A stretch of 64,000 bases of DNA from Candidatus Krumholzibacteriia bacterium (GTDB lineage Bacteria > Krumholzibacteriota > Krumholzibacteriia > JAJRXK01), in assembly GCA_041484665.1 (NCBI GenBank), contig JBGPIA010000002.1:448001-512000 (forward strand). The letters are read 5' to 3'. Position numbers and translations under genes: made by a program. Shown in pieces: positions 1-64,000 of this stretch. Numbering within the stretch: the stretch's first letter is position 1; each line of letters begins with the position of its first letter. The notes under the pieces were generated by a model. That model did no database searches and was not told where the DNA came from. It saw only the letters and a program-made list of their open reading frames with translations.

Positions 1-215
1 CCATTGTCGGAGGCGAAGGCGAACGCGCCGAGGTTCCACCACATGGCGGTCATGTCGGTGGAGGCGGCGGTGCCGGCCTCGCCCAGCGCGTTGTAGCGCG
101 CGCCGATGGGAAAGGTGAGCGAGATGCCGCCGGCCTGACTCACGGCGCGGGCCTCGCCCGTCAGCGCTCCTGCCACCGCGGTGGCGAGCAGCGCGATCAC
201 GAACATGCGTCTCAC
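1..215 (-). CDS. porV: PorV/PorQ-family outer-membrane barrel protein (partial, runs off the left edge)
   Basis: Manual translation from GTG at 215 (SD AGGAGG; alternative in-frame ATG at 263) gives MRRMFVIALLATAVAGALTGEARA-VSQAGGISLTFPIGARYNALGEAGTAASTDMTAMWWNLGAF. This is a signal peptide plus the PorV-like N-terminal pattern (GAR..A.GE...A..WN). Lies directly downstream of the porU-like gene. Confidence 0.75.
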   Translation of the reverse strand, partial: MRRMFVIALLATAVAGALTGEARAVSQAGGISLTFPIGARYNALGEAGTAASTDMTAMWWNLGAFAFASDN

Positions 216-329
216 GGTCTTGTCCTCCTGTGTTCCACTCTGAACTTGGCGCTCGTTCTCCATGATGGACTCCGTTGCTTGCGCCGCCGTTTCCGTACGG
301 GCGACGCTCGTGTTCGACCTCCCTGCGCG

Positions 330-3300
330 CTAGCGCATCCGGACCACCCGGCCGCTGCTGGTCAGCGTCGGCTCCGGCGCCGCCGAGGACGTCGCCGCCC
401 TGAGGCTGGCCCGCACCGTGTAGAGGTAAACACCGTTGGCGATCTCGTCCCCCAAAGCGTCGCGTCCGTCCCAGCCGATCACGATCTGCCCGGGCGAGAG
501 GACCTCCTCGCGCAGCGTGCGCACCGGGGTCCCATCCAGGGCAAAGATGCGCAGCTCCACGGTGGTGAGGTCCGTGGCCGGCCCCTCCATCACGAAGCGG
601 GTCGATTCGGCGAAGGGGTTGGGAAAGGGCAGCATGGTGATCTGGGGCTCGCCCCCCACCTGGACCACCGTGAAAGCAAGCGTGGCTGTCCCGACGTTTC
701 CCACCATGTCGCTGGCGCGCAGCGTGGCGGTATGCTTGCCCGCTGTGATGTCCTGCGGCAGCGTGAAGCGCAGGCTGCCCCGGTCGAATCGCCCGTCGTC
801 GAGGGCGAACGCGCTGGTCACGTCGGTGGCGATGTCGCTGCTGTCGATCTCCAGGGTGATGGCGCTGGCCGGCGAGCGGGCCTGCACGTTGATGCCGCTG
901 GGATCGTCCAGCCCGGCGGTCATCACCGCGCCGGGGAGCACCGCCCCGTCCTTGCCCGCATTCTCGAACGCCAGGGTGATGCGCGGACCGGCTGCATCCT
1001 GGCTCTGGCTGGTCACGCGCCGGGCGGGCATCGGCTCCTTCAGCGCCACGACCTGCTCGTTCCCGGACTCGGCCAGCAGGCGCAGCCGCCCGTCGGTGCC
1101 GAACGCCATCGCAGTGGGAACCAGCAGCTCGGCCGTCACCTTGCCGGCCGTGACCGTGCCGGTGCCGTGGAAGATGGCGGCCCCGTCGATGGCGTAGTCG
1201 ATGCGCGCCCCCGGCACCGGACAGCTCGACATGAGGTAGCCGGAATGATCGCGCGCCGCGCGCACCTCCAGGTCGTAACGCCCGGTGAAGTCCGTGCGCG
1301 GCGCGCCGCCCTGCTGCACCTGCGCCTCCACCTGCAGCAGATGCCCCGAATCCAACGTGGCCAAGAGCGAGTCGGTGAGCGCGAGCTGCGCACTGGGCGA
1401 CTCCAGCCGCATGGCCGGATCGCCCAGCAGCACGTACTTTTGCCCGTTGTGCTGGTTGAGGCTGCTGGATCCCGCGGAGGAGATCTTGGCCAAAAGCAGC
1501 GCCAGCCCGACGGGGACGCTGCGCCCCGCGATCGCGCCGGGGAACAAGAGCGGGTAGAACGCGTTGGTGAGCGTCTCGTTGGGGCCGACGTAGGTGACCT
1601 GCGTGGCGGCGATCGTGCCGATGGCGCCGCCGCCGTCGGACAGTACGAGCTTCTCGGACATGCTCTTGACGGCGTTGTCATCGAAGATCGAGACATCGCA
1701 CGAGAAGGCGAGGAACAGCGGGCGGCGCCCGGCGTTGGTGAGCGCTGTTACGTCCTCGATGCGGAACACGGCCTCGTCGGCCATCTGCTCCGGTGAGCCG
1801 TGGCCGATGTAGTGGACGATCAGCTGCCCCTCTGACCACGCGTTGCGCATCGCCGCCCGGGCGGTGGGTTTCGCCCGCGTGCCGGGGACGACCGGGAAGT
1901 TGGTCAAGTAGAGCTTCGACACGTCCAGCTCCTGCGGCAGCAGCGGCGGCCGGACGCCGCGGCCCTCCGCGATGAGCTCTGCCTCGGTGATGTGGTAGTC
2001 CTCGCAGGAGCAGTTGTCGAACGCCAGGCAGACGTCGTCATCGGCCACCATCAGCACGCTGTTGCGCCACGCTCCTGCCGCCGGGGCGGTCTCGTAGGCG
2101 ACGATGCGGTCGACCATCGCGCGCGCCTCGGCCAGGTTGGCCGCCGGCAGCCGTCCGGTCGCAACCTCGGGTAGGTCGATGAACCACTCGAAATTCGTCT
2201 GGGCGGGGGGATGGTCGTCCATGCAGCCCAGCCAGTCGTCGGCGGCGTAGGGCCGGTTCTGCACGTAGCCCTGGAAGAACGAGGACGGCCACAGCGTCTG
2301 GATGAAGGTCGGACAGCGGTCGATCTCCGATCCGGACGGATCGCGCGCCGCGCGGTTGCGGTAGTCCCGGCTGCCGTCGCCCAGGAACGCCGCGTACAGC
2401 AAGCGGCGGGACGGGTCCCCCGGGTCGGGATGCTCGTAGACGAACTTCAGGAAGTTGCGGATCGCCGCCGGCTCCTTCACGCCGTGGCCGAAGTTGTCAT
2501 AGACGTCCTGCAGGTCCACGGCGGTGGCCCGCGGCGTGCTCAGCGCCAGCCCCTGGCGGCCGGAAAGGCTCTGCCGGCGCAGTTGCGCCAGGTCCTCCGC
2601 CGCCGGCATCAGTTCGGCCGGCGCGAGGGCGAGGTAGTCAACCCCGCCCACGGCGGCGATCTCGCTGCGCAGCAGGCGCGGGCGGCGCACCCGCATGCGG
2701 TCGGGGCGCCGCACGGCCCCCGCCACCACCGCCACGAAGTCCCGCCGTTCCAAGGGCGTCAGATCCAGCTCCATCTGCAGCACGGACCCGCCGCTGATCA
2801 CGTCGCCATCGAGCACGCGCTTGGGGCGGTGCGGGTCAGTGGTGTCCAGGACGTAACGTGTGGTGGGCCAGGCCGACACGTTGCCGATCAGGAAACGCGC
2901 GCGCTCGGGCTGCGCGGCCTCGTCCGCGAAGACCACCCACGCCAGCTCGCCCGCGCGCAGGGTGAGGCCTCGCCGGTAGGTCACCGAGAAAAAGTCCATC
3001 TTCAGCTGGGTGGGGTAGAGCGTCGACCCCGGCGGCCCGGCGTAGGCCGTCGTGTTCTTCACCCACAGCGTGTCCAAGCCCTCGTGGGCATGGTAGCCGC
3101 CGAAGTACATGCGGAACGGCGGGTTGCGCAGGAGGCTGTTCTGATCCTCGAGGCTCCACGCTGCCGTCCCCAACGGCCCTGCGCGGGTGTGGTACTGCGC
3201 GCTGAACGGCGGGGTAACGTACCCCCGAGGCGGCGTGGGCGGCTCCGCGAACGGCTCGGTGTAGAGCCAGCCCGTGCTGTCGGGGATCACGGTGTCGGGA

Positions 3301-4610
3301 GCGAAGGCGAAACCGAGCTCCTGGTTGGTCGCGATGCGCGGCTCCCACAGCCAGTTGTCGCGCACCTCGCCAAAGGCCGGCGTGAGGTTGCGCTCCACGT
3401 GCAGCCGCTCGCGGTGCGAGAGCACGTCGCGCGTGGCCGAGCCCACGCTCGAGCCATCCAGCAGCTGCATGCGCAGCGGCGCGGCGGTGAACGTGCCCGG
3501 CGCGCTGCCTTGCACGTCCCAGGTCAGCCAGTACGCCAAGCGGTCAGAGAACTCGTGCTCGAGGTGGTCGCGCAAGCCCGCGGTCGGATCGTAGCGGTCA
3601 CTCCACTCCTCCGGGCCCGGCGCATAGAAGAGCACGCGGTCGCCCGCGTGCAGCAGGGGGCCCGACGCCTCCACCAGCAGTGCGCGCTCCACGAGCTCGT
3701 AGCCGTCGGTCCAGCTGCCGCGTGGGTCCTCGGGCAGCTCCGGCTGGTAGGGCGTGGGCGCTGCGAGCAAACGGAAGCTCGCCGGGTCGATCAGGTCGGC
3801 ATTGCCGGCGAGCAGGTCGAGATCGGCGTACGTCACCGCGTAGACGCCCGTGCGGACCACTTCCACGCGCAGCCAGCGATCGCTGCGGGCGAACGTGTCG
3901 TTGATCGCCGCGGGGGCGGCCGGCGCCGGGGCCCGGCGCTCGCCTTGCTCCTGCACGAAGTGGCGCGCCGCCGCGGGATTGATCACGGCGTCCGCGGGCC
4001 ACTGCGCCGCGGGCTCGCCGGGCGGCGCCCCTGCGGCACCCAGGCCGAGGCGGGTGGCGCGCCCAGCGGACGGCGGGTGGTCGATCTGCACCACCAGCTC
4101 GCGCACGACGAGCGGCACTGCGCCCTGGGGTCGGTGCAGCGCGTGCACGTCCACGTTGACGATCCACACGCCGCGGAAGCGGCGCGGCGGCGAGATGGAG
4201 AATGGCGCGCTGGCCAGCGGCTGGACGCCGGGGCGGCGATCGTCGTCGCTCATGGCGAACGCGGCGCCCCACTCGTCGACGACCTCGGCCGTCGCGGGCT
4301 CGGTCTGCAGGGAGACCGCGCGCGCGGTCACGCCGTGCGCTCCGGGCACGGCCACCGCGAACGACGTGCTCCAATCGGGGATGCTGTCCGCGGGCCAGCT
4401 CGCGCGCACGACGGTACGCAGGTCGCTCTGCTCGAGCACCTGCAGTTGAGCTGGCACGTAGCGCTGCAACGCCTGCGTCACGGCAGGGCCAAGCGCCAGC
4501 AGCGCCAGCGCGAGCAACGCAATGCTTCCCTGCGACCTGGGTTGGGCCGGCACGATCGTTCCTGCTCGCGAGCTCGACAGCGCTGCGCCGGGGGTTCCGG
4601 CGTCAGCCAC
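330..4610 (-). CDS. porU: PorU-like C25 (gingipain-family) cysteine peptidase/sortase with C-terminal FlgD-Ig-like domain
   Basis: 1426 aa with hydrophobic N-terminal signal. C25 motifs: DVYDNF..G...PAAIRNFLK, GDGSRDY, GRLPA, catalytic His in VHYIGHGS, catalytic Cys in AFSCD, YVLLGDP. C-terminus PFPNPFAEST...WDGRDALGDEIANGVYLY. Confidence 0.85.
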   Translation of the reverse strand: MADAGTPGAALSSSRAGTIVPAQPRSQGSIALLALALLALGPAVTQALQRYVPAQLQVLEQSDLRTVVRASWPADSIPDWSTSFAVAVPGAHGVTARAVSLQTEPATAEVVDEWGAAFAMSDDDRRPGVQPLASAPFSISPPRRFRGVWIVNVDVHALHRPQGAVPLVVRELVVQIDHPPSAGRATRLGLGAAGAPPGEPAAQWPADAVINPAAARHFVQEQGERRAPAPAAPAAINDTFARSDRWLRVEVVRTGVYAVTYADLDLLAGNADLIDPASFRLLAAPTPYQPELPEDPRGSWTDGYELVERALLVEASGPLLHAGDRVLFYAPGPEEWSDRYDPTAGLRDHLEHEFSDRLAYWLTWDVQGSAPGTFTAAPLRMQLLDGSSVGSATRDVLSHRERLHVERNLTPAFGEVRDNWLWEPRIATNQELGFAFAPDTVIPDSTGWLYTEPFAEPPTPPRGYVTPPFSAQYHTRAGPLGTAAWSLEDQNSLLRNPPFRMYFGGYHAHEGLDTLWVKNTTAYAGPPGSTLYPTQLKMDFFSVTYRRGLTLRAGELAWVVFADEAAQPERARFLIGNVSAWPTTRYVLDTTDPHRPKRVLDGDVISGGSVLQMELDLTPLERRDFVAVVAGAVRRPDRMRVRRPRLLRSEIAAVGGVDYLALAPAELMPAAEDLAQLRRQSLSGRQGLALSTPRATAVDLQDVYDNFGHGVKEPAAIRNFLKFVYEHPDPGDPSRRLLYAAFLGDGSRDYRNRAARDPSGSEIDRCPTFIQTLWPSSFFQGYVQNRPYAADDWLGCMDDHPPAQTNFEWFIDLPEVATGRLPAANLAEARAMVDRIVAYETAPAAGAWRNSVLMVADDDVCLAFDNCSCEDYHITEAELIAEGRGVRPPLLPQELDVSKLYLTNFPVVPGTRAKPTARAAMRNAWSEGQLIVHYIGHGSPEQMADEAVFRIEDVTALTNAGRRPLFLAFSCDVSIFDDNAVKSMSEKLVLSDGGGAIGTIAATQVTYVGPNETLTNAFYPLLFPGAIAGRSVPVGLALLLAKISSAGSSSLNQHNGQKYVLLGDPAMRLESPSAQLALTDSLLATLDSGHLLQVEAQVQQGGAPRTDFTGRYDLEVRAARDHSGYLMSSCPVPGARIDYAIDGAAIFHGTGTVTAGKVTAELLVPTAMAFGTDGRLRLLAESGNEQVVALKEPMPARRVTSQSQDAAGPRITLAFENAGKDGAVLPGAVMTAGLDDPSGINVQARSPASAITLEIDSSDIATDVTSAFALDDGRFDRGSLRFTLPQDITAGKHTATLRASDMVGNVGTATLAFTVVQVGGEPQITMLPFPNPFAESTRFVMEGPATDLTTVELRIFALDGTPVRTLREEVLSPGQIVIGWDGRDALGDEIANGVYLYTVRASLRAATSSAAPEPTLTSSGRVVRMR

Positions 4611-4619
4611 CAGACCGGA

Positions 4620-4886
4620 TCAAGCTCCCCCCTCGAGCCCTTCCAGCGGAATCCCCTCGCCAATCAGCATGATCGGGATCCCCTCCCGCACGGGGTAGAG
4701 GATGGCACCGTCCTCGCGTACCAGACCCTCAGCGATGGGCTCCGTGACAGGCTGGCCGTCACGGTTGACCACCGCGCCCTCGGCAACGCGGGCGTTGAGC
4801 CGCGCCAGCAGCGCGGCATCCGCCTCCCGCACGGGGGCTTTGGTCTCGGGGCATGCAAGGATCTCGAGCAGCTCTCTGCTGATCAC
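4620..4886 (-). CDS. Trm112-family small protein
   Basis: GTG at 4886 preceded by GAGGAG. Reads ISRELLEILACP...YPVREGIPIML, the characteristic Trm112/YcaR ends. Confidence 0.8.
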   Translation of the reverse strand: MISRELLEILACPETKAPVREADAALLARLNARVAEGAVVNRDGQPVTEPIAEGLVREDGAILYPVREGIPIMLIGEGIPLEGLEGGA

Positions 4887-5160
4887 GGGATCTCCTCGCC
4901 TGATCGGGGCGTTCGAGCGTGGATCTTGAACAACGGTCAAGTGATCACCACCCCGGGGCTTGCGCCACGGGGCCGCGAGAGGAGGGGAGACGAAGGACGG
5001 GTGAGCCCCGCGTGGGGCTCTGCCTCCCCTATATCGTGCGATGGTTGGCAAAGAAGAGGATACCCGCCACGGGGCCTTCCCGTCAACCTCCGGGGCGGGT
5101 GCCCGCCGCGCGTCCCGGCGCACAAGCGGACCGCGGCCGGCGATGGCAGGAAGCCGGGCG

Positions 5161-6135
5161 CTACTCCTGGGTCACCACGCCCATCTTGAGGAACTTCTGC
5201 AGCCGGGCCTCGAGCAAGCGCTCCGGGGGCATCGCTCCCAGCTCGTCGACGGCGGCGACCAGCGTCTCGCGCATGGTGTGGGCCATGGCCTCCGGGTCGC
5301 GGTGGGCTCCCCCCAGCGGCTCGGGGAGCACGCCGTCGACGACGCCCTGGCCGTAGACCTCCTGGGCGGTGATGCGCATGGCACTGGCCGCCTGGGGAGC
5401 CTTGGCGCGGTCCTTCCAGAGGATGGCGGCGCAGCCCTCGGGACTGATCACCGAGTAGATGCTGTTCTCCAGCATGAAGACGCGGTCACCGACGGCCAGC
5501 GCGAGGGCGCCGCCGCTGCCCCCCTCACCCGTGATGAAGACGACGATGGGTACGGGCATCCGCGCCATCTCGCGCAGATTGCGCGCGATCGCCTCGGCCT
5601 GGCCGCGCTCCTCGGCGCCGATCCCGGGATACGCGCCCGCCGTGTCGATGAACGTCACGATGGGTCGGCCGAATCGGGCGGCGAGCTGCATCAGGCGCAG
5701 CGCCTTGCGGTAGCCCTCCGGATGAGGCATGCCGAAGTTGCGATAGAGGTTGCTCTTGGTATCGCGCCCCTTCTGATGGCCGATCACCATGAAGGGTCGG
5801 CCGTCGAGGGTGGCCATCCCCGCCACGATGGACGGGTCGTCGCGGAAGTTGCGATCTCCGTGCAGCTCGATGAACCGCTCGAAGATCAACTGCAGGTAAT
5901 CCAGCGTGTAGGGCCGCCGCGGGTGCCGCGCGAGCTGGACCCGCTGCCACGGGTCGAGCGAGCTGAAGATCTGTTTGCCCAGCTTGCGGACGCGCTGCCG
6001 CAGCTGCTCGATCTCCTCGGAAACGTCCAGGTCGCTGTCGCTGGCCGACTCCTGGAGTGCCCGGATGCGCTCCTCCAGCTCGACGATGGGACGCTCGAAC
6101 TCCAGGAAGTTGCCGTTGCGCCTTGGATCGGCCAC
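5161..6135 (-). CDS. accA: Acetyl-CoA carboxylase carboxyltransferase alpha subunit
   Basis: [58 protein letters not shown]. Confidence 0.97.
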
Positions 6136-6277
6136 GCGCTGACCTCACGCAGGATTGCTCCCGCGGGCTGTCCCTGGGCGGGAGAACGGACGACGCCAGT
6201 GCCGAACAGGGCTAGCTAAACGCGGTCCCCGGGCGCTGTCAATCGCGCCGGGGATGCCACGCCACGGTGGCCAGCCG

Positions 6278-9200
6278 TCAGCCACCCGCCGCGAACGACG
6301 CCGCGGCGCGGCGGGGACCGGCCCCTCCCGCGGGCCGGAAGAGGGTTTGTGGCCCCCGAACGGACACCCTCACCGCGGCTACACCCAATAAGGATATCAG
6401 TCGAAGGAGAAAATTTGGTGAAGGTCGTACTGACGCTCGGGTCGCGGCCAGCTGGGCCTCGAACGAGCCATCCTTGACGTTGAGCCGCAGTGGGCAGCTC
6501 CCCGCGGACTCCGCGACGGCGCGCAACAAGCTGTCCGTGAGGGTGCAGCCGAGCTTGGCCGGCAGCTCGACGTGCACCTCGGAGATCAGCTCCAGGCAGG
6601 CCTGCTCCACCGTGAGCGCCCGCTCCAGGACCAACTTGAGGTCGTCCCCCTCGCGCACGCTTGTCCGGCCGGCCACGACCAGGATGGCGTCCGGCTGCAG
6701 CAGCGACCGGTGCGCCTCGTATGCCTGGGAGAAGCAGATGAGCTCGCAGGAGCCACGGAAGTCCTCCAGCGTCACGAAGGCCATCAACTGGCCGCCCCGG
6801 CGGGTGGTGACGGCCTTGAGCGCCGTCACCACGCCGCACACGAGCACCGCAGCGTCGTCGCCCAAGGCGAGCAGGTCCTGCGTGCTCACCGGCGCGAGCC
6901 AGTCCATCACCGTGCGGTGTTGGTCGAGCGGATGCCCCGTCAGATAGAAACCGATCAGCTCCTTTTCCTTGGCGAGGCGCTCAGCATCGCTCCAGGGTGG
7001 CACCTCGGGCAGCACGCCGCGGCGGCCTTCTTGCGGCTCCGCCTCGCCGAACAGGCTGCTCTGGCCGCGGCTGCGGTCGCGGAAGCGCCGCTGCGCGCGG
7101 GCCATCGCCAGGTCCAGCGCCGCCAGCTTCTGCTCGCGCCGGCCTGGCAGCGAGTCCAGGGCGCCGCCCAGGATCAGGCTCTCCACGACGCGGCGGTTGA
7201 CGCGGGTGACGTCGACCTCCTCGCAGAACTCGTAGAGGTCGACGAAGCCGCGCCCCAGGCGCTCGCGCGCGTGCACGATGGCCTCGATGGCAGACACCCC
7301 CACGTTCTTCACGGCGCCCAGACCGAAGCGGATCGTCCCTCCCACCACGCGGAAATCCGCCGTGCAGGTGTTCACGTCCGGCGGCAGGATCTCGATGTTG
7401 CGGCTGCGCGCCTCGTCCAGCAGGGTCACCACGCGCGAAGAGCTCTGCATCTCGCTGGTGAGGGTCGCGGCCAGGAACGCCGCAGGGTGGTGCGCCTTGA
7501 GCCAGGCCGTCTGCGCCGAGAGCACAGCATAGCTGGCGCTGTGGCTCTTGTTGAAGCCGTAGCCGGCGAAAAACGCCATCAGGTCGAAGAGCTGCCGTGC
7601 GGTGGAGCGCCCCAGCCCGCGCGCCACGGCGCCGTCGACGAAGCGCGCCGCCATCTCGGCCATCGCCTCGGGCTTCTTCTTGCCCATGGCCTTGCGCAGC
7701 AGGTCGGCCTCCCCCATGGAGAAGCCAGCCAGCTCGCTGGCGATGCGCATCACCTGCTCCTGGTAGAGGATGACGCCGTAGGTCTCCTCCAGGATGGGCG
7801 CCAGACGCGGCTCCAGGTAGGTGATCTCCTTGCGGCCGTGTTTGCGCTCGATGAAGTCGTCCACCATGCCGCTGCCCAGCGGCCCCGGACGGTACAGGGC
7901 GTTGACGGCAGTGATGTCCTCGAAGGTGCTGGGCTTGAGCTTGCGCAGCACCTCCTGCATGCCGCTGGACTCGAGCTGGAACACGCCGACCGTCTCGCCG
8001 CGCGATAGCATGGCGAACACGTCGGGGTCCGACAGCGGGATGTCGCGCGGCGCGAGGCTCTCGCCCCCGCCGTCGCGGATGAACGCCAGCGCCTTGTCGA
8101 TGACGGTCAACGTGCGCAGGCCCAGGAAGTCCATCTTCAGCAGGCCGACCTCCTCGACCATCTTCATATCCCACTGCGTCGTGATCTCGTCCTTGCTGGA
8201 CTTGTAGAGTGGGACGTGGGCGGTGAGGTCGCCGGGGGCGATCAGGATGCCGGCGGCATGGATGGAGGCGTGGCGGCTGAGACCCTCCAGCTCCAACGCG
8301 GTGCGGATCAGGCGGTCGTAGCGCGGATCCTCCTCGCGTACGGCGCGCAGCTCGGCCACGCTCTCCAGCGCCGCGGGGAGCGTGATCCCCAGCTGGTCGG
8401 GCACCAGCTTGGCGATGCGGTCCACCTCGCCGTAGGAAAGCCCCAGCGCGCGGCCTACGTCGCGCAGCACGCCGCGGGCCAGCATGGTGCCGAAGGTGAT
8501 GATCTGGCAGACGGTCTCTTTACCGTACTTGCGGATGACGTACTCGATGATCTCGGCACGGCGCTCGAAGCAGAAGTCGATGTCGATGTCGGGCATGCTG
8601 ACGCGCTGCGGGTTGAGGAAGCGCTCGAACAGGAGACCGTGCGCCAGCGGATCGATGTCGGTGATCCCAAGCGCGTAGCACACCAGCGATCCGGCAGCGC
8701 TGCCGCGCCCCGGCCCCACCGGGATTCCGCGCTCGCGGGCCGCGCGCACGAAGTCGCTCACGATGAGGAAGTAACCGGCGAACCCCGTGGTCTCGATGAC
8801 CTGGAGCTCGTAGCGCAGGCGCTCCTCGATGCGCGCGTCGATCTGCGTGTAGCGCCCGCGCACGCCCTCGGCGGCGAGCTTCGCCAGGTAATCGTCGGGC
8901 CGCTGGAACCCCTCCGGCAGCGGGAAGCGCGGCAGCAGCAGCTTGCCCAGCGGCAGCTCGACGTCGCAGCGCTGGGCGATCTCCAACGTGTTGGCGAGAG
9001 CGTCGGGAAACCCGGCGAACAGCGCCTGCATCTCGGCGGGCGTCTTGAGCCAGTTCTGGTCGCTGTCGTAGCGCCAGCGGGTGGGGTCGTCGACCGTCTT
9101 GGCGGTCTGGATCGCCAGCAGCACGTCGTGGGCCGCGGCCTGCTCCCGCGAGAGGTAGTGGGCGTCATTGGTGGCCACCAGGCGCGCGCCCGCTTCGCGA

Positions 9201-9793
9201 GCGAGGTCCTGCGCCAGGGCACGCACGCGCTCCTCCTTGACCAGCCCGTGGTTCTGGATCTCCAGAAAGTAACCGTCGCGCCCGAAGATCTCCAGGTACT
9301 CGCCCAGCGCCCTGCGCGCGGCGGGCAGGTCGTCCTCCGCAAGCGCGTACGCCACCTCGCCCTGCAGGCAGCTGCCGGTGGCAATCAGGCCCTCGCGGTA
9401 CTGCTGCAGCAGCTTCTTGTCCAGGCGAGGCTTGTAGTAGAACCCCTCCAGATAGGCGATCGACGAGAGCTTGACGAGATTGCGCCAGCCTTGCAGCGTC
9501 TCGGCGAGCAGGATCAGGTGGTGGATGGGGCCGGCCTTGTCGGGAGACTTCTCGCGGTGATCGCGCGCGAGGTAGGCCTCCATCCCCAGGATCGGGCGGA
9601 TGCCTTCCTTGCGGCACGCCTGGTAGAACTCCACGGCACCGAACAGATTGCCGTGGTCGGTGAGCGCGACCGCGGGCATCTGCAGCTGCGCGACACGGCG
9701 CGCGAGGTCGCCAACCTTCATCGCGCCGTCGAGCAGGCTGTAGTCGCTATGGTTGTGAAGGTGGACGAAGCTCTCGTCCGGCTTGGAAATCAT
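6278..9793 (-). CDS. dnaE: DNA polymerase III alpha subunit
   Basis: Start re-chosen at MISKPDESF (9793). FVHLHNHSDYSLLDG PHP motif, GPGRGSAAGS, MPDIDIDF, KMDFLGL, YGFNKSH. Confidence 0.97.
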   Translation of the reverse strand: MISKPDESFVHLHNHSDYSLLDGAMKVGDLARRVAQLQMPAVALTDHGNLFGAVEFYQACRKEGIRPILGMEAYLARDHREKSPDKAGPIHHLILLAETLQGWRNLVKLSSIAYLEGFYYKPRLDKKLLQQYREGLIATGSCLQGEVAYALAEDDLPAARRALGEYLEIFGRDGYFLEIQNHGLVKEERVRALAQDLAREAGARLVATNDAHYLSREQAAAHDVLLAIQTAKTVDDPTRWRYDSDQNWLKTPAEMQALFAGFPDALANTLEIAQRCDVELPLGKLLLPRFPLPEGFQRPDDYLAKLAAEGVRGRYTQIDARIEERLRYELQVIETTGFAGYFLIVSDFVRAARERGIPVGPGRGSAAGSLVCYALGITDIDPLAHGLLFERFLNPQRVSMPDIDIDFCFERRAEIIEYVIRKYGKETVCQIITFGTMLARGVLRDVGRALGLSYGEVDRIAKLVPDQLGITLPAALESVAELRAVREEDPRYDRLIRTALELEGLSRHASIHAAGILIAPGDLTAHVPLYKSSKDEITTQWDMKMVEEVGLLKMDFLGLRTLTVIDKALAFIRDGGGESLAPRDIPLSDPDVFAMLSRGETVGVFQLESSGMQEVLRKLKPSTFEDITAVNALYRPGPLGSGMVDDFIERKHGRKEITYLEPRLAPILEETYGVILYQEQVMRIASELAGFSMGEADLLRKAMGKKKPEAMAEMAARFVDGAVARGLGRSTARQLFDLMAFFAGYGFNKSHSASYAVLSAQTAWLKAHHPAAFLAATLTSEMQSSSRVVTLLDEARSRNIEILPPDVNTCTADFRVVGGTIRFGLGAVKNVGVSAIEAIVHARERLGRGFVDLYEFCEEVDVTRVNRRVVESLILGGALDSLPGRREQKLAALDLAMARAQRRFRDRSRGQSSLFGEAEPQEGRRGVLPEVPPWSDAERLAKEKELIGFYLTGHPLDQHRTVMDWLAPVSTQDLLALGDDAAVLVCGVVTALKAVTTRRGGQLMAFVTLEDFRGSCELICFSQAYEAHRSLLQPDAILVVAGRTSVREGDDLKLVLERALTVEQACLELISEVHVELPAKLGCTLTDSLLRAVAESAGSCPLRLNVKDGSFEAQLAATRASVRPSPNFLLRLISLLGVAAVRVSVRGPQTLFRPAGGAGPRRAAASFAAGG

Positions 9794-9855
9794 GGGGTCC
9801 CGTTGAGGAAGGGCTCCCGCGCGTCGCTCGCGCCGCGGGGCTGCCAGGCGGCGCC

Positions 9856-9884
9856 AGACTACCCAATGGGGGAAGGCGCTACAA
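9856..9884 (-). promoter_or_regulatory. Candidate sigma70-type promoter for dnaE
   Basis: Minus strand TTGTAG-17 bp-TAGTCT, about 60 nt upstream of the dnaE start. Confidence 0.45.
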
Positions 9885-10011
9885 GAGCCCCCGGGCAAGC
9901 GCGATTGTGGGGCGGTTCCAGAGCGTTTTTCGCAACGGCGGCGATCGCTCGACCGGTGCGGCGCCGGCCCCGGGCCCGGGCGGCACCGGCGCGGCCGGAG
10001 CGTGGAGCGCT

Positions 10012-10083
10012 GCGAACACGGCGGACACGGCAGACACGGTGGGCACGACGGTAACGACGGACACAGCGCACGCGGCGCGCGCG
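10012..10083. repeat. Degenerate 9-bp tandem repeat, about 8 units
   Basis: gcgaacacg gcggacacg gcagacacg gtgggcacg acggtaacg acggacaca gcgcacgcg gcgcgcgcg, between the M23 stop and the dnaE promoter. Confidence 0.6.
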
Positions 10084-10097
10084 GCGGTGACCTCGGC

Positions 10098-12392
10098 CTA
10101 ACGGGGCGGTGCGAGCGTGAAGCGCAGCTCGGCCTGGCTCTGATTGCCCACGCGGTCGGTGGCAACCACGCGCGCGACGTGGGCGCCGCGGCCCGGATCG
10201 CGATAGAACTCGAAGTGCAAGCGCCTGCCCTCCGGGTCCCAGCGCGCGGGGAAGGGCTTGCCGTCCACGGTCGCCGCGATCCCAGCCGCAGCGAGCCCCG
10301 TTCCCTCGTCGGACAGTGGCAGCTCCAACGCCGGCCAGGGCGCAAGCGTCACTCCCTGGGGAGAGCGCGCCGTACGCGACGCGATCGCGGGTCCGCCGCT
10401 GTGCAGGGTCTTGCCGGCGAGCTGCCAACGCCCCAGCAGCGGCGGCTCATCGTCCAGCAGCGCGGCCACGATACCGGTGGCCTCCAGCGGGGCGCACAGG
10501 CGCGCCTCACGCGCCGGCCCGGTCTTCCATGAGGCGCCCAGCCAGGTCCACTGTCCGTCGCTGCCGCGCAGCAGGAGGCCAGCGCGGGGATTGCGCGCGT
10601 CCACGGCGGGCACGCGCACGCTGACCTCCAGCGACCCGGCGAACATCGCGCCGGCGCCCACGATCTCCACGGCGGGGGCGATCCGCCGCGCGCCGGAGGG
10701 CAACAGCAGCCGCGCGGGTGCCGCCACGAGCTGCAGCCAGCCGCCTTCGTACAGCGCATGGCCCGTGGAGTCGCGCAACGCCCACCCGGCGACCGCGTCC
10801 GCCAGCGCGCCGAAGCGCTTGCCAGCCACGCCGAGCATGACGGTGGCGGCCACCAGGGGCTGGCCGCTGGCGCGATCCAGGAGCACCACGTGCGTTGGGC
10901 CGCTGCGCAGGCGGCGCCCCTCCACCGCAGCGACGAGTCCCACGCCGCCGCGCAACAGCGTCGCCGGCGGGCTGAACGCCTCGGCGCCCGCAGGCTCGAT
11001 GCGCAGCTGCGCGCGGTCCGGGCCTGCCTCCCCGGCTGGCGTGGCGGTCGTGGGCGGCGTGCGCACCAAGGCCGCGTCCGCTGCCACAGCCTGCACCTCC
11101 AGCACGTCCTCCTGCGGGCTGATCAGCAGCGTCCACCCGCGGCGCCCCGCAACGTCCGCGGCGCCGACACCACGACCTGCGTGGTCGCCCGACTCGCCGG
11201 GGACGCCGCGCCGGCCGTCGGGCGCTGGCGCAGGCACAGGTGGACGGGCGAGGATCCGCACGCCGACGGAGTCGCGGTTGCCCGCGGCATCCCAGGCGAC
11301 GACGCTCAAGCGGTGCGCTCGCCCGTCGGCGGGCAGCACGATCGATGCCCCCGCCACGGTCTCATGGCGGTACGGAAGCGTGTTGCCGTCGCGCTTGTAC
11401 AAACGGAGCCACTGGCGGCGGCGCCCGCCGGCGCTCTCGTCGAGCTCCGTGCGCAACTGGATCGACATGGCGAAGCTGCACGCGCGCTGCTGCAGCTCGT
11501 AGGCGAGCGCTCCGTCGAGGCACAGGCGGACGCCCAGCGGCATCACGAGTTGGCCGAAGGGTCCGGTTTGATCGCCCAGGTCGGCCTGCACGCCGAGCCG
11601 GCCCGCCGCCTCCACGGAGTCGCCGGGCGCCAGCTCGACCGCGCGTGCTGCGCCCTCGATGCGGGCGTCCTCGGCCAGGGCGACCAGCCGCAGGCGGCGC
11701 ACCCGCGGCGACGTACGGTCAGGCACCGGGAAGCCGTTGAGCAACGGGTTGAGGGCGACCTCCTGTGCATCGCGCACCTCGAAGTGCAGATGGGGAGCCC
11801 CGACTCCGGTGTCGCCGCTGAGGGCAATCCGCTCCCCGCGCTGCACGGGCAGCCGGCCGGAAGGAAACGAGAGGTCCTGTTCGTAGGCGCCGCTGCCCCA
11901 TTGCGCGGCCGTCATCTCGCGCTGGAGCGCGTCGGCAAGCTCGCTGAGGTGGGCGAACACGTAGGTGCGCCCCCCGGCCGTCGTCAGGTAGATGGCCTTG
12001 CCGTAGCCCGTGGGCGAGGCCCGCAGGCGCGAGACCCAGCCTCTCTCGGGGGCGACCACCGGGATGCCGGTGCGTCCGCCAGTACGCAGATCGATTCCGG
12101 CGTGATAGCGTCCAGTCCGCGGCTCCATGAACGAGGCGCTCAGCGCCCGGATCGGGTAGTCCAGCGGCCACTGCAGCGGCGGCGAATCGGCGGCGCGCTC
12201 TGCCGAAGCTGCGGCCGCAGTCCCGGCCCGCGCGGCCGCCACGGCCGCGGTTTCGGCCCGGCCGGTCGTCGCCGGCCCGCACGCTGGCGCCGCAGGCAAT
12301 GCGGCCGCCACGGCCGCGGCCAGGGCAATCGGCAGGGCCGCCCTGGCCGCCCAGGGCCTCCGCGCGCCCAGCTTGCCAGCGCCGCGCAACAT
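10098..12392 (-). CDS. M23-family zinc metallopeptidase, exported, with long C-terminal extension
   Basis: HAGID (HxxxD) and HLH (HxH) motifs, GYGKAIYL. Ala-rich signal-like N-terminus. Start approximate (ATG 12392). Confidence 0.85.
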   Translation of the reverse strand: MLRGAGKLGARRPWAARAALPIALAAAVAAALPAAPACGPATTGRAETAAVAAARAGTAAAASAERAADSPPLQWPLDYPIRALSASFMEPRTGRYHAGIDLRTGGRTGIPVVAPERGWVSRLRASPTGYGKAIYLTTAGGRTYVFAHLSELADALQREMTAAQWGSGAYEQDLSFPSGRLPVQRGERIALSGDTGVGAPHLHFEVRDAQEVALNPLLNGFPVPDRTSPRVRRLRLVALAEDARIEGAARAVELAPGDSVEAAGRLGVQADLGDQTGPFGQLVMPLGVRLCLDGALAYELQQRACSFAMSIQLRTELDESAGGRRRQWLRLYKRDGNTLPYRHETVAGASIVLPADGRAHRLSVVAWDAAGNRDSVGVRILARPPVPAPAPDGRRGVPGESGDHAGRGVGAADVAGRRGWTLLISPQEDVLEVQAVAADAALVRTPPTTATPAGEAGPDRAQLRIEPAGAEAFSPPATLLRGGVGLVAAVEGRRLRSGPTHVVLLDRASGQPLVAATVMLGVAGKRFGALADAVAGWALRDSTGHALYEGGWLQLVAAPARLLLPSGARRIAPAVEIVGAGAMFAGSLEVSVRVPAVDARNPRAGLLLRGSDGQWTWLGASWKTGPAREARLCAPLEATGIVAALLDDEPPLLGRWQLAGKTLHSGGPAIASRTARSPQGVTLAPWPALELPLSDEGTGLAAAGIAATVDGKPFPARWDPEGRRLHFEFYRDPGRGAHVARVVATDRVGNQSQAELRFTLAPPR

Positions 12393-12480
12393 CCGTAGAG
12401 TAGTTGGTCCTGCCGATAGCAGGTCCGTCGCGGCCGTCGCCGGTCGGTCGCAGTCGCAAGCCGCGGGAGAGTGGTCGGTC

Positions 12481-14313
12481 ATGATGCAGCTGCTGCGCAA
12501 CAGGGTGAAGCTGGTCTACTGGGTCGTGATCACGGCCTTCATAGCCTTCGCCTTCCTGGTCTGGGGCGTCGGCTTCGAGAAGGGGCGCGGCCAGAAGGAG
12601 CACACTACGGTTGCGTCGATCGACGGCGTCGACGTCGCGATGGATACGTGGCGCGAGCGGGTCCGGGTGCTCACCGAGCAGATGCAGCAGCAACGCGGCG
12701 AGCAGCAGGAGCCCCTCTCCGACAACCAGCTCATCCACGTGCGGCAGCAGGCGTTCGACGACCTGGTCACCGAGACGCTGCTCGACCAGCAGGTCAAGAA
12801 GATGAAGATCACGGTGACCGACGCCGAGATCGCCGACGTTCTGCGCAATGACCCTCCCCCCTACCTGCTGGCCCTCTACCGCGACGACAAGGGCAACATC
12901 GACTACGACGCCTACAACCGCGACCTGCAGGAATCTTCGCCCCGCTGGCGCCAGGCGCTGGAGTACCTGCGCCAGACCCTGCCGCTGCAGAAGCTGGAGC
13001 AGCACATCACCGACCAGGCCGTGGTCGGCGAGGCGGAGCTGCGCGAGGCCTTCGCCGAGCAGAGCGTGAAGGCCGTCGCCGAGTACGTGACGAAGCCCTA
13101 CGCGGACGTGCCGGTGCCCGACGGCCAGATCCAGGACGACCAGATCTCCGCCTACTATAACCAGCACAAGGAAGAGTACAACCAGCCTGCGCGCGCCGCG
13201 GTGAAACTGGTGACGCTCCCGGCGCAACCGAGCGCCGAGGACGACGCCGACGTACTGTCGGTCATCTCGGACATCCGCAAGGAGCTGGTCGAGAAACGCA
13301 CGACCTTCGCCGATGCCGCCACGACCTACAGCGAGGATCCCAGCGCCAAGAGCGGAGGCGATCTGGGCTTCTTCGACCGCGAGAAGATGGTGGCGCCGTT
13401 CACCGATGCGGCCTTCAAGCTTCCGGTCGGCCAGATCTCCGAGCCGGTGCGCACCCAGTTCGGATACCACCTGATCCTGGTGACCGACGAGAAGCTCGAC
13501 ACCGCCAAGACTGTCAAGAAAGGCGCCGCAGCCGAGCGCAGCGAGGTGCGGGCCAGCCACATCTTGCTGAAGGTGCGCCCCAGCCAGACGACCTTGGTCA
13601 GCCTGCGCGAGAAGGCCGACGCCTGCCTCACCGACGCCGCGACCATGGGGCTGGACGAGGCAGCCAAGAAGCTAGGGCTGACCGTGACTGTCACCCCACC
13701 CTTCCAGGACTCGTTCAATATCCCCGGTGTGCCCAACTCGCTGCCCGGGACGCGCTTCGCGTTCTCCAACCCGGTGGGGACGATGTCGCCGGTCTACCAG
13801 AACGACGACATGGTCTACTTCTTCCAGGTGGGCGAGCGGCTGCCGGCTGGCGTGCGCTCGCTGGAAGAGGTCAAACCCATGATCACCGCCGAGATCCAGC
13901 GCGACCAGCGCGCCGAGCAGGCCGCCGCCGCGCTGAACGCAACTTGGGCCAAGCTGAAGGAGGGCAGGACGCTGGAGCTGGTTGCCAAGGAGACGGGCCT
14001 GACCTACGGCAGGACCGACACGTTCACCTATCGCCAGCAGATCAAGGACATCGGCTTCGCCAGCCCGTTCGCCAAGGCCGCCCTCAGCCTGGAGCCGGGC
14101 CAGACCATCAGCGACGTTCGCACGCCGCGCGGCACCTACATCGTGAAGCTCCTGTGGAAGAGCGCCTTCGACGAGGAGGCCTTCAAGAAGAAGCGTTCCG
14201 AGCTGTCGCAATCGCTGTTGTTCAGCCGCCAGCGGCAGATGCTGGACCAGTGGCTCAAGCAGCTCAAAGAAAGCGCCAAGATCGTCGACAACCGGACGCC
14301 CGATCTGCTGTAG
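12481..14313 (+). CDS. PpiD/SurA-type membrane-anchored parvulin peptidyl-prolyl isomerase/chaperone
   Basis: MMQLLRNR plus N-terminal TM. Parvulin motifs YSEDPSAKSGGDLGFF, PVRTQFGYHLI, RASHILLK. Confidence 0.9.
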   Translation: MMQLLRNRVKLVYWVVITAFIAFAFLVWGVGFEKGRGQKEHTTVASIDGVDVAMDTWRERVRVLTEQMQQQRGEQQEPLSDNQLIHVRQQAFDDLVTETLLDQQVKKMKITVTDAEIADVLRNDPPPYLLALYRDDKGNIDYDAYNRDLQESSPRWRQALEYLRQTLPLQKLEQHITDQAVVGEAELREAFAEQSVKAVAEYVTKPYADVPVPDGQIQDDQISAYYNQHKEEYNQPARAAVKLVTLPAQPSAEDDADVLSVISDIRKELVEKRTTFADAATTYSEDPSAKSGGDLGFFDREKMVAPFTDAAFKLPVGQISEPVRTQFGYHLILVTDEKLDTAKTVKKGAAAERSEVRASHILLKVRPSQTTLVSLREKADACLTDAATMGLDEAAKKLGLTVTVTPPFQDSFNIPGVPNSLPGTRFAFSNPVGTMSPVYQNDDMVYFFQVGERLPAGVRSLEEVKPMITAEIQRDQRAEQAAAALNATWAKLKEGRTLELVAKETGLTYGRTDTFTYRQQIKDIGFASPFAKAALSLEPGQTISDVRTPRGTYIVKLLWKSAFDEEAFKKKRSELSQSLLFSRQRQMLDQWLKQLKESAKIVDNRTPDLL

Positions 14314-14335
14314 GCGCGCGCTCGCCGCCGGCGTT

Positions 14336-14355
14336 GCAGCGCACGCAAGCGCTGC
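14336..14355. terminator. GC hairpin between convergent genes (no U-tract)
   Basis: gcagcgc-acgcaa-gcgctgc between the ppiD-like stop (14313) and the CDF stop (14382). Confidence 0.35.
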
Positions 14356-14381
14356 GCGGCGCGCAACGCGTCACACCGGGC

Positions 14382-15410
14382 TCAGCGCAGGGGCGCGGCT
14401 GCGTTGCGCTCCCTCACCGCCGCCCCCGGCGCCACGAGTAACGCCGCCGTCCAGGCCCGCTGCTCCACGAACGCCTCCTCGCGCACCGGGCAGGGGTGTA
14501 CCGTGCACAGGTGGCAGCACTCCGGGGAGCAGGGGTCGATGTGCACCATCACCTCGCCATCGGCACCCAGCTCGCGCAGGATCACCGCTTCGACCTCCTT
14601 CTCGCAGGTGTGCGATTGCGAGATGGCGAAGTAGCGAGGCAGCGTGAGGTGGCAGTCCATGTGCAAGAAGCGCCCCGAGCGCCAGGCGCGCAGCTGATGG
14701 ATGTCGATCCACTCGGGCCGGCGCGAGCGCTGCAAACTGTCGGCGATGCGCGAGAGCAGGTGCTCGTCGGCCTCGTCCATGAGGCGCCCCACCGACTCGC
14801 GCACGAGCTTGCCACCTGAGGCCAGGATCTGCAGGGCCACCAGGCAGGCCACCAGCGGGTCGACCCAGTTCCAGTGGGTCAGCCAGACCAGCAGCAGCCC
14901 GGCCACCACCCCCCCGCTGGTGATCGTGTCGGTCAGCACATGGCGCCCATCGGCGGACAGCGCGCGGCTGCCCAGCTTGCGCCCGGCACGCACCAGAAAG
15001 AGCCCGAGGACGCCGTTGACAGCGCCCGCACCGAACACGATTGCAAGTCCCACGTCCAGCTGCGCCAGCTCGGCGGGGTGCAGCAGGCGAGGGATGGACA
15101 TCCGCAGGATCGCCACCGCCGCGAGCACGATCAGCGCGCCCTCGACACCCGCCGAGAAATCCTCGGCCTTGCCGTGGCCGTAGGGGTGGTCCCGGTCGGC
15201 CGGCCGCGCGCTCACCGAGAGGCTGAACAAAAGCAGCGCCGCCGCGGCGATGTTGAGAATCGACTCCAGGGCATCCGACAGCACGGCGGCCGAGCCGGTG
15301 GCCACGTACGCCCAGAACTTCGCCCCGCATAGCACGATGCCGATGAGCAGCGATGCGATCGCCACGTTGCGCCGCGCGCGCGCGGCGGCGCGGGCTTGGG
15401 GCGTCTCCAC
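14382..15410 (-). CDS. Cation diffusion facilitator (FieF-like) transporter
   Basis: TGSAAVLSDALES, PADRDHPYGHGKAE, LSADGRHVLTD, DPLVA; Cys-rich tail. Confidence 0.92.
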   Translation of the reverse strand: METPQARAAARARRNVAIASLLIGIVLCGAKFWAYVATGSAAVLSDALESILNIAAAALLLFSLSVSARPADRDHPYGHGKAEDFSAGVEGALIVLAAVAILRMSIPRLLHPAELAQLDVGLAIVFGAGAVNGVLGLFLVRAGRKLGSRALSADGRHVLTDTITSGGVVAGLLLVWLTHWNWVDPLVACLVALQILASGGKLVRESVGRLMDEADEHLLSRIADSLQRSRRPEWIDIHQLRAWRSGRFLHMDCHLTLPRYFAISQSHTCEKEVEAVILRELGADGEVMVHIDPCSPECCHLCTVHPCPVREEAFVEQRAWTAALLVAPGAAVRERNAAAPLR

Positions 15411-15446
15411 GGGCCTGGCCTCTTTTCCGCGCAGCCTGGCGCGCGC

Positions 15447-16697
15447 CTACTTACGTCCCGGTCGATCGCGCAGCAGGCGGCGCTCGATCCGCCCCAGCCG
15501 GTGCAGGAGCGGACTGGTCGCCTCGGGGTCGCCGCTCGCACGCAACTCGTGCACCGAGGCCAGCCGCAGCGCCTCCTGTACCACGGCGCGCGCGGCGGCG
15601 AAGTCGCGGCACACGTGCTCCTGGATCTTCGCGATCTCCACCAGCGGCGCGGTCGACGACGGCGCCATCTGGCGCAGACGCGCGAGCGCCGCCAGCGCCG
15701 CGTCCACGTTTCCCAGCTTGCGATGGCAGCGCGCCAGGTGTGTCAGAGCGCGCTCCGCGAGCACGCAGTCGTCAGCGCCGGCTACCTCCCCCAGCAGGCG
15801 CGCCGCGTCCGTGAGCTCCCCGCGCGCAAGCAGCAGCCGGGCCACGGCCAGGTGCGCCTGCGGCGGCAGCGCCCGCGTGTGGGGCGCTCCAAGGTAGGCG
15901 GCGGCCACCACGCCGGAAAGGGCGAGCAGGCTCTCGACGTCGCGGCGGTTGTGGTCGGCGATGGGACCCAGCCCCCGGTCGGTGCCATCGGCCAGATAGG
16001 CCTGATAGATCAGCGGCGCCTCGCGACCAGGGATGTCGTCGGCATCGCGCGGGCTCCCCAGGAACTCGCGCTCCACGGTGGGCAGCCGCGCGTCGGGCAT
16101 CCAGCCGACGCCCAGCCGGCGCACCGGGTGCAGCAGATCCAGATGCGGCAGCGCGAGCCAGTCCTCATCGAGGCGATGGATGCGCATGCGCGCGCGCAGC
16201 CGCGGCAGGTCGAAGGAGCGCCCGTTGTAGGTGACCAGCGCGCGCGCCGATTGCAGGTCCTCGCCCAGTGCCGCCAGCATCGCGCGCTCGCCCGCGGGCT
16301 CGGGAAGGAAGTACTGGATGCGCCGTGCGCCGGCCTCGTCCCACAGGATCACCGCCGCGAGGAAAACGATCGTCCCCACACCACCGGAGAGCCCCGTGGT
16401 CTCGGTGTCGAGTACCGCCCAGGGACCGGCGTCGTGCGCCGGGCAGGCCTGGCCGCTGGCCAGGGCGAAGGCGCGGGTGGGGACGACGATCGACGGCGGG
16501 CCCGGCCACAGCGGGGGGCCGACGTCCTCCTCGATGCGAAGGTAGCCGCAGGGCGCGCGTCCCACCCAGTGGGCGCCGCGCGCCAGCAGCGCCTCCAGCG
16601 GGCGGCCGCCGCCGGCTTGGCGCGCCGCGCTGCTCACGACCGCGGCGTCCGGCGGCCTTGAGCGATCGAACTGCGCCAGACGCGCCCGCAGGTCCAC
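15447..16697 (-). CDS. YprB/MrfB-like RNase H-like (DEDDh) exonuclease with TPR-like C-terminus
   Basis: LDTETTGLSGGVGT, TYNGRSFDLP, HLDLLHPVRR, HNRRDV, followed by helical TPR-like repeats. Confidence 0.85.
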   Translation of the reverse strand: MDLRARLAQFDRSRPPDAAVVSSAARQAGGGRPLEALLARGAHWVGRAPCGYLRIEEDVGPPLWPGPPSIVVPTRAFALASGQACPAHDAGPWAVLDTETTGLSGGVGTIVFLAAVILWDEAGARRIQYFLPEPAGERAMLAALGEDLQSARALVTYNGRSFDLPRLRARMRIHRLDEDWLALPHLDLLHPVRRLGVGWMPDARLPTVEREFLGSPRDADDIPGREAPLIYQAYLADGTDRGLGPIADHNRRDVESLLALSGVVAAAYLGAPHTRALPPQAHLAVARLLLARGELTDAARLLGEVAGADDCVLAERALTHLARCHRKLGNVDAALAALARLRQMAPSSTAPLVEIAKIQEHVCRDFAAARAVVQEALRLASVHELRASGDPEATSPLLHRLGRIERRLLRDRPGRK

Positions 16698-16718
16698 GCG
16701 CCATCACCCCCGGGGTGC

Positions 16719-19061
16719 CTACGCCTGCGCGGCGGACGCCGGCGTCGCGACGGCCGTCTGCGCTGCGCGCGGCGCGGAGGAGGTCGCCCGCTGGGCGTGG
16801 GCCCCGCCGAGGATGAGGAGTGCAAGCGCGCTGGTCTTGGCGTGGTGGCCGGCCGCCAGCACGCTGCCCACGCAGCTCGGGCAGCCCTCGGTGCAGGCGC
16901 AGCGCGTAAGCCGGTCGGCGGCCGCTTCCAGCAGCAGCTCGTGCCGGTCGAACAGCCGGCGGCTGAAGCCCACCCCGCCTGGGTAGGTGTCGTAGATGAA
17001 CACCGTGGGACGGTCGGTGATCGGCGACTTGATCATGGGGACGCTGCGGATGTCAGCCGGGTCGGACATGATATAGAAGGGCGCCACCTGCCCCAGCAGC
17101 GTCGCCAGCCCCTTCAGGCCATCCCCCAGCTCCAGCCCCTGCTGCCGCAGCGCGCCCTCCAGCGCCAGATCGAGCTCCCACCAGTAGCTGGTGGTGTGGT
17201 GCTCCAGCTCCGGCAGATGGATGGGCCCCGCCCCGAGGTTCTCGTGGGTGCCGAGCTTGATCTTCTTGAACATCGTGGCCTTGGTGATCAGCCCGATCTC
17301 GCCATGGGCCTTGGCGCCCGCGGCCACCGCACGGCGGTCCTCCACCTGCAGGGCGTGGATCTCGGTCTTCAGCTGCGCGTCGGTGTAGTAGTCGACATTC
17401 ACCGCGCGCACGAAGGCCTGCTTGCGCTCCCAATCGAGGCGGTCGACGTGGTACTGGCGTCCCTCGTGGAGGTAGATCGCGTCATCGTGCAGCAGCAGCT
17501 GCGCACTCAAGAGGTCCGTTTCGCCGATCACGGTATTCTGCCGCGTGGTGTCCACGATCACCACGTTTTCGATGCTGGCGCTGCGCAGGCTCACGTCCTC
17601 GGCGGGATAGGTGTCGGCGATCCAGTGCCACTTGTCGCCGCTGCGCGTGATGACGCGCTGCCCCTGCAGGTACTCGAGCACTTCCTGCGTGGTGGAGACG
17701 CCGAACAGCTCCTCGACGGTGAACGGCAGCTCGAACGCCGCGCACTTGATGTGCGAGAGCAAGATGGCCAGGTTGTCGGGGTCGACGATCGCAAGCTCGG
17801 GGCTGCTGGACAGGAAGAACTCCGGGTGCTCGATGATGTACTGGTCCAGGGGCGCGGAACTGGCCACCAGCACCGCCACGCTCACGCCGCGGCGCCGCCC
17901 GGCGCGCCCCGACTGCTGCCAGGTGCTGGCGATGGTCCCGGGGTAGCCGGCCATGATGCACACGTCGAGCTGCCCGATGTCGATCCCCAGCTCCAGCGCG
18001 TTGGTCGAGGCCACCGCACTCACCGACCCATCGCGCAGCCCCTGCTCGATGGCGCGCCGTTCGTTGGGCAGGTAGCCGCCGCGGTAGCCGCGGGCGCGGG
18101 AGGCGGGCTTCTTCAGCCGCGTAAGCGCCCGCTTCAGGTAGGTGAGCAACAGCTCCACCCGCAGGCGGCTGCGCCCGAAGACGATCACCTGGACCTCGGT
18201 GGAAAGGAAGTCGGCGGCCAGCCGGGCCGACTCCTTGATCACCGACCGACGGATCCCCAGCTCGGCGTTGACCACCGGCGGGTTGTAGAAGATCAGGTGC
18301 TTGGTCGCCGATGGCGCGCCATTGTCGTCCACCAGCTCCGCGTCGCGGCCCAGCAGCGCGCGCGCGTGTTCGACCGGGTTGGCGATGGTGGCGCTGCTGC
18401 ACAGGAAGATCGGATCGCTGCCATAGAACGCGCAGAGCCGGCGCAGCCGCCGCAGCACGTTGGCCAGGTGGCTGCCGAAGACGCCGCGGTACTGGTGGAT
18501 CTCGTCGATGACCACATAACGCAGGTTCTCGAACAGCTTCATCCAGGCCGTGTGGTGCGGCAGGATCCCCTGGTGGAGCATGTCGGGATTGGTCACCACG
18601 ATGTGCCCCGCCTCACGGATCGTGCGCCGCGCCGCCGCCGGCGTATCGCCGTCGAAGGTGTAGGTCTTGATGTCGGCGCCCGTGGCGTGCACCAGCCCGT
18701 GCAACTCCTGCAGCTGATCCTGGCTGAGCGCCTTGGTGGGAAAGAGATAGAGCGCGCGCGCCTCTGGTTCCTGCAGGCAACGCTGCAGCACCGGCAGGTT
18801 GTAGCACAGCGTCTTGCCGCTGGCCGTGGGGGTCACGACCACGGTGCTGCGCCCCTGCCGGGCGTGGGCCCAGGCGGTGGCCTGATGGGTGTAGAGCTGC
18901 TGGATGCCGCGCGAGCGCAGCGCGTCACGCAGCCGCAGGTCGAGGTCTGCGGGCAGCGGCACCGTGCGCGCGGGCCGCGCGGGGAGCACGTGCCATAGGG
19001 TGACGTTGCGGCAAAACTCCGGCGAGGAGCGCAGCCGATCGAGGAGCTGCTCGAGGTTCAC
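16719..19061 (-). CDS. YprA/MrfA-like DEAH-box helicase with DUF1998 Cys-cluster domain
   Basis: LYTHQA, TPTASGKT, DEIH, SATIANP, TNALELGIDIG, QQSGRAGRR, YDTYPGGVG, CACTEGCPSC. Confidence 0.92.
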   Translation of the reverse strand: MNLEQLLDRLRSSPEFCRNVTLWHVLPARPARTVPLPADLDLRLRDALRSRGIQQLYTHQATAWAHARQGRSTVVVTPTASGKTLCYNLPVLQRCLQEPEARALYLFPTKALSQDQLQELHGLVHATGADIKTYTFDGDTPAAARRTIREAGHIVVTNPDMLHQGILPHHTAWMKLFENLRYVVIDEIHQYRGVFGSHLANVLRRLRRLCAFYGSDPIFLCSSATIANPVEHARALLGRDAELVDDNGAPSATKHLIFYNPPVVNAELGIRRSVIKESARLAADFLSTEVQVIVFGRSRLRVELLLTYLKRALTRLKKPASRARGYRGGYLPNERRAIEQGLRDGSVSAVASTNALELGIDIGQLDVCIMAGYPGTIASTWQQSGRAGRRRGVSVAVLVASSAPLDQYIIEHPEFFLSSSPELAIVDPDNLAILLSHIKCAAFELPFTVEELFGVSTTQEVLEYLQGQRVITRSGDKWHWIADTYPAEDVSLRSASIENVVIVDTTRQNTVIGETDLLSAQLLLHDDAIYLHEGRQYHVDRLDWERKQAFVRAVNVDYYTDAQLKTEIHALQVEDRRAVAAGAKAHGEIGLITKATMFKKIKLGTHENLGAGPIHLPELEHHTTSYWWELDLALEGALRQQGLELGDGLKGLATLLGQVAPFYIMSDPADIRSVPMIKSPITDRPTVFIYDTYPGGVGFSRRLFDRHELLLEAAADRLTRCACTEGCPSCVGSVLAAGHHAKTSALALLILGGAHAQRATSSAPRAAQTAVATPASAAQA

Positions 19062-19156
19062 GGGCTCTCCTCATCATGATCCCCGCCCCGGGATCCGCTC
19101 TCTTGCGGGGCGCGGCAGGCCGACCCGACCCGCGTGCGGCCCGGCGGGCCCCCGGA

Positions 19157-19447
19157 CTACGGGTTGGGCGGATTGGGTGGACCGGGCGGACCCGGCGGGC
19201 TGGGCGGGGCCGGCGGGCTGGCCTTCCCCGGGTCGATCCGGCGCGCCTCCTGCACCTCGGATTGGACGTCGTTCTGCAGCTCCCGGGTCGCGGCCTTGAA
19301 CTTGCGGATCGACTTGCCCAGCGCCTCTGCGATCTCGGGGAGCTTCTGCGGCCCGAAGAAGATGATGACCACGCCGAAGATCAGCATCGCCTCCGGCCAC
19401 CCGATGTTGGGCAGGAAGGCGAGCGGAAGCATCGAAGCCGGAAGCAT
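19157..19447 (-). CDS. tatA: Twin-arginine translocase TatA/TatE subunit with Pro-rich tail
   Basis: IGWPEAMLIFGVVIIFFGPQKLPEIAEALGKSIRKFK; tail PPSPPGPPGPPNPPNP. Two possible ATGs arise from a 15-nt tandem duplication. Confidence 0.9.
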   Translation of the reverse strand: MLPASMLPLAFLPNIGWPEAMLIFGVVIIFFGPQKLPEIAEALGKSIRKFKAATRELQNDVQSEVQEARRIDPGKASPPAPPSPPGPPGPPNPPNP

Positions 19448-19476
19448 GGAAGCCTGCTTTCCCCTCCTGGAGCGCG

Positions 19477-19743
19477 CTAGCGGAACCACCGCAATAGCTG
19501 CGCCACCAGGAAGATACCGATCACGCTCATGAGGTTCACGTGCACGTAGAACCCAAGCGTGAGATGGAACACGATCAGATTGATCGGCATCGGGCCGAAC
19601 CCGAACTCCTCGTACTGCACGAAGAGCTGATGGGCCGTGCTGCCGTTGCGCAGGAACAGCCCGATGGCCTGGCTCAGCACACTGCCCACGACGATCCCCA
19701 GGAAGAACGTCAGGGTCAAGAACGCCACGGACCGGCGGGACAG
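19477..19743 (-). CDS. Small membrane protein (DUF4321-like), apparent CTG start
   Basis: AGGAGG-7 nt-CTG. Reads SRRSVAFLTLTFFLGIVVGSVLSQAIGLFL...INLIVFHLTLGFYVHVNLMSVIGIFL. Confidence 0.7.
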   Translation of the reverse strand: MSRRSVAFLTLTFFLGIVVGSVLSQAIGLFLRNGSTAHQLFVQYEEFGFGPMPINLIVFHLTLGFYVHVNLMSVIGIFLVAQLLRWFR

Positions 19744-19765
19744 CGCTCGACCTCCTGTCGCGGGC

Positions 19766-20342
19766 TCAGCGGGTTCGCTGAAGCCCGGGGCAAGATAGCA
19801 TGGGGAGGCCGAGTCCGGAAGGTCGGGAAGGTCCGCCCGCAGCCGGCCCCGGCCGCCGGGCCCCCGGTGCGCCGGGGGCGGCGGAGCGCGGGGCGCGCGA
19901 GCCCCCTCGCGTGGTTGGGGGAGCGGCCCGGGCGACACCGCCACGGCCGCGCGGCGCGGCGAACAGCCGCAGCCGCGGGGCATCCTGGCCGAGGATCAGG
20001 GTGAGATCGGCGGGCCGGCGCGCCGGTCTGCTCCAGGACGACCAGCCGCGGTCCGACGCGCTCACCCAGCCGGCGCGCCGGCCAGGGGTCGCCGGGGTGG
20101 ACCACGAGCACGGTGCGCGCGCAGTCGCGCCGCGGCCCGTCACCCGTGGACACCACATCCTGACCCAGCGCGCGCAGCGCCGCCGCCGCCCGCGCGGCGA
20201 GCACCTCGCTCCCACAGCCGTCGAGCACCTCCACAGTCATACGCGCGCTCGGCGCCGCGGGCGGCTTGTGCAGCGCGGCCCGGGCCAAAGACGCTCCGCA
20301 GGCCAGGACCAGTCCCGCACCCAGCCAGCGGAATCGTCTCAC
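19766..20342 (-). pseudogene. LytR C-terminal-domain protein split by a frameshift near 20012 (pseudogene or assembly indel)
   Basis: One frame gives a TM then VEVLDGCG..LAARAAAALRALGQDVVSTGD. The expected terminal motif ADLTLILGQD lies in an adjacent frame. Confidence 0.6.
19792..19800 (-). promoter_or_regulatory. Candidate extended -10 promoter for the DUF4321-tatA-helicase unit
   Basis: Minus strand TGcTATCTT, about 50 nt upstream of the CTG. Confidence 0.4.
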
Positions 20343-20420
20343 GCCACGCTCCGCTGGCCGGATTGCGTCTGCCGCCGCCTCACGGAGCACGTTCCGGGGC
20401 GCCCGGCGTTCGCTCCCGGT

Positions 20421-20912
20421 TCACGGTGCGCTTCCCTGCGCGAAGAGCGGCTGCAGCCGGCGGTAGGTCTCGGGGAGGGTCTCGGGCAGCACGCGCGTAT
20501 CGCCCACGACCGTGACGAAATTGGTATCGCCGCCCCAGCGTGGGAGCATGTGCCAGTGGACGTGGCCGTGGACGCCGGCGCCGGCGGAGCGGCCCAGGTT
20601 GAGACCGATGTTCATCCCCTGGGGATTGTACGCCGCGCGCAGCGCCGCCTCCGCACGGCGCAACAGCGCGGGATACGCGCGCTGCTCGTCGAGCGTCAGC
20701 TCGTCCAGGCTGCCGGCATGGCGGCGTGTGACCACCATCAGGTGCCCCGTGGTGTAGGGATACTTGTTGAGCACGACGAACCAATGGGCCTCGCGTGCCA
20801 GGATGCCCGCCTCCTCGTCGCCCTGCTGCTGGATGCGGCAGAGGATGCAGCCCGACGGTGTGTCGAGGCTGGTCACGTACTCCCGCCGCCACGGGGTGTA
20901 CAGCCTATCCAC
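20421..20912 (-). CDS. HIT-family hydrolase / Ap4A phosphorylase-like
   Basis: CILC, LNKYPYTTGHLMV, NIGLNLGRSAGAG, HVHWHMLPRW (histidine triad). Confidence 0.92.
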   Translation of the reverse strand: MDRLYTPWRREYVTSLDTPSGCILCRIQQQGDEEAGILAREAHWFVVLNKYPYTTGHLMVVTRRHAGSLDELTLDEQRAYPALLRRAEAALRAAYNPQGMNIGLNLGRSAGAGVHGHVHWHMLPRWGGDTNFVTVVGDTRVLPETLPETYRRLQPLFAQGSAP

Positions 20913-21648
20913 GCGACATCACCTCCAGGTCGCGCTCGGCGCGCCGCAGGTCGTCCAGGGTATTGATCCCCTGCACCTCCCGCTCGTCGGCGCAGACCGC
21001 CCCCTCGACCGTGCGCCCATCGGCGACCAGCAATCCGATCACGTCGGTGAGGTAGTACTCACCTTGGGCGTTGCGGCGGTCGATGCGCGCCAGGTACGGC
21101 CACAAGAGCTCGTTGCGGAAGCAGTAGGTCCCCGTGTTGTACTCGCGCACGGCGCGCTGCTGCGGCGTGGCGTCCTTGTGCTCGACGATCCCTACGACGT
21201 GGCCGGCGCCGTCGCGCAGGATGCGTCCGTAGCCCGCGGGATCGCTGGCGATGGCGGTCAGCACCGTGGCCGCGCAGCCGCTGTCGCGCGTGCGCCCCAC
21301 CAGGTCCCGCACCGTTTGCGCGCGCAGCAGAGGCACGTCCCCGCACAGCACCGCGACCATCCCCTCGCGCCCGCGCAGCATCGGCTCGGCCTGCTGCACC
21401 GCATGGCCGGTCCCCAGGCGCTCCGCCTGCAGCGCCGTCGCGACCCCGTAGGGCGCGCAGACCGCGCGCACGCGCTCGGCCTGGTGGCCGACGATCACCA
21501 CCGTCTCGGCGGCGCCGAGCTCCGCCAGCGAGTCGAGCACATACGCCAGCATCGGTCGCTGCCTCAGCGGATGCAGCACCTTCGCCAGATCGCTGTTCAT
21601 GCGCGTTCCCTGGCCCGCAGCCAGGACGACGGCGCTCAGCCTCTCCAT
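20905..21648 (-). CDS. GlmU N-terminal-type nucleotidyltransferase (no acetyltransferase domain)
   Basis: VVLAAGQGTRMNSDLAKVLH, LGTGHAV, GDVPLL, GYGRI, IVEHKDA, NAQGEYYLTD, GINT. Ends at about 247 aa. Confidence 0.88.
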   Translation of the reverse strand: MERLSAVVLAAGQGTRMNSDLAKVLHPLRQRPMLAYVLDSLAELGAAETVVIVGHQAERVRAVCAPYGVATALQAERLGTGHAVQQAEPMLRGREGMVAVLCGDVPLLRAQTVRDLVGRTRDSGCAATVLTAIASDPAGYGRILRDGAGHVVGIVEHKDATPQQRAVREYNTGTYCFRNELLWPYLARIDRRNAQGEYYLTDVIGLLVADGRTVEGAVCADEREVQGINTLDDLRRAERDLEVMSRG

Positions 21649-22577
21649 CCCACCCTCGCACCGGCGCGCGGCGGCGCCAGGGCCGTGTCCTCCAGCAACG
21701 GCGCCTCCGCGACGCCGTCGTCGCGCACCTCCAGGCAGAGGTTGTCGATGAGCCTGGCGCTGCCCACGTGCGCCGCCACCGCCAGCAGCATCCGTCCGCG
21801 CGCCGCGGCCGGATGCGCGAGATCGGGCACCGTGCACAGCTCGGCGTAGTCGAAGCGCAGGTGCGTGCCAAGCGCGTGGCGCATCGCCTCTTCAACGCGC
21901 GCGACGCTACGCTCGCCGCCCTCCAATGCGCGCTGGCCAGCGCGCAACGCCCCGTGCAACCGCAGCGCCTCGACCCGGTCGGACGGCGACAGGTATCGGT
22001 TGCGGCTGCTGAGCGCCAGACCGTCGGCGTCGCGCACCGTCGGCGCGATCACGATGCGCACGGGCAGGCGCAGGTCGCGCGTCATCCGGTGGAGGATCAG
22101 TCCCTGTTGCGCGTCCTTCTGGCCGAAGACGGCGATGTCGGGTTGGACCAGGCCGAACAGCTTCGCCACCACCGTCGTCACGCCACGGAAGTGCCCCGGG
22201 CGGAACGCGCCGCACAGCGGCGCCGCGAGCCCCACGACCTCCACCCAGGTGGAGTCGCCAGCGCCGTACATCCGCTCCGCCGTGGGCGCGAACACTGCGA
22301 CCACGTCCAGGGGTGCCAGCAGCTCCAGGTCGCGCCGCAGGTCGCGCGGGTAGCTCTGGAAATCCTCCCCCGGGCCGAATTGGGTGGGATTGACGAAGAT
22401 GGAGACCACGACCGCCCCCAGCGTCGCGCCGAGGCGGACCAGGCTCAGGTGTCCATCGTGCAAGTCGCCCATGGTGGGCACCAGGACCACTGGTCGCGCC
22501 GCCGCCCTCAGCTCGCGGACCTGCGCGCGCAGCGCCGCCTCGTCCTCGATCGCGCTCAGGCGCCGCGGCTGCTCCAC
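21636..22577 (-). CDS. panC: Pantoate--beta-alanine ligase
   Basis: VPTMGDLHDGHLSL, SIFVNPTQF, RPGHFRGV, FGQKDAQQ, GLALSSRN, RLIDN. Confidence 0.96.
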   Translation of the reverse strand: MEQPRRLSAIEDEAALRAQVRELRAAARPVVLVPTMGDLHDGHLSLVRLGATLGAVVVSIFVNPTQFGPGEDFQSYPRDLRRDLELLAPLDVVAVFAPTAERMYGAGDSTWVEVVGLAAPLCGAFRPGHFRGVTTVVAKLFGLVQPDIAVFGQKDAQQGLILHRMTRDLRLPVRIVIAPTVRDADGLALSSRNRYLSPSDRVEALRLHGALRAGQRALEGGERSVARVEEAMRHALGTHLRFDYAELCTVPDLAHPAAARGRMLLAVAAHVGSARLIDNLCLEVRDDGVAEAPLLEDTALAPPRAGARVGWRG

Positions 22578-22578
22578 C

Positions 22579-23424
22579 TCACGGCCTCCCGGCGCTCTTC
22601 TTCACCTTCCCGCGCCCGCCGGGCGCGCCGTAGCTCTGCTCGAGCGTGGGAAAGGTGCCCTGGCGTACCTCTTCGGCGTAGCGCTGGACGGCCTCGGTGA
22701 TGGCATCGCCCAGGCGTGCGTACTGCTTGACGAACTTCGGCACGAAGTCATCCGAGAAGCCCAGCAGGTCCTGGAAGACCAGCACCTGCCCGTCGCAGTG
22801 CGGGCCCGCGCCGATACCGATGGTCGGGATCGCGGCCTGCGCGGTGATCTGCCGGGCGAGCTCCCATGGGATGCACTCCAGCACCAGCGCGCTGGCCCCG
22901 GCCTCCTCCACTTCGCGGGCCTGCACCAGAAGGCGCGCGGCGGACTGCTCGTCCTTGCCCTGCACGCGGTAGCCGCTGAAGGCGTGCACCGACTGCGGCG
23001 TCAACCCCAGGTGCCCCCACACCGGGATGTCGGCGCGGACCACCGTCTCGATGCACGCGAGGCGCTCGCCCGCCCCCTCGATCTTCACCGCCTCGGCGCC
23101 CCCCTCCTGCACCAGGCGGATGGAGGCGTCCAGCGCTGCGGCCGCGCCACGCTGGAAAGTGCCAAAGGGCAGGTCGGCCACGACCAGCCCCGCCGGGCGC
23201 GCCCGCGTGACGCACGCGGTGTGGTAGATCATGTGCTCGACGGTCACCGGCAGCGTGCTGCCGTGCCCCTGGATCACGTTGCCCAGGCTGTCCCCCACCA
23301 GCAGCACGTCCACGCCGGCTTGGTCCAGCAGGCGCGCGGCTGACCAGTCGTAGGCCGTCACCACCACAATGCGTTTGCCCTGCGTCTTCATGGCCAGCAG
23401 ATCGGCACGGGTCACCTTCGCCAT
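22579..23424 (-). CDS. panB: Ketopantoate hydroxymethyltransferase
   Basis: TAYD, LLVGDSLG, ADLPFG, AVKIEG, GHLGLTPQ, IGIGAG..CDGQVLV. Confidence 0.97.
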   Translation of the reverse strand: MAKVTRADLLAMKTQGKRIVVVTAYDWSAARLLDQAGVDVLLVGDSLGNVIQGHGSTLPVTVEHMIYHTACVTRARPAGLVVADLPFGTFQRGAAAALDASIRLVQEGGAEAVKIEGAGERLACIETVVRADIPVWGHLGLTPQSVHAFSGYRVQGKDEQSAARLLVQAREVEEAGASALVLECIPWELARQITAQAAIPTIGIGAGPHCDGQVLVFQDLLGFSDDFVPKFVKQYARLGDAITEAVQRYAEEVRQGTFPTLEQSYGAPGGRGKVKKSAGRP

Positions 23425-23427
23425 CCT

Positions 23428-24081
23428 CTATTCCTTCCAGGAGGGGACGTAGTACTGGGTGCCGGAGAAGGGCAGGACGATCCGCTGCAACAAGTCCTCG
23501 TAGTGGCTCCGGTTGCGCACGAAATCGAGCTCGTTGCTGTTGACGATCAACAGCGGCGTATCGCGGTAGTGGAAGAAGAAGAAGTTGTACGCCTCGTTGA
23601 GCGTCTGGATATAGGCCTCCTCGATCTCCCGCTCGAAGCTGCGGCCGCGCAGGCGGATGCGCGTCAGGAGGACGTCGGTGCTGGCCTGCAGGTAGATGAC
23701 CAGATCGGGGCGCGGGATGCGCTCCTCGAGCACGCCGGCCAGGCGCTCGTACAGGCGGAGCTCGTCGTCGGCGAGGTTGATGTTAGCAAAGATGCGATCC
23801 TTGGCAAACAGGTAGTCCGAGACGACGCGCTCCTGGAACAGGTCCATCTGCGCCAGAGTCTGCTGCTGTTGGAAACGGCTGAGCAAAAAGAAGATCTGCG
23901 TGACGAAGGCGTAGGCGACGCGGTCCTTGTAGAAGCGCGGGAGGAACGGGTTCTCCTCGACCACCTCCAGATTGGCGCGCGCGCCCAGCGACTCGGACAA
24001 CAACCGGCAAAGGCTGGTCTTGCCGACGCCGATCACGCCCTCCACGACCGTATAGCGCCAGGGACAGGTCACGGCGGTCAT
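23428..24081 (-). CDS. Deoxynucleoside kinase
   Basis: VEGVIGVGKTSL, ENPFLPRFY, QIFFLLSRF, PDLVIYLQAS, RIRLRGR. ATG at 24081 overlaps the folK stop. Confidence 0.92.
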   Translation of the reverse strand: MTAVTCPWRYTVVEGVIGVGKTSLCRLLSESLGARANLEVVEENPFLPRFYKDRVAYAFVTQIFFLLSRFQQQQTLAQMDLFQERVVSDYLFAKDRIFANINLADDELRLYERLAGVLEERIPRPDLVIYLQASTDVLLTRIRLRGRSFEREIEEAYIQTLNEAYNFFFFHYRDTPLLIVNSNELDFVRNRSHYEDLLQRIVLPFSGTQYYVPSWKE

Positions 24082-24686
24082 CCGAAGGCCTCCTGCCACC
24101 ATCCGGCACCGGCAACGCACTCCACGCGCTGGCGGGCGATGTCGGGCAGCGACAACAGCTCGCCGACCGCGCGCTCGACTCCGGGCAACCACAGGTCGGG
24201 CTCGAGCTCGCAGAGCGGCTCCAGCACGAAGCGGCGCTCGTGCACCCGCGGGTGTGGCACGGTCAACTCGGCGGTCGAGACGCAATGGCGGCCGTAGAGC
24301 AGCACGTCCACGTCCAGGGAGCGCGCGATCATGTGCGTATCCGGCGGGCGACCTGCCCTGCGCTGCAGATCCTGGGCCTGCAGGAGCAGCTCGAGCGGGG
24401 CCAGCCCGGTCAACAGACGCACGCAGGCGTTCAGGTAGGGCGGCTGGCTGCCCGGTCCCTGGAATGCGGTCTCGTACAGACTGCTGACACCTGCCAGCCG
24501 GGTCGCCGGCCACTGCCCCATCTGCTGGATCGCGTGCGCGAGCTGGCGCTGGCGGTCGCCGAGATTGCCGCCCAGGCCCAGGAACGCGGTCGTCGCCGTG
24601 CCGGCGCGGACACGCGCCGGGGAGGTCACCCGGCTGCCCGGGACCGCCTTGGCCGGGCGGCTCGTGCGGCGCATGCGAGGGTCCAT
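24078..24686 (-). CDS. folK: 2-amino-4-hydroxy-6-hydroxymethyldihydropteridine diphosphokinase
   Basis: AFLGLGGNLGDR, SSLYET, YLNA, RSLDVDVLLY, LTVPHPR..ERRFVLEPL. Start uncertain. Confidence 0.92.
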   Translation of the reverse strand: MDPRMRRTSRPAKAVPGSRVTSPARVRAGTATTAFLGLGGNLGDRQRQLAHAIQQMGQWPATRLAGVSSLYETAFQGPGSQPPYLNACVRLLTGLAPLELLLQAQDLQRRAGRPPDTHMIARSLDVDVLLYGRHCVSTAELTVPHPRVHERRFVLEPLCELEPDLWLPGVERAVGELLSLPDIARQRVECVAGAGWWQEAFG

Positions 24687-24749
24687 GGCGGCCCTACCCT
24701 AGCAGGGGGTTGGGGCATTTCCAAGGGCGCGCGGCCCGCCCGGCCGCGG

Positions 24750-25895
24750 TCAGCGCCCTTCCAGCAGCTCCCGCGCGATGATCAGCCGCTGGATCTGGCT
24801 CGTGCCCTCGTAGATCTGGAACACCTTGGCGTCGCGCATGAGCTTCTCGACCGGGTACTCGCGGCTGTAGCCGTAGCCGCCGTAGATCTGCACGGCGTCG
24901 GTCGCCACGCGCATCGCCATGTCGGCGGCGAAGGCCTTCGCGAACGCGGCCTGCTTGCTGTTGCGCCTGCCCGAGTCGATGGTCCAGCCGGCCAGCCAGG
25001 TTAGCAGGCGCGCCGCCTCGATGTCCTTGGCCATGTCCGCCAGCATGAAGGCCACGGCCTGGTGCTGCGCGATGGGCTTGCCGAAAGCGACGCGCTCCTG
25101 CGCGTACTGCAGGCTGTGGTCCAGGCCTGCTTGCGCCAACCCCACGGCCATGGCCGCCACGGTCGGGCGGGTGTGGTCGAAGGCCTTCATCGCCGCGATC
25201 CAGCCCGCGCCCTCCTCGCCCACCCGGTCGCGCGCCGGCACCACCACGTCGGTGAAGGTGACCGCGCGTGTGTCGGAGCAGCGCTGCCCCATGTTCTGCT
25301 CCTTCTTGCCCACCTCGACTCCCGGCGCGGTGCGCGGCACGACGAAGCCGCTCATGCCCTTGTGCCCCTTGGCGCGGTCGGTCATGGCCAGCACGAAGTA
25401 CCAGTCGGCCACCGCGCCGTTGGTGATCCACATCTTGCTGCCGTTGAGCACGTAGTCTTCGCCCCTGCGCATCGCGGTGGTGGCGAGCGCGGCCACGTCG
25501 CTGCCCGCCCCCGGCTCGGTGACGCAGTAGGCCGCCAGCCGCGGCTCCTCGGTCATGGGCGCGAGCCAACGGCGCTTGAGATCGTCGCTGCCCGCCACGA
25601 TCAGCGGTGCCTCCGCCAGCGTGTTGGCCTCCATGGCGGTGGCCATGCCGCAGCAGCCCCAACCCAGCTGCTCGACGATCAGGCAGCCGTCCAGGGTCCC
25701 CAGGCCGAGCCCGCCGTACTGCGGCGGGATGTGCGTGTTCAAGAGCCCGATCGCCCAGGCCTGGCGCACGATGTCCATGGGGTATTCGCCGGTCTGGTCG
25801 TGATGGGCGGAGCGCGGCCGCATCTCGCGCAGGGCGAACTCGCGAGCGGTCTGGCGCAGCTGCTCCTGCTCCGTGGAAAGCTGGAAGTCGATCAT
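24750..25895 (-). CDS. Acyl-CoA dehydrogenase (medium-chain type)
   Basis: Start MIDFQLS (25895). [55 protein letters not shown]. Confidence 0.95.
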
Positions 25896-25906
25896 GGCGG
25901 CCTCCC

Positions 25907-28900
25907 TCAGTTGGGTGACCGCAGCACGCTGCGGATGCGCTTGATGCCCACCACCAGCGAGGCGGGTCCCAGCTCGCCTTCGGGAATGCGCTCGAGGTCC
26001 TGGAAGGCCTGCGCACCCCGCCCCAGCGCCGCCAGCTTCTCGGCCCCCTGTCCGTCGGCGTTCGCCAGCTTCAGCACCAGGTCGCCGAGCAGATCGAGCA
26101 GCTCTCGCCGCAGCGACCGTTGTGCCATCGCCTCGTAGGCTTGGCTGGCCTTGCGCCGGTCCAGGCGCTCGACTGTGCCCAGGATGCCGCAGGCCCGCCC
26201 CAGGGCGAAGTAGTCCTGCGCCACGCGGCGCGCGGGCCGGTCCATGGCGTCGGCCAGGTCGATGGCCGTAAGCCCATACGGCAGGAAGCGCACCGCGGCT
26301 AGCCGCAGCGCCAGCGAGGACGGGACCGCGCTGCGCTCGAAGGCCGCGGCCTGCTCGCGGGCCGCCTGGGCACTGACCTCGTCCAACGAGTCGGCGAACG
26401 TCGCCCCCAACGCTTTCAGCTTGCGCGCGTACGAGGACGGCTCGCGCAGCGTCTCGCGCACGCGCTGGGGCGTCCAGCGCTCCAGCAGGTGGAGCGCGCC
26501 CTGACGCAGCGCCGACTCCACCGTCAGCAACGCCTCGTACTGCACCGCGGCCGGCGCCTGCGTAGCCAGCGCCAGGATCTGCTCCTTCATGCCCCAGGCG
26601 TCGGCAGCCTGCGCCAGGAGCGTATAGGCCTCCACGCATTGGCGGGGCGTAACCGCCGCCTCTGCGGCCAGGTCGCTGAAGAACGTGGCACCGGTGTGAT
26701 CGATGATGCGGTTGGTGAGAAGCGTGATGGCGATCTCGCGGGCGAGGCGGTGTTGGTCGATGCTGGCGGCGAAGCGGGACCGCAGCCGCGCCAGAAAGTA
26801 GGCGTGCAGATAGGTGCGCAACGCCGCGGGGTCGATGGACGCGTCGCCCACCAGGTCATCGTAGATCATCATCTTCACATAGCTGCCCAGAATGGCGAGC
26901 TCGGGGCGCGTGAGGCCCTCCCGGTCGCGAATGCGCTGCTCGACCTCCTTGCTGCCGGGCAGCCCGATGTCGCCACGCTTGACGCCGAAACGGCGGCAGA
27001 CATCCTCCATCAGGCGCTCGAAGGGCTCAAGATCCTCGCGGCTGCGGCGCTCGTCGAGGCTGAGCATGAGAGCCTGGCTGGCGTTGGCGGCCAGCACGTC
27101 CTGCGCCACCTGCTCCTGCATCTCGCGCAGCAGCTTGTTGCGTGCCGCGGGGGTGAGTTGGCCGCTGCTCACCAGTGGCTGGAACAGCACCTTCAGGTTG
27201 ACCTCGTGGTCGCTGGTGTTGACGCCGCCAGCGTTGTCGATGAAGTCCGTGTTGAGCCGGCCGCCGGCCCGCGCGTACTCCACCCGCGCCGCCTGGGTGA
27301 GACCCAGGTTGCCACCCTCGCCCACCACCCTCGCGCGCAGCTGCGAGGCGTCGATGCGCAGCGCGTCATTGGCGGGGTCGCGGGCGGCGAGGTCGTCCTG
27401 CGCGGTCGCCTTCACGTAGGTCCCGATCCCACCGTTGTAGAGCAGGTCCGCCGGGAGCTGCAGCAGGGCGTGGATCAGCTCCGCGCTGGACATGCTCGGG
27501 CGGTCGGTCGAGAGCAGCTTGCGCACCTGCGGCGAGAGGGGGATCGACTTCGAGGCGCGCTCGAATACGCCGCCACCCTTGCTGATCGTGCTCGCGTCGT
27601 ACGCGTCCCAGCCCCCGTACTTTGCCTGGAACAGGCGCCGGCGCTCCGCGGGGGCGGCCACCGGGTCGGGGTCGGGGTCGAGGAAGATATGCTGGTGGTT
27701 GAACGCGGCCACGAGCTTGATCGTGTCGTGCTCGATCATCCCGTTGCCGAACACGTCGCCGCCCAGGTCGCCGATCCCCACCACGCTGAAGGGTTTGCCC
27801 CAGTCGATGCCCAGCTCGCGGAAGAGGTGGCGGATGCAGACCCAGGCGCCGCGGGCGGTGATGCCCATGGCCTTGTGGTCGTAGCCGTTGCTGCCGCCGC
27901 TGGCGAATGCATCGCCGAGCCAGAACTGGCGCTCCGCGCTGATGGCGTTGGCCGTGTCGCTCAGGTGCGCGGTACCCTTGTCGGCGGCCACGACCAGGTA
28001 GGGGTCGAAGTCGTCGTAGCAGACCACCTCGGGCGGCGGTACGGTCTGCCCGCCGGCGATATTGTCGGTGATGTCCAGCAGCCCGCGGACGAAGATCTGG
28101 TACATCTCGTCGGCGTGGGCGCGGCGTTGTGCAACGTCCACGGGCGGGCGCTTGAGGACGAAGCCGCCCTTGGCGCCCACCGGGACGATCACCACGTTCT
28201 TGACCATCTGGGTCGTCATCAGCCCCAGGATCTCGGTGCGGTAGTCGTCGGGCCGGTCGCTCCAGCGCAACCCACCGCGGGCGATGCGCCCGCCTCGCAG
28301 GTGGACGCCCTCCACTTTCGCGCTGTGGACGTAGATCTCGCGCCAGGGGCGCGGCTCGGGCATGGCGGCCACCTTCGCGCAGTCGAGCTTGTGGCTGATG
28401 TAGTGCTCGACGAGATCGGTGCGGAAGTAGTTGGTGCGCAGCGTGGCGTCGATCAGGTTTGCGAAGGTGCGCAGGATGCGGTCGTCGTTGAAGCTCTCCA
28501 CCCCGTCGATCTGCTCGTAGACCCGCTCGCGCAGCTCCTGGCAGCGCGGCTCCCGCGCTGGGTCGGGGCGACTGGGGATCGCGCCGTGGGTCTGCGGGCC
28601 GAAGCGGGCCTCGAACCACTCCGCCAGGTTGCGCGCGATGGGCGCGTAGCGCACCAGCGTCGACCAGATGATGCCCGGCGTGAACATGCTGCCAAGCTGC
28701 TTGCTGTAGCCCTGGTAGCTGCGCAGCAGGTCGACCTGCTTCCAACACAGGCGCGCCGGCAACAGCACGCGGTTGAGGCGGTCGCTGGGGACGACCCCGT
28801 CGAACACCGCCGCCAGCGCCCCCAGGAAATCACCGCGCTGCGTCTGCAGGTCCAGGGCCCGGCCGTCCTGGTTGGCGAAGCGGAAGGTGTCCATGTAGAG

Positions 28901-30700
28901 CACGTCGCCGCCCGGGAGCTCGACGTGGTTGACGAAGCTATTGATCACCTGCAGCCCGAAGTCGTCCAAGATGGGCAGTACGTCGGTCAGATAGAGGTTG
29001 CGCGACTCGTAGATGCGCAACTTGACCGTGCCCTGCTGCTTGTCTTCCGCATCGGTGTAGAGCTCGAACTCCAGCCCCTTGTGACGGCGGACCTTCTCCA
29101 GCAGCAGGCAGTCGCGCACGGCCTGCTCGGGCGGCGTCGAGACCTGGTAACGTGGGCTGAAGGCGCTCTGGTAGGTGCGGTACAGCGCGAGCGCGACGTC
29201 ACGGGCGAGCGAGTGGCCCAGCGCCTCGCGGAACCGGTCCTGCCAACTGCTGGCCATCTCGGCCAGGGTGGATTCCAGCGCGGCGTGATCCAGGGCCGGG
29301 AAGGCGGCGCTGCTGGTCACGTAAAAATGGAGGACGGCCACGCCATAGTTGCTGATGAACACGCGGTGGTCGCAGTAATTGGCTTGCAGCCGCTCCTCCA
29401 GGAAGCGCTGGATGCGGATGCGAAGCGCGTCGTTGAAGTTCTCGTTGGGGAGCACGACGAACAGATACGCCTGGCGCATGTCCGGGTTGAGGGAGAGCTG
29501 GACCTCCAGGCGCCGGGAGCGCTCCGCCGCGATCGCTCCCCGCACCAGCCGCGCGATGTCCTCGATCCCTGCCGTGAACAGGTACTCCGCCGGCAGCGCC
29601 TCGAAGGAATTGACCAGCGACTTGTAATTGTACGAGCCGCGCACCACCTCCTCGGCGGCCACCAGCTCGTCCAGCTTGCGCCGCAGGATGGGCACGCTGC
29701 CGCCGCGGGCGTGGATGGCGCGGTAGGTGAACAGGCCGTGCAGCGCCAGGCAGCCCGCGGGCTGGCCGGCCGCGTCGAAGCGGCGCACCAGGACCTCATC
29801 GATCTTCCCCGGCCGGTGCAGGACCGCATCCTCGACCGTCTTGTGGATCGATACGTAGCGCTCCCCGCCGGCTGGCTTGAGGAATGCGCGGACCTCGGGA
29901 TAGGACTGGGCGAATGGATCGCGCTTGAAGCGGGTGGTCCCCAGGCGCGACTCCACCTCCTGATCGCCCGAGCGCCCCACGCGCGTGGCGCCCATGAAGA
30001 CGAAGTTGTCCTCCGCCAGCCAGCGCAGGAAGGCGAGCGCCTCGCGGATGGTGTCGCGGTCGTGCGGGCGCAGGCTGTCCAGCTGCTCGTACTGCTGGAT
30101 CACATCGCGCACCTCGTGGACCATGCGCTGGAAGTCCAGCACGACCGCCCGGGCCTGGATCAGGCAGTCGGTGAGCTCGCTGCGCAGCTTCTCCCGGCGC
30201 TCCTCCTGGGCGATCGGGCCGAGCTCGAAGACCGTAATGCTCTCCAGCGTCTGGCCCGCCTCCGCCGTGCCGCCGATCTCCACCAGCCGGCCCGCCTTGG
30301 TGCGGGCCACCGGCACGATGGCGTTGAGCTGGTGGAGGACGTCCAGGCCCAGGCGCTGGAACGCCAGGCGCACGGTGTCCACGATGAACGGCTGGTCGGT
30401 CATGCAGGTGCTGGCCAGGATCGCCGGCGCGCTCGTGCCGTCCGGCTCGCTGGCCGGTGCCACGCGCACGAGCACCTCGCCCTCGACGCGCTTCTCGATG
30501 AAGGCCAGCACCGTCTCGATCTCGGGTAGCAGCAGCTGCGCGGGATGGTCGAGCAGGAAGCGCTCGTCGGCGTGCTTCACCAGCGCCAGAGCCAGCTGCT
30601 CGAGCAGTTTGCGCTGCGCCCCGCGCGCGCCGGGTCGGTAATCGGCCAGGCGGCGCTCGAACTCGGTGACCAGGTCGTGGGCGTAAACGGTAGCCTTCAT
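25907..30700 (-). CDS. gdhB: Large NAD-specific glutamate dehydrogenase (about 180 kDa type)
   Basis: 1597 aa. [77 protein letters not shown]. Confidence 0.95.
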
Positions 30701-30736
30701 GGGCTCCTCCAGGCGCCCGCCGCGTGGCGCGAGGAC

Positions 30737-31615
30737 TCAGAACAGCGATTGCTGCGCCCGGTGCGAGCGCGTGATCCAATCCAGGCGCAGGCTCAGCTCG
30801 GCCCCGCCCGAAGCACGCACGGCGATCAAGAGCGTCTCCCCAGGGCGGCGCACGTAGCCGCGCGGCCAGAGCTCGATGATCTGCTCGCCCTTCTCGGGTG
30901 GCCGGTACACCACGGTGACGCTGGTTCCGCGCTGCAGCGCGTCGTCCAAGGGTTGCAGATCCTCGGGCAGCCACATGCGCAGGCGCCCCGGTGAGCCGAA
31001 GGCCAAGGCCGGCGCGGTAGCCCGGATCAGGTCTCCCAGGGTTGCGTCCTGCGATCCTCCGGCCGCCGCGTAGTGCCGCTCCAGCAGCAGCCGGAAGCAG
31101 CGGGCGAGCGTGCGCGCGTCGGCCAGCGCGCGGTGGTACGTCTGCGCATGGCAGCCCAGGGCGCGCGACAGGGTCTCGAGCTTGTGGTTCGGCAGATCGG
31201 GGCGCACCCGCCGCGAGATCTCCACGGTGTCCAGCACCGGGCAGAAGGGCAGCTGCACGCCGTGGCGCGCCGCCTCGTAGGTCAAAAAGCCCACGTCGAA
31301 CTCGGCGTTATGGGCGAGCAGCACGCTCCCGCCCGCCCAGTCCTTGAACTGCGCGAGCACGTGGCCGGCGTCGGGCTTGCCCCGCACGTCCTCGTCGCGC
31401 AGGCGGTTGACGCGTGCGGCCTCCGGGGGGATCGGCCGGCCGGGGTCCACGAGCTGGTCGAATGCGTCGTGCGCTTCCCCGTCGCCCTGGAGCGTGAAGC
31501 GCTCCGCCGAGAGCTCCACGATACGGTCGCTCGCGGCAGCGAGGCCGGTCGTCTCCGCGTCGAAGGCGATGAAGCTCAGCTCGTGCAGCCGGGCGTCCGC
31601 GCGCGGTTGCGCCAC
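30737..31615 (-). CDS. DEDDh 3'-5' exonuclease (DnaQ-like) fused to a C-terminal WYL-like domain
   Basis: FDAETTG, AHNAEFD, HRALADA. C-terminus LDDALQRGTSVTVVY...IELWP...LLIAV...LSLRLDWI. Confidence 0.8.
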   Translation of the reverse strand: MAQPRADARLHELSFIAFDAETTGLAAASDRIVELSAERFTLQGDGEAHDAFDQLVDPGRPIPPEAARVNRLRDEDVRGKPDAGHVLAQFKDWAGGSVLLAHNAEFDVGFLTYEAARHGVQLPFCPVLDTVEISRRVRPDLPNHKLETLSRALGCHAQTYHRALADARTLARCFRLLLERHYAAAGGSQDATLGDLIRATAPALAFGSPGRLRMWLPEDLQPLDDALQRGTSVTVVYRPPEKGEQIIELWPRGYVRRPGETLLIAVRASGGAELSLRLDWITRSHRAQQSLF

Positions 31616-31666
31616 GTGATCTCCTCTTCGATGGACGGGAAAGGGGCGTTCGGTGAAGCGGGCGCC

Positions 31667-31695
31667 AGTATAGGGGCGCGCCCAGGGCTCGACAA
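31667..31695 (-). promoter_or_regulatory. Candidate sigma70-type promoter for the exonuclease-gdh unit
   Basis: Minus strand TTGTCG-17 bp-TATACT. Confidence 0.55.
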
Positions 31696-31716
31696 CACGC
31701 GACGCGGCCTGGGCCC

Positions 31717-32712
31717 CTACCCGGCGCGCGGGGGGACCTCCGACGAGGCGTCCCCCTCGCCACCCGGTGAGTCCCCCACCGCGCGGTCCACCGGGACCCC
31801 CGGCGCGGGATCCGGGGAATCCGCGAGCGCGCGGTCCGGCGGCTCCGCCTGCGGGACCTCCGCTTCATCGCCCTCCTGCTCGGCCGGGTAGACGGCGTAC
31901 ACGCGCTCGCCCTCGAGCACGGGCGTGGCCAGTTGGAGATCCTGCAGGATCGTCAGATCGGCAGCGTCGCGGCGCGCGTCGCCCAGCAGCTCCGCGAAGC
32001 AGACGAGCTTCACGTCGGGGTGCTCCCAAAGACGGGAGACGATGGCGAACATCCCATCGATGTCGCGATAGCTGCCGAAACCCGTGAGGAACGGGACGAC
32101 CAGACCGGCGGGCGGCTTGCCGGCCAAGAGGCCATCTCCGGCGACGAACATGTGGAGCACGTCCTCGCGCGTCACGCGGCGCAGCTCCTCGCCGGTCACG
32201 GGGGACGGCTCCCGCGCCCCAGCGATGACCCGCGGGCCCCAGATCCGTCCGGTGGCCGCCACGTTGGCGACCAGGAAGGCGACGTGGACGGTCGCGGGCC
32301 AGACCGCAGCCGCGCCGTCGTGCCGCAGCGGTGTCCCGGTGGCGGCGTGCGCCTCCACCAGCACCACATCGGGCTGGAGGTCCGCACGCAGCGCCTCGAT
32401 CGCGTCCGGCGCGAGGCCCTGCCATCGCCCCTCCGCCAACTGCGCCCCGCCGGCGAAGAGAGCACCCTCCGACCGCAGCAGCGCGCGCGCCCGTTTGGCG
32501 GGCGTTCCCGCGGGCGCCTGTGCCACGCCGGCGGGAGCAGGGTGGGGCACGGTCTGGGACCACAGCACGGTCCGCCCCTCGCCGCGATAGTGGCGCAGGA
32601 GACGGCGCAGCAGCTCGCTCTTGCCGCCCGCTCCGGCAACGGCAAGGACGCATCCTCCACCCTGAGGAAGCGCGCGGGTCCACGGGCTCAGGAATTGGTA
32701 ACGATCGTGCAC
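31717..32712 (-). CDS. Divergent YqeC-like P-loop protein
   Basis: VLAVAGAGGKSELL...GRTVLWSQT and DVVLVEA...PLR resemble YqeC (GAGGKT / TTT / VEADG) but are degenerate. Acidic tail. Start uncertain. Confidence 0.5.
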   Translation of the reverse strand: MHDRYQFLSPWTRALPQGGGCVLAVAGAGGKSELLRRLLRHYRGEGRTVLWSQTVPHPAPAGVAQAPAGTPAKRARALLRSEGALFAGGAQLAEGRWQGLAPDAIEALRADLQPDVVLVEAHAATGTPLRHDGAAAVWPATVHVAFLVANVAATGRIWGPRVIAGAREPSPVTGEELRRVTREDVLHMFVAGDGLLAGKPPAGLVVPFLTGFGSYRDIDGMFAIVSRLWEHPDVKLVCFAELLGDARRDAADLTILQDLQLATPVLEGERVYAVYPAEQEGDEAEVPQAEPPDRALADSPDPAPGVPVDRAVGDSPGGEGDASSEVPPRAG

Positions 32713-32770
32713 GTGGCACAGGATACGGGCGGGAGGCCATCGCTCCAAGCCACCCCGGCGCAGCGGGGCG

Positions 32771-32779
32771 TGGTACACT
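32771..32779 (+). promoter_or_regulatory. Candidate extended -10 promoter
   Basis: TGgTACACT about 33 nt upstream of the ATG at 32812 (SD GGAGGG). Confidence 0.4.
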
Positions 32780-32811
32780 CAAGAATGGGGGGACGGGATC
32801 CGGAGGGCTCT

Positions 32812-34431
32812 ATGCCGTCCCGTCAGCCGGCCGCTCGCGCCCGTATCGTCCGCAATCCTCGGCTCGTCCAGAGCGCGGACAACATCCGCCGCGCGGGCGA
32901 CGCCTGCTCTGCACGCCTCGCCCACTGTGCCCCCCTGCTGGCGGGTTTCGCCGCCTGCCTGCTCAGCTGCGCGGTCACGGCGCTCGCGTCCGCGGACGAC
33001 GCGCTCCTTCTCCCACTGCCGCTAGCCGCGCCATCGGCTGCATTCGTGCGCCCTGCGCCTTGGGGAGCCGGTCCACGGTTGCTGGGTCTCACCGCCCCGC
33101 CAGCGCCGCCGGCGCTCAGCGCGCGCCCAGCGGCGCGCTTTCAGACCGGTCAGCCGATGCGATCGCCCGGGCCCGGCACGCCCAGCGGCGTCTACGTGGA
33201 CGTCCTGTGTGACGTCTTCCTGCCCGGGAAATCGTTGCCGAGGCAGTGGATGTCCACCTCGACGATCGCGCGGCTCACAGCAGATGGCTATAACTACGTC
33301 TACGGCTACGATCCACTGGCGCAGAGCTACGACATGCTGGTGAGCGGGTACGCCACCAGCGACGGCATCCTCGCCCAGGAAACCGTCGGGGTCGCGGCGG
33401 CGCCGATCCCGGCACCGATCACCGCTTCGAACATCCGCGGCGTCGAGTTCTGGTTCGCGGTGAGCGAGGCGAATCTGTTCCCGTTCGAGCGCGTCGGGTT
33501 CACCGACCTCACCGACGTGACCGCGCCGCCCAACGCGATGCTGACGGCACCGCAGATGCAAGCGCTGTTCGACGACGCGCGTGGGTTCACGGGCCAGGTG
33601 TACTACCTCGACCATGTGCCGGTCGGCGCTCACGCCCTGGATCTGGGCGCTCTGGCCGTGCAAGACCTGGCCGCGCGCGTGCAGACGCCCGGTTGGTTCG
33701 GTGTGGGGATGGCCGCCGACGGCTGGGACCTCTCGGGCAGCCTCGGTGAGCTGGTGGAATGGCGCGTGCTGGGCGGCGGCAACGTGTCGCAGGGCGTGCA
33801 CCCCTTCTTCCGCCTCTATTACAACGCCCCTCCCGACTCGTTCCCGCTGATGGCGCCGTCCAATGGCGAGCAGCTCTCCACTTCGTTGCCGGTGTTGCGC
33901 TGGGCCGCCGCCACCGATCCCAACGGCGACACCCCCGTCACCTACACCGCCCGGCTGGGCAGCACGCCCGATCTGGCCTCCGCTTTCGAGCGCAACGTCG
34001 GCAGCGCGACCCAGGCCACCGTGCCGTTCGCCCTGATCCCGGGCACCTATACCTGGGAGGTTGTCGCGCGCGATCCCAGCGGGGAGTCGCGGACCAGCGA
34101 GCGCTGGAGCTTCAAGCTGCTGCCGGTGGTGGCGGCGCCGCCCGCGCTGCAAGAGAGCTCGCTGGCGCTCGCGGCCTCCCCCAACCCCTTCAACCCGCGC
34201 ACCGAGCTGCAGTACGCCCTGCCCCAAGCAGGAGCGGTAGCGCTGTGGATCGCCGATGCGCGCGGCCGGCGCGTCGCCAGCCTGCTGGCGCAGGACCAAA
34301 CAGCCGGAGCGCACAGGGTGCGGTGGGATGGCAACGACGCTGCGGGCAGCGCTTGCGCGAGCGGCGTGTACTTCGCGGTGCTGCAGACACCGTCGGGGAC
34401 GGCGCACGCGCGGCTGGCGTTGGTACGTTGA
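32812..34431 (+). CDS. Secreted protein with FN3-like module and C-terminal FlgD-Ig/T9SS-like sorting domain
   Basis: SD GGAGGG before ATG. Hydrophobic signal-like stretch. NAPPDSFPLMAPSNG..LRWAAATDPNGD..YTWEVVARD. Tail SPNPFNPRTELQY...WDGNDAAG...SGVYF. Confidence 0.78.
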   Translation: MPSRQPAARARIVRNPRLVQSADNIRRAGDACSARLAHCAPLLAGFAACLLSCAVTALASADDALLLPLPLAAPSAAFVRPAPWGAGPRLLGLTAPPAPPALSARPAARFQTGQPMRSPGPGTPSGVYVDVLCDVFLPGKSLPRQWMSTSTIARLTADGYNYVYGYDPLAQSYDMLVSGYATSDGILAQETVGVAAAPIPAPITASNIRGVEFWFAVSEANLFPFERVGFTDLTDVTAPPNAMLTAPQMQALFDDARGFTGQVYYLDHVPVGAHALDLGALAVQDLAARVQTPGWFGVGMAADGWDLSGSLGELVEWRVLGGGNVSQGVHPFFRLYYNAPPDSFPLMAPSNGEQLSTSLPVLRWAAATDPNGDTPVTYTARLGSTPDLASAFERNVGSATQATVPFALIPGTYTWEVVARDPSGESRTSERWSFKLLPVVAAPPALQESSLALAASPNPFNPRTELQYALPQAGAVALWIADARGRRVASLLAQDQTAGAHRVRWDGNDAAGSACASGVYFAVLQTPSGTAHARLALVR

Positions 34432-34454
34432 CCACGCCGGCCGGCGCGCGCCGG

Positions 34455-36407
34455 CTATCGGATGTATCCCAGCGACCGCAGCAGCTCCTCGTCGGCGCCG
34501 CTCATGCGAACGGTCTTGCCGGTGAAGCGCGCGGCCAGCAGCTCGTCGGCCCGGTGGCGCGTCCAGATCCACTCGATCCAGCGGTCGACGCGCTGCGGCT
34601 CCTGTTCCAGCAGTTCCGGACCATCGCCTTGATCCTCCCCCACGTGCCGCAGCGACGTGAAGTGCGGGCCCTGCGCTTCCCACGTATAGAGCATCCGCCA
34701 GCCGTCCTCGGTGGTCACGGCGTACAGAGGCCCGCTGCGCGAGAACGCTGCCCTGCGCGGGGTGGGATCCGCCGCGCGCAGGTCGTGGCCTTCGCTCACG
34801 CTCCCGGCGGCGAGCCCGGCCGCCGCCAGCAAGGTCGGCGCCACGTCGACCGTCTCCACCAGGTCCTCACGCACGCGCCCGGCCTCGCGGCCCTGCGGCC
34901 AGTGCAGCAGGAAGGGGATGTGCAGGGTGGCCTCCATGAGCTCCTCATGCATGAAGTGGCCGCGCTCGCCCAGCGCCTCCCCGTGGTCGGCCAACACGAT
35001 CACCAGCGCGGACTCGAGGCGGCCCGCGGACTGCAGCGCGGCCAACAGCTCGCCGATGGCGGCATCGGTGCCCGCAACGCCGGCGTTGTAGAGCTGCGGC
35101 AGCGCGCGGCGCAGCGAGTCGGGCAGCGTCACCTGGCCCTCGTTCACCTTGCGCAGGCGCTCGCTGGCCCCGTCGTCGTCGGTCCAGACCGCGAATGCCC
35201 GGAGCACCTCCGGCGGCACGCCCTTCAGGCGCTCGGGCGGAGCTTCGTAGGGCAACGCGCCGGTATCGCTGTGGGGATCGTACAGGTGCAGGAACAGGAA
35301 CGCCGGCCGGTCGTCCGCGAGCAGCCAGCGGACCGCGCGACGGCAGCGCTGGGCCGCGGCCTCGCCGCTCACCTCATACCGGTCGAAGCCCGCTGCGTAG
35401 CCGAAGCGCGGATCGAGCAGGAAGCAGTCGAACACGCTGCCGCGCGTGCGGTAGCCGGCATCGCGCAGGCGCTCGGCCAAAGTCCATACCGCCGGTGACA
35501 GCGACCGCCCGAAGTCCAGCCCGTGCGCGTCAGGATCCAGTCCGGTGAGCATGCTCATGTGGCTGGTGAGCGTCCACGGCTCCTGGGCGTAGGCGCGGGT
35601 GAAGCGCACGGCGCGCCGGCTGAGCGAGTCGAGGGCAGGGGTCAGCCCGGCGGAGGAGCCGTAGCACCCCAGTCGGTCGGCGCGCGTGGCGTCCATGCTG
35701 ATCAAGATCAGGTCGGGCCCCGCGGGCCGCAGCCGGCCGGCGGTGACGGGCAGCGCGCGCGCGAGCAGCTGCGCTGCCAGAAGCGCTATGCCGGTCAAGC
35801 GCAGCCAGTGCGGGCCGCGCGTGGCGCGCAGCCGCGCCGCCGGCCGGCGCAAGAGCACGTACGCTGCCACCGCCAGAGCCGCGGCCGACCCCGTGATCGC
35901 GCCGTTGTGCAGCAATGCCGGACCGTCCACGAGCGCACGCGGGACGTGCATGCCCAGCAACGCTTGCCGCTCCTTCCACAGCGGCGCGATGTCGTAACGA
36001 TTGTAGAGGAATCCGCGGTGCACCCACAGGGCAAAGGCGGCGGCGATCGCCCAACCCCAGGCGAGCGCCCGCGCGGGCCGCTCGCAGCGCCTCGCCCACA
36101 GCCAGGGCAACAGCACCAGCGCCCCCAGCAAGACCACCCCCATGAGCGAGCCGCCGCAATCGGCGCGCAGCGTGGCCAGCGCGTTGGGCGAGGGCGGCCA
36201 CAGCCGGTATCCCTGCTGCCTGGCAAGCACGACCGTGCGCCCCAGCGTCCACGCCCCGGCCAGCACGCCCAGCACACCTGCCGCGAGGCCCCACGACGGC
36301 GGGGGTAGCGCCTGCGGCCCCGCGTTCCCCCGCGGCGCGGGCTGCACGGCTCCTGGGGGCTGCGGCGGTCGGGACGGGCCGTCCGCGCTTCCGTCGTGAC
36401 TGCTCAC
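34455..36407 (-). CDS. Membrane-anchored sulfatase-fold (alkaline phosphatase superfamily) protein
   Basis: N-terminal TM helices. LILISMDATRADRLGCYG, WTLTSHMSMLTG, FLFLHLYDPH, ADHGE, HIPFLL. Confidence 0.85.
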   Translation of the reverse strand: MSSHDGSADGPSRPPQPPGAVQPAPRGNAGPQALPPPSWGLAAGVLGVLAGAWTLGRTVVLARQQGYRLWPPSPNALATLRADCGGSLMGVVLLGALVLLPWLWARRCERPARALAWGWAIAAAFALWVHRGFLYNRYDIAPLWKERQALLGMHVPRALVDGPALLHNGAITGSAAALAVAAYVLLRRPAARLRATRGPHWLRLTGIALLAAQLLARALPVTAGRLRPAGPDLILISMDATRADRLGCYGSSAGLTPALDSLSRRAVRFTRAYAQEPWTLTSHMSMLTGLDPDAHGLDFGRSLSPAVWTLAERLRDAGYRTRGSVFDCFLLDPRFGYAAGFDRYEVSGEAAAQRCRRAVRWLLADDRPAFLFLHLYDPHSDTGALPYEAPPERLKGVPPEVLRAFAVWTDDDGASERLRKVNEGQVTLPDSLRRALPQLYNAGVAGTDAAIGELLAALQSAGRLESALVIVLADHGEALGERGHFMHEELMEATLHIPFLLHWPQGREAGRVREDLVETVDVAPTLLAAAGLAAGSVSEGHDLRAADPTPRRAAFSRSGPLYAVTTEDGWRMLYTWEAQGPHFTSLRHVGEDQGDGPELLEQEPQRVDRWIEWIWTRHRADELLAARFTGKTVRMSGADEELLRSLGYIR

Positions 36408-36596
36408 GGCGTTCGTCCTCTCGCCACCGTCACGCCGCTCACGACCGGCGCGCCGCGCGCCTGCGCCTTGTCCCGCGTTCGCACGCGCCGGACCGACCGC
36501 CGTTGAGGGGTGCTCCTCGCCATGCTAGCGTGGGAGGCCGTGTCCCGTGCGGCATGCCCGCCGCAGCGGCGCTCCCCCACGCGCTGGAGCCGCTCC

Positions 36597-37448
36597 ATGT
36601 CCGCCCTTACCGTCGAGCTCCTGCTGGCCGCCAATCGCGTGCTGCCCCGCCCCGCACTGCCGGGGCGCGCCGATGCGGCATCCTACGCCCGATGGGAGTT
36701 CGACACCAGCGAGCCGCTGTTGCGGCTGTGGCGCAAGGCGGGCGGCCGTCCGGCGCGGCGGGTGCTCGATCTGGGCTGCGGCCTGGGCGGCAAGACGCAT
36801 CGTCTGTCCCAGGAGGCCGGGCCCGGCGTGCAGCTGGTGGCCCTGGACCTCGCGCTGGACCACCTGCGCAAGGCCGCCGTCTACCACGCGCAGGTCGGCC
36901 TGGCCGGTCTGCCCAAGGTAGCGGGTGACGCGGTGCGGCTGCCGTTTCGCAGCGGCGCGTTCGACCGCATCGTCACAACCGATACGCTCGAGCACTTCCC
37001 GCAGCCGCGGGCGGCGCTGGCCGAGATGCGCCGTTGCGTGGCCGAGGACGGCCGTTTGCTGCTGTTGTTCAACCCGTGGGGCTCTCCGCGCGGGAGCCAC
37101 CTCGCCGACCTGCTGCGCCTTCCGTGGTGTCAGCTGCTGTTCTCGCGCGCGACCCTGTGTGAGGCGACGCTGCAGGCTGCGCGGCGCCAGGCCGCCCGCA
37201 CCACCGATCCACGCGAAGCCGAGGATGTGGTGCGCTTCGGGCAGGAGCTGGCCGGGCACTTCGCGCAGCAGGTCCACCCGACGCGGATCGCCGATTTCCG
37301 CGGCTGGCTGGCGCAGGATGGTCTGTTCACGCTGGAGTCCGAGCTGCACGTCGGGCCGGGGCCACTGCGCGCGGCGGGCTGGCTGCACCGGCGCGCGTTC
37401 GAGGAGTGGCTCACGGCGAGCTACGGCGCGGTGCTGCGCCCGCGCTGA
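36597..37448 (+). CDS. Class I SAM-dependent methyltransferase
   Basis: VLDLGCGLGG, GDAVRLPF..GAFD, DTLEH, PWGSPRGSHL. Start MSALTVELL (36597). Confidence 0.88.
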   Translation: MSALTVELLLAANRVLPRPALPGRADAASYARWEFDTSEPLLRLWRKAGGRPARRVLDLGCGLGGKTHRLSQEAGPGVQLVALDLALDHLRKAAVYHAQVGLAGLPKVAGDAVRLPFRSGAFDRIVTTDTLEHFPQPRAALAEMRRCVAEDGRLLLLFNPWGSPRGSHLADLLRLPWCQLLFSRATLCEATLQAARRQAARTTDPREAEDVVRFGQELAGHFAQQVHPTRIADFRGWLAQDGLFTLESELHVGPGPLRAAGWLHRRAFEEWLTASYGAVLRPR

Positions 37449-37464
37449 ACCCTGCCCTGCCGCG

Positions 37465-38595
37465 CTAGCGCGGGTCCTCGCGCTCCGCGGCCTGGAAGAG
37501 CACCAGCTCGAGGCGCCCGATCAGACGCTTCGCGTCGAAGAACGCGGTCACGCGCGCCTGCGCCGCAGCCCCCATGCGCTCGGTCAGGCGCGGGTCGTCC
37601 CAGAGGGTCGTGATGGCGGTGCGCAGCGCCTGTGGGTCGCGCGCCGGGACCAGCAGGCCCGTCTCTCCCGCCACGTGAACGGAGGCGACGCCGCCCGACG
37701 CGCGGCTGGCGATTACGGGCCGGCCGCAGGCCATGGCCTCCAGCTGCACGATCCCGAAGGCCTCGCTGGACGCAGTGCTGGGGAGCACCAGCGCCGTGCA
37801 CGCGTGGTAGAGCGCACGCAGCTCCTCGTCGGACAGGTCACCCAGGAAGGTCACCTGCCCCTGCAGGCCCAACGCGGCCGTGAGCGCCTCCCAGCGCGTC
37901 CGCATCGGCCCGTCTCCGGCCACGGCCAGCGGCACGTCCGTGCCCCGCAGCGCCTGCAGCAGCACGGGCAGCCCCTTGTAATACACATGGCGGCCGACGA
38001 AGAGCAGGAAGCGCTCGCCCAGAAGCTCGTGCCAGCGCGCGACGGGCCCCGCGGGCGCCTCACGCAGCCACTGCACGTCCACGCCCAGTGGCACCACTGC
38101 GCAGCGGGCGCGGAACGGGGCGAGGGCGCGGCTGCCGTCGCGCAGCGCCTCGCTGGTCACCACGATGCGCGCGGCACGCCACAGCAGGAGCCGCAGCCAG
38201 GGCGACCACAGCCGGGCGAGCGCCCGCTGCCGCACGATGTCGCTGTGGTAGCTGATGACCAACGGGCGCGAGCCGCACAACAGCAGCCAGGCGCTCGCGA
38301 CTGCCGGATTGGGGAGGTGCAGGTGCACGACATCGGGCTGGAAGCGCCGGCGTGCCCGCCACAGCGCCAGGCCCAGACTGGGGCAGAGCGGGACCGAGGC
38401 CAGCGTGCCCCACTGCCGCAGGCGCCAGAGCGTAGCGCCGTCGCGTTGCTCGTCGCCATGGGCGGGACCGCCGGAGGCCACCACGGCCAGCACCTGATGA
38501 CCGCGCGCGGCGAGGCCGCGGCACGCTTCCTTCAGGGCCGTCTCCATGCCGCCCCGTGCCGGCGGGTAGAACTTCCCCAACTCCAGGACGCGCAT
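37465..38595 (-). CDS. GT4-family glycosyltransferase
   Basis: GKFYPPARGGME, HLHLPNP, SYHSDIVRQ, FVGRHVYYKG, SEAFGIVQLEAMACG. Confidence 0.93.
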   Translation of the reverse strand: MRVLELGKFYPPARGGMETALKEACRGLAARGHQVLAVVASGGPAHGDEQRDGATLWRLRQWGTLASVPLCPSLGLALWRARRRFQPDVVHLHLPNPAVASAWLLLCGSRPLVISYHSDIVRQRALARLWSPWLRLLLWRAARIVVTSEALRDGSRALAPFRARCAVVPLGVDVQWLREAPAGPVARWHELLGERFLLFVGRHVYYKGLPVLLQALRGTDVPLAVAGDGPMRTRWEALTAALGLQGQVTFLGDLSDEELRALYHACTALVLPSTASSEAFGIVQLEAMACGRPVIASRASGGVASVHVAGETGLLVPARDPQALRTAITTLWDDPRLTERMGAAAQARVTAFFDAKRLIGRLELVLFQAAEREDPR

Positions 38596-38693
38596 GCCGG
38601 CGCCAGTGTACGCGAGGGCTCCCTCCCCGTCGCGGCGAAATGCGGGACGGTCTGCAGCGGGGAGCCGCTAGGTGGGGGGCCCCGGCTCTCCCC

Positions 38694-38724
38694 TTGACAC
38701 CCGACCGCCGCCCTGCCCTATGCT
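38694..38724 (+). promoter_or_regulatory. Candidate promoter for the spt operon
   Basis: TTGACA at 38694-38699 and TATGCT at 38719-38724. The 19-bp spacer is longer than canonical. Confidence 0.4.
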
Positions 38725-38775
38725 GTCCTGTCGGTCGGCCGACCTGTCCGCCAACGCGCAAACCCCCAGGGAGCC

Positions 38776-40002
38776 ATGTCCGCCAAGACCCAAGCCGCCC
38801 GCGCCAAGAGCGAGGACGTCGATCTGTTCCAGAAGTGCTACCAGTTCACCCGCGCGGCCCAGGCTCGGGCGGTAGGGCTGTACCCGTACTTCATCCCGAT
38901 CTCCGGGAGCGAGGGCACCGAGGTCCGGATCGACGGCAAGCGTCTGATCATGATCGGCTCCAACAACTACATGGGGCTGACCCACGACCCGCGCGTGCTG
39001 GAGGCGGCCGAGCGCGCCGCCCGGCGCTACGGCACCGGGTGCACCGGCAGCCGCTTCCTCAACGGCACCCTCGACCTGCACGAGAAGCTGGAGGCGGCGC
39101 TCGCCCGCTTCGTGAAGCGTGAGGCGGCGCTGGTGTTCAGCACCGGCTACCAGGCGAACCTGGGAACGATCTCGTGCCTGGTGGGCAAGGAGGAGCACGT
39201 CCTGCTCGACAAGCTGGACCATGCCAGCATCGTCGACGGGGCGCGCATGTCGGGTGGGAAGGTCGTCCGCTACCGCCACAACGACATGGACGACCTGACG
39301 GCGCAGCTGCTGAAGATCGGCGCCGACCATCCGGTGCTGATCGCCGTCGACGGCATGTTCTCCATGGAGGGAGACATGTGCCGGCTGCCCGAGCTGGTCA
39401 AGGCAGCCAAGCCGTTCCGCGCGCGCATCATGGTCGACGAGGCCCACTCCCTGGGCGTCTGCGGTCTGACCGGCGCCGGAGTGGTGGAGCACTTCGAGCG
39501 GATCGGCCAGGTGGACCTGGTGATGGGCACCTTCTCCAAGTCGTTCGCCTCGATCGGCGGGTTCATCGCCGGCGAGGCGCCTGTCATCGATTTCATCAAG
39601 CACCACGCCCGCAGCATGATGTTCTCGGCGTCGATGCCGCCGTACGCCGTGGCTACGGTGGGCAAGTGCCTGGAGATCATCCAGAACGAGCCGGAGCGCC
39701 GCGAGCGGCTGTGGGCGATCGCACGGCGCATGAAGCGGGAGCTCGCCGCGCTGGGCTTCAACACGGGCCACAGCGAGACGCCCGTGATCCCGATCATCAT
39801 CGGCGACTCGCACCTCACCTTCCGCGTCTGGCGCGAGCTGTTCGACGCCGGGGTGTTCACCAACCCGGTGATCGCGCCGGCGGTCCCGGAGCGCGGGGCG
39901 CTGCTGCGCACCTCGTACATGGCGACCCACACCGACGACCAGCTGGACGAGGTGCTCTCGATCTTTGAGGTCGTGGGCAAGCGCATGGGCCTGATCGGAT
40001 GA
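38776..40002 (+). CDS. spt: Serine palmitoyltransferase (PLP-dependent alpha-oxoamine synthase)
   Basis: GLYPYF..I...GTEVRIDGK...GSNNYMGLT, GTGCTGSRFLNGTLDLH, DHASI, DEAH, GTFSKS. Pattern resembles Bacteroides-type Spt and the gene context supports it. Confidence 0.8.
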   Translation: MSAKTQAARAKSEDVDLFQKCYQFTRAAQARAVGLYPYFIPISGSEGTEVRIDGKRLIMIGSNNYMGLTHDPRVLEAAERAARRYGTGCTGSRFLNGTLDLHEKLEAALARFVKREAALVFSTGYQANLGTISCLVGKEEHVLLDKLDHASIVDGARMSGGKVVRYRHNDMDDLTAQLLKIGADHPVLIAVDGMFSMEGDMCRLPELVKAAKPFRARIMVDEAHSLGVCGLTGAGVVEHFERIGQVDLVMGTFSKSFASIGGFIAGEAPVIDFIKHHARSMMFSASMPPYAVATVGKCLEIIQNEPERRERLWAIARRMKRELAALGFNTGHSETPVIPIIIGDSHLTFRVWRELFDAGVFTNPVIAPAVPERGALLRTSYMATHTDDQLDEVLSIFEVVGKRMGLIG

Positions 40003-41117
40003 CGTTGCGGACCGTCCCGGTCCGCGGCCGAGCGGACCTGGAGCGCTTCATCGATCTGCCGTGGAAGGTCTACGCCGGCGACCCGCACTGGGTCCCGCCG
40101 CTGCGGCTGGACGTGCGCAAGCTCCTCACCCCGGGCCAGCACCCGTTCCACGAGCACGCCGTGGTGCAGCCCTTCCTGGCGCTGCGCGACGAGCGCGTGG
40201 TGGGCCGCATCGTCGCGCACGTCAATCACGCCCACAACGAGTTCTACAAGGACGCGCTGGGCTTCTTCGGGCTGTTCGAGTGCCTGGACGACCCGGAGGC
40301 GGCCGCTGCGCTGTTCGACACCGCCTTTGCCTGGCTGCGCGAGCGCGGCCGCGACCGGGCACAGGGCCCCATGGATCTCTCCACCAACGAGGTGTGCGGC
40401 CTGCTGATCGGCGGCGAGCCCGGCCCGCCCACGATCATGATGCCCCACAACCCGCTGCGCTACGCGCAGCTCTACGAGCGCGCCGGGCTCACCAAGGCCA
40501 AGGATCTGGTGGCCCTCTATCAGGACGACCTGCGCCTGCCCGAGCGCATGGTGCGCTACGCCGAGGCGCTCCGGCAGCGGTTCGGCGTGCGCATCCGGCG
40601 CATCGACATGAAGCGCTTCAACGCCGAGATCGAGCTCATCCTGAGCCTCTACAACCGCAGCTGGGAGCGCAACTGGGGCTTCGTACCCATGACCGCTGCC
40701 GAGGTCCGCCACATGGCCAGCGAGCTCAAGTACGCCGTGAACCCGGCGGTCGTGCTGTTCCTGGAGCGGATCGCTGACGGGGAGCCGGTCGGCTTTGGCC
40801 TCGCCCTGCCCGACATGAACCAGGCCGTCCGGCACGCCAACGGCCGCCTGCTCCCCTTTGGGCTGCTCAAGATTCTGTGGCACAAGCGGCACATCGACTG
40901 CGCGCGCGTGCTGGCGCTGGCCATCGTGCCCGAGTGGCGCGGCAAGGGGCTCGATTCGCTCTTGACCCTCGAGCTCTACCGCAACGGCGCCGCGAGCGGC
41001 TACCGTCGCGGCGAGTACTCGTGGATCCTGGAGGACAACCACACTATGCGCACACCGTTGGAGCGGGCGGGAGCGCGCGTCTACCGCACCTACCGGATCT
41101 ACGAGAAGCTCTTGTGA
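39999..41117 (+). CDS. cerS: Bacterial ceramide synthase-like GNAT protein
   Basis: FIDLPWKVYAGDPHWVPPL, HPFHEH, VVGRIVA, GFFGLFEC, MPHNP..Y, NWGFVP, LPDMNQ, SWILEDN, YRIYEK. ATGA overlap with spt. Confidence 0.75.
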   Translation: MTLRTVPVRGRADLERFIDLPWKVYAGDPHWVPPLRLDVRKLLTPGQHPFHEHAVVQPFLALRDERVVGRIVAHVNHAHNEFYKDALGFFGLFECLDDPEAAAALFDTAFAWLRERGRDRAQGPMDLSTNEVCGLLIGGEPGPPTIMMPHNPLRYAQLYERAGLTKAKDLVALYQDDLRLPERMVRYAEALRQRFGVRIRRIDMKRFNAEIELILSLYNRSWERNWGFVPMTAAEVRHMASELKYAVNPAVVLFLERIADGEPVGFGLALPDMNQAVRHANGRLLPFGLLKILWHKRHIDCARVLALAIVPEWRGKGLDSLLTLELYRNGAASGYRRGEYSWILEDNHTMRTPLERAGARVYRTYRIYEKLL

Positions 41118-41229
41118 CTCTCCCCGCGCTCCCCGCCGCGAGACGGCCGCGAGCCGGACGACCACGGCCCGCCCACCCGTGGAGTGGCCGGCTGCAGCTG
41201 AGCGGGCCGCCGCAGCCGCGGCCGTTCCC

Positions 41230-42213
41230 ATGCTGAGCCTGGTCACCGGCGGCAGCGGCTTTGTCGGCAGCCACCTGGCCGAGCGCTTGAGCCAGGGCGG
41301 CGCGCGCGTGCGCTTCCTGATGCGCGGCAGCAGCGACGTGCGGCTGTTGCAGCGGCTGCCCGGCGCCGAGCTCTTCCCCCTCGATCTGCTCCAGGCCGCC
41401 CCCGACCACTTGGCCCAGGCGCTGGAGGGTGTGTCGGTGGTCTACCACCTCGCGGCCCTGGTGCGCGCGCGCAACGCGCAGGAGTACCGCCGCGCCAACG
41501 TCGAGGCGACGATCGCGCTGTATCGCGCGTTCGGCCAGGCGGCCGGGGGCGGTGGACGCTTCGTCTTCTGCTCGAGCCTCGCGGCCGCCGGGCCCGCCCG
41601 CGACGGCGCGCCGGTGACCGAGTGCAGTGAGCCCCGGCCGATCAGCGCCTACGGGCGCAGCAAGCTGGAGGCCGAGCAGCTGTTGGCTGCCAGTGCCGGT
41701 CCGCCCGTCACCTGCCTGCGCCCGCCCGCCGTCTACGGGCCGCGCGATCGGGCGATCCTGCCGCTGTTCAAGCTCGCCGCCGCCGGCTGGCGGGTGTGCC
41801 TGGGCTCGCCGCAGCGACGCTTCAGCTTGATCCACGCCGGCGACCTGGCCGCGGCGCTGGAGCAGTCCGCCGCGGCGCCGGCCGGCGTGGGCACGTTCTG
41901 CGTGGAGGACGGTGCGCCGCATGCCTGGGGGGAAATCGTCGACCTCATGGCGCGCGGCTGCGGACGCCGCGGCGTGCGCGTGGTGATTCCCGACGCCGCC
42001 GTGCACGCCGCCGCGGCGGCGGCGGAGGCGGTCGCACGGCTCACCGGCCGGCCCGCCCTGCTCACGCGCGAGAAGGCCCGCGACCTCACCACGCCCGACT
42101 GGATCTGCAGCAGCGCGGCTGCGCGCGAGCGCTTCGGCTTCGCGCCACGCTGGGACATCGCCGACGGCCTGCGCGAGACGTGCGCGTGGTACCGCGCCAG
42201 CGGCTGGCTGTGA
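41230..42213 (+). CDS. Extended SDR / NAD(P)-dependent epimerase-reductase (candidate 3-keto-ceramide or sphinganine reductase)
   Basis: VTGGSGFVG, YHLAA, SSLAA, YGRSK (YxxxK), RPPAVYGP. Confidence 0.85.
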   Translation: MLSLVTGGSGFVGSHLAERLSQGGARVRFLMRGSSDVRLLQRLPGAELFPLDLLQAAPDHLAQALEGVSVVYHLAALVRARNAQEYRRANVEATIALYRAFGQAAGGGGRFVFCSSLAAAGPARDGAPVTECSEPRPISAYGRSKLEAEQLLAASAGPPVTCLRPPAVYGPRDRAILPLFKLAAAGWRVCLGSPQRRFSLIHAGDLAAALEQSAAAPAGVGTFCVEDGAPHAWGEIVDLMARGCGRRGVRVVIPDAAVHAAAAAAEAVARLTGRPALLTREKARDLTTPDWICSSAAARERFGFAPRWDIADGLRETCAWYRASGWL

Positions 42214-43151
42214 CGCCGCGCGGAACCCGTCCGGTCGAGACGGTGCTGGCGACCTATCTGCTGGCTACGGCCGCGTTGCTGCTGGCGCGCCACAACGTCC
42301 CGCACTGGGCGTTGCTGCTCGGGCTCCACGTGGCCGTCGCCGCGGGGCTCTTGCGCCTGGCGCGCATCGCGCTGCCGATCGCGCTGGAGCCCGTTCGCCG
42401 CCTGCTGCCGCTCGCCGCCGGCCCGCTGTTCTACAAAGAGGTCGCCGTCCTCAACGATTTGATCTTCCCTCAGCGCTACTTCGACGCGTCCGTGATGCGC
42501 TGGGAGATCGCCCTGTTCGGCACGCAGCTGGCGCAGCACCTGCGCGACATCCTGCCGCGCGGCCTGCTTTCGGAGTACCTGCACCTGGCCTACTTCTCGT
42601 ACTACGCGATTCCGGTGATCTTGTGGATCTGCCTGGCGGCCCGCCGTCGCTTCGACGCCCTCGACGAGTACCTTACCGTGCTGGGTTTCACGTTCGTGAC
42701 GTGTCTGGCGTGGTTCATTGCGTTTCCAGTGGCCGGCCCCTACTACACCCTGACACCCCCGCAGCCCGGGGCGATGGGCCACGTCTTCCCCCAGCTGGTG
42801 CACGCCATGGTGCGCGCCGGGTCCTCCCAGGGCACCGCCTTCCCCAGCAGCCACGTTGCGGTGTCCGGCTGTGTGTTGGTGATGGCGGCGCGCTGGGACG
42901 GGCGAGCGTTCGCCGTGCTGTGCGCGCTGATGCCCGCGCTCGCGGTGGGCGCGGTCTACGGCGGGTTCCATTACGGGATCGACGCGCTGGCGGGCGCGCT
43001 GTGGTGCGCGCTGTGCGTGGCCGTGGGGCTGCACGTGCACCGCGCGCTGCGCGCCGACCGGCTGGACGCCCCGCCGGACGCGCCGCGCGTCAGCTCGCGG
43101 CCGGCGGAGCCGGCACCGCTGCGACGACGCCGCGGGGCAGGCCCCAGCTGA
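42210..43151 (+). CDS. PAP2-superfamily membrane protein, Aur1/IPC-synthase-like
   Basis: GTG overlaps the upstream TGA. Multiple TMs. AYFSYY, FPVAGPYY, AFPSSHV, HYGID. Confidence 0.8.
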   Translation: MTPRGTRPVETVLATYLLATAALLLARHNVPHWALLLGLHVAVAAGLLRLARIALPIALEPVRRLLPLAAGPLFYKEVAVLNDLIFPQRYFDASVMRWEIALFGTQLAQHLRDILPRGLLSEYLHLAYFSYYAIPVILWICLAARRRFDALDEYLTVLGFTFVTCLAWFIAFPVAGPYYTLTPPQPGAMGHVFPQLVHAMVRAGSSQGTAFPSSHVAVSGCVLVMAARWDGRAFAVLCALMPALAVGAVYGGFHYGIDALAGALWCALCVAVGLHVHRALRADRLDAPPDAPRVSSRPAEPAPLRRRRGAGPS

Positions 43152-44310
43152 GGACAACCCAGGCCAGCGCGCCGCACAACAGCGCGGTGGACAGCGCACC
43201 CAAGTGCGTCATCAGCGCCCCACCCATCGTTCCTCCAAGGAACGACCCCGAGAACTCGAACACGTGGAACAAACCCGCGGCGGTGCCCCGAGCGCGCACG
43301 GGCACGAGGTGACTCACCAGTGCGGGCATGGAGGGCTGTGCGACAGCGACGGCAGCCACGGCGAACGCCAGCGCCGCCACCAACGCGGCCAGGCTGGTCG
43401 CGCTGCGCGCCAGGCACAACTGGCACGCAGCCAGCGCCACGCCCCCCAGCAGCACTGCCTCGCGCAACCGCCCGCGCCGCTCGGCAGCCCGGCCGGAAAC
43501 GACGACCAGCACCAGCCCCAGCACGACGATGGGAGCGTACACGCGTCCGTGCTGGCTGAGGGGCAGATGGCGCGCCATGAGCTGCGGCACGATCACGAAC
43601 AGCGACGTGAGCGCCACGTGCAGGATGAAGATCCCGAGATTCAAGCGCATGAGCGCGCCCTGCCACAGCAGACCCTTCAAGTCCTGGGAGCGCCACTCCT
43701 CGCCTGGCTCCGCCTCCCGCGCGTCGCTCGCCCGGGGAACGGCCACGATCACCCCGACGGCTCCCACGAGCGAGAGCGCTGCGGTCACCTGGAACAACAC
43801 GGGGACGCCCACGGCGGAGGCGGCCGTGGGGCCCAACACCAGCCCGCACGCCCAGGAGGCTCCGACTGCGAAGGCGAGCGCCGACATGGCCTGGGCGCGC
43901 ACCTGCGGGCGCGTGAGGTCACAGAGCAGCGCCACGATCGTTGCGGCGATGGCGCCGGCGCCCTGCGTCGCCCGCGCGAGCACCATGCCCCAGGCGGTGG
44001 TGGCGCGCGCGCCGAGGAAGCTGCCCACCGCAAACACGATCAGGCCCCCCACCAGGACGCGCCGGCGCCCGAAGCGGTCGCTCCACGCGCCGAATGGGAC
44101 TTGGAACACCGCTTGGCTCAGCCCGTAGGCGCCCATGCTCAAGCCGATCAGCAGCGGTGTGGCCCCGCGCAACGTCGGCACGTACAGGCTCATCGCGGGC
44201 AGCAGCAGGAACATCCCGAGCATGCGCAGAGCGTAGAGGGAAGCCAGGCCCAGCACGGCCGCGCGCTCGCCGGATGTGAAGTGGAAATCGTGCGCAAAGC
44301 GCTGGCTCAT
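43090..44310 (-). CDS. MFS transporter (YajR-like)
   Basis: ERAAVLGLASLYALRMLGMFLLLP, AYGLSQAVFQVPFGAWSDRFGRR, QGAGAI. Start at 44310. Confidence 0.9.
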   Translation of the reverse strand: MSQRFAHDFHFTSGERAAVLGLASLYALRMLGMFLLLPAMSLYVPTLRGATPLLIGLSMGAYGLSQAVFQVPFGAWSDRFGRRRVLVGGLIVFAVGSFLGARATTAWGMVLARATQGAGAIAATIVALLCDLTRPQVRAQAMSALAFAVGASWACGLVLGPTAASAVGVPVLFQVTAALSLVGAVGVIVAVPRASDAREAEPGEEWRSQDLKGLLWQGALMRLNLGIFILHVALTSLFVIVPQLMARHLPLSQHGRVYAPIVVLGLVLVVVSGRAAERRGRLREAVLLGGVALAACQLCLARSATSLAALVAALAFAVAAVAVAQPSMPALVSHLVPVRARGTAAGLFHVFEFSGSFLGGTMGGALMTHLGALSTALLCGALAWVVLSWGLPRGVVAAVPAPPAAS

Positions 44311-44435
44311 GGGCTCCACCGCGGGCCGGCCCCGCCGGGGCCCGGCCCGTCCCACTTGCGGAGCAGCCGGGCGCGGCGCGGCGGGAACATGGAGTCGAAG
44401 ACCCCTCTGCTGCGAGCGCGCCGCCCTGGCGGTGG

Positions 44436-45425
44436 CTACGCGCTCTTGGCTTCCTGGATCGCCGCGATCAGCGCTGGGACGATCTCGTGGACGTCGCCCA
44501 CGATGCCGTAGGTGGCCTCCTGGAAGATCGCGGCGTTGGCATCCTTGTTGATCGCCACGATGCACTGCGCGCCGCGCATCCCGACCAGGTGCTGGATCGC
44601 CCCAGAGATCCCCAGCGCGATGTAGAGCTTGGGGGCCACGACCTGCCCGGAGGAGCCGATCTGACGCTCGTGCTCGACCCACTCGGCATCGCACGGCGGC
44701 CGGCTGGCGCCCACGGCCGCGCTGCTGCCCAGCGCGCTGGCCAGATCGAAGACGATCTTGAACTTCTCCTTGCCCCCCACGCCGCGCCCACCGGCCACGA
44801 TCACCTCGGCCTTGGTGAGATCGACCTCACCCTTCTGTCCGGGCTGTACGCTCACCACCGTACGCGGGCGCACCCGGGCAAGGTCCACCGTCTCGCTCAC
44901 GACCGTCCCGGCCGCGGCCTGCGGCTTGCGGGCGGGGAACGCGCCCTGCTGCAGGCTCGCGAGCCACGGGCCGTCACCCTCGACAGTGCAGCGCGCGTTC
45001 AGCTTGCCGTTGATCACCTTGCGCGTGAACACCGGCCGGACGCCGTCCACGTCGATGCCGGTGCAGTCGGGGACCAGGGCCGCGTCGAGGGCGGCCGCCA
45101 GGCGCGGGAAGAACTCGATCGCCTGGTAGCTGTGCCCGGTGATCACCAGTGCCGGCGTGTGGCGCTGCACGAGCTGATGCAGTGCGGCGACGTAGCCCTC
45201 GGGCGTATAGGCGGCCAGGGCGCCATCCTCCACCAGCAGGACCTGCGCGCACCCCCAAGTGGCGAGCTCCTGGGCCACCGATTGCGTCCCCGGCCCCAGC
45301 ACGACGCCCACGACCGTCGCCGACATCCGCGGCGCGAGGTCGAGGGCGCAGCAGGCCGCCTCCTTGGAGATGCCCTTCAATGCGCCGTCACGGTGCTCGG
45401 CAATCACAAGAATCGTGCGTGCCAT
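44436..45425 (-). CDS. etfA: Electron transfer flavoprotein alpha subunit
   Basis: [51 protein letters not shown]. Confidence 0.96.
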
Positions 45426-45483
45426 CAGCTGTGCCTCCGCAGTTCGCGCGTGCCTCCGGATCGGTGCTCCTTGCGGCCAGCGC

Positions 45484-46266
45484 CTACAGAACCTTGGCCT
45501 CGGTCTTGAGCTTCTCCACGAGCGCCCGCGCCACCGTCGCCGCGTCGCCCTCGAGGATCTGGGCCTTGCTGGAGCGCAGCGGGACCGCCAGCTGCTCCAT
45601 GCGCACCTTGGGCGCGAGCTGCGCGTCGCTCAGCCCCAGCTCGGCCGGCGTGACCTTCCTCTGCGGCTTGGCCCCCGCCCCCATGATCCCCTTCAGCGAG
45701 GCGTAGCGGACCTCGTGGATCCCGCTCTGCACACCCAACACCGCGGGCAGCGGCACCTCGAGGGTCTCGAGCAGGTTGTTGTCCAGCTCGTGGACGACGC
45801 GCAGGGAGTTCGCGCTGGCGGGCTCCAGCGAGAGCACGATCTGCACGTGATGCATCCCGAGATGCTCGGCCAGCGCCGGACCCACGGCGTTGTAGCCCAG
45901 GTCGTCCGATTGCTGCCCGGTGAGGACGACGTCGAAACCCTCGCCCTTGACCGCCGCCGCGATCACGCGAGCGATGGTTACGGCGTCGGCTTTGGCGCAT
46001 GCGCCAGTCTGGACGTGGATCGCCCGGTCGGCCCCCATGGCCAGGGCCTCCTTGATGCCCTTGCCGGAGCGCTCGTCGCCCACCGAGAGCACGACCACCT
46101 CGCCGCCGGCCCGCTCCTTGAGGCGCAGGGCGGCCTCCACGCCGTAGCGGTCGCACTCGCTGATCACGAACGTGAGCCCGTCCTCCTGGATCCAGCGACC
46201 GTCCGCGGCGATGCGCAGCCGGGCCTCCTTCTCCGGGACCTGCTTGATGCAGCTGAGGATCTTCAT
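45484..46266 (-). CDS. etfB: Electron transfer flavoprotein beta subunit
   Basis: MKILSCIKQVP, VEAALRLKE, ALAMGADRAIH, GQQSDD, RYASLKGIM. Confidence 0.95.
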   Translation of the reverse strand: MKILSCIKQVPEKEARLRIAADGRWIQEDGLTFVISECDRYGVEAALRLKERAGGEVVVLSVGDERSGKGIKEALAMGADRAIHVQTGACAKADAVTIARVIAAAVKGEGFDVVLTGQQSDDLGYNAVGPALAEHLGMHHVQIVLSLEPASANSLRVVHELDNNLLETLEVPLPAVLGVQSGIHEVRYASLKGIMGAGAKPQRKVTPAELGLSDAQLAPKVRMEQLAVPLRSSKAQILEGDAATVARALVEKLKTEAKVL

Positions 46267-46407
46267 CGCCGTCGCTCCTTGCGGTGGCTCGTGGAGACCT
46301 GGTCGGGCCCAGGTTCCGCTGACTTTGCCCGGTGCGCCGGGATTCGTCCAGCGCAACAGCGACGGCGCTGTCCGGCACCGCGTTAAAGGCCGCATCCGGC
46401 CGCGCCG

Positions 46408-46437
46408 TTGCGCACTGTGCCCCTCCTCCCCTAGGCT
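46408..46437 (+). promoter_or_regulatory. Candidate promoter for aceE
   Basis: TTGCGC-18 bp-TAGGCT, followed by SD AGGAGG before the ATG at 46494. Confidence 0.4.
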
Positions 46438-46493
46438 GTGCGCGCGCCCAGGCCCGCCGCACCGGCGGCCGGCGCGCCCCCAGGAGGACCGGC

Positions 46494-49172
46494 ATGGTCT
46501 ACGACCAGTTCAAGCAGCAGCTCCCCGACGTCGATCCGCAGGAGACCGCCGAGTGGATCGAGGCCCTCGACTCCGTGGTGGAGACCGAGGGCACCGGGCG
46601 CGCGCAGTTCCTCTTGTACAAGGTCCTCAAGCGCGCGCGCATGCTGCACGTGGGATTGCCGCAGACGGTCACCACGCGCTACATCAATACGATCAGCCCG
46701 GAGCAGGAGCCGCCGTTCCCCGGCGACGAGGGGCTGGAGCGGCGGATCCGCCGCCTGATCCGTTGGAACGCCGCCGTGATGGTCACCCGCGCCAACACGC
46801 GCTACCCCGGCCTGGGCGGCCACCTATCGTCGTACGCCTCCGCCGCGAGCCTGTACGAGGTGGGCTTCAACCACTTCTTCCGGGGCAAGGACGGCGACCA
46901 GGTCGGCGACCAGATCTACTACCAGGGGCACGCGGCTCCAGGGATCTACGCGCGCGCCTACCTGGAGGGCCGCCTGACCGAGGAGCGACTCGACCACTTC
47001 CGGCGCGAGGCGGAAGGATGTGGTCTCCCAAGCTACCCGCACCCGCGCCTCATGCCCGATTTCTGGGAGTTCCCCACGGTCTCCATGGGCCTGGGCCCCA
47101 TCAACGCCATCTACCAGGCGCGCTTCAATCGCTACCTGCAGGCGCGTGGGATCGCCGACACCACCGGCTCCCGCGTGTGGGCGTTCCTGGGCGACGGCGA
47201 GAGCGACGAGCCCGAGGCGCTGGGCGCCCTCACGCTGGCCACGCGCGAGGGGCTATCGAACCTCATCTTCGTCGTGAACTGCAACTTGCAGCGCCTCGAC
47301 GGCCCGGTGCGCGGCAACGGCAAGATCATCCAGGAACTGGAGTCCGTCTTCCGGGGCGCCGGCTGGAACGTCATCAAGGTGATCTGGGGCAGCGCGTGGG
47401 ACCCATTGCTCGCCCGCGACGTGGACGGGATCCTGGTCCAGCACATGAACGACACCGTCGACGGCAACTTCCAGCGCTACCAGACCGAGAGCGGCGCGAA
47501 GATCCGCGCGGAGTTCTTCGGGCCCGACCCGCGCCTGCAGGCGCTGGCCGCCGACCTGACCGACGAGCAGATCGAGCGCCTGCGCCTGGGCGGGCACGAT
47601 TACCGCAAGCTCTACGCCGCCTACAAGGCCGCCACCGAGACGCAGGGCGTGCCGACCGTGATCCTGGCCAAGACCGTAAAGGGCTGGACGCTGGGTGAGG
47701 GGTTCGAGGGCAAGAACATGGCCCATCAGATGAAGAAGCTCAGCGAGCAGGAGCTGCGCACCTTCCGCGACCGCCTCGAGCTGCCGATCGCGGATGCCAA
47801 GTTGAAGGAGGCGCCCTACTACCACCCGGGGCCGCGCAGCGAGGAGGTCCAGTACCTGCTCGAGCGGCGGCGCGCCCTGGGAGGCTGCCTGCCCAAGCGC
47901 GTGGTGGTCCCGGCCGCGGTGGCGGTTCCGCCCGATGACCTCTACGCGGAATTCCGCAAGGGCACGGCCGGGTCGGTGCCGGTGTCGACCACCATGGGGT
48001 TCGTGCGACTGCTGCGCAAACTGCTCAAATATCCGCAGTTCGGCCCGCGCGTCGTGCCGATCATCCCCGACGAGGCGCGCACCTTTGGCATGGAGTCACT
48101 GTTCCGGGAGTTCCGGATCTACGCCGCGCAGGGCCAGAAGTACACGCCGGTGGACGCGGGAGTGCTGCTGAGCTACTCCGAGGCGCAGGACGGCCAGATC
48201 CTCGAGGAAGGGATCACCGAGGCCGGCTCGATGGCCTCGGTGACCGCGGCCGGAACGACCTACTCGACGCACCGCCAGCCCATGGTGCCGTTCTTCATTT
48301 TCTACTCCATGTTCGGGTTCCAGCGCGTGGGCGACCTGATCTGGGCGTTCGCCGACGCGCGCGGGCGCGGCTTCCTCCTGGGAGCCACGGCCGGGCGCAC
48401 CACGCTCTCCGGAGAAGGCCTGCAGCACCAGGACGGGCACAGCCTGCTGCTCGCCTCCACCGTGCCGTCGTGCCTGGCGTACGATCCGGCCTTCGCCTAC
48501 GAGACGGCAACTATCGTGCAGGACGGGCTGCGGCGCATGATCGAAGGCGGCGAGGACGTCTTCTACTACCTGACGCTCTACAACGAGAACTACGAGCAGC
48601 CCGCCATGCCGGAGGGGGTGCAGGAGGGGATCGTCAAGGGACTGTACCGTTACCGGCACTCACCCCACGCGTCGCGCCGGCGGGCACACCTGCTGGCCAG
48701 CGGCCCCATGGTGCTCGAGGCGCTGCGCGCCCAGGAGATGCTGGCGCGCGACTACGACGTCTCGGCGGACGTGTGGAGCGTTACGAGCTACGTGCAGCTG
48801 CGCCGCGAGGCTCTGGAGTGCGAGCGGCACAACCGTCTCGACCCCGCGGCGATCGCGCAGGTGCCCTACGTCACACGGTGCGTGCGCGAGGACGGCGCGG
48901 TTTACGTTGCGTCCAGCGATTTCGTGAAGACCGTCCCCGATCTGATCGCGCGCTGGGTGCCGGGCGACTACACGGTGCTGGGCACCGACGGGTTCGGGCG
49001 CAGCGATACCCGCGAGGCGCTGCGCCGTCTGTTCGAGATCGACGCCGCACACATCGTCGTGGCAACGCTCGCGGCACTGGCACGGCAGTCCCGCCTGGAT
49101 GTGAAGGTCGCCCGCGACGCCGCGCGCAAGCTGCTGCGCGGCGAGCAGCCCAACGACGCCGTGGCGGTCTGA
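46494..49172 (+). CDS. aceE: Pyruvate dehydrogenase E1, homodimeric type
   Basis: DVDPQETAEW, IRWNA, GGHLSSYASAA, SYPHP, FPTVSMGLG, GDGESDEPE, NCNLQRLDGPV, DEARTFGME, LGTDGFGRSD. Confidence 0.97.
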   Translation: MVYDQFKQQLPDVDPQETAEWIEALDSVVETEGTGRAQFLLYKVLKRARMLHVGLPQTVTTRYINTISPEQEPPFPGDEGLERRIRRLIRWNAAVMVTRANTRYPGLGGHLSSYASAASLYEVGFNHFFRGKDGDQVGDQIYYQGHAAPGIYARAYLEGRLTEERLDHFRREAEGCGLPSYPHPRLMPDFWEFPTVSMGLGPINAIYQARFNRYLQARGIADTTGSRVWAFLGDGESDEPEALGALTLATREGLSNLIFVVNCNLQRLDGPVRGNGKIIQELESVFRGAGWNVIKVIWGSAWDPLLARDVDGILVQHMNDTVDGNFQRYQTESGAKIRAEFFGPDPRLQALAADLTDEQIERLRLGGHDYRKLYAAYKAATETQGVPTVILAKTVKGWTLGEGFEGKNMAHQMKKLSEQELRTFRDRLELPIADAKLKEAPYYHPGPRSEEVQYLLERRRALGGCLPKRVVVPAAVAVPPDDLYAEFRKGTAGSVPVSTTMGFVRLLRKLLKYPQFGPRVVPIIPDEARTFGMESLFREFRIYAAQGQKYTPVDAGVLLSYSEAQDGQILEEGITEAGSMASVTAAGTTYSTHRQPMVPFFIFYSMFGFQRVGDLIWAFADARGRGFLLGATAGRTTLSGEGLQHQDGHSLLLASTVPSCLAYDPAFAYETATIVQDGLRRMIEGGEDVFYYLTLYNENYEQPAMPEGVQEGIVKGLYRYRHSPHASRRRAHLLASGPMVLEALRAQEMLARDYDVSADVWSVTSYVQLRREALECERHNRLDPAAIAQVPYVTRCVREDGAVYVASSDFVKTVPDLIARWVPGDYTVLGTDGFGRSDTREALRRLFEIDAAHIVVATLAALARQSRLDVKVARDAARKLLRGEQPNDAVAV

Positions 49173-49188
49173 GAACGGCGGGGAGCCG

Positions 49189-50115
49189 TCAGCGGCCGCC
49201 GCAGGGGGTCCGGCCCTGGGCGCGGGCCGCTTCCCAGCGCTCGCGCATGGTCCGCCCCATCGCGAGGAACGAGCGCGGGGCGGGAAAGGCGAACGCATCG
49301 CCGGTCAGGTCGAAGACCCCCGATCGCCCCTGATGCCCGGGGTTGTAGCCGAAGGCCACGCCGAATCGATGCCCACCCTGGCGCAGCAGCAGCACGCCGC
49401 TGACGTCCACGTCGTCGGCCTTGTCCCCCATCAGCCAATCGAACAGGGCGTCCACGTCCGCCCGGAGCGACCCGTCCACCAGCCCGAACAGGTGCACGTC
49501 CTGCGCAGTGACGTCCACGAGCCCGGCGCCGCCGGGCACGCGGAACGTCACGTCTCCCAGCGCGCACTCCCGCAGCACGACCACGCTCGACGCGCGCAAG
49601 CTGCCCGGATGGTAGCCGAGGATGGAGTACGGCACCCCGAGCTCGACTGGGCGCCCGAAATCGATGCGGATCGTGGATCCCGCCTCGCCGGCCACTGGCT
49701 CGCGCTCGAGGGAGCGGATGCGCCGGTAGGGCAGGCGTGACCCTCCGTGTGCGCTGGCGATGGAGTCGAGCACGGTTCGTTCGATGCGGCCGAAGGCGCC
49801 GGCGTCGAGCAGGCCGGCCAGCAGCGCGAAGACAGGGTCCTTCACGTCGCGCGCGAGGGTAGGTGTGACGGCGACCGCTTGTCCGTCGGCATCGAGACGC
49901 CAGAAGACGGCGGACGCCCGCGACGCGGGCGCGGCCGTATCCGCGGCGGTCGGCTGACCAGAAACGCGGAGCGCGCTCCCTGGCGCCGGCACCTCCGCCA
50001 ACGCCAGTCCTCCACTCGCCAGGCCGAGGTCAATGCTGAAGGCCGCGCCAAGGGCCGCGGCCAACGCCATCCAGGCAGCCGCGTCCGTGGCACGGGGCGG
50101 CAATGCCCGGATCAA
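49189..50115 (-). CDS. Hypothetical exported protein, translationally coupled to rho
   Basis: TTG overlaps the rho TGA (alternative ATG near 50070). Hydrophobic signal-like segment, then globular sequence (VPYSILGYHPG, GRSGVFD). No family recognised. Confidence 0.6.
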   Translation of the reverse strand: MIRALPPRATDAAAWMALAAALGAAFSIDLGLASGGLALAEVPAPGSALRVSGQPTAADTAAPASRASAVFWRLDADGQAVAVTPTLARDVKDPVFALLAGLLDAGAFGRIERTVLDSIASAHGGSRLPYRRIRSLEREPVAGEAGSTIRIDFGRPVELGVPYSILGYHPGSLRASSVVVLRECALGDVTFRVPGGAGLVDVTAQDVHLFGLVDGSLRADVDALFDWLMGDKADDVDVSGVLLLRQGGHRFGVAFGYNPGHQGRSGVFDLTGDAFAFPAPRSFLAMGRTMRERWEAARAQGRTPCGGR

Positions 50116-51404
50116 GCAGGCAGCGCCGACAGCAGCTCGTCGTTGGTGGGGTACTTCGCCATCATCTTGAGCAGGCCTTCCATCGCGCGGTCGGGGGACA
50201 TGCTGGCCAGAACCCGGCGCATCTTGTGGATCTGCTCCACCTGGTGCGGCGCGAAGAGCTTCTCCTCCTTGCGCGTCCCGGTCTTGCCGATGTCCACGGC
50301 GGGGAAGATCCGCTTCTCGAACAGTTGGCGCGACAGCACGATCTCGGTGTTCCCGGTGCCTTTGAACTCCTGGAAGATCACCTCGTCCATGCGCGATCCC
50401 GTGTCGATGAGGGCCGTGCCCAGGATGGTGAGACTGCCGCCCTCCTCGAGCTTGCGCGCAGCCCCGAACAGCCGGCGCGGCATCTGCATCGTGTTGGCGT
50501 CGAGCCCGCCCGAGAGCGTGCGGCCCGAGTCGCCCTGCACCGTGTTGTAGGCGCGGGCGAGCCGGGTGATGGAGTCCAGCAACATCACCACGTCCTTCCC
50601 CTGACCGACGGGCGTGACGATCCGCTCCAGCGCGTTCTCGGTGGTGGCCACGTGCTGCTGCGCGGTCTGGTCGCTCGAGGCCGCGATGACCTCGGCATGG
50701 CTGGAGCGCCGGAAGTGCGTCACCTCCTCGGGCCGCTCGTTCACCAGGAGCGCGAACACCAGCACGTCGGGGTGGTTCTCGGCGAGCGACTTGCAGATCT
50801 CCAGCAGCAGCGTCGTCTTGCCCGCCTTGGGAGGCGCCACGATCAGGCAGCGCTGGCCGCGCCCGAGCGGCGCGAGCAGATCGATCACGCGCGTGGTGAA
50901 GTTCCCGTCCTTGCGCTCGAGGGTCCACCGCTCGTGGGGATCGATGCTGGTGCCGCGCTGTAGCTCCTCGAACAGGCGCCGCAGCGCCTCCTCGCGCGGA
51001 CGCCCGTAGCCGCGCGCGGCGCCTTGTTGCCTGGGTCGGCCGCCGTTGGCGCGCTGCCCCGGCCGCCCGCCACCGGGGCGTCCGCCCGAGCCCGGCTGGC
51101 CCGGTCCGCGGCGCGTCAGCGGACGGCCGGCGGGACGCTGTCCCTGTTTGTGGGGATGGCCAGGGTTGAACGGGCGCGACCGTTGGTCGCCCTGCCCGCC
51201 CGGAGGACCGGCGGAGTTGGGATTGTTGGGAGGTCCCGGCTGCTGGTTGTCGGGCCGACGCTCCGTCCCGGGGCGATCGGTCCCTTGAGGATGTGAGTTG
51301 GCGGGGCCGCCGCTGGTGTTGCCGCGGCCGCCCTGGGCCAGTGCGTGCGCGCTCGACGTCCTACGGCGCCGACGTCGTCCGCGTTCGGTTTTCTCGGTCG
51401 TCAT
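50112..51404 (-). CDS. rho: Atypical transcription termination factor Rho (ATPase core plus low-complexity N-terminus)
   Basis: IDLLAPLGRGQRCLIVAPPKAGKT, NERPEEVT, LLDSITRLARAYN, SGRTLSGG, EFKGTGN, RIFPAVDI..TGTRKEE. Start MTTEKTE (51404). Confidence 0.9.
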   Translation of the reverse strand: MTTEKTERGRRRRRRTSSAHALAQGGRGNTSGGPANSHPQGTDRPGTERRPDNQQPGPPNNPNSAGPPGGQGDQRSRPFNPGHPHKQGQRPAGRPLTRRGPGQPGSGGRPGGGRPGQRANGGRPRQQGAARGYGRPREEALRRLFEELQRGTSIDPHERWTLERKDGNFTTRVIDLLAPLGRGQRCLIVAPPKAGKTTLLLEICKSLAENHPDVLVFALLVNERPEEVTHFRRSSHAEVIAASSDQTAQQHVATTENALERIVTPVGQGKDVVMLLDSITRLARAYNTVQGDSGRTLSGGLDANTMQMPRRLFGAARKLEEGGSLTILGTALIDTGSRMDEVIFQEFKGTGNTEIVLSRQLFEKRIFPAVDIGKTGTRKEEKLFAPHQVEQIHKMRRVLASMSPDRAMEGLLKMMAKYPTNDELLSALPA

Positions 51405-51859
51405 GGATCCCCATTGGCAGGGTGGAACCGTACTCGGAGCCGGATCGTCCCGCAGTTCGCCGCCGGACGTTGGCACCAGCGTGGGTCTGGCAAGGAAGCA
51501 TCGGGAGCCCTGCGCCGGGGCCACTCCCCCGTCGCCGGCGGCCTCTGTCCTGTGGGCCTGCACACTCCCGAGGAGCTGCCTCCGCTCCGCGCCCTCTGCG
51601 CCCGCAGCGCAGGATTTCGATACTGAGTATAGCGCGGAATTCGCGAGACACGGTCGAATCGGAGAGGCCGCGGCCTGCAGCCAGGGCCTCTCGCACACCA
51701 GTACGTCTACTCCAAGACGTGCCCGGGTGCAATCACTTCGTTGCGCACGGGAAGCCGATTTCCTTGCCTGCGGCCCAGGCGTGGGGCGCGCCGACTCACT
51801 GTTGCGTTCGGCGGCGATCTGCCCGATGTTCCCCCCTCGTCCTTCCCCGCGGTGGAGCA

Positions 51860-53248
51860 ATGACCCAACCGACCGACCCGCCGTCGCCAGAGCAGAAGCC
51901 CGGATTCATGCAGATGCTGCAGGGGCTCTGGCGCACCTCCCGCGGCTATTTGCTGGTGAACTGGGTCAACTTCGGCGACGGCATCGCCTACTTCGGCTTC
52001 CTGGCACTCATGACGCTGTTCTTGCGCGTCAACGCCGGGTTCTCCACGCAGATCTCCAGCATCGCGGTGAGCTTCTTCACGGGCGGCGTCACGATCTTCA
52101 TGGCGCTGGGCGGGGGAACCGTCTCTGACCGGTTGGGCGCACGCCGGGCGTTGTCCGTCTCGCTGGCGGTCGTGCTGGTCGGACGCGTCCTATTCACCCT
52201 CAGCCCACAGGCCGGCGGTCACGGGATGGTCGCGGCGCTGGCCGCGTTCGCGATCTTGGTGATGGCCTTCGGCGAGGGCGTGATCCAGCCGGCGCTGTAT
52301 GCCGGTGTGAAGGAGTACACCGCCCCGGGCACGGCCACGATGGGGTACGCCTTCCTGTACTCGATCATGAATCTGGGCATCGTGGCCGGTGAGCTGCTCT
52401 CTCCCCTGGTGCGCGAGTTCTGGGCGCGGCACTTCGAGGGGCTGGACGTGCAGCAGCATCCTTCGGCGGGAATCGCCGGGTCGTTCTGGCTGTTCACCGC
52501 TTTCACCGGCGTGCTGCTGCTGAGCAACGTCCTGCTGTTCACGCGCAAAGTCGAGCGGCGCGACCGCGTGGTCGTGCCGCAGCCCGAGTCCAAGGCCGCG
52601 GGCGGCTGGGCGCAGCGCCTTCGCTCGTTGCCGATCCTCGACGGACGGTTCCTGTTCTTCATCTTCGTGCTGCTGCCGGTCCGGACGCTGTTCGCGCACC
52701 AGTGGCTGACGCTTCCGGATTACGTGACGCGGGCGTTCCCGGCCGAGGTCGGCGCCCGCTGGGAGTGGATCAACGGGCTCAACCCGCTGGTGATCGTGAT
52801 CGGCGTGCCCGTGATCGCGGCCCTGACCCGCCGCCGGCACGTCATTGACATGATGATCGTGGGCACGCTCATCTCGGCGGTATCGAGCTTCCTGCTGGTG
52901 ACGGGCCCCAATCTGACCTTGCTGTTGATCTATGTAGTGGTCTTCTCGCTGGGCGAGGCGGCGTGGTCTTCGCGCTTCCTGGAGTACGTGGCCGATCTCG
53001 CGCCGGCCAACCGTGTGGGGATCTACATGGGGGTGGCGGGGATCCCATGGTTCTTGGCCAAGATGATCACCGGCCTGTACGCGGGCACGATGGTGGAGCA
53101 CTTCATCCCGCAGCAGGGGGTCCAGCACACGAGCGTGCTCTGGCTGATCCACGGCTCGATCGCCATGCTGAGCCCCGTGGGCCTGATCGTGGCGCGGCGC
53201 TGGTTGCTCAAGCGCGAGGCCGCCGGCCGCGCAGCGACCGCGGCCTAG
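51860..53248 (+). CDS. MFS transporter (POT/peptide-transporter-like)
   Basis: GGTVSDRLGARR, YSIMNLG, NGLNPLVIVI, SLGEAAWS, YMG; about 12 TM. SD GGAG before ATG 51860. Confidence 0.85.
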   Translation: MTQPTDPPSPEQKPGFMQMLQGLWRTSRGYLLVNWVNFGDGIAYFGFLALMTLFLRVNAGFSTQISSIAVSFFTGGVTIFMALGGGTVSDRLGARRALSVSLAVVLVGRVLFTLSPQAGGHGMVAALAAFAILVMAFGEGVIQPALYAGVKEYTAPGTATMGYAFLYSIMNLGIVAGELLSPLVREFWARHFEGLDVQQHPSAGIAGSFWLFTAFTGVLLLSNVLLFTRKVERRDRVVVPQPESKAAGGWAQRLRSLPILDGRFLFFIFVLLPVRTLFAHQWLTLPDYVTRAFPAEVGARWEWINGLNPLVIVIGVPVIAALTRRRHVIDMMIVGTLISAVSSFLLVTGPNLTLLLIYVVVFSLGEAAWSSRFLEYVADLAPANRVGIYMGVAGIPWFLAKMITGLYAGTMVEHFIPQQGVQHTSVLWLIHGSIAMLSPVGLIVARRWLLKREAAGRAATAA

Positions 53249-53988
53249 GCGCGCGCGGCGCCCTCAGCGCGGGGCACCGTCGCAGCAAGTCCGAGCTTCG
53301 CCCCAAGCGCGGCCAGGACCGTGACCTGCGCGGCAGGCAACGGCAGCGCGCCCGTGTTGATCACAAGATCGTAGTCCCCCAGGTCATCCAGATCGCGGTG
53401 GAGGATGTTGCGCACGAGGGCGGCCTGGCTCGCATCGGCGGCTTCGATCCAGCGCGCCGCAGCGCGGTCGTCGCAGCCGCGCTCCCGGGCGACGTGGTGG
53501 ATGCGCTGCGCAAGCGGGGCGATCACGCGCACGCGCAGCCCGAACTCCGGCGGCAGGATCAGATGCGCCCCGCGCCCCAGCAGCACGACGTCGCCGCGCG
53601 CGCCGGCGGCCGAGACGGTCGCGACCAGGTTCGTCAGGTACTGGCGGTGCCCCGGGTAGGTATGGTCGAGGGCGAGCTGGATCGCCTCGTGGAGGGCGTC
53701 GTGGGGCCCCTCCTCGAGGCGCCGCAGCGCCTTGGGCTCCACGCGCGCCCGCTCGGCCATCTTCTCCAGGAGCGTGCGGTCGTACAGCTCCCAACGCAGC
53801 TGTTGCGCAAGACCGTGCGCCAGCTCCGCCCCACCGGAGCCGTGCTGGCGCGACACGGTGAGATACGGGCCTGGCTGCTTGGCCAGCTGCGCGCTGCCCT
53901 GCGAGCGGCTGCGCTGCTCGGCGTGCCAGAGCGTGATCTGCCGCGCGACGATCTGCTGGATGTGGGGGATCTCGATGCGGATCGTCAT
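53245..53988 (-). CDS. Cytidylate kinase-like family protein
   Basis: LTVSRQHGSGG, LYDRTLL, VVLLGRGAHLIL, YDLVINT. SD GGAGG. Confidence 0.85.
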   Translation of the reverse strand: MTIRIEIPHIQQIVARQITLWHAEQRSRSQGSAQLAKQPGPYLTVSRQHGSGGAELAHGLAQQLRWELYDRTLLEKMAERARVEPKALRRLEEGPHDALHEAIQLALDHTYPGHRQYLTNLVATVSAAGARGDVVLLGRGAHLILPPEFGLRVRVIAPLAQRIHHVARERGCDDRAAARWIEAADASQAALVRNILHRDLDDLGDYDLVINTGALPLPAAQVTVLAALGAKLGLAATVPRAEGAARA

Positions 53989-54175
53989 GATGGATGCCTC
54001 CCGCAGGAACGAGTGGGCAGGCGCCACTATCAATCATATCCCAGGAGCGCGTACCCTCCAGGGCAATCTCGCCTGCGGGGGCGCGGTCCTGCGGACATGG
54101 GCCGCCCACTGTCTGCGGTGCGCGCGGCGCAGTCCCGCGTCGCGCACGTGCGCCGGGCAGACGAGCCGAGCCGGG

Positions 54176-54820
54176 ATGAACCAACCGCCGATGAAGGCGC
54201 TACAAACCGATGATCCGCAGGTTCGCCGTGCCGCGCGGGCGCACTTGCGCCGGGCGGACCCCGTGCTCGCCACGCTGATCGGTCCGCGCGACCTGTGCCC
54301 CGGCCGCCGCCGCGGCCGCTTGGCTGCGCTGGTGCGCTCGATCGTGGGCCAGCAGCTGGGGCTGAAGGCAGCCGCCACCATCCACGGGCGCCTGGTGGAG
54401 CGCCTGGCCGGCCAGCTTACGCCGCAGGCGTTGCTCGCCCTCGACGACGCCACCTTCCGCGCGGCGGGCATCTCCCGCCAGAAGACGGCCGCGCTCCGCG
54501 ACTTGGCACGCAGGGCCGACACGGGCGCCCTGCGGCTGGCGGGGCTGCACCGCCGCGACGACGCGGCGGTCGTGGAGCACCTCGTCCAGGTGCGCGGCAT
54601 CGGGCAGTGGACCGCCGAAATGTTCCTGATCTTCGTGCTGGCGCGCCCCGACGTGCTCAGCGTCGGCGATCTCGGGCTGCAGACCGCCGTCCAGCGGGCC
54701 TATGGCTTGCGCGCGCGGCCCAAGCCCGCAGCCTTGCAGGCGCTCGCCGAGCCTTGGCGCCCCTACCGCAGCGTCGCCTCGTGGTACCTGTGGGCGAGCC
54801 TGGGGGGATGGGGAGTGTGA
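54176..54820 (+). CDS. alkA: DNA-3-methyladenine glycosylase (HhH-GPD, AlkA-like)
   Basis: SIVGQQL, GISRQK, VRGIGQWTAEMFLIF.L.RPDV..GDLG, WRPYRSVASWYLW. Confidence 0.92.
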   Translation: MNQPPMKALQTDDPQVRRAARAHLRRADPVLATLIGPRDLCPGRRRGRLAALVRSIVGQQLGLKAAATIHGRLVERLAGQLTPQALLALDDATFRAAGISRQKTAALRDLARRADTGALRLAGLHRRDDAAVVEHLVQVRGIGQWTAEMFLIFVLARPDVLSVGDLGLQTAVQRAYGLRARPKPAALQALAEPWRPYRSVASWYLWASLGGWGV

Positions 54821-54859
54821 GCTGCGCCGGTCGGGGTGGAAACGCCTCGTGCGAGCCGC

Positions 54860-55216
54860 TCAGTTGAATGTGACCGTGTGCGTGTGCGCGCTCGTGGAGG
54901 TCGAGGTGACCGCCACCTGCGTCCCTCCGGCGATGTTCTGCACCTGCTGCGCGGTCAACGTGGCGCTGTGGGTGTGCCCGGCGGATCCGGACTGGAGCGT
55001 CAGGTTCACCTGGTTTCCGGCCACCAGCTCGGCTTGCGTCACGCAGTCGACGGGATGCGTGTGCCCGGCGGCGGGGGAGACGGTTCCGTTCTTCGCGCAA
55101 TCGGGCGGATTGGGCCCGGTCCCGCCCTTGTCCTCGCTGCACCCGCTCACTTTGATGCTCACCGCCGCCCAGGTGGCGACCAGTCCGGCGTTGGCCAGGA
55201 AGGTCCTTCGGTCCAT
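54860..55216 (-). CDS. Small Tat-exported lipoprotein with three HTH (His-Thr-His) motifs
   Basis: MDRRTFL twin-arginine motif, VSGC lipobox, then GHTHPV, GHTHSA, AHTHTV. Confidence 0.8.
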   Translation of the reverse strand: MDRRTFLANAGLVATWAAVSIKVSGCSEDKGGTGPNPPDCAKNGTVSPAAGHTHPVDCVTQAELVAGNQVNLTLQSGSAGHTHSATLTAQQVQNIAGGTQVAVTSTSTSAHTHTVTFN

Positions 55217-55368
55217 CGCATGCCTCGCACGGGGGAGAGGATCCTGGAGAAGGGAGCAACCGCGACCCCTACACTAGTATGCCAGGCGACCGTGGACGTA
55301 AAGGGCTGCCTGCGCCAAGACCGCGCCCTGCGCTCCGTCTTCCGGTGCTCCCGTCCGCGGCGGGTTCG

Positions 55369-55377
55369 TGCTACCCT
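55369..55377 (+). promoter_or_regulatory. Candidate extended -10 promoter for the M28 peptidase
   Basis: TGcTACCCT about 70 nt upstream of the ATG at 55447. Confidence 0.3.
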
Positions 55378-55446
55378 CTCTCCCGTCGCGGTCGCGGCGC
55401 TCGCCGCGCGACCGCTTGCGCAACGCTCTCTCGCCCAGGATCCGTC

Positions 55447-57126
55447 ATGCACGCTCTGCCGATCCGCGACTCGCGGGCGCGCCCGCGCGCGCGCTGCCGC
55501 GCGCGCTCCCGCGCGCGTCCCAACACCGGCGGCGCCGGCACGGCGCTGCGGCGAGCCCTGACCGCAGCGGCATTCGCGACCGCGGCGGGCCGATGGGCGG
55601 CACCGGCGGTCGCCCAGAGCCCACCAGGCCCGGCCCCGTTGGCCAACCCCTCCCCCTTGGCCGCGGCCTACCAGCCGGCCGTCGAGCGTATCACGCACGA
55701 GGCCCTCGGCTCCCGCGCGGCCTACGAGCGCCTCGCGATCCTCTGCGACCACTTCGGCAATCGCCTGAGCGGCACGCCGCAGCTGGAGGCGGCCATCGCC
55801 TGGGCGGCCGCCGAGCTGCGCGCGGATGGCCTTGCGAACGTGCGACTGGAGCCGGTCATGGTCCCCGTGTGGGTGCGTGGCGAGGAGCGGGCGTTCACGC
55901 TGGAGCCGGCCCGCCACAAGCTCTCCATCCTGGGGCTAGGCGGCAGTGTGGGGACACCGCCGGGGGGCATCACGGCCGCGCTGGTCGTCGTGGGTAGCTT
56001 CGCCGAGGCCGACTCGCTGGGGCGGTTGGGCAGATTACGGGAGAAGATCGTCCTCTACGACGTGCCCTTCACGAGCTACGGCGAGACCGTGCGCTACCGC
56101 GGCGGCGGCCCTTCCAACGCCGCCAAGCACGGCGCGGTGGCGGCGCTGGTGCGCTCGGTCGGACCGATCAGCTACGACACTCCCCACACCGGCGCGCTGC
56201 GCTACGCACCGGACGTGCCGAGCATCCCCGCGGCGGCGGTCACCATCGAGAACGCCACCATGCTGCGCCGGATGCAGCAGCGCGGCGACGCGATCCAGGT
56301 GCACCTGGAGATGGACGCCCACATGCTGCCCGACGCTCCCTCGGCCAACCTGTTGGGTGAGATCGTGGGCCGCGAGCTGCCGCAGGAGATCGTGGTGATC
56401 GGCGGCCACATCGATTCGTGGGACGTCGGGCAGGGTGCGCAGGACGACGGCGTGGGCTGCATCCTCTCCATGGCCGCAGCGCAGCTCATCAAGCGCCTGG
56501 ACCTCAAGCCGCGCCGTACGATCCGGGTCGTGCTCTTCACCAACGAGGAGAACGGCCTGCGGGGCGGCAACGCGTACCGCGACGCCCATCGCGCCGAGCT
56601 GCGCAACCACGTCGCCATGCTCGAGACCGATTCGGGGAATGGGCCCGTGTTGGGCTTCCGGCTGCACCTGCCGCCGCTGGGAGCCCCGCCGACGAATGAC
56701 GGGAAGGCAGAAACGCCGCCGGCGGCGGCCGGCCCGCCGCAGCCGGCCCCGGGTTCGCCGCAGCCGGCCCCTGGTGCCGCGGCCACGCCCGAGGACCCCC
56801 CGGTGGCTGCGGCAAAGCAGCGTGCTCTGGACTTGCTGGCGGAGGTGGGGCAGCTGCTCGCGCCGCTGGGAGCCACCACGATGCACCTGGCAGGGTCGGG
56901 CGCCGATGTCGGCCCCAGCGTCGAGGCGGGCGGTGTGGGGATCGGCGTGGAGCACGACATCGCCCACTACTTCGACGTGCACCACACGTGGGCCGACACC
57001 TTCGACAAGGTCGACGCCGGCGAGCTGGCGCACAACGTGGCGTGCGTGACCGCCCTGGCGTACGTGCTGGCGGACATGCCGGGGCGCCTGCTCGTGGCGC
57101 CTGCGCCGCCGCCCCCGGCCCGCTGA
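55447..57126 (+). CDS. M28-family metallopeptidase (carboxypeptidase Q-like), exported
   Basis: FGNRLSGT, WVRGEE, LGLGGSVGTP, PHTG, GGHIDSWDVGQGAQDDG, NEENG, YFDVHHT.ADTFDKV. Start approximate. Confidence 0.92.
   Translation: MHALPIRDSRARPRARCRARSRARPNTGGAGTALRRALTAAAFATAAGRWAAPAVAQSPPGPAPLANPSPLAAAYQPAVERITHEALGSRAAYERLAILCDHFGNRLSGTPQLEAAIAWAAAELRADGLANVRLEPVMVPVWVRGEERAFTLEPARHKLSILGLGGSVGTPPGGITAALVVVGSFAEADSLGRLGRLREKIVLYDVPFTSYGETVRYRGGGPSNAAKHGAVAALVRSVGPISYDTPHTGALRYAPDVPSIPAAAVTIENATMLRRMQQRGDAIQVHLEMDAHMLPDAPSANLLGEIVGRELPQEIVVIGGHIDSWDVGQGAQDDGVGCILSMAAAQLIKRLDLKPRRTIRVVLFTNEENGLRGGNAYRDAHRAELRNHVAMLETDSGNGPVLGFRLHLPPLGAPPTNDGKAETPPAAAGPPQPAPGSPQPAPGAAATPEDPPVAAAKQRALDLLAEVGQLLAPLGATTMHLAGSGADVGPSVEAGGVGIGVEHDIAHYFDVHHTWADTFDKVDAGELAHNVACVTALAYVLADMPGRLLVAPAPPPPAR
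56735..56771 (+). repeat. 21-nt-period tandem duplication inside the M28 peptidase (PQPAPG twice)
   Basis: cgccgcagccggcccc at 56735 and again at 56756. Confidence 0.7.
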
Positions 57127-57376
57127 CAGCGGCGCGCCGGCGCTCGCGACCGGCCGCGCAGGGCCAAGCACCTCCCGCGGACGCGTCGCTCGCCGTGCTC
57201 GTGTCTCCCGATGTCACAGAATCGGATTTGACCGCACGCCGCGCGTTGCGCTGCGTGGAGGCGCGCAGCCATGCGCTCGCCAGCAGCGTGGAGAGCATCC
57301 CTCCCAGTCTCGCCCGTCCACCTCGGCGCCGGAGGCTGCGCGCAGAGCAACCGCTTCATCCTGAAGGGAGACCGCC

Positions 57377-58669
<1,293 letters not shown>

Positions 58670-58677
58670 CGGCCCCT

Positions 58678-58713
58678 CCGGGACGCCGGGGCCCACGGGT
58701 CCCGGCGTGCCGG
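58678..58713 (+). terminator. Long GC hairpin just after gltA (no U-tract)
   Basis: ccgggacgccggggccc / gggtcccggcgtgccgg: 15 of 17 positions Watson-Crick plus one G-U. Confidence 0.5.
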
Positions 58714-58828
58714 GTCGGATCGAGTCCTCCCCCCCGGGCGTTCCATCCCCGGATCGCTGCCGCCGTACGTAGGAACACCGGTCCGTGGCTGTGGGCGCGC
58801 GTGGGACGCGGGCGCGCCGGCAGGGGTC

Positions 58829-58858
58829 TTTACACCCCCGGACGGCTCCAGCTACACT
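58829..58858 (+). promoter_or_regulatory. Candidate sigma70-type promoter for the large secreted protein
   Basis: TTTACA-18 bp-TACACT in an otherwise very GC-rich spacer. Confidence 0.5.
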
Positions 58859-59128
58859 TGCAGAGCCTGATCGGGCCAGACGACAGGACGTACCGGCTCC
58901 CCTCGCTGCTCCGGGAGGTACCCCACCTCCACGAAGCACGAGGAATGCAAGGTCCGAGCGCCGGCTGAACTTCCGCCGCGCGCCCCCGGCAGGGCGCGCG
59001 TACGGGGGCCCCCGTCCGACTCCTGTTCTCGTCCCGAGACCGCGTGCAGGCCCGGCGCCGCCGGGCCGTTGCGGGGAGTGCGCGCGGCAGGCAGCACGGA
59101 CGCCCACCTTCCAGGAGGCCACATCAGG

Positions 59129-62100
59129 ATGAAGTCCTTCGCTGCTCTCGCTTCCGGTCTCGTCCTGCTTGCCGCTGCCGGTGGCGCCGCGGCGGCGGCC
59201 CGTCCGCCGAGCGGCCCCCCCCCCTCGGCCCACGCCCGTCCCGAGCTGAGTCTCTACGATCCGGCTGCAGTGCTCCACGGCGGCAGTTCCGATCTCGCCA
59301 AGACACCCGCCGACAGTTTCAACATCTACGGCGGCGTCCGGTCCGACGGGAGCCACAGCCGCCTGCCCGAGGGGCAGTTCAACACGCTCAACTGGTTCCC
59401 CCAGCTGCAGGGCTGGAACAGCGTGGACCTCACGGAGGTCCCCGCCCACTGGCACGTCTCCACGTTCAATGCCGCCATCCTGGATGCGGGCGTTACCCAC
59501 AACCACGCGATGTTCGACGGCGTGGAGACCGGCACATCGGGCTTCACCACTGCTCCGGGCTATGGCAACAACTGGAACGACCAGCTCGACTGGTACGGTC
59601 AGGCCAATCCGGCGATCAACACCACCACACGGTTGACCTTCGATTTCAACCACGACACCGAGCCCGGCTACGACTTCTTTCGCGTCCAGTTCGACTCGGC
59701 GGGCACCATGGTCACCCTGGCTGAGTTCACCGCCAGCAACAAGAACGGTGCCGGACAGTTCATCACGCCGGTGCACTTCGACGGCAGCGTACTCTTCCGC
59801 CCCAACATGTACGTGGGCACCACGTCGAAGTTCGTGCACGAGCGCCTGCGTGTGACCAGCGACGGAGCGTGGTCGGACGAGGACGGCCTCTGGCCCACCA
59901 GCGGGGCGGCCCAGGTGGACAACGTCCAGGTGCGTTTCAATGGCGCCCTCGTGCTGCAGCACGGCGACGGAACGGCCAGCTTCGAGCCCCTGGGTGGCGG
60001 GGTCTTCGACACCGAGTCGTGGTCCCCGGTGGCAGCCGACTTCGCCGGAGACTTCGGCAAGCTCTTCCCCCAGCTGGCGGCCATCGATCCCTGCCGCATC
60101 GATTTGACGCCGCAGATCGGCTTCATCGACGACGGCACGCCGCCGCGCAACGCTCCCACCCGTTCCACCGGAGGGTCGACCTCGCCCACCTGGGGCTACG
60201 GCGTGGAGGGCGGCTGGGTGGTCAACTACACGGGGGGCCTCACGCTGGGCGCGCAGGGGATCAACAACGAGTACTGGTCGCCCGAGATCGTCTGGAACGA
60301 TCCCACCACCACCGCAGACGACGCCCTCACGGGCGGCGCCTTCGCGCGCTGGAACGTCTGGCAGCACCTGCCGCTGCTCAACGGCATGTTCTGGGTGTGG
60401 CACGTGCGCAGCTACCCCGACCCCACCGGCACGTGGACATCGTGGCAAGACCGCAACTTCGTCTACTACGGCGGCGGCGTCGCCCTCTACGCCACCGTCC
60501 AGGCCGACGTCTCGGATCTGCTGGTCAACAATCCGCAGAAGGTCCAGCTCGCGCTGGGTACGGTGGACCTCGCCGATCTCTTCGGGTACCCGGGCAACGA
60601 CGCCACGCCGTCCCCCACCTTCGACAACGTCAGCTTCTGGAAGTACGCGGCCACCGGCCCCGCCTTCACCACACGCGAGATCGACCTGTTCAACGACGCA
60701 TTCGCCACCGGCGGCGGGTTCAACTACAAGCGAAACCCGGCCGACCTCTCCGTGCGCATGGACATGGCGCGCGACATCAGCACCGGCACGGCCAACGCGC
60801 CGGGCGACTCCATCATCGTGGACGTGGTCGCTACCGTGCCCGGCACCACGCTGGCGGGCCCGGGGCCCGGTGGGCGGCCCGTCATGCGTTGGATCCTGGA
60901 CGCCAACCCGGCGTTCAATGCCGTGCGTTCGCTCCCCCCCGGTGCCGTTGCGGCGGGTGTGAGCGCGCGCGGCTTCAGCCAATGGCGGGGCACGGCAAAT
61001 GGCGACTCGGCGCGGACCGCCGGAGGCTCTGCGATTGCCCATCGCTTCTTCTTCGACGTGCCCAATGACGGGCCGGCGCTGCGCCCCTACCAGACCAACG
61101 AGCCCAAGCTGTTCTTCCCCGGCGACATCGTCCGCTACTACATCGAGGCCCGGGACAGCGGGGCGCACAGCTCGACGCTGCCGGCGGACACCGTGGGGTT
61201 CGCGCGTGGAGTGGCCTACAACCGCGTCTTCACGATCCGCGCGCTGCCGACCCTACGCGTGACGATCGCGGGGCACGACACCACCGTCACCCAGCCGCGC
61301 ATCCTGGTGGTGAACGACTTCGGTCACCGCGGCGGCGAGGACGAGTGGCTGCAGGCGTTCGGCCAGAATGGCCTCGTGGAGGGGGTGGACTTCGACACCT
61401 ACACGGTGCAGGGGCCGAGCTCGCTGGTCAGCAACGGTATCGGCTCGGCCGGCGCCCACGGCGCCAACGCGCAGCAGCTGCAGGGTTACTCCAGCGTGCT
61501 GTACGACTGCGGAAACCTCTCCAACGGGCTGATCAGCAATGGGTCCAACGCCAACGGCAATGACAAGGGCGACGACGCGGGCACCCTCACCGGTTGGCGC
61601 TCGCAGGCGGCCGATCGTTTCGCCGCGTACTTCGGCGACAACATCGGCGCAGGCCTGGTCAGCCAGGGCGGGACGTCGCTCACGTTCCTGGCGAACGCCA
61701 TGGGCGTGACCTACGTCGCCGACGACGTACGCCTGGAGATCGGCGACCAGACGGCCCCGCTCGCCAAGCCGACGGGCCAGGGTTCGACCGTCGGTCTGTT
61801 CTCGCAGGTGTACGTGGCCTACGGCGGCTGCTTGTCGATCAACCAGTTCGACAGCATGCGGCCGGCCGCCGGAACCGGCGCGGTCAGGGCCCACGAGTTC
61901 CTCAGCCGCAGCGGCGTCCCCGGGCAGTACGGCCCCGCCGCGAGCGTCTACTACGCACGCACCGACACCCTGGCCGGGACGCCCCGCCGCCGCGTGGCCC
62001 TGACCTTCCCGTACGGGTTCCTGTACGTGCAGGACATCATCCCCAAGGCGCCCGGGGGTGCGTCGGGACGGGCGAAGCTGCTGGCGGAGATCCTGCGGGC

Positions 62101-62434
62101 GTTCGGGCTCCCGATCAACAACGGCGGCGCGGTCGCGACCGATCCGGTGCCCGTGCGGCGGCTGGTGGTGGAGCAGAACCATCCCAACCCGTTCAATCCC
62201 GCCACGACCATCCGCTTCAGCGCGCCCGCCCGTGGCCACGCCCGCGTGACGATCTACAACCTGCGGGGTGAGGCCGTGGCCACGTTGCTGGACGGCACGG
62301 TGGAGGCGGGCGAGCAGACAGTGACTTGGCGCGGAGTGGACGGGCGGGGCCGGCCTGTGGCCAGCGGCGTGTACCTCTACGAAGTCGACGGCTTCGGCCA
62401 GAGCGCGGTCCGCAAGATGGCCCTGATCCGCTGA
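59129..62434 (+). CDS. Large secreted multidomain protein with C-terminal FlgD-Ig/T9SS-like sorting domain
   Basis: SD AGGAGG. Signal peptide MKSFAALASGLVLLAAAGGAAA. Body rich in T/G/N/D/W. Tail QNHPNPFNPATTIRF...IYNLRGE.VATL...WRGVD..GRPVASGVYLY. Confidence 0.88.
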   Translation: MKSFAALASGLVLLAAAGGAAAAARPPSGPPPSAHARPELSLYDPAAVLHGGSSDLAKTPADSFNIYGGVRSDGSHSRLPEGQFNTLNWFPQLQGWNSVDLTEVPAHWHVSTFNAAILDAGVTHNHAMFDGVETGTSGFTTAPGYGNNWNDQLDWYGQANPAINTTTRLTFDFNHDTEPGYDFFRVQFDSAGTMVTLAEFTASNKNGAGQFITPVHFDGSVLFRPNMYVGTTSKFVHERLRVTSDGAWSDEDGLWPTSGAAQVDNVQVRFNGALVLQHGDGTASFEPLGGGVFDTESWSPVAADFAGDFGKLFPQLAAIDPCRIDLTPQIGFIDDGTPPRNAPTRSTGGSTSPTWGYGVEGGWVVNYTGGLTLGAQGINNEYWSPEIVWNDPTTTADDALTGGAFARWNVWQHLPLLNGMFWVWHVRSYPDPTGTWTSWQDRNFVYYGGGVALYATVQADVSDLLVNNPQKVQLALGTVDLADLFGYPGNDATPSPTFDNVSFWKYAATGPAFTTREIDLFNDAFATGGGFNYKRNPADLSVRMDMARDISTGTANAPGDSIIVDVVATVPGTTLAGPGPGGRPVMRWILDANPAFNAVRSLPPGAVAAGVSARGFSQWRGTANGDSARTAGGSAIAHRFFFDVPNDGPALRPYQTNEPKLFFPGDIVRYYIEARDSGAHSSTLPADTVGFARGVAYNRVFTIRALPTLRVTIAGHDTTVTQPRILVVNDFGHRGGEDEWLQAFGQNGLVEGVDFDTYTVQGPSSLVSNGIGSAGAHGANAQQLQGYSSVLYDCGNLSNGLISNGSNANGNDKGDDAGTLTGWRSQAADRFAAYFGDNIGAGLVSQGGTSLTFLANAMGVTYVADDVRLEIGDQTAPLAKPTGQGSTVGLFSQVYVAYGGCLSINQFDSMRPAAGTGAVRAHEFLSRSGVPGQYGPAASVYYARTDTLAGTPRRRVALTFPYGFLYVQDIIPKAPGGASGRAKLLAEILRAFGLPINNGGAVATDPVPVRRLVVEQNHPNPFNPATTIRFSAPARGHARVTIYNLRGEAVATLLDGTVEAGEQTVTWRGVDGRGRPVASGVYLYEVDGFGQSAVRKMALIR

Positions 62435-62518
62435 GCGCGCGCGCGGCCGGGGAAACGCATCGCTCGTGCGGGGGGACACAACGACGCCGGGGCTGGCAGG
62501 TGCCGGCCCCGGCTCGTT

Positions 62519-63610
62519 TCAGTGCTGGCGGGCCCGCGCCGGGCCCCCGAACAGGGCGGCTGCCGAGGGCGCGCCGCCGGGCGCCGCCTGCAGCGCCGCA
62601 GCCGCCCGCACGGAGTCTGCAGGCGCAGAGGCGGGCGGCGGAGGCGCTGCGGCGATCTCGTAATCACCCAGCATCGCCAGCTCGCGATGGGACGGCACCT
62701 CGCCGCGCCAGGCCCGCTCCACCTTCCCATCGCGCAGCCACACCGCGGTGGGGATCTCGGGAGCCACCAGGCGGAACTCGGTCTCCGAGAGCACGTGGAT
62801 GGGATACGTCGGCCGAAACGCCGCGATGAAATCCTGCACGTCCTGCGGCCCGCTGGAGGTGACCGCGATCACCGGCAGCGCGGGCAGGCGGTCGGCGATC
62901 ATCTGCACCCCGCCGGCGTAGCTCCAGCAGTGGCTGCAGTCGGCGCCGAACAAGAACACCAGTCCCTGCTTGGGCAGCGTGACCGGCGGGTCCGCGCGCG
63001 ACAGCAGAGCCAGATCTTGAGACGTGATCCTGGGCGGATCGGAGGTTTTCTGCGCCGGGCTGCCCGCCAGGAAACCCGCCGCGGAGATGCAGAGCACCCC
63101 CCACGCCATGGCGTGGCGGAAGCCAGCGTTGCCCACCGCCGCGTCGCGGCCCCAGCGCAGCACCACAAGGGTCAGCGCCAGCAGCACCACGTTCTTGACG
63201 AGCGAGATCTGCGGCGTGGCCTCGAGCAGCTTGCCGAAGCAGCCGCAGTCCCGGATCCCCAGCTTGATGGCGTAGACCAGGATTCCGGAGAACAGCACCA
63301 GCAGCACGAGGTTCGCCCAGGCGGCGAAGCGCCGGAAGATGCCCGTGATCAGCAGGAAGCCCACGGCGATCTCGCCGCCCACCAGGCCGGTGCCCAGCAA
63401 GACAGAGAGGTGTCCGGGCGTGAGCCGGTAGCTCGTGATCGACTCCACGAACGTCGTCGGGGAGGCCAGCTTGGCCAGCCCGGCCACGATCATGGTGAGC
63501 CCGACGAGCGCCGCGGCGAGGGTCGCCAGCCGCGCGCGCCCCACCGCAGGCGCCGCAGCGTTCCCGGTGGTGGGCGCGGCATGAGGATCGGTTGGATGCG
63601 AGGAGTTCAT
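62519..63610 (-). CDS. MauE/DoxX-family membrane protein fused to a thioredoxin-like CxxC domain
   Basis: GLAKLASP..F, GEIAVG, DCGCFG, KNVVLL, then FLFGADCSHC and IPTAVW (cis-Pro-loop-like). Confidence 0.8.
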   Translation of the reverse strand: MNSSHPTDPHAAPTTGNAAAPAVGRARLATLAAALVGLTMIVAGLAKLASPTTFVESITSYRLTPGHLSVLLGTGLVGGEIAVGFLLITGIFRRFAAWANLVLLVLFSGILVYAIKLGIRDCGCFGKLLEATPQISLVKNVVLLALTLVVLRWGRDAAVGNAGFRHAMAWGVLCISAAGFLAGSPAQKTSDPPRITSQDLALLSRADPPVTLPKQGLVFLFGADCSHCWSYAGGVQMIADRLPALPVIAVTSSGPQDVQDFIAAFRPTYPIHVLSETEFRLVAPEIPTAVWLRDGKVERAWRGEVPSHRELAMLGDYEIAAAPPPPASAPADSVRAAAALQAAPGGAPSAAALFGGPARARQH

Positions 63611-63855
63611 GGCCCCTAAGTTCTCCCGGATCGCTGGATTGTCAAGTCAACGGCCTGTAAACGGAGTGTAAATGGCCGTCCTCGACCGGTGGCTGGAGGG
63701 GTTCGTGCGCGGGGAAGCGCGCCGGCCGCGCGCGCATCCCCCGCCTTGGGCCAGGTCGGGCCCGCTCTCCCCAACCCGTCCCAGATGCACTATCTTTGGC
63801 GGCCAGCGAGCCGATCGCGTGCGAACCACGAGACGACGACAAGGAGCGGAAGCGT

Positions 63856-64000
63856 ATGGCGGATTCCAGGACGGCCACCCAGCCGGGGGCGGGTGCCGCC
63901 AGCAGCGCCGAGATCATGGCGCTGACCGACCAGTACAGCGCCCACAACTACCACCCGCTGCCCGTGGTGATCGCCCACGCCGAGGGCGTGTGGGTCACGG
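63856..64000 (+). CDS. rocD: Ornithine--oxo-acid aminotransferase (partial, runs off the right edge)
   Basis: Manual translation after [66 protein letters not shown] is characteristic of OAT. Confidence 0.85.

Follow-up and report, generated by a model that had tools for sequence, protein, structure and literature searches.

The window analyzed here, a 64,000-nucleotide stretch of a Candidatus Krumholzibacteriia genome, contains four consecutive genes on the forward strand. Gene 1 (38776–40002) encodes an Spt-type alpha-oxoamine synthase, a PLP enzyme of 408 residues; gene 2 (39999–41117) encodes a 372-residue GNAT N-acyltransferase of the bCerS/YghO family, predicted to be a ceramide synthase; gene 3 (41230–42213; PF01370) encodes an extended SDR resembling the reductase CerR; and gene 4 (42210–43151; PF14378, 61 bits) encodes a 313-residue PAP2_3 membrane phosphotransferase of the Aur1 fold, a predicted ceramide head-group transferase. 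The initial annotation of this DNA had described four co-oriented genes with two start/stop overlaps, and both features are borne out: GC3 is 0.91–0.95 in all four frames, matching the expectation for real genes, and the sequence reads ATGA at 39999–40002 between genes 1 and 2 and GTGA at 42210–42213 between genes 3 and 4. The overlaps suggest that the four genes are co-transcribed. The longest open reading frame for the SDR begins at GTG 41179; however, GC3 is 0.71 in the 17 codons upstream of ATG 41230, and the homologs from E. coli, Sphingomonas, and Streptomyces start at the position equivalent to this ATG. ATG 41230 is the most likely start, in which case the GNAT–SDR junction is a 112-nt gap. 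As also claimed earlier, no ACP or acyl-ACP synthetase genes occur within the cluster. A GT4 glycosyltransferase gene (PF00534; 37465–38595, reverse strand), a possible accessory, is divergent from spt.

This arrangement is not due to chance. In a sample of 151 genomes of the phylum, which is an uncultured one as had been surmised, the GNAT gene occurs in 74, the PAP2 family in 72, and both in 71; the two genes are co-oriented and 1021–1177 nt apart, with PAP2 one gene behind GNAT, in 66 of these 71 genomes and lie on separate contigs in the other five, though these counts come from incomplete, related genomes and are not independent. The full four-gene set appears in the same order at 29 of 40 named loci containing the GNAT gene; eight of the remainder end at a contig edge and three differ. 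Gene order is kept across two phyla and linkage is seen in four, in agreement with the proposed conservation of the genes as one unit; Nonomuraea gerenzanensis is a cultured carrier. The automatic annotations are generic and the best NCBIfam match of the SDR is a sugar epimerase model, as might be anticipated if the genes were chance neighbors or unrelated housekeeping functions (BioF/Kbl, sugar epimerase, generic phosphatase). However, the spt-linked reductases of E. coli and Sphingomonas share that best match, Kbl is encoded elsewhere in the genome, and such a reading is largely refuted by the synteny; we regard it as highly improbable.

The gene 1 protein contains the motifs originally reported for it (GLYPYF, GSRFLNGT, and GTFSKS) as well as the cofactor residues Lys255 (the PLP lysine, within GTFSKS), His149, and DEAH 221–224 (Asp221/His224). 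Its best PDB matches are the serine palmitoyltransferases 8guh and 3a2b (E = 7e-138), as compared with 6e-75 for Kbl, 5.5e-66 for cysteate acyltransferase, and 1e-56 for BioF. The proposed Spt identity is likewise consistent with phylogeny: gene 1 falls within a clade of 20 rows with Spt-type enzymes (support 97/97), with Kbl and BioF outside, in a tree in which "Spt" labels were assigned by homology and gene context and from which HemA and CapA were left out. The best NCBIfam family is SerpalmtaseCFB (NF047600), at 535.8 bits, below the curated cut-off of 640. This shortfall, together with the ability of Spt to use alanine (PMC11334938), would fit an enzyme that takes alanine, glycine, or cysteate, the product being a sulfonolipid, a 1-deoxy-ceramide, or some other amino-lipid and gene 4 acting on a different substrate; additionally, the same clade includes a Priestia enzyme with neither GNAT nor SDR neighbors, so that clade membership is no proof of substrate. 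Against this, the match to solved Spt far exceeds that to cysteate acyltransferase, the GSRFLNGT and GTFSKS stretches are identical to those of Bacteroidales Spt-type rows, and the linked Aur1-like enzyme is most sensible with a product bearing a 1-hydroxyl, all of which make a substrate other than serine improbable.

Gene 2, present in a single copy in the genome, is a full-length homolog of E. coli YghO (35.5% over 378 aa, E = 1e-77) and matches the spt-linked N-acetyltransferase of Sphingomonas at 35%. Since yghO (ECD_02850) is a homolog of the Caulobacter acyltransferase (PMC9386255), E. coli YghO was allowed to stand in for the latter; gene 2 then lies within the published bCerS limits of E <= 1e-30 and coverage >= 50% (PMC11334938), consistent with the bCerS-like GNAT originally suggested. 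Gene 3 retains the GxxGxxG, Ser, and YxxxK motifs and is the best in-genome match for all five reference reductases (E. coli, Sphingomonas, Streptomyces, Rubrobacter, and B. finegoldii), with E-values of 2e-20 and 5e-22 for the spt-linked E. coli and Sphingomonas enzymes and runners-up at 1e-8 and 7e-10, respectively. Compared with these two enzymes directly, it is 31% identical (E = 2e-24 and 4e-26, against a threshold of 1e-30 in PMC11334938); E-values are 2e-43 for Streptomyces, 1e-46 for Rubrobacter, and 7e-31 for B. finegoldii, all three of these references being putative enzymes. A quick tree places gene 3 in a 17-row clade of spt- and PAP2-linked SDRs, apart from nine paralogs, with an SH-aLRT of only 82; this placement and the in-genome matches agree with the earlier CerR-type assignment. 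The protein has no evident signal peptide, its start coinciding with the Rossmann motif, and the E. coli and Sphingomonas references are alike in this; CerR is reported to be periplasmic in Caulobacter (PMC11087976). These data suggest that genes 1–3 very probably build a ceramide backbone. No close AasR/AcpR homolog was found in the genome, and acyl-CoA is a plausible acyl donor.

The Spt/bCerS/CerR core has been predicted in 40 phyla, with clustering of spt, bCerS, and CerR in many of them (PMC11334938), and BT_1522 is a characterized bacterial Aur1-like inositol phosphoceramide synthase (PMC9246714). Because the three-gene core is known and widespread, the four-gene set is not an undescribed system, and its nomination as the best candidate for one does not stand. 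The pathway as found in Caulobacter crescentus, the yghO locus of E. coli B, and B. fragilis (BF9343_4218, BF9343_4240) has the same three homologous enzymes, clustered, and Streptomyces and Rubrobacter records show the order spt-GNAT-SDR observed here. However, the Spt of this locus is nearer the Bacteroidota type than that of the proteobacterial pathway; the cluster contains no acpR, aasR, or lptF/G paralogs, unlike the known pathway; and the reductase gene shares a start/stop overlap with a fourth, Aur1-like gene. The ceramide core thus adds one more lineage to an already predicted pathway. The value of the locus lies in gene 4, the family of which is an uncharacterized part of that otherwise known pathway.

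The predicted structure of gene 4 (pLDDT 95.6), which has six hydrophobic segments, has yeast Aur1 (PDB 9vj4, 9ivc) as its top match in both Foldseek and VIA. Its triad of His215, His254, and Asp258 is invariant in 90 of 90 aligned homologs, and the His–His spacing of 39 residues (89 of 90) is that of Aur1 H255/H294/D298, and a Ser precedes the first His by two residues, again as in Aur1; the Aur1-like PAP2 assignment made initially is upheld by this spacing and by the predicted fold. Gene 4 is nonetheless shorter than Aur1 and only 14–17% identical to it, the sequence match being marginal (E = 0.05), and no Kei1-like partner of Aur1 was seen here. In the structural comparisons Aur1 is followed by LpxE and PgpB, with LpxE scoring only 3 Z units below Aur1; the database name of the family is "membrane-associated phospholipid phosphatase", and 57 of the 90 members show weak similarity to a model for undecaprenyl-diphosphate phosphatase. 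These similarities would fit a lipid phosphatase or phospholipase acting on ceramide-1-phosphate, sphinganine-1-phosphate, PI-phosphate, or a carrier lipid, the pathway then ending in free ceramide or, through the GT4 enzyme, in a glycosylceramide; the GT4 gene adjoins the operon, head-to-head with spt, in six genomes (the source genome and five of one sister genus). However, the GT4 gene is unlinked in most carriers, lying elsewhere in the genome, and is also found in three relatives without the operon. In PAP2 phosphatases, basic residues of the motifs K-x6-RP (C1) and R-x5-H-x3-D (C3) bind the phosphomonoester; K-x6-RP and the C3 arginine are each present in 0 of 90 gene 4 homologs. The structural alignment, moreover, extends over 257 residues for Aur1 as compared with 163 for LpxE. 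A phosphatase or phospholipase is unlikely on these grounds, and sequence and model together indicate that gene 4 is probably a phospho-head-group transferase acting on ceramide.

Gene 4 and BT_1522 are both Aur1-like with a predicted reaction in common, though the BT_1522 model NF052609 gave no match for gene 4 at E <= 0.05. This model is matched weakly by 63 of the 90 homologs (best E = 3e-8); its cut-off of 480 is reached in none of 41 genomes, five of which contain weak C-terminal matches, none near 480. Genes corresponding to those for inositol-phosphate synthase, PIP synthase, and a PgpA-family protein in the BT_1522–1526 cluster do occur in the source genome: an inositol-1-phosphate synthase (C2:3-1523), a PIPS-like enzyme (C4:91023), and a PgpA-family phosphatase (C2:667553), all unlinked to the operon, which occupies C2:486776-491151 on contig C2 of the source genome with no inositol-lipid gene nearby. 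Gene 4 therefore adjoins ceramide genes, with the inositol genes scattered, whereas BT_1522 adjoins inositol genes in B. thetaiotaomicron. These inositol genes occur throughout the class, including in relatives that lack the operon, so that their presence provides no tie to it.

The head-group gene content of the Krumholzibacteriota operon carriers is new. Nine of 15 operon carriers among relatives contain only one CDP-alcohol phosphotransferase, of the PI-phosphate-synthase type, and neither PgsA nor Psd was found in 14 of the 15; taken together, these distributions point to a phosphatidylinositol donor and an inositol phosphoceramide product. We put the chances that inositol is the head group in this lineage at about even. 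A less probable reading is that ceramide is made but that gene 4 transfers phosphoethanolamine, phosphocholine, or another amino-alcohol phosphate, or takes any phospholipid present. The PIPS-like gene scores below its cut-offs (151 of 180; 124 of 170), and the enzyme could use another alcohol. Additionally, the source genome encodes three further CDP-alcohol phosphotransferases, which makes other donors possible there; one of them is similar to choline/ethanolamine phosphotransferase (E = 6e-7), and another has genes for a nucleotidyltransferase and a PLP enzyme as neighbors. In the one operon-carrying Gemmatimonadales genome that was checked, PgsA and PssA are present as well. Furthermore, the clearest gene 4 relatives in cultured bacteria sit directly behind a CerR-type SDR in three Bacteroidales (Bacteroides finegoldii, Prevotella, and Phocaeicola), and loss of BT_1522 alone removes PI-DHC from B. 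thetaiotaomicron while PE-DHC stays (PMC9246714), so that a gene 4 relative in that species, if present, is unlikely to be an inositol enzyme. However, the PIPS-like transferase stands alone in those nine carriers, Psd occurs in just 2 of 41 genomes, and identity between gene 4 and the Bacteroidales proteins is only 28%, leaving enough room for a donor switch.

We slightly favor a pathway in which the operon and the unlinked PI genes would make dihydroceramide from serine and then transfer phospho-inositol from PI to give inositol phosphoceramide. The Spt-type enzyme would form 3-ketosphinganine by condensing serine and a long-chain acyl thioester, probably acyl-CoA; the GNAT would N-acylate this product, and the SDR would use NAD(P)H to reduce the 3-keto group, though the order of these two steps may be swapped. 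In gene 4, His254 would accept the phospho-head group of a glycerophospholipid, with release of diacylglycerol, and hand it on to the 1-hydroxyl of ceramide; His215 would serve as acid/base, in the manner proposed for Aur1. Donor would be supplied by the unlinked inositol-1-phosphate synthase, PI-phosphate-synthase-like enzyme, and PgpA-family phosphatase. Sequence, homology, gene order, motifs, and genome content form the observed basis of this scheme, and every activity in it is predicted.

The Bacteroidales relatives suggest where the family might be studied. The B. finegoldii PAP2 protein (WP_237923849.1) is homologous to gene 4 over its full length (profile E = 9e-45), lies behind a CerR-type SDR as here, shares the FPSSH and HYxxD motifs, and, like gene 4, has no NF052609 match; in Bacteroidales with this SDR–PAP2 pair, however, spt and bCerS lie elsewhere in the genome. 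Every Bacteroides species examined makes ethanolamine phosphoceramide (PMC10191378), which comprised 26% of the negative-mode lipid signal in one B. fragilis strain (PMC12132519), yet a 2022 search yielded no synthase candidate (PMC8791184). We found in the literature neither a later assignment of this synthase gene nor a function for the Bacteroidales PAP2 gene behind the CerR-type SDR. Tentatively, bacteria may possess a second family of sphingolipid head-group synthases, represented by gene 4, that is widespread, is passed on together with the ceramide reductase, and has a lineage-dependent donor; it would form inositol phosphoceramide in these Krumholzibacteriota families, in cells whose only detectable CDP-diacylglycerol-derived phospholipid is PI, and ethanolamine phosphoceramide in Bacteroidales. 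If true, an LPS-bearing bacterium would contain a PI/IPC pair like that of fungi. Gene 4 relatives in gut Bacteroides are candidates for the sphingolipid synthase still without a gene, and because the operon ties an Aur1-fold family to ceramide genes, it points to one gene that could be deleted in a tractable gut bacterium. Inositol phosphoceramide would further be a predicted lipid marker of an uncultured soil and sediment group, and the operon could serve as a compact cassette for phosphosphingolipid production in a laboratory host.

Four plus-strand ORFs make up the operon: gene 1, an Spt-type alpha-oxoamine synthase (38776-40002); gene 2, a bCerS/YghO-family GNAT (39999-41117); gene 3, an extended SDR ending at 42213, with candidate starts at 41179 and 41230, of which ATG 41230 is the most likely; and gene 4, a PAP2_3 membrane enzyme predicted to be an Aur1-like head-group transferase (42210-43151). 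The window sequence contains all of the start/stop overlaps (ATGA at the first junction, GTGA at the third) and motifs quoted in the initial annotation. GC3 is 0.91-0.95 across the four ORFs, and the GC content of the operon is the same as that of the remainder of the window, giving no sign of recent import; the window is positions 448001-512000 of contig 2 in this 5.45 Mb, 93.65% complete genome. The operon is flanked by a divergent GT4 gene upstream and a convergent MFS gene downstream; the MFS transporter ORF shares 62 nt with the 3′ end of gene 4 (43090-43151), leaving no space for a separate terminator. The last ~25 residues of gene 4 have low confidence in the predicted structure.

The best solved-structure matches of gene 1 are serine palmitoyltransferases (E 7e-138), as compared with Kbl (6e-75), cysteate acyltransferase (5.5e-66), and BioF (1e-56); among NCBIfam models it scores highest on the Bacteroidota-type Spt, with 535.8 bits, below the cut-off of 640. 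Phylogenetic analysis (29 rows, leaving out HemA and CapA, with Spt labels assigned by homology and context) groups gene 1 with the Spt-type proteins from E. coli, Sphingomonas, and Bacteroidales at 97/97 support, with Kbl and BioF outside. The genome carries its own Kbl, above the model cut-off, and a third paralogue (L063, contig 6, position 92868) that lies 3 kb from the Kbl gene, falls below every family cut-off, and forms a long branch. The search for AasR and AcpR homologues gave no close match in the genome (best 26% and 31%), which would fit acyl-CoA or housekeeping acyl-ACP as the acyl donor.

Other contexts for related synthases were observed. A Priestia megaterium plasmid (L135) encodes a Spt-clade enzyme with 51% identity to gene 1, neighbored by a methyltransferase and an acyltransferase, with no adjacent GNAT or SDR. 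A second cluster occurs in three same-family genomes, two of them without the operon (L138, G002:C5:4000-17000; L139, G003:C79; and G005:C172). Its synthase branches as sister to the Spt clade and is followed by an acetoacetate-decarboxylase-like gene; the cluster also has a divergent CDP-alcohol phosphotransferase resembling PI-phosphate synthase (PIPS), and G002 adds a DAGK/YegS-family kinase and a zinc dehydrogenase. This is possibly a different amino-lipid pathway.

Gene 2 shares 35.5% identity with E. coli YghO across 378 aa (E 1e-77), and the yghO locus includes spt, acp, an epimerase, and an acyl-AMP ligase. One study pairs the Caulobacter acyltransferase with yghO (PMC9386255); gene 2 was compared here with YghO itself. 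With the spt-linked E. coli and Sphingomonas reductases as queries, gene 3 is the genome's top hit, 12 orders of magnitude ahead of the next (~31% identity); the Streptomyces, Rubrobacter, and B. finegoldii proteins also hit it best. A quick 29-row tree (one short sequence omitted, some paralogues trimmed to 345 aa) unites all 17 SDRs of this type that are linked to spt or PAP2 as a single clade, with nine paralogues outside (SH-aLRT 82). Tree and matches, though short of proof, are consistent with a CerR-type reductase. B. fragilis lacking the CerR homologue BF9343_4240, a possible orthologue of the B. finegoldii SDR, is reported to build up keto-ceramide (10.1101/2023.05.23.541633, in part); whether acylation or reduction comes first is disputed (PMC11087976, in part).

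Synteny supports the proposed co-conservation of the four genes. Among 40 named loci retrieved with the GNAT as query, 29 have all four in order, eight are cut by contig ends, and three differ. Across 151 genomes of the phylum, the GNAT is present in 74 and the gene-4 family in 72 (both in 71, neither in 76); in 66 of the 71 with both, the two are co-oriented with 1021-1177 nt between, enough to accommodate the SDR, whereas the remaining five have them on separate contigs. Carriers are concentrated in two families of relatives (f2, 63/68; f1, 6/8), so few independent events stand behind these counts. All four genes are also clustered, in rearranged order, in Nonomuraea gerenzanensis, and SDR and PAP2 genes lie next to each other in Bacteroides finegoldii, a Prevotella, and Phocaeicola massiliensis, the sole Bacteroidales records from a plasmid-collection search. 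On plasmids of Streptomyces (L065) and Rubrobacter (L066), spt-GNAT-SDR is followed by a condensation-domain protein and an LTA-synthase-family protein, respectively; the fourth gene position looks like a slot for varying tailoring functions. Seven f2 genomes have a second gene-4-family copy away from the operon, which in G030 (C6:160301) sits between two extended SDR genes. The gene-4 match in G033 (C27:5218-6114) contains an apparent TAG.

The lineage is probably Krumholzibacteriota. The nearest named GNAT relatives come from three Candidatus Krumholzibacteriota-titled records (59-60%), followed by Gemmatimonadota (44-51%) and Calditrichota (39-41%). The Spt tree joins gene 1 to its counterpart from a same-family genome and to a Krumholzibacteriota row with 100/97 support. 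Four of five genomes searched matched the Rho near the operon, with 76% identity to the same-family and, equally, the Krumholzibacteriota-titled genome, and 51-53% to the others.

The pathway reading of the initial annotation is sound, but its proposal of a candidate undescribed system does not hold for the ceramide core (genes 1-3), which is known and widespread: clustering of Spt, bCerS, and CerR is reported to be frequent, and 40 phyla are reported to have Spt-like genes (PMC11334938, in part). For the gene-4 family, no description was found in the literature searched.

Phosphatidylinositol is the likely head-group donor, judging by gene content. Among the source genome and 40 relatives, 15 of 41 carry the operon; inositol-1-phosphate synthase occurs in all 15 carriers (38/41 overall), as does a PIPS-like gene (41/41 overall, every one below the model cut-off), which is the sole CDP-alcohol phosphotransferase found in nine of the 15. 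PgsA-type matches occur in 19/41 genomes and Psd in 2/41, but among the 15 carriers both were found in G033 alone; absence in these draft genomes means "not found." Phosphatidylinositol is thus reached by elimination. In the source genome, the PIPS-like protein reaches 151 bits on the archaeal and 124 bits on the bacterial model for PI-phosphate synthase (28 on PgsA), and its best solved matches are PI-phosphate synthases. The genome also encodes a PgpA-family protein, and its single two-domain PLD protein resembles a nuclease more than cardiolipin synthase. However, three additional CDP-alcohol phosphotransferases are encoded in this genome; the inositol genes occur throughout the class; the lack of PgsA extends to relatives without the operon; and PgsA, PssA, and PIPS occur together in one Gemmatimonadales carrier.

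Our best reading, at slightly better than even chances, is that the operon would produce inositol phosphoceramide in a PI-based membrane. The characterized Aur1-like PI-dihydroceramide synthase is BT_1522, whose loss is reported to leave phosphoethanolamine dihydroceramide (PE-DHC) unchanged (PMC9246714, in part). In the portions available, a search for an ethanolamine phosphoceramide (EPC) synthase gave no candidate (PMC8791184) and a 2023 review names none (PMC10191378); we found no paper since 2022 assigning an EPC/CPE/PE-DHC synthase, with most subscription papers outside the search. A bolder and rather unlikely reading would have the gene-4 family switch donors and include the missing Bacteroides EPC synthase.

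Several further lipid-related features were noted. PgsA-type genes are found in 0/9 f1 relatives, 0/7 f2, and 1/6 of a third family (f3), with none in the source genome, and in 18/18 of the other five families; f1, f2, and most f3 bacteria may build membranes on phosphatidylinositol, with or without the operon. LpxC is present in the source genome. There, inositol-1-phosphate synthase runs off the start of contig 2 (3-1523) and ends at the end of contig 27 (42560-42883), an assembly break rather than a split gene. On contig 16 (4000-6800; L088), genes for a HisC/CobD-like PLP enzyme, a CDP-alcohol phosphotransferase, and a nucleotidyltransferase form a three-gene run that resembles a module for an amino-alcohol-phosphate head group. 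The CDP-alcohol phosphotransferase at position 707446 of contig 1 (L089) has human choline/ethanolamine phosphotransferase 1 as its best solved match (E 6e-7). The divergent GT4 (37465-38595, minus strand) is found in 9/9 f1 and 7/7 f2 relatives and in 0/24 others at E ≤ 1e-45; the PI mannosyltransferase PimA is one of several GT4s that it matches weakly in the PDB, and it could glycosylate an inositol lipid.
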